A stretch of DNA of 9,090 bases from Octopus sinensis (GCF_006345805.1 NW_021828113.1:1-9090); one strand, 5' to 3'; counted from the stretch's first letter, positions 1-9,090 are shown. A program made the numbers and translations. Notes: generated from the letters alone by a model not told the origin.

Positions 1-357
1 CTGCTGCCGCATCCGTGTCTCCTGTCGTGAGGTAGGTTCATCTGGGACTCCCGACAAGAGAGATCCAGTTTAGTTTAAGAAACCCACATCCACACCATGT
101 AAGTCTCTCAGGCATTTAGGGAGGATGTTAAAGAGCTGTGGTCCTCTGAAACCCAAGCTGTTGCAGTATCTGGACCTGTATTTTGATGGTGATGTTGGAA
201 TCCTTGGCACCATGCAGTGGCGCCCTGTTCTGCGGTTGGGGTAAGTTTGAATGCCAAAGTTTGGGACAAGACCCTCCAGGATTTTCCAGATGTATATCAC
301 CGCATATCTCTCTCGCCTTCGCTCTAGGGAGAAGAGGTTTAATACCTTCAGTCTTTC

Positions 358-1340
358 TCAGTAGCTGATATTTTGCATTGAGACGATTTTCTTTGTGTAG
401 CTTCTCTGAGTTGCTTCGAGTTCTGCTGTTAGTTTTATATTGTGTGGTGACCACAGTTGGGAGCAGTAGTCCAAGCGGATGAGGACGAATGTTTTCCATA
501 GGACCATCAGTGTCTCCTTCTCTCTTGTTCTGAAATTTCGGAGAATCCATCCAGCTAGCCGTCTGCATTTTATCACCAGATTAGCAATATGCACTTGGAA
601 AGATGCATCATTGCTCATGTCAATGCCCAGGTCACGCACTGATTTTGACTCAGAGATTGCAATTCTTCCTGGGCCAGTGTATCGAGTCTTCACGTCGTTT
701 ACATTTGTGTGCCAGTAGTGCAGGGCCTGGAACTTACCTGCATTAAACTGCATGTTGTTGTCCTCAGCCCACCTGTATATTGTGTCCAGCTCCTGTTGCA
801 GATGCACAATATTTTCAGGGTTTTGTATTGCGTGGGAGACTTTTGTGTCATCTGCATAGCTAGCAAGGGTGGTCATCGTAGCAACTGAAGGCATATCTGA
901 AAGGGCCACTATGAACATCAGTGGCCCCAAGACAGTGCCCTGTGGGACACCGCTTGTTATTTGCGTTTCCTTAGAGGTTGCTCCATTGCTCACAACTGCC
1001 GGTTTTCTGTGTTTTAGGAAGTTGTGCAGCCACTCTCCAAGTTTTCCGCCTATGCCGAGACCACGCAGTTTGTGACAGATCATACCATGGTCGACCTTAT
1101 CAAAGGCTTTTGCAAAGTCGAGATATATTACATCCACATTTGAGCCATTAGTAGCTGTTTCAAACACCAGTCATAGTGTTGCAGGAGCTTTGTTAGGCAG
1201 CCTCTACCTGGTCGAAATCCATGCTGGGTGTCAGACAGCAAGTCATTTTCTTCAAGGAACATGATTAGTTTCTTACGGACTATTCGTTCCATGACTTTGC
1301 TGATGTGTGAGGTCAGAGAGATAGGCCTATAATTTTTAGC
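358..1340 (-). pseudogene. ORF2 reverse transcriptase domain of CR1 copy A (frameshifted near 1148 and 1357; TGA at 358-360 where Trp is expected)
   Basis: ORF 358..1167 (269 aa) carries LDFAKAFD, GVPQGTVLGP and YADD (847-858). NYRPISL lies at 1314-1334 in the adjacent frame. Confidence 0.93.
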
Positions 1341-2201
1341 ATCTGCTCTGCTACCTCCTTATGGATAGGGCATATTACCCCCTCTTTCAATTTGACTGGG
1401 AGCTTACCACTTGCAAGAAAGCTCTGAAAAAGAAAGCTGTAGCGGTTTTGCAAGGGCTTGTTTGCACGATTTGAGAAGGATCGCTGGAATCCATCAGGTC
1501 CAGCAGCTGAGTTGTGTCAATCTCATCAATGGCTAGTGTGATATCATCATCTTCGATGTTGATGTACTCAATTTTTGTCTCTTTGGCCGCAGGTAAAGTG
1601 GCAAAGAATTCTTCTGGGTTGTTTACTTGCCTGTGTCCTAGAGGTGTAGTGAACACACTTTGGAACTGTTCGTTCAGTATTTCACTTATCCTCGTGGGAT
1701 TTCCTGTGAGAGAGCCATCTTTTGGAAGAGAGGTCCTATTCTCTGGTGCACTGGCTGTCTCTTTGGCAAACTTAAAGAAAGCTTTAGGGTTTGATTTTCT
1801 ATTTTCTATTACCCAAGCTTCTTTATCTGCTCTCTCCTTTTCATGGGACTGATGTAGACTTTTCTCAGTTTCCATTAGCATTCTTTCGAGCCGAGACTTC
1901 TCATCACTTTTAGTGTGCTTGCTCAGGCGGTTCACAATCCTTGTCCGTCGTCTCATAAGAATCCTCCTTTCTCTAGGGATCCTGTTTTTGTTCTTGTGTG
2001 TGCTGGCCCTGCACATTGGGACATATTTGTCACATATGGCTTGTATTATGGACATGAAGTGTTTGTGTTTCATGTTTATGTCCGGTGTGGAGAGACATTC
2101 AGGCCAATCCTGTTTGAGGATCTCTTCCTCAATCAACTTCCAGTTGGCTTTATGAAAGTTTAAGTTGGAGAGATGGTGGATGCTTCGTATAGGCTGTGTG
2201 T
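1341..2201 (-). pseudogene. ORF2 endonuclease-RT linker region of CR1 copy A (several frameshifts)
   Basis: ORF 1387..2136 plus adjacent frames give LSNLNFHKANWKLIEEEI, NPKAFFKFAK, ISEILNEQFQSVFT and SAAGPDGF...LLKSCK...LAKPL, typical of LINE ORF2 linkers. Confidence 0.85.
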
Positions 2202-2229
2202 CTACGGGGCTTTTGTTCCATACATAGAC

Positions 2230-2476
2230 AGCTCTATTATGTTGTGATCCGAGATCATTGTCGGCATCACATTAACATTATGGATATATCCATATTGTTG
2301 TGAAGCAGAGATCCAGTATATTATCTGCCCTTGTGTTTGCAGAACTGTTTGCTCCATGAAAGAGGCCTTTGTGAGATGGAGCAGGGATCCCACCTGTGCC
2401 GCTGATGATGTTTCATCCCTGGGAGCATCTGCCCCCAGGCCATTCCACATTGGGGAGGTTAAAGAAAGAAGTCACC
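2230..2476 (-). pseudogene. C-terminal half of the AP-like endonuclease of CR1 copy A
   Basis: GDF..N motif at about 2456-2476 (interrupted by 7 extra bases), TRADNILDLCFT at about 2297-2335, and catalytic SDH at 2244-2252. Confidence 0.85.
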
Positions 2477-2477
2477 A

Positions 2478-2485
2478 TATATGTA

Positions 2486-2550
<65 letters not shown>

Positions 2551-2652
2551 TATGTATATATATATATATGTCTATATATATATATGTCTATATATATATA
2601 TATGTATATATATATATCTATGTAATATACATATGTATATATATATATATGT

Positions 2653-2702
<50 letters not shown>

Positions 2703-2955
2703 GATTATATGTATATATATATATATGTATATATATATATGTATATATATATAATGTATATATATATATAGTATATATAGCGATATATATATATATGTAT
2801 ATATATATTGTATGTATATATATATGTATGTATATATATATGTATGTATATATAGGTGTATATTATAATATGTATATATCTATATGTGTAATATATATAT
2901 GTATATATATATATATGTATTATTATATATATGTATATATAATATGTTATATATA

Positions 2956-2997
<42 letters not shown>

Positions 2998-2999
2998 CG

Positions 3000-3051
<52 letters not shown>

Positions 3052-3089
3052 TTGTAATATATATATATATATATATGTATACTATAATC

Positions 3090-3145
<56 letters not shown>

Positions 3146-3160
3146 ATATATATATATATA
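2478..3160. repeat. Degenerate (TA)n microsatellite, about 680 bp, interrupted mainly by G (TATG-type units)
   Basis: Directly visible. It is the source of the spurious YI-repeat ORFs. Confidence 0.99.
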
Positions 3161-3257
3161 CTTTATTTTAAGCAGCAGAAAATTTATGCTTATTACTCAC
3201 CATGGTATTTGAGTACTCTTTTTTCCACCTTGTTTCACATTTATGTGTACTCCGGTC
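3161..3257. other. Short non-microsatellite island, unclassified (possibly a fragment of an interspersed repeat)
   Basis: About 97 bp of complex AT-rich sequence between two (TA)n tracts. No recognisable coding motif. Confidence 0.4.
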
Positions 3258-3269
3258 TTATATATATAA

Positions 3270-3323
<54 letters not shown>

Positions 3324-3376
3324 TAATATATGTATATATGAATATATATATATATGTCAGTATTATATATATATAT
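3258..3376. repeat. Degenerate (TA)n microsatellite, about 120 bp
   Basis: Directly visible. Confidence 0.97.
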
Positions 3377-3714
3377 TGTTGTTGTTTTGTCTCATTTGGT
3401 CTAAAGTCGTATGACAACCACCATTATATATATTTTGTTTATTCATTACTGTTTTCAATTTCGTTTTCGTCTCTTGTATTTACATCCGTCTTGTGCGTTC
3501 ACATTCCTGTCTTCTACCAAGAAATTTAATGCTTACAGCTTAGTTTTTTTCTTGGGGCTGGCTGAGTTGGAGCAAATATCAGAATTGAACAGCCGAAATT
3601 TGCTATGATGATTCGGTGTCTGACTGAAGATTGAAGGCTTCCAATGATTTGTCTGTGTTCCGTGTTCGTCCCTTCCTGTATTTCACGTTCATTATATAAA
3701 AAAACATTCATTCT
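3377..3714. other. Non-microsatellite island, unclassified; T-rich on the + strand with a more GC-balanced, potentially structured core at about 3555-3660
   Basis: Complex sequence between (TA)n tracts. The short ORFs here (61-65 aa) show no recognisable domain. Confidence 0.4.
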
Positions 3715-3845
3715 TATATATATATGTATATATATAATATGTATATATATATATATATATATATATTAGTATAATAGATATATATATATTGTATATAGAT
3801 ATATATATATGTATATATATATATGTTATATATATTATATATATG

Positions 3846-3882
<37 letters not shown>

Positions 3883-3898
3883 TATGTATATATTATAT

Positions 3899-3978
<80 letters not shown>

Positions 3979-4072
3979 TTATATATATATATATAATATA
4001 TATATATATATGTATATAATATTATAGATATATATATTATGTATATATCTATATATATATGTATATTATATA

Positions 4073-4137
<65 letters not shown>

Positions 4138-4182
4138 TATATATATATATATATGTTATATGTTATATATATATGTATATAT
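3715..4182. repeat. Degenerate (TA)n microsatellite, about 470 bp
   Basis: Directly visible. Confidence 0.99.
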
Positions 4183-5380
4183 ACTCAGCTCCTACAACAC
4201 TAGACTGGGTGCTGAAACGGCTGCTAACCACTCAAATGTGGAAGTGATATATCTCGACTTTGCAAAGGCCTTTGATAAAGTCGATCATGGAATGATATGT
4301 CACAAACTGCGTGATCTCAACATAGTTGGAAAACTGGGAGAATGGCTTCATGACTTTCTGAAAGATAGAAGTCAGGTGGTAGTAGCCCAATTAAACGCAA
4401 ATAGTGAGCGGTGTTCCGCAGGGCACTGTTCTGGGACCACTACTGTTCATAATGGCCCTCTCAGACATGCCCTCAGCCACGCAGAGAGCCACGATCACAA
4501 GTTATGCAGATGATACAAAAGTTTCACGGGCAATACAGAACCCTGAGGACACTAAACACCTGCAATGTGAGCTGGACAAAATACACAAGTGGGCTGAAAA
4601 GAATAGCATGCAGTTCAATGCTGAAAAGTTTCAAGCTCTATACTATCAGCATGCAAAACTAAATGCAATACTCAATGAATACACTGGACCCGGAGGAATA
4701 GCAATCCCAGAGGCACAATCAGTGCGTGACCTAGGTATTTACATGAGTGATGATGCGACCTTTCGTGTACATGTTGCTAAATTGGCAATGAAACGTAGAC
4801 GACGGCCGGATGGATCCTCAGAACCTTTAGAACAAGAGAACAAGAAACCATGATGGTCCTCTGGAGGACACTTGTCCTAAGCCACTTTGACTACTGCTCT
4901 CAGTTATGGTCACCATCCAGTGTCAAGTTAATCACAGAGCTCGAGGCGATCCAACGTAGCTACACGAAGAGGATAGCCTCTATGCAGAATGTAAGCTATG
5001 GGAAAGACTCAAGAGATTAAAAACTATATTCCCTGGAGCGTAGGCGGGGGAAAGATATGCCATAACTACATCTGGAAGATCCTGAGGGACGTGTCCTAAA
5101 CTTTGCATCGAGAGTTACGCAAATGCCAGAACTGGGCGCCACTGCGTGGGCCTAGGACTCCAAACTTGCCATCAAGATGTAGGACAAGATTCTGTGATAG
5201 CCTGGGCTTCGAGGCCCACAGCTCTTCAATCCTCCCGAAGAACTGAGAGACCTGCATGGGGTGGATGCAGATGTCGTTAAAATGAAGCTGGATCTCTTCC
5301 TGTCAGGTGTCCCAGATGAACCAACTTCACGGCAGGAGGGGCAGATGAGGGCAGCTGCATCGAACTCTCTCATGCACTAA
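4183..5380 (+). pseudogene. Partial ORF2 (RT and C-terminal domain) of CR1 copy B; multiple frameshifts and a ~13-15 bp deletion near 4385
   Basis: ORF fragments 4076..4513 and 4404..4853 contain RT motifs in successive frames. Alignment to copy A shows the small deletion. Confidence 0.9.
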
Positions 5381-5458
5381 ATGGCAGTGCTAGAAAGCTT
5401 TCGTGAAGTGAAACCAAGTAGCAGTAGCAACACCAAATGGCGGAGCCCAGCATGGCCG

Positions 5459-5472
5459 CAGCTCATAAGCTG
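5459..5472 (+). other. Candidate 3'-terminal stem-loop of CR1 copy B (CAGCT-CATA-AGCTG)
   Basis: Perfect 5-bp stem with a 4-nt loop, about 9 nt from the element end. 3' stem-loops are known RT-recognition signals in CR1/L2-group LINEs. Confidence 0.5.
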
Positions 5473-5481
5473 AAACTAGAA

Positions 5482-5543
5482 TATATATATATATGTATAT
5501 ATGTATATATATGTGTTATATGTATATATATGTATATATGTAT

Positions 5544-5583
<40 letters not shown>

Positions 5584-5750
5584 TATAGATATATATAGAT
5601 ATATATATATATATGTATATATGTAGATTATATATAATATATGTATATATGTAGGATATATATATAATATAGATATATATGTATATATGTATATATATAT
5701 ATAATATATATATATAATAGATATGTATATATGTATATAGTATATATATA

Positions 5751-5828
<78 letters not shown>

Positions 5829-5880
5829 ATATATATGTATATATATATATATATATAAATGTATATATGTATATATATAT
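5482..5880. repeat. Degenerate (TA)n microsatellite, about 400 bp, between the 3' ends of CR1 copy B and the RTE element
   Basis: Directly visible. Confidence 0.99.
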
Positions 5881-5881
5881 C

Positions 5882-5907
5882 TCATCATCATCATCATCAT
5901 CATCATC
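5882..5907 (-). repeat. (GAT)8 trinucleotide 3' tail of the RTE element ((TCA)8 on the + strand)
   Basis: Eight perfect units immediately after the RTE 3' UTR. RTE-clade elements typically end in short tandem repeats rather than poly(A). Confidence 0.9.
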
Positions 5908-6055
5908 GTTAAATGTCCGTTTTTCCCGCGCTAGCACGGTTGGACGGTTCGACCGGGGTCTGGGAAGCCAGGGGCCGCTCCAGGCTCCAGTCTGATTTGG
6001 CAGAGTTTTAGGCTGGATGCCCTTCCTAACGCCAACCTCTGTGAGAGGATTGGGT

Positions 6056-6130
6056 GCTTTTTACGTGCCACCTGCACAGGGCCGGGGAGTCCGGCATTGG
6101 TCGCGATCGGTTCGAGCTTTTAACGTGCCA
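6056..6130. repeat. 15-bp imperfect direct repeat, period 60 (GCTTTTTACGTGCCA / GCTTTTAACGTGCCA)
   Basis: Copies at 6056-6070 and 6116-6130, one mismatch. Confidence 0.9.
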
Positions 6131-6152
6131 GCGGAACGGGCGGGCAACTGGG

Positions 6153-6184
6153 TCCGGGGTACTTTGGGGATCCGGGGTACTTTG
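6153..6184. repeat. 14-bp perfect direct repeat, period 18 (TCCGGGGTACTTTG)
   Basis: Copies at 6153-6166 and 6171-6184. Confidence 0.95.
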
Positions 6185-6864
6185 AATGGGTAGGGGGTAT
6201 GTGGAATTGCTGCAGAAAGCAGCCCGGGTCTTTGCAGTCACAGCATATCTCCAGAGATCTCGGTCTTTCGCCATTGCTCAGTGAGGCCCAATGCTCTGAG
6301 GTCATGCTTGACTACCTCATCCCATGTCTTCCTGGGTCTACCTCTCCCCTGATACCTTCAACTGTTTGGGAGTGGCACTTCTTCACACATCTCTCTTCAT
6401 CCATCCGCAGCACATGACCATACCATCGCAAGCGTCGCTCTTGCACACCACATCTGATGCTTCTTATATCCAGCATTTCTCTTAGGATGCTTACACTCTG
6501 TCTTGCGTGCACACTGACACTACACATCCAGCGGATCATGCTAGCTTCATTTCTTTCAAGTCTACGCATGTCCTCTGCAGTCACTGCCCATGTTTCATTA
6601 CCGTGAAGCATGGCAGTTCGCACACATGCATCATACAATCTACCTTTCGCTCTGAGGGAGAGAGAGACCTTTTTGCCAGTAGGGTAGGAGCTTTCTGAAC
6701 TTTGCCCAGGCTATTCGTATTCTAGTGGTGATACTCTCTGTGCATCCACCTCCGCTACTAACTTGGTCACCCAGGTAGCGGAAACTATCAACTACTTCTA
6801 GTTTCTCTCCCTGGAGTGTGATGGAATCTGTTTTCTGAGTGTCTGTTGTGTCTATTGTCCCTGT

Positions 6865-7002
6865 GCATCTGCCGCACATGAAAGCTATCTTATCTGTTAA
6901 TTTCCCTTTAATGTTGCTGACCATCTTATGTGTCCATAACTTACAATGGGTGCATCTTATGGAGTTTCTACATGTACCTTTCCTACAGATTGAGCAGGGC
7001 CA
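6865..7002 (-). other. PHD-type zinc finger (C4HC3 pattern, 7 of 8 ligands present) inserted within the RTE RT domain
   Basis: Single frame: WPCSICRKGTCRNSIRCTHCKLWTHKMVSNIKGKLTDKIAFMCGRC = C-x2-C-x10-C-x2-C-x4-H-x2-(V, Cys expected)-x14-C-x2-C. Confidence 0.78.
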
Positions 7003-8499
7003 CCTACCCGAGGGGGTGTGTGCTGAGTACCTCTTGCTGCTTACTAATACTTTGGTTTTGCTACATTTATTCTAAGGTCCTTTGATTCCAACCCTTGCTT
7101 CCACACCCGAAATTTCTCTTCTAGTTCCAGTAGTGATTCTGCTATGAGAGCTAGGTCATCGGCACATAGAGGAGCTCCCAGGGGCATCCCGTTTTGAATC
7201 CTCTGTTATTGCCTTAAGGACTATGATGAATAAAAGGGGACTGAGGGCTGAGACCCTGGTGCCCACCTACTTCTACCCGGAATTCTTCACTATATCGTTG
7301 CCAATCCTAACCTTGCTGACAGCCTCCTCTGTATAGAGCCTGTACAGCCCTTATTAGCCATTCTTCAATCTCCAGTTTCGCATCGACCACCAGATGAGGG
7401 AACGGGGAACCCAGTCAAGGCTTTCTCCAAGTCTACAAAAGCTATGTAGAGGGGTTTATCTTTAGCTAGGTACTTCTCCTGCAGTTGTCGGACCAGGAAT
7501 ATAGCATCAGTGGTGCTTCTACCTGGTACAAAACCGAACTGCATTTCATCTAAACAAATTCTCTCCCTAATGAGATGGGTTATGACCTTCTCTGAGACCT
7601 TCATAACTGGTCCAACAGTTGATACCTCTGTAGTTATTTCTATCTAGAGCATCACCCTTACCCTTGTAGCAGTTGACTATGGTGCTGCTGCACCAGTCAT
7701 TGGGTATGACTCCATGTGAACTACATGGTTTACAATGCGGGTGACTATGGTATAGCCCACATAGCCAGCTGTTTTAAGCATCTCAGCAGTGATTCCTGAT
7801 AGGCCAGGGGCTTTGCCTGGTTCATATCCTTAATTGCCTTATCTACAAGGGAGCTGTCTATTCGGTAGCTGGTCCCTCTATGGGTCAACATTTGGCAGCT
7901 CTCCTCCTCCCATTCATTTCCTCATTCAGCAGTCTTTCATAATGGCTTCTCCAAGCCTCTTTCTTTTCACTAGCAGTAAAAGCAAGTGCCCCATCATCCA
8001 TGCGGACACATTTCTCTCCTATAACATCACTATTTTCTCTGACACACTGTCTGGCAATCGAAATACTTCAGCTCTTTGATCTCACGTCGCTGGACATTGG
8101 CAAACTTCTTCTTTTCTGCTACGTCTTTGGCTATGTATACCTGCCGCCCAGCCTCCCTTTTGGCTATCTGGTACAGTTCCCTGCTGCCCCCATCCTTCCA
8201 GGCTTTCCAGGCCCGTCTCTTTTTACAGATGGCTTTATCTACTGCACTTATTCCACCACCACGTAATTTAGGTCTGGAAGGGACTTTGCACACATCCACA
8301 GACTCGGTCTGTGGCACTCAGCAAGCTGTCCCGTAGGAATTCCCAGCTACCTTCTATGTCTGACGTCTGAAGCTCCTCCTCCCTCTCATCAAATTTCTTG
8401 ATGAGTGTCCCTAAATTTCTGACCATGTGAAGGGTTCTTAGCCTCCAAATCCTTCTTTTCTGGATTGGTTGTTTCTTGGAGTCCTTCTGGCCTCAAGCT

Positions 8500-9090
8500 T
8501 AAAGTCACTGATGATTAGTCTATGCTGAGGGATACATTCTTCACCCGGGAGGGTCTTTGTATTCAAGAGCAACCCTGCATCCCGCTGTCTGGTGAGGATG
8601 AAGTCTATTTGGCTAGCGGAGTCTCCTGATGAAGTTATAAGGTGGCAGACTGGCTTCTTGAAGTTAGTGTTGCAGATTGAAAGGTTACATGCATCACAGA
8701 ATTCCAGCAGTCTAGTTCCCTCATCATTTCTGGTGCCAATACCATAGCACCATGTACCCCAGTGAAGATACCCGATTCCCGCCCAACATACCCATTAAAA
8801 TCTCCACCTACAAAGATGAGGTCCTTGCTACTAGTCTTTGAAGTAGCCTGCAGAAGGCTATCATAAAAGTTGTACTTCTGATCATTTGGTAGTCCCGCTT
8901 TGTGGGGCATAGGCGGAGATAATCATAGCTGTGCCACTCTGTAGGACCAAACCTGAGCTTAAGCACTCTATCGCAAACCCTGACAACCTCTATGACCTCA
9001 TCCACCATTTCTCCACAAGGAGAATGCCTACACCCCTACACCTTCCACGGTACCTTGCCAGAAGGTTGTACCTAAGGCCTTGCCGTGAGG
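8500..9090 (-). pseudogene. AP-like endonuclease (EEP fold) domain of the RTE element
   Basis: GVGILL, SAYAPQ, GDFN, TRNDEGTRLLEFC, NTNFKK, QIDFIL and QHRL motifs in successive frames. Confidence 0.9.

What the first reader, a model, noticed from the sequence alone, without database searches (positions are those of the whole stretch)
6865..7002. PHD zinc finger inserted in frame inside the reverse transcriptase of an RTE LINE
Seen: between the post-YADD motif KTK (about 7052-7060) and YLG (6769-6777) there are 91 codons in one open frame. The equivalent stretch in the CR1 RT of this window (K to RDLG) is 32 aa. The extra ~60 aa read WPCSICRKGTCRNSIRCTHCKLWTHKMVS...FMCGRC, i.e. C-x2-C-x10-C-x2-C-x4-H-x2-X-x14-C-x2-C. 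The sixth ligand is Val (GTC) in this copy, so 7 of 8 ligands are present. Established: this is the C4HC3 PHD spacing; PHD fingers commonly read histone H3 tails; a Trp two residues before the His (present here, LWTH) is a cage residue in H3K4me3 readers such as ING and BPTF; PHD domains in LINEs are best known from ORF1 of CR1-like elements, not from inside the RT. Inference: this RTE lineage may carry a chromatin reader wired next to the RT primer grip, tethering target-primed reverse transcription to particular nucleosomes, much as chromodomains steer some LTR integrases. I recall similar Cys-rich inserts in RTE-like proteins of other animals, so the lineage may be widespread but little studied. 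I cannot confirm novelty.
Basis: partly seen in the sequence, partly recalled or inferred. Interest (0 to 1): 0.78.

Follow-up and report, generated by a model that had tools for sequence, protein, structure and literature searches.

The report
PHD finger inside RTE reverse transcriptase
A decayed copy of an RTE-type jumping gene carries a PHD-type zinc finger built into the middle of its reverse transcriptase; the finger is a conserved, selected part of a very large animal-wide lineage of these elements, it sits where related enzymes touch their target DNA, and I found no paper that describes it.

Summary
On the minus strand, 7002..6865 reads WPCSIC…CTHC…WTH-KMV…CGRC inside a 91-codon stretch between RT motif 6 (KTK, 7059..7051) and motif 7 (YLG, 6777..6769). 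The window copy is a pseudogene: the sixth ligand is Val, GVG has become GTC, and the element has at least 6 frame changes. The insert is not private to this copy. Every relative that spans this region (240 listed hits) carries it. All eight ligands are invariant in a non-redundant set. Pfam PHD passes its threshold in intact copies, and the AlphaFold model matches only PHD fingers. dN/dS is about 0.15. Named hosts are cnidarians, bivalves, octopus, amphioxus and a catfish, and about 1,800 clusters at 50% identity hold the module. Real BovB (classical RTE) aligns on both sides but has a 63-column gap there.

The chromatin-reader reading is only partly supported. The best solved matches are H3K4me readers (Pygopus first), and four pocket residues are kept. 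However, the finger is strongly basic (mean +6.7, against −6 for Pygo1) and lacks the acidic residues that Pygo needs. The site corresponds to R2 "motif 6a", which contacts target DNA. My best guess is a nucleic-acid-contacting zinc module. I found no description in the searchable literature.

The parts
5884..9034 (-). Decayed RTE-type LINE copy. Its 5' end is cut by, or lies close to, the window edge. It holds an APE remnant, the RT with the embedded finger, a 3' UTR and a (GAT)n tail.
   Evidence: tblastn of the full-length relative P0155 maps residues 117-1046 to 9034..6277 in at least 6 alternating frames. The frame translations contain stops.
8495..9034 (-). Apurinic-type endonuclease (APE) remnant (…YAPQSG…, …IFVGGDFNGYVG…).
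   Evidence: tblastn of P0155 residues 117-297. P0155 residues 52-273 match Pfam Exo_endo_phos.
7134..7793 (-). RT motifs 0-5: KGKGDALDRNNYRG 7665..7624, FGFVPGRSTTDA 7538..7503, AFVDLEKA 7442..7419, and CADD (consensus YADD) 7166..7134. The region is broken by frameshifts.
   Evidence: Pfam RVT_1 on the 79-aa ORF.
7051..7059 (-). RT motif 6, KTK. A one-base frameshift in the A-run lies just upstream (INVAK | TKVLV).
   Evidence: K and K are invariant in A1, A2 and A5.
7003..7050 (-). Variable linker 1 (VLVSSKRYSAHTPSGR) between motif 6 and the finger.
   Evidence: Linker columns are poorly conserved (top-residue frequency 0.40).
6865..7002 (-). PHD-type C4HC3 zinc finger, degenerate in this copy: WPCSICRKGTCRNSIRCTHCKLWTHKMVSNIKGKLTDKIAFMCGRC.
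   Evidence: The homologous fingers in relatives have 8 invariant ligands.
6919..6921 (-). GTC (Val) in place of the sixth zinc ligand. The closest relatives, all from octopus, read HKRCS here.
6778..6864 (-). Variable linker 2, followed by the strand LEVVDSFR that leads into motif 7.
   Evidence: Top-residue frequency 0.34. The part from ...QGEKLEVVDSF aligns to BovB IDGETVETVSDF.
6769..6777 (-). RT motif 7, YLG (primer-grip region).
   Evidence: F, Y, L and G are nearly invariant.
6239..6768 (-). RT thumb and RTE-type C-terminal motifs: RLRWYGHVLRMDE 6434..6396, RGRPRKTW 6345..6322, DRDLWRYAV 6265..6239.
   Evidence: The same motifs align to real BovB sequences.
5884..6238 (-). 3' UTR ending in (GAT)8, which is (ATC)8 on the + strand at 5884..5907. 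It abuts an (AT)n array.

Best explanation
Shown: window 9034..5884(-) is a dead copy of an RTE-type LINE, probably from an octopod genome. Its reverse transcriptase carries a PHD-type C4HC3 zinc finger of about 47 residues, plus two variable linkers (about 60 residues in all). The insert lies in the loop between RT motif 6 (KTK) and motif 7 (YLG). This is not an accident of the copy. It is a fixed, selected feature of a very large metazoan RTE lineage, it is absent from BovB, and it is the only conserved zinc module in the roughly 1,060-aa ORF. In the window copy the finger is inactivated (Cys6 to Val, GVG to GTC), as is the rest of the element.

Inferred mechanism: the finger is a zinc-stabilised, enlarged equivalent of the 'motif 6a' loop of R2-type RTs. 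It holds nucleic acid during target-primed reverse transcription, most likely the target DNA or primer next to the polymerase cleft. Its conserved basic residues would contact phosphates, and its two conserved aromatic residues (Trp at -2 from the His, and Trp/Tyr/Phe before Pro-Cys1) would stack on bases. In this way it would supply the zinc-knuckle function that L1, CR1 and R2 proteins carry at their C-termini and that RTE proteins lack.
For: Real and conserved:
- All hits that span the region hold the insert. 101/120 and 112/120 have all 8 ligands; the rest are truncated or decayed.
- 88/88 full-length ORFs have it.
- All eight ligand columns are invariant in the 32 non-redundant sequences, as is Pro before Cys1; 7 of the 8 are invariant in the full 60-sequence alignment and Cys8 in at least 90%.
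- Column conservation is 0.64 in the finger, against 0.59 in the thumb and 0.34-0.40 in the linkers.
- dN/dS is 0.155 in the finger, 0.149 in the thumb and 0.084 overall.
- 1,773 clusters at 50% identity match the motif6-finger-motif7 profile at E<=1e-10.

PHD fold:
- Pfam PF00628 scores 24.7-29.2 bits against a cut-off of 24, over profile positions 1-47/47.
- AF2 gives pLDDT 91-95 over the finger in the RT context.
- The isolated-finger model hits only PHD fingers.

Position:
- The RT model matches R2 and LINE-1 ORF2p at E~1e-15.
- BovB aligns on both flanks with a 63-column gap at the insert.
- R2 motif 6a, the RT-domain loop named for the same motif 6-7 interval (numbering from my own knowledge), wedges into upstream target DNA.

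Nucleic-acid reading:
- Net charge averages +6.7 (range +3 to +11), and the second residue after the His (P0054 position 311) is K or R in every sequence.
- Canonical histone-binding PHDs are acidic. The basic VIN3 PHD does not bind H3 but does bind DNA/RNA.
- Only 2 of the 88 full-length ORFs have any other Cys/His motif, and not at a conserved position.
Against: - No binding data of any kind exist.
- I had no model coordinates, so I could not check whether the basic and aromatic face points at the nucleic-acid cleft.
- The best sequence matches among solved structures are H3K4me2/3 readers (Pygo E=1e-8, then ALFIN-like, PHF23, PHF13, TAF3, BPTF).
- Four lining residues of the Pygo K4me pocket have conserved counterparts (Y341, V350, A356, W366). 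This fits a peptide-reading pocket as well as base stacking.
- VIN3 binds nucleic acid only weakly.
- The equivalence to R2 motif 6a is topological; no superposition was made.
Confidence: 0.45

Rival explanations
1. Chromatin reader. The finger binds the histone H3 tail, in methylated K4 or another state, and tethers the RT and endonuclease to particular nucleosomes, so that insertion sites follow chromatin state.
For: - The finger-only profile hits almost only H3K4me2/3-reading PHDs in the PDB, with Pygopus first (E=1e-8).
- The motif [W/Y/F]-P-C-G-[V/I]-C and the stretch C-x-x-W-x-H-x-x-C-[ST]-G match Pygo closely.
- Counterparts of Pygo Y341, V350, A356, I357 and W366 are conserved.
- The beta-strand N-S-I that would pair with a peptide is at least 90% conserved.
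Against: - Net charge is +3 to +11, whereas histone-binding PHDs, including Pygo1 (-6), have acidic binding faces.
- Pygo E360, whose mutation abolishes binding, corresponds to a variable T/S/R/G/K position.
- The D352 lip and the helix that forms the A1 pocket (G380-E385) are deleted.
- VIN3 shows that a PHD signature with a basic surface does not bind H3.
Confidence: 0.2
2. Template recognition. The finger binds the element's own RNA 3' end (the UTR or repeat tail) and positions it at the RT active site. This would explain the specificity of RTE elements and their SINE partners for a shared tail.
For: - The finger has the same basic and aromatic composition as single-strand-binding zinc knuckles.
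- It lies next to motif 7 (primer grip) and the thumb in sequence.
- RTE copies end in a defined short tandem repeat, here (GAT)8.
- RTE ORFs have no other RNA-binding zinc module.
- That RTE tails are shared with SINEs comes from the title of Malik & Eickbush 1998, seen in the reference list.
Against: In R2 structures the motif-6a loop contacts target DNA, not the template RNA; the RNA is held by other regions. No covariation between finger and 3' UTR was tested.
Confidence: 0.15
3. Protein-protein or purely structural module. The finger stabilises the RT fold, mediates multimerisation or recruits a host factor, in the way the rear face of the Pygo PHD binds BCL9.
For: The finger has high pLDDT (91-95) in the RT context, against 78.7 in isolation. 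This suggests it packs in a fixed position against the RT. PHD fingers with non-histone protein partners are known (abstract of PMC3241642; Pygo-BCL9).
Against: The invariant basic positions and the exposed-type aromatic residues are not explained by a structural role. Both linkers vary in length and sequence, which is typical of a tethered, independently acting module.
Confidence: 0.15
4. Chance Cys/His pattern, or an insertion private to this decayed copy (a captured exon or an artefact).
For: The window copy alone is below the Pfam threshold and lacks one ligand.
Against: The pattern is expected 0.003 times per shuffled window. The insert is present in every spanning relative from five animal groups. 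dN/dS is about 0.15.
Confidence: 0.01

Closest known systems
RT 'motif 6a' loop of R2 (and LINE-1) reverse transcriptases
   Same: It occupies the same interval between RT motifs 6 and 7 (motif numbering from my own knowledge). The RTE RT model matches R2 and LINE-1 ORF2p structures at E~1e-15. In R2 this loop wedges into, or contacts, upstream target DNA.
   Different: In R2 and L1 it is a short protein loop or hairpin without metal. Here it is an autonomous two-zinc PHD fold of about 47 residues on two flexible linkers. Whether it contacts DNA is inferred, not shown.
Pygopus PHD finger and other H3K4me2/3-reading PHD fingers (ALFIN-like, PHF23, PHF13, TAF3, BPTF, ING)
   Same: These are the best sequence matches among solved structures (Pygo E=1e-8). 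The C4HC3 cross-brace fold is the same. The Y-P-C-G-I/V-C start, V350, A356/I357 and the Trp pocket divider all have conserved counterparts.
   Different: The finger is strongly basic rather than acidic. It lacks the D352 lip, the essential E360 and the helix of the A1 pocket. It is embedded in a polymerase rather than in a chromatin protein. No histone binding has been tested.
PHD (and esterase) domains in ORF1 of CR1-like LINEs (Kapitonov & Jurka 2003, known here only from reference lists; Metcalfe & Casane 2014, PMC4120745)
   Same: A PHD-type finger encoded by a non-LTR retrotransposon.
   Different: Those fingers sit in ORF1, a separate protein, and in the Jockey/CR1 superfamily. This one is inside the RT of the single ORF of an RTE-group element. 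Homology between the two was not tested.
BovB / classical RTE LINEs
   Same: Real ruminant BovB proteins align through YADD, GL+LN..KTK, the IDG.T+E.V.DF.FLG strand, the thumb, and the C-terminal +L.+.GH+MR … GR.R..W … DR.AW motifs. The single APE+RT ORF and the short-repeat 3' tail are also shared.
   Different: BovB has a 63-column gap exactly where the finger and its linkers sit. Identity is only 25-28% over the shared part.
VIN3/VEL basic PHD superdomain
   Same: A PHD signature with conserved positive surface charge. It was shown not to bind H3 tails and to interact with DNA/RNA.
   Different: VIN3 is a plant chromatin protein whose PHD is part of a tripartite superdomain. Its nucleic-acid affinity is weak and its pocket architecture is lost. 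The RTE finger keeps the Trp and aromatic pocket residues.
C-terminal CCHC zinc knuckle of R2, L1 ORF2p and CR1 proteins; chromodomains of chromoviral integrases (the latter from my own knowledge)
   Same: Accessory nucleic-acid- or chromatin-binding modules fused to retroelement enzymes. The R2 zinc knuckle helps split target DNA at the nick.
   Different: The fold and the position differ. The RTE-lineage ORFs examined have no C-terminal Cys/His motif. Chromodomains sit at the integrase C-terminus of LTR elements.

Membership tests
PHD finger (Pfam PF00628) | C4HC3 ligand pattern with canonical spacing | tested here: met
   In relatives all eight ligand columns are invariant among the 32 non-redundant sequences. 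101/120 and 112/120 hits match the full pattern. The window copy has 7 of 8, with Cys6 replaced by Val.
PHD finger (Pfam PF00628) | Profile score above Pfam's gathering threshold (24 bits) | tested here: met
   Intact relatives score 28.3, 28.6, 26.7, 29.2, 24.7, 28.7 and 27.2 bits over profile positions 1-47/47. Some divergent members score 17-22.7 bits. The window copy scores 16 bits and is not met on its own.
PHD finger (Pfam PF00628) | Interleaved (cross-brace) two-zinc fold with a small beta-sheet | tested here: met
   The AF2 finger model (pLDDT 78.7; 91-95 in the RT context) has strands at N-S-I and W-V-H. The Foldseek top 50 PDB hits are all PHD fingers, with TM up to 0.68 and rmsd 2.2-3 Å. 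This is a prediction only.
PHD finger (Pfam PF00628) | Binds two Zn2+ ions | not testable with these tools
   Needs metal analysis of recombinant protein.
H3K4me-reading PHD subclass (Pygo/BPTF/ING type) | Trp pocket divider two residues before the His, plus a second aromatic wall | tested here: met
   Trp is present in 31/32 sequences. The position before Pro-Cys1 is W/Y/F/H in 29/32. These map to Pygo1 W366 and Y341.
H3K4me-reading PHD subclass (Pygo/BPTF/ING type) | Acidic residues and a negative surface that anchor H3 A1/R2 (Pygo E360 and the D352 lip) | tested here: not met
   The E360 position is T/S/R/G/K. The D352 loop is 2 residues shorter. The helix G380-E385 is absent. Net charge is +3 to +11, against -6 for Pygo1.
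H3K4me-reading PHD subclass (Pygo/BPTF/ING type) | Measured binding to a methylated H3 peptide | not testable with these tools
   Needs ITC, NMR or a peptide array.
RTE group of non-LTR retrotransposons | Single ORF with an N-terminal APE endonuclease and an RT, and no C-terminal Cys/His domain | tested here: met
   P0155 has Exo_endo_phos at 52-273, RVT_1 at 589-793 and PHD at 809-852. Of the 88 full-length ORFs only 2 show any other Cys/His motif, upstream of the finger and at no conserved position; none has a C-terminal one. The window has an APE remnant at 9034..8495.
RTE group of non-LTR retrotransposons | RT and C-terminal sequence relationship to classical RTE/BovB | tested here: met
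   Real BovB proteins fetched align across motifs 5-7, the thumb and the C-terminal GH+MR/GR.R..W/DR.AW motifs. BLASTP gives E=4e-11 and 7e-7 for the two flanks. No formal RT phylogeny with all LINE clades was made.
RTE group of non-LTR retrotransposons | 3' end with a short tandem repeat instead of poly(A) | tested here: met
   The element ends in (GAT)8 at 5907..5884.
R2/L1 'motif 6a' target-DNA contact | Insertion located between RT motifs 6 and 7 | tested here: met
   The insert lies between KTK and YLG. The L1 ORF2p alignment runs through motif 6 and breaks at the start of the finger.
R2/L1 'motif 6a' target-DNA contact | Contacts target DNA during TPRT | not testable with these tools
   No model coordinates and no complex structure were available. 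This is inferred from R2 only.

The most novel reading that the evidence does not exclude
Despite its basic charge, the finger is a working methyl-lysine/histone-tail (or nucleosome) reader built into the polymerase itself. It may have been captured from a Pygopus-like host PHD. If so, a whole metazoan LINE lineage (cnidarians to fish) would choose its insertion sites by chromatin state through its reverse transcriptase. This would be the non-LTR counterpart of chromodomain-guided integrases.
Probability: 0.15. Interest if true: 0.85.

Novelty: new variant of a known kind. Interest (0 to 1): 0.55.

Why it matters
RTE elements are among the most widespread animal LINEs and are parents of many SINEs. 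No RTE protein has a solved structure among the PDB hits, and RTE target choice is, to my knowledge, poorly understood. Recent R2 structures show that the motif-6a loop of the RT is a target-DNA contact.

Here, a very large RTE lineage has replaced that loop with a conserved two-zinc PHD module, and this is the only zinc module in the protein. That gives a concrete, mutable handle on how these elements engage DNA, RNA or chromatin. It is also an example of a 'reader' fold moved into a polymerase, and a possible source of compact nucleic-acid- or chromatin-targeting RTs for engineering.

It has a practical consequence for annotation. Gene models and bacterial MAG records that carry 'PHD-type zinc finger' or 'RT' proteins of this kind are usually LINE fragments or host contamination.

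Tried and rejected
None of those found a paper describing a PHD finger inside an RTE RT. Where I opened a hit, or its title showed the topic, the PHD/RTE co-occurrence was the CR1-ORF1 PHD, reference lists, 'PhD' in acknowledgements, or the other meaning of RTE.
- Kapitonov & Jurka 2003 is not held. Repbase reports and subscription journals could not be searched, so novelty is not proven.
- The octopus RTE-2_OV paper reports a 'C2H2 zinc finger … relatively rare in RTE'. I could not get its sequence from the held supplements, so I cannot say whether that is this finger mislabelled.
- Looking up the window's own CR1 ORF to identify the source contig found nothing. The host is inferred only from the closest relatives, which are octopus.
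- Two cluster look-ups gave few organism names.
- The structure tools return no coordinates. I could not measure where the finger sits relative to the active site, and I could not map charge on the surface.
- dN/dS was computed on one pair only, with dS near saturation (0.75-1.6).
- A family consensus for the window's own subfamily could not be built, because no eukaryotic genome collection is searchable. The closest octopus copies were used instead.
- Other zinc-domain assignments (C1, RING, PHD_2) scored below their thresholds and below PHD.
- I did not find where in the RTE tree the finger was gained. Only BovB was shown to lack it.

Full report
1. The observation

Translating the minus strand shows one open frame of 143 codons (7071..6643). 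It reads …SKTKVLVSSKRYSAHTPSGRWPCSICRKGTCRNSIRCTHCKLWTHKMVSNIKGKLTDKIAFMCGRCTGTIDTTDTQKTDSITLQGEKLEVVDSFRYLGDQVSSGGGC….
- The finger lies at exactly 7002..6865.
YLG is at 6777..6769, and 91 codons lie between them.
- The spacing is C-x2-C-x10-C-x2-C-x4-H-x2-V-x14-C-x2-C. The sixth ligand is Val (GTC, 6921..6919).
- Such a pattern is expected 0.003 times per shuffled window.

2. What surrounds it

tblastn of a full-length relative (P0155, 1,079 aa) maps its residues 117-1046 onto 9034..6277(-) in at least six alternating frames. The window therefore holds a dead LINE copy with these parts:
- an APE remnant at 9034..8495;
- RT motifs from about 7793 onward, with YADD now reading CADD at 7166..7134;
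- a frameshift in the A-run just before KTK;
- the thumb and C-terminal motifs down to 6239;
- a 3' UTR ending in (GAT)8 at 5907..5884.

On this copy alone Pfam PHD is below threshold (16 bits, E=0.013).

3. The insert is not private to this copy

A protein search with the repaired RT segment gave 214 hits, most with precomputed RVT_1+PHD.
- In alignments of 21 and 60 sequences, every sequence that covers the region holds the insert. The consensus is SG-x-[W/Y/F]-P-C-x-V-C-x-x-G-V-G-x-N-S-I-x-C-x-x-C-x-x-W-V-H-K-K-C-S-G-I-x-G-R-L-x5-[F/Y]-x-C-x-R-C.
- 101 of the 120 listed hits carry all eight ligands. The other 19 are truncated, or are decayed copies with a visible remnant.
- A second search with a full-length ORF gave 112/120 with all eight ligands between YADD and YLG. 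The other 8 are again truncated or decayed, one of them lacking the RT region altogether.
- All 88 full-length ORFs (1,000-1,140 aa) have it, with a median start at residue 794 of 1,062.
- The closest fingers are octopus copies (O. vulgaris, O. bimaculoides). They read …CKLWTHKRCSN… and …KGVGRNSI…, so the window's KMVS and KGTC are decay of KRCS and KGVG.

4. It is a PHD finger
- Intact relatives pass Pfam's gathering score (24 bits) over the whole profile: 24.7-29.2 bits.
- AlphaFold2 on a 564-aa RT with a 60-sequence alignment gave pLDDT 84.8 and pTM 0.80, with 91-95 over the finger and its linkers.
- The whole model matches R2 and LINE-1 ORF2p structures at E~1e-15.
- The isolated finger (pLDDT 78.7) gave 50 of 50 top PDB matches to PHD fingers: BAZ2B, ING1/4/5, BPTF, Pygo, TRIM24/33, AIRE and BHC80. 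TM reached 0.68 and rmsd was 2.2-3 Å, although E-values are weak (>=0.017) as expected for a domain this small.

5. It is under selection and abundant
- In 32 sequences filtered to below 70% identity, mean top-residue frequency is 0.64 in the finger (0.56 without the ligands). It is 0.73 in RT motifs 1-6, 0.59 in the thumb and 0.34-0.40 in the two linkers.
- Nei-Gojobori dN/dS between two intact subfamily copies from a lucinid-clam assembly (82% amino-acid identity) is 0.155 for the finger, 0.149 for the thumb, 0.035 for the RT core and 0.084 overall. This is one pair with dS near saturation, so it is approximate.
- A profile of motif 6-finger-motif 7 finds 1,773 representative clusters (50% identity) at E<=1e-10 and 108 at E<=1e-30 among 1.84 billion proteins.
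- Named sources are Hydractinia, Mercenaria, Octopus, lucinid clams (as host DNA in Thiodiazotropha MAGs), three Branchiostoma species and the catfish Neoarius.

6. Place in the RTE group

Full-length members have one ORF with APE (52-273), RVT_1 (589-793) and PHD (809-852), followed by the rest of the RT. I queried the database with a BovB segment recalled from memory. It returned real ruminant BovB proteins at about 90-95% identity to the query.

These BovB proteins align with the finger-bearing family through YADD, GL+LN..KTK, the strand IDG.T+E.V.DF.FLG, the thumb, and the C-terminal +L.+.GH+MR … GR.R..W … DR.AW motifs. There is a clean 63-column gap where the linkers and finger sit. BLASTP splits into two flanking HSPs, E=7e-7 and 4e-11.

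The element is therefore RTE-group, and the finger is lineage-specific within that group. Where on the RTE tree it arose was not determined.

7. How it may work

The insert lies between RT motifs 6 and 7. As I understand the motif numbering, the R2 loop called motif 6a occupies the same interval. In R2 it wedges into a distortion of upstream target DNA, between the contacts made by ZnF and Myb.

Against solved structures, the finger-only profile hits Pygopus PHD first (E=1e-8). It then hits ALFIN-like 3, PHF23, PHF13, TAF3, BPTF, PHF2, KDM5B, PHF8 and Set3, which are almost all H3K4me2/3 readers.

Using the Pygo1 structure paper, the K4me2 cavity residues map as follows:

| Pygo1 residue | Counterpart in the RTE finger |
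|---|---|
| Y341 | aromatic before Pro-Cys1 (W10/Y10/F5/H4 of 32) |
| V350 | Val (31/32) |
| A356 | Ser (29/32) |
| I357 | Ile (30/32) |
| W366 | Trp (31/32) |

Four points count against it:
- The D352 lip is missing because the loop is two residues shorter.
- E360, whose mutation reduces binding to background, corresponds to a variable T/S/R/G/K position.
- The helix that forms the A1 pocket is absent.
- The finger is strongly basic. Net charge is +3 to +11 (mean +6.7; +9 in the window copy), against -6 for the Pygo1 PHD, and one position is K/R in every sequence.

Canonical histone-binding PHDs have acidic binding faces. The basic VIN3 PHD was shown not to bind H3 tails and to bind DNA/RNA weakly. 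The ORFs also have no other conserved Cys/His module, unlike R2 and L1, whose C-terminal zinc knuckles act on nucleic acid (for R2).

On balance I favour a nucleic-acid-contacting zinc module (target DNA or primer, possibly the template tail) at about 0.45, with another 0.15 for the RNA-tail variant. I give a histone or nucleosome reader about 0.2 and a protein-protein or structural role about 0.15. None of these is shown.

8. Novelty

Domain databases already flag these proteins automatically: Pfam PF00628 is precomputed, and one UniRef entry is named 'Zinc finger PHD-type domain-containing protein'. None of my ten full-text searches found a paper that describes or discusses a PHD finger inside an RTE RT.

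The known LINE PHD is in the ORF1 of CR1-like elements. An octopus study of RTE-2_OV mentions only a 'C2H2 zinc finger … relatively rare in RTE'. That may or may not be the same module.

I rate it a new variant of a known kind, meaning an accessory reader or zinc module on a retroelement enzyme. The caveat is that Repbase reports and subscription journals could not be searched.

9. Verdict

The fold, the position, the conservation and the breadth of the lineage are established by computation. The window copy itself is a broken relic. The chromatin-reader mechanism is possible but not favoured. Interest is moderate to good (0.55): this is a large, unstudied and easily testable feature of a major LINE group, at a position that recent structures show matters for target engagement.

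Noticed in passing
window 358-2136 (-) and 4076-5020 (+): Two related CR1-like LINE RT fragments in opposite orientation. Both read …V(D/E)VIYLDFAKAFDKVDHGMICHKLR… and are roughly 80% identical in protein. They flank the large AT-dinucleotide arrays, and the + copy starts within the last array.
   Followed up: no
window 2477-3160, 3259-3376, 3715-4183, 5481-5880: Four imperfect (AT)n arrays (78-83% matches) add up to about 1.7 kb, nearly a fifth of the window. The last one abuts the (GAT)8 tail of the RTE copy. This may be an example of microsatellite growth from an RTE tail; a paper on that topic is cited as ref. 41 in PMC9115989.
   Followed up: partly
window 6056-6183 (-), 3' UTR of the RTE copy: The 3' UTR contains short direct repeats: TGGCACGT(T/A)AAAAGC at about 6130..6116 and 6070..6056, and CCAAAGTACCCCGGA twice at about 6183..6150. 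They could be a structured or duplicated tail element of the kind shared with SINEs.
   Followed up: no
relatives: finger N-terminus (for example P0054 residues 283-290): The start of the finger, G-x-[W/Y/F]-P-C-G-[V/I]-C, is nearly identical to the Pygopus PHD start, V-Y-P-C-G-I-C. Pygo is the best PDB match by about one order of magnitude. This could point to capture of a Pygo-like host PHD, or to convergence.
   Followed up: partly
database records P0121/P0122, P0447, P0070, P0214, P0531, P0622, P0322: Animal LINE proteins are deposited under bacterial or parasite names. RTE-PHD fragments appear as Candidatus Thiodiazotropha, Herbaspirillum and Gammaproteobacteria MAGs and as Acanthocheilonema viteae. 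BovB fragments appear as Glaesserella parasuis and Corynebacterium parakroppenstedtii. These look like host-DNA contamination of assemblies.
   Followed up: no
P0495 (Neoarius graeffei 'slc22a21 isoform X2') and P0471 (Branchiostoma floridae, UniRef name 'ribonuclease H'): Gene models or names that seem to be RTE ORFs, either fused to a host gene model or mis-named by automatic annotation.
   Followed up: no
window 6958-6978 (-): Besides Cys6 to Val, the window finger has the near-invariant G-V-G changed to G-T-C. This adds a spurious extra Cys and could mislead ligand counting.
   Followed up: yes
PMC9115989 (Octopus RTE-2_OV): The paper describes the octopus brain-expressed RTE as having a 'C2H2 zinc finger', and places the endonuclease at the C-terminus and the zinc finger at the N-terminus. 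The order looks reversed, and the finger may be the PHD module described here. I could not check this because the sequence is not in the held text.
   Followed up: partly
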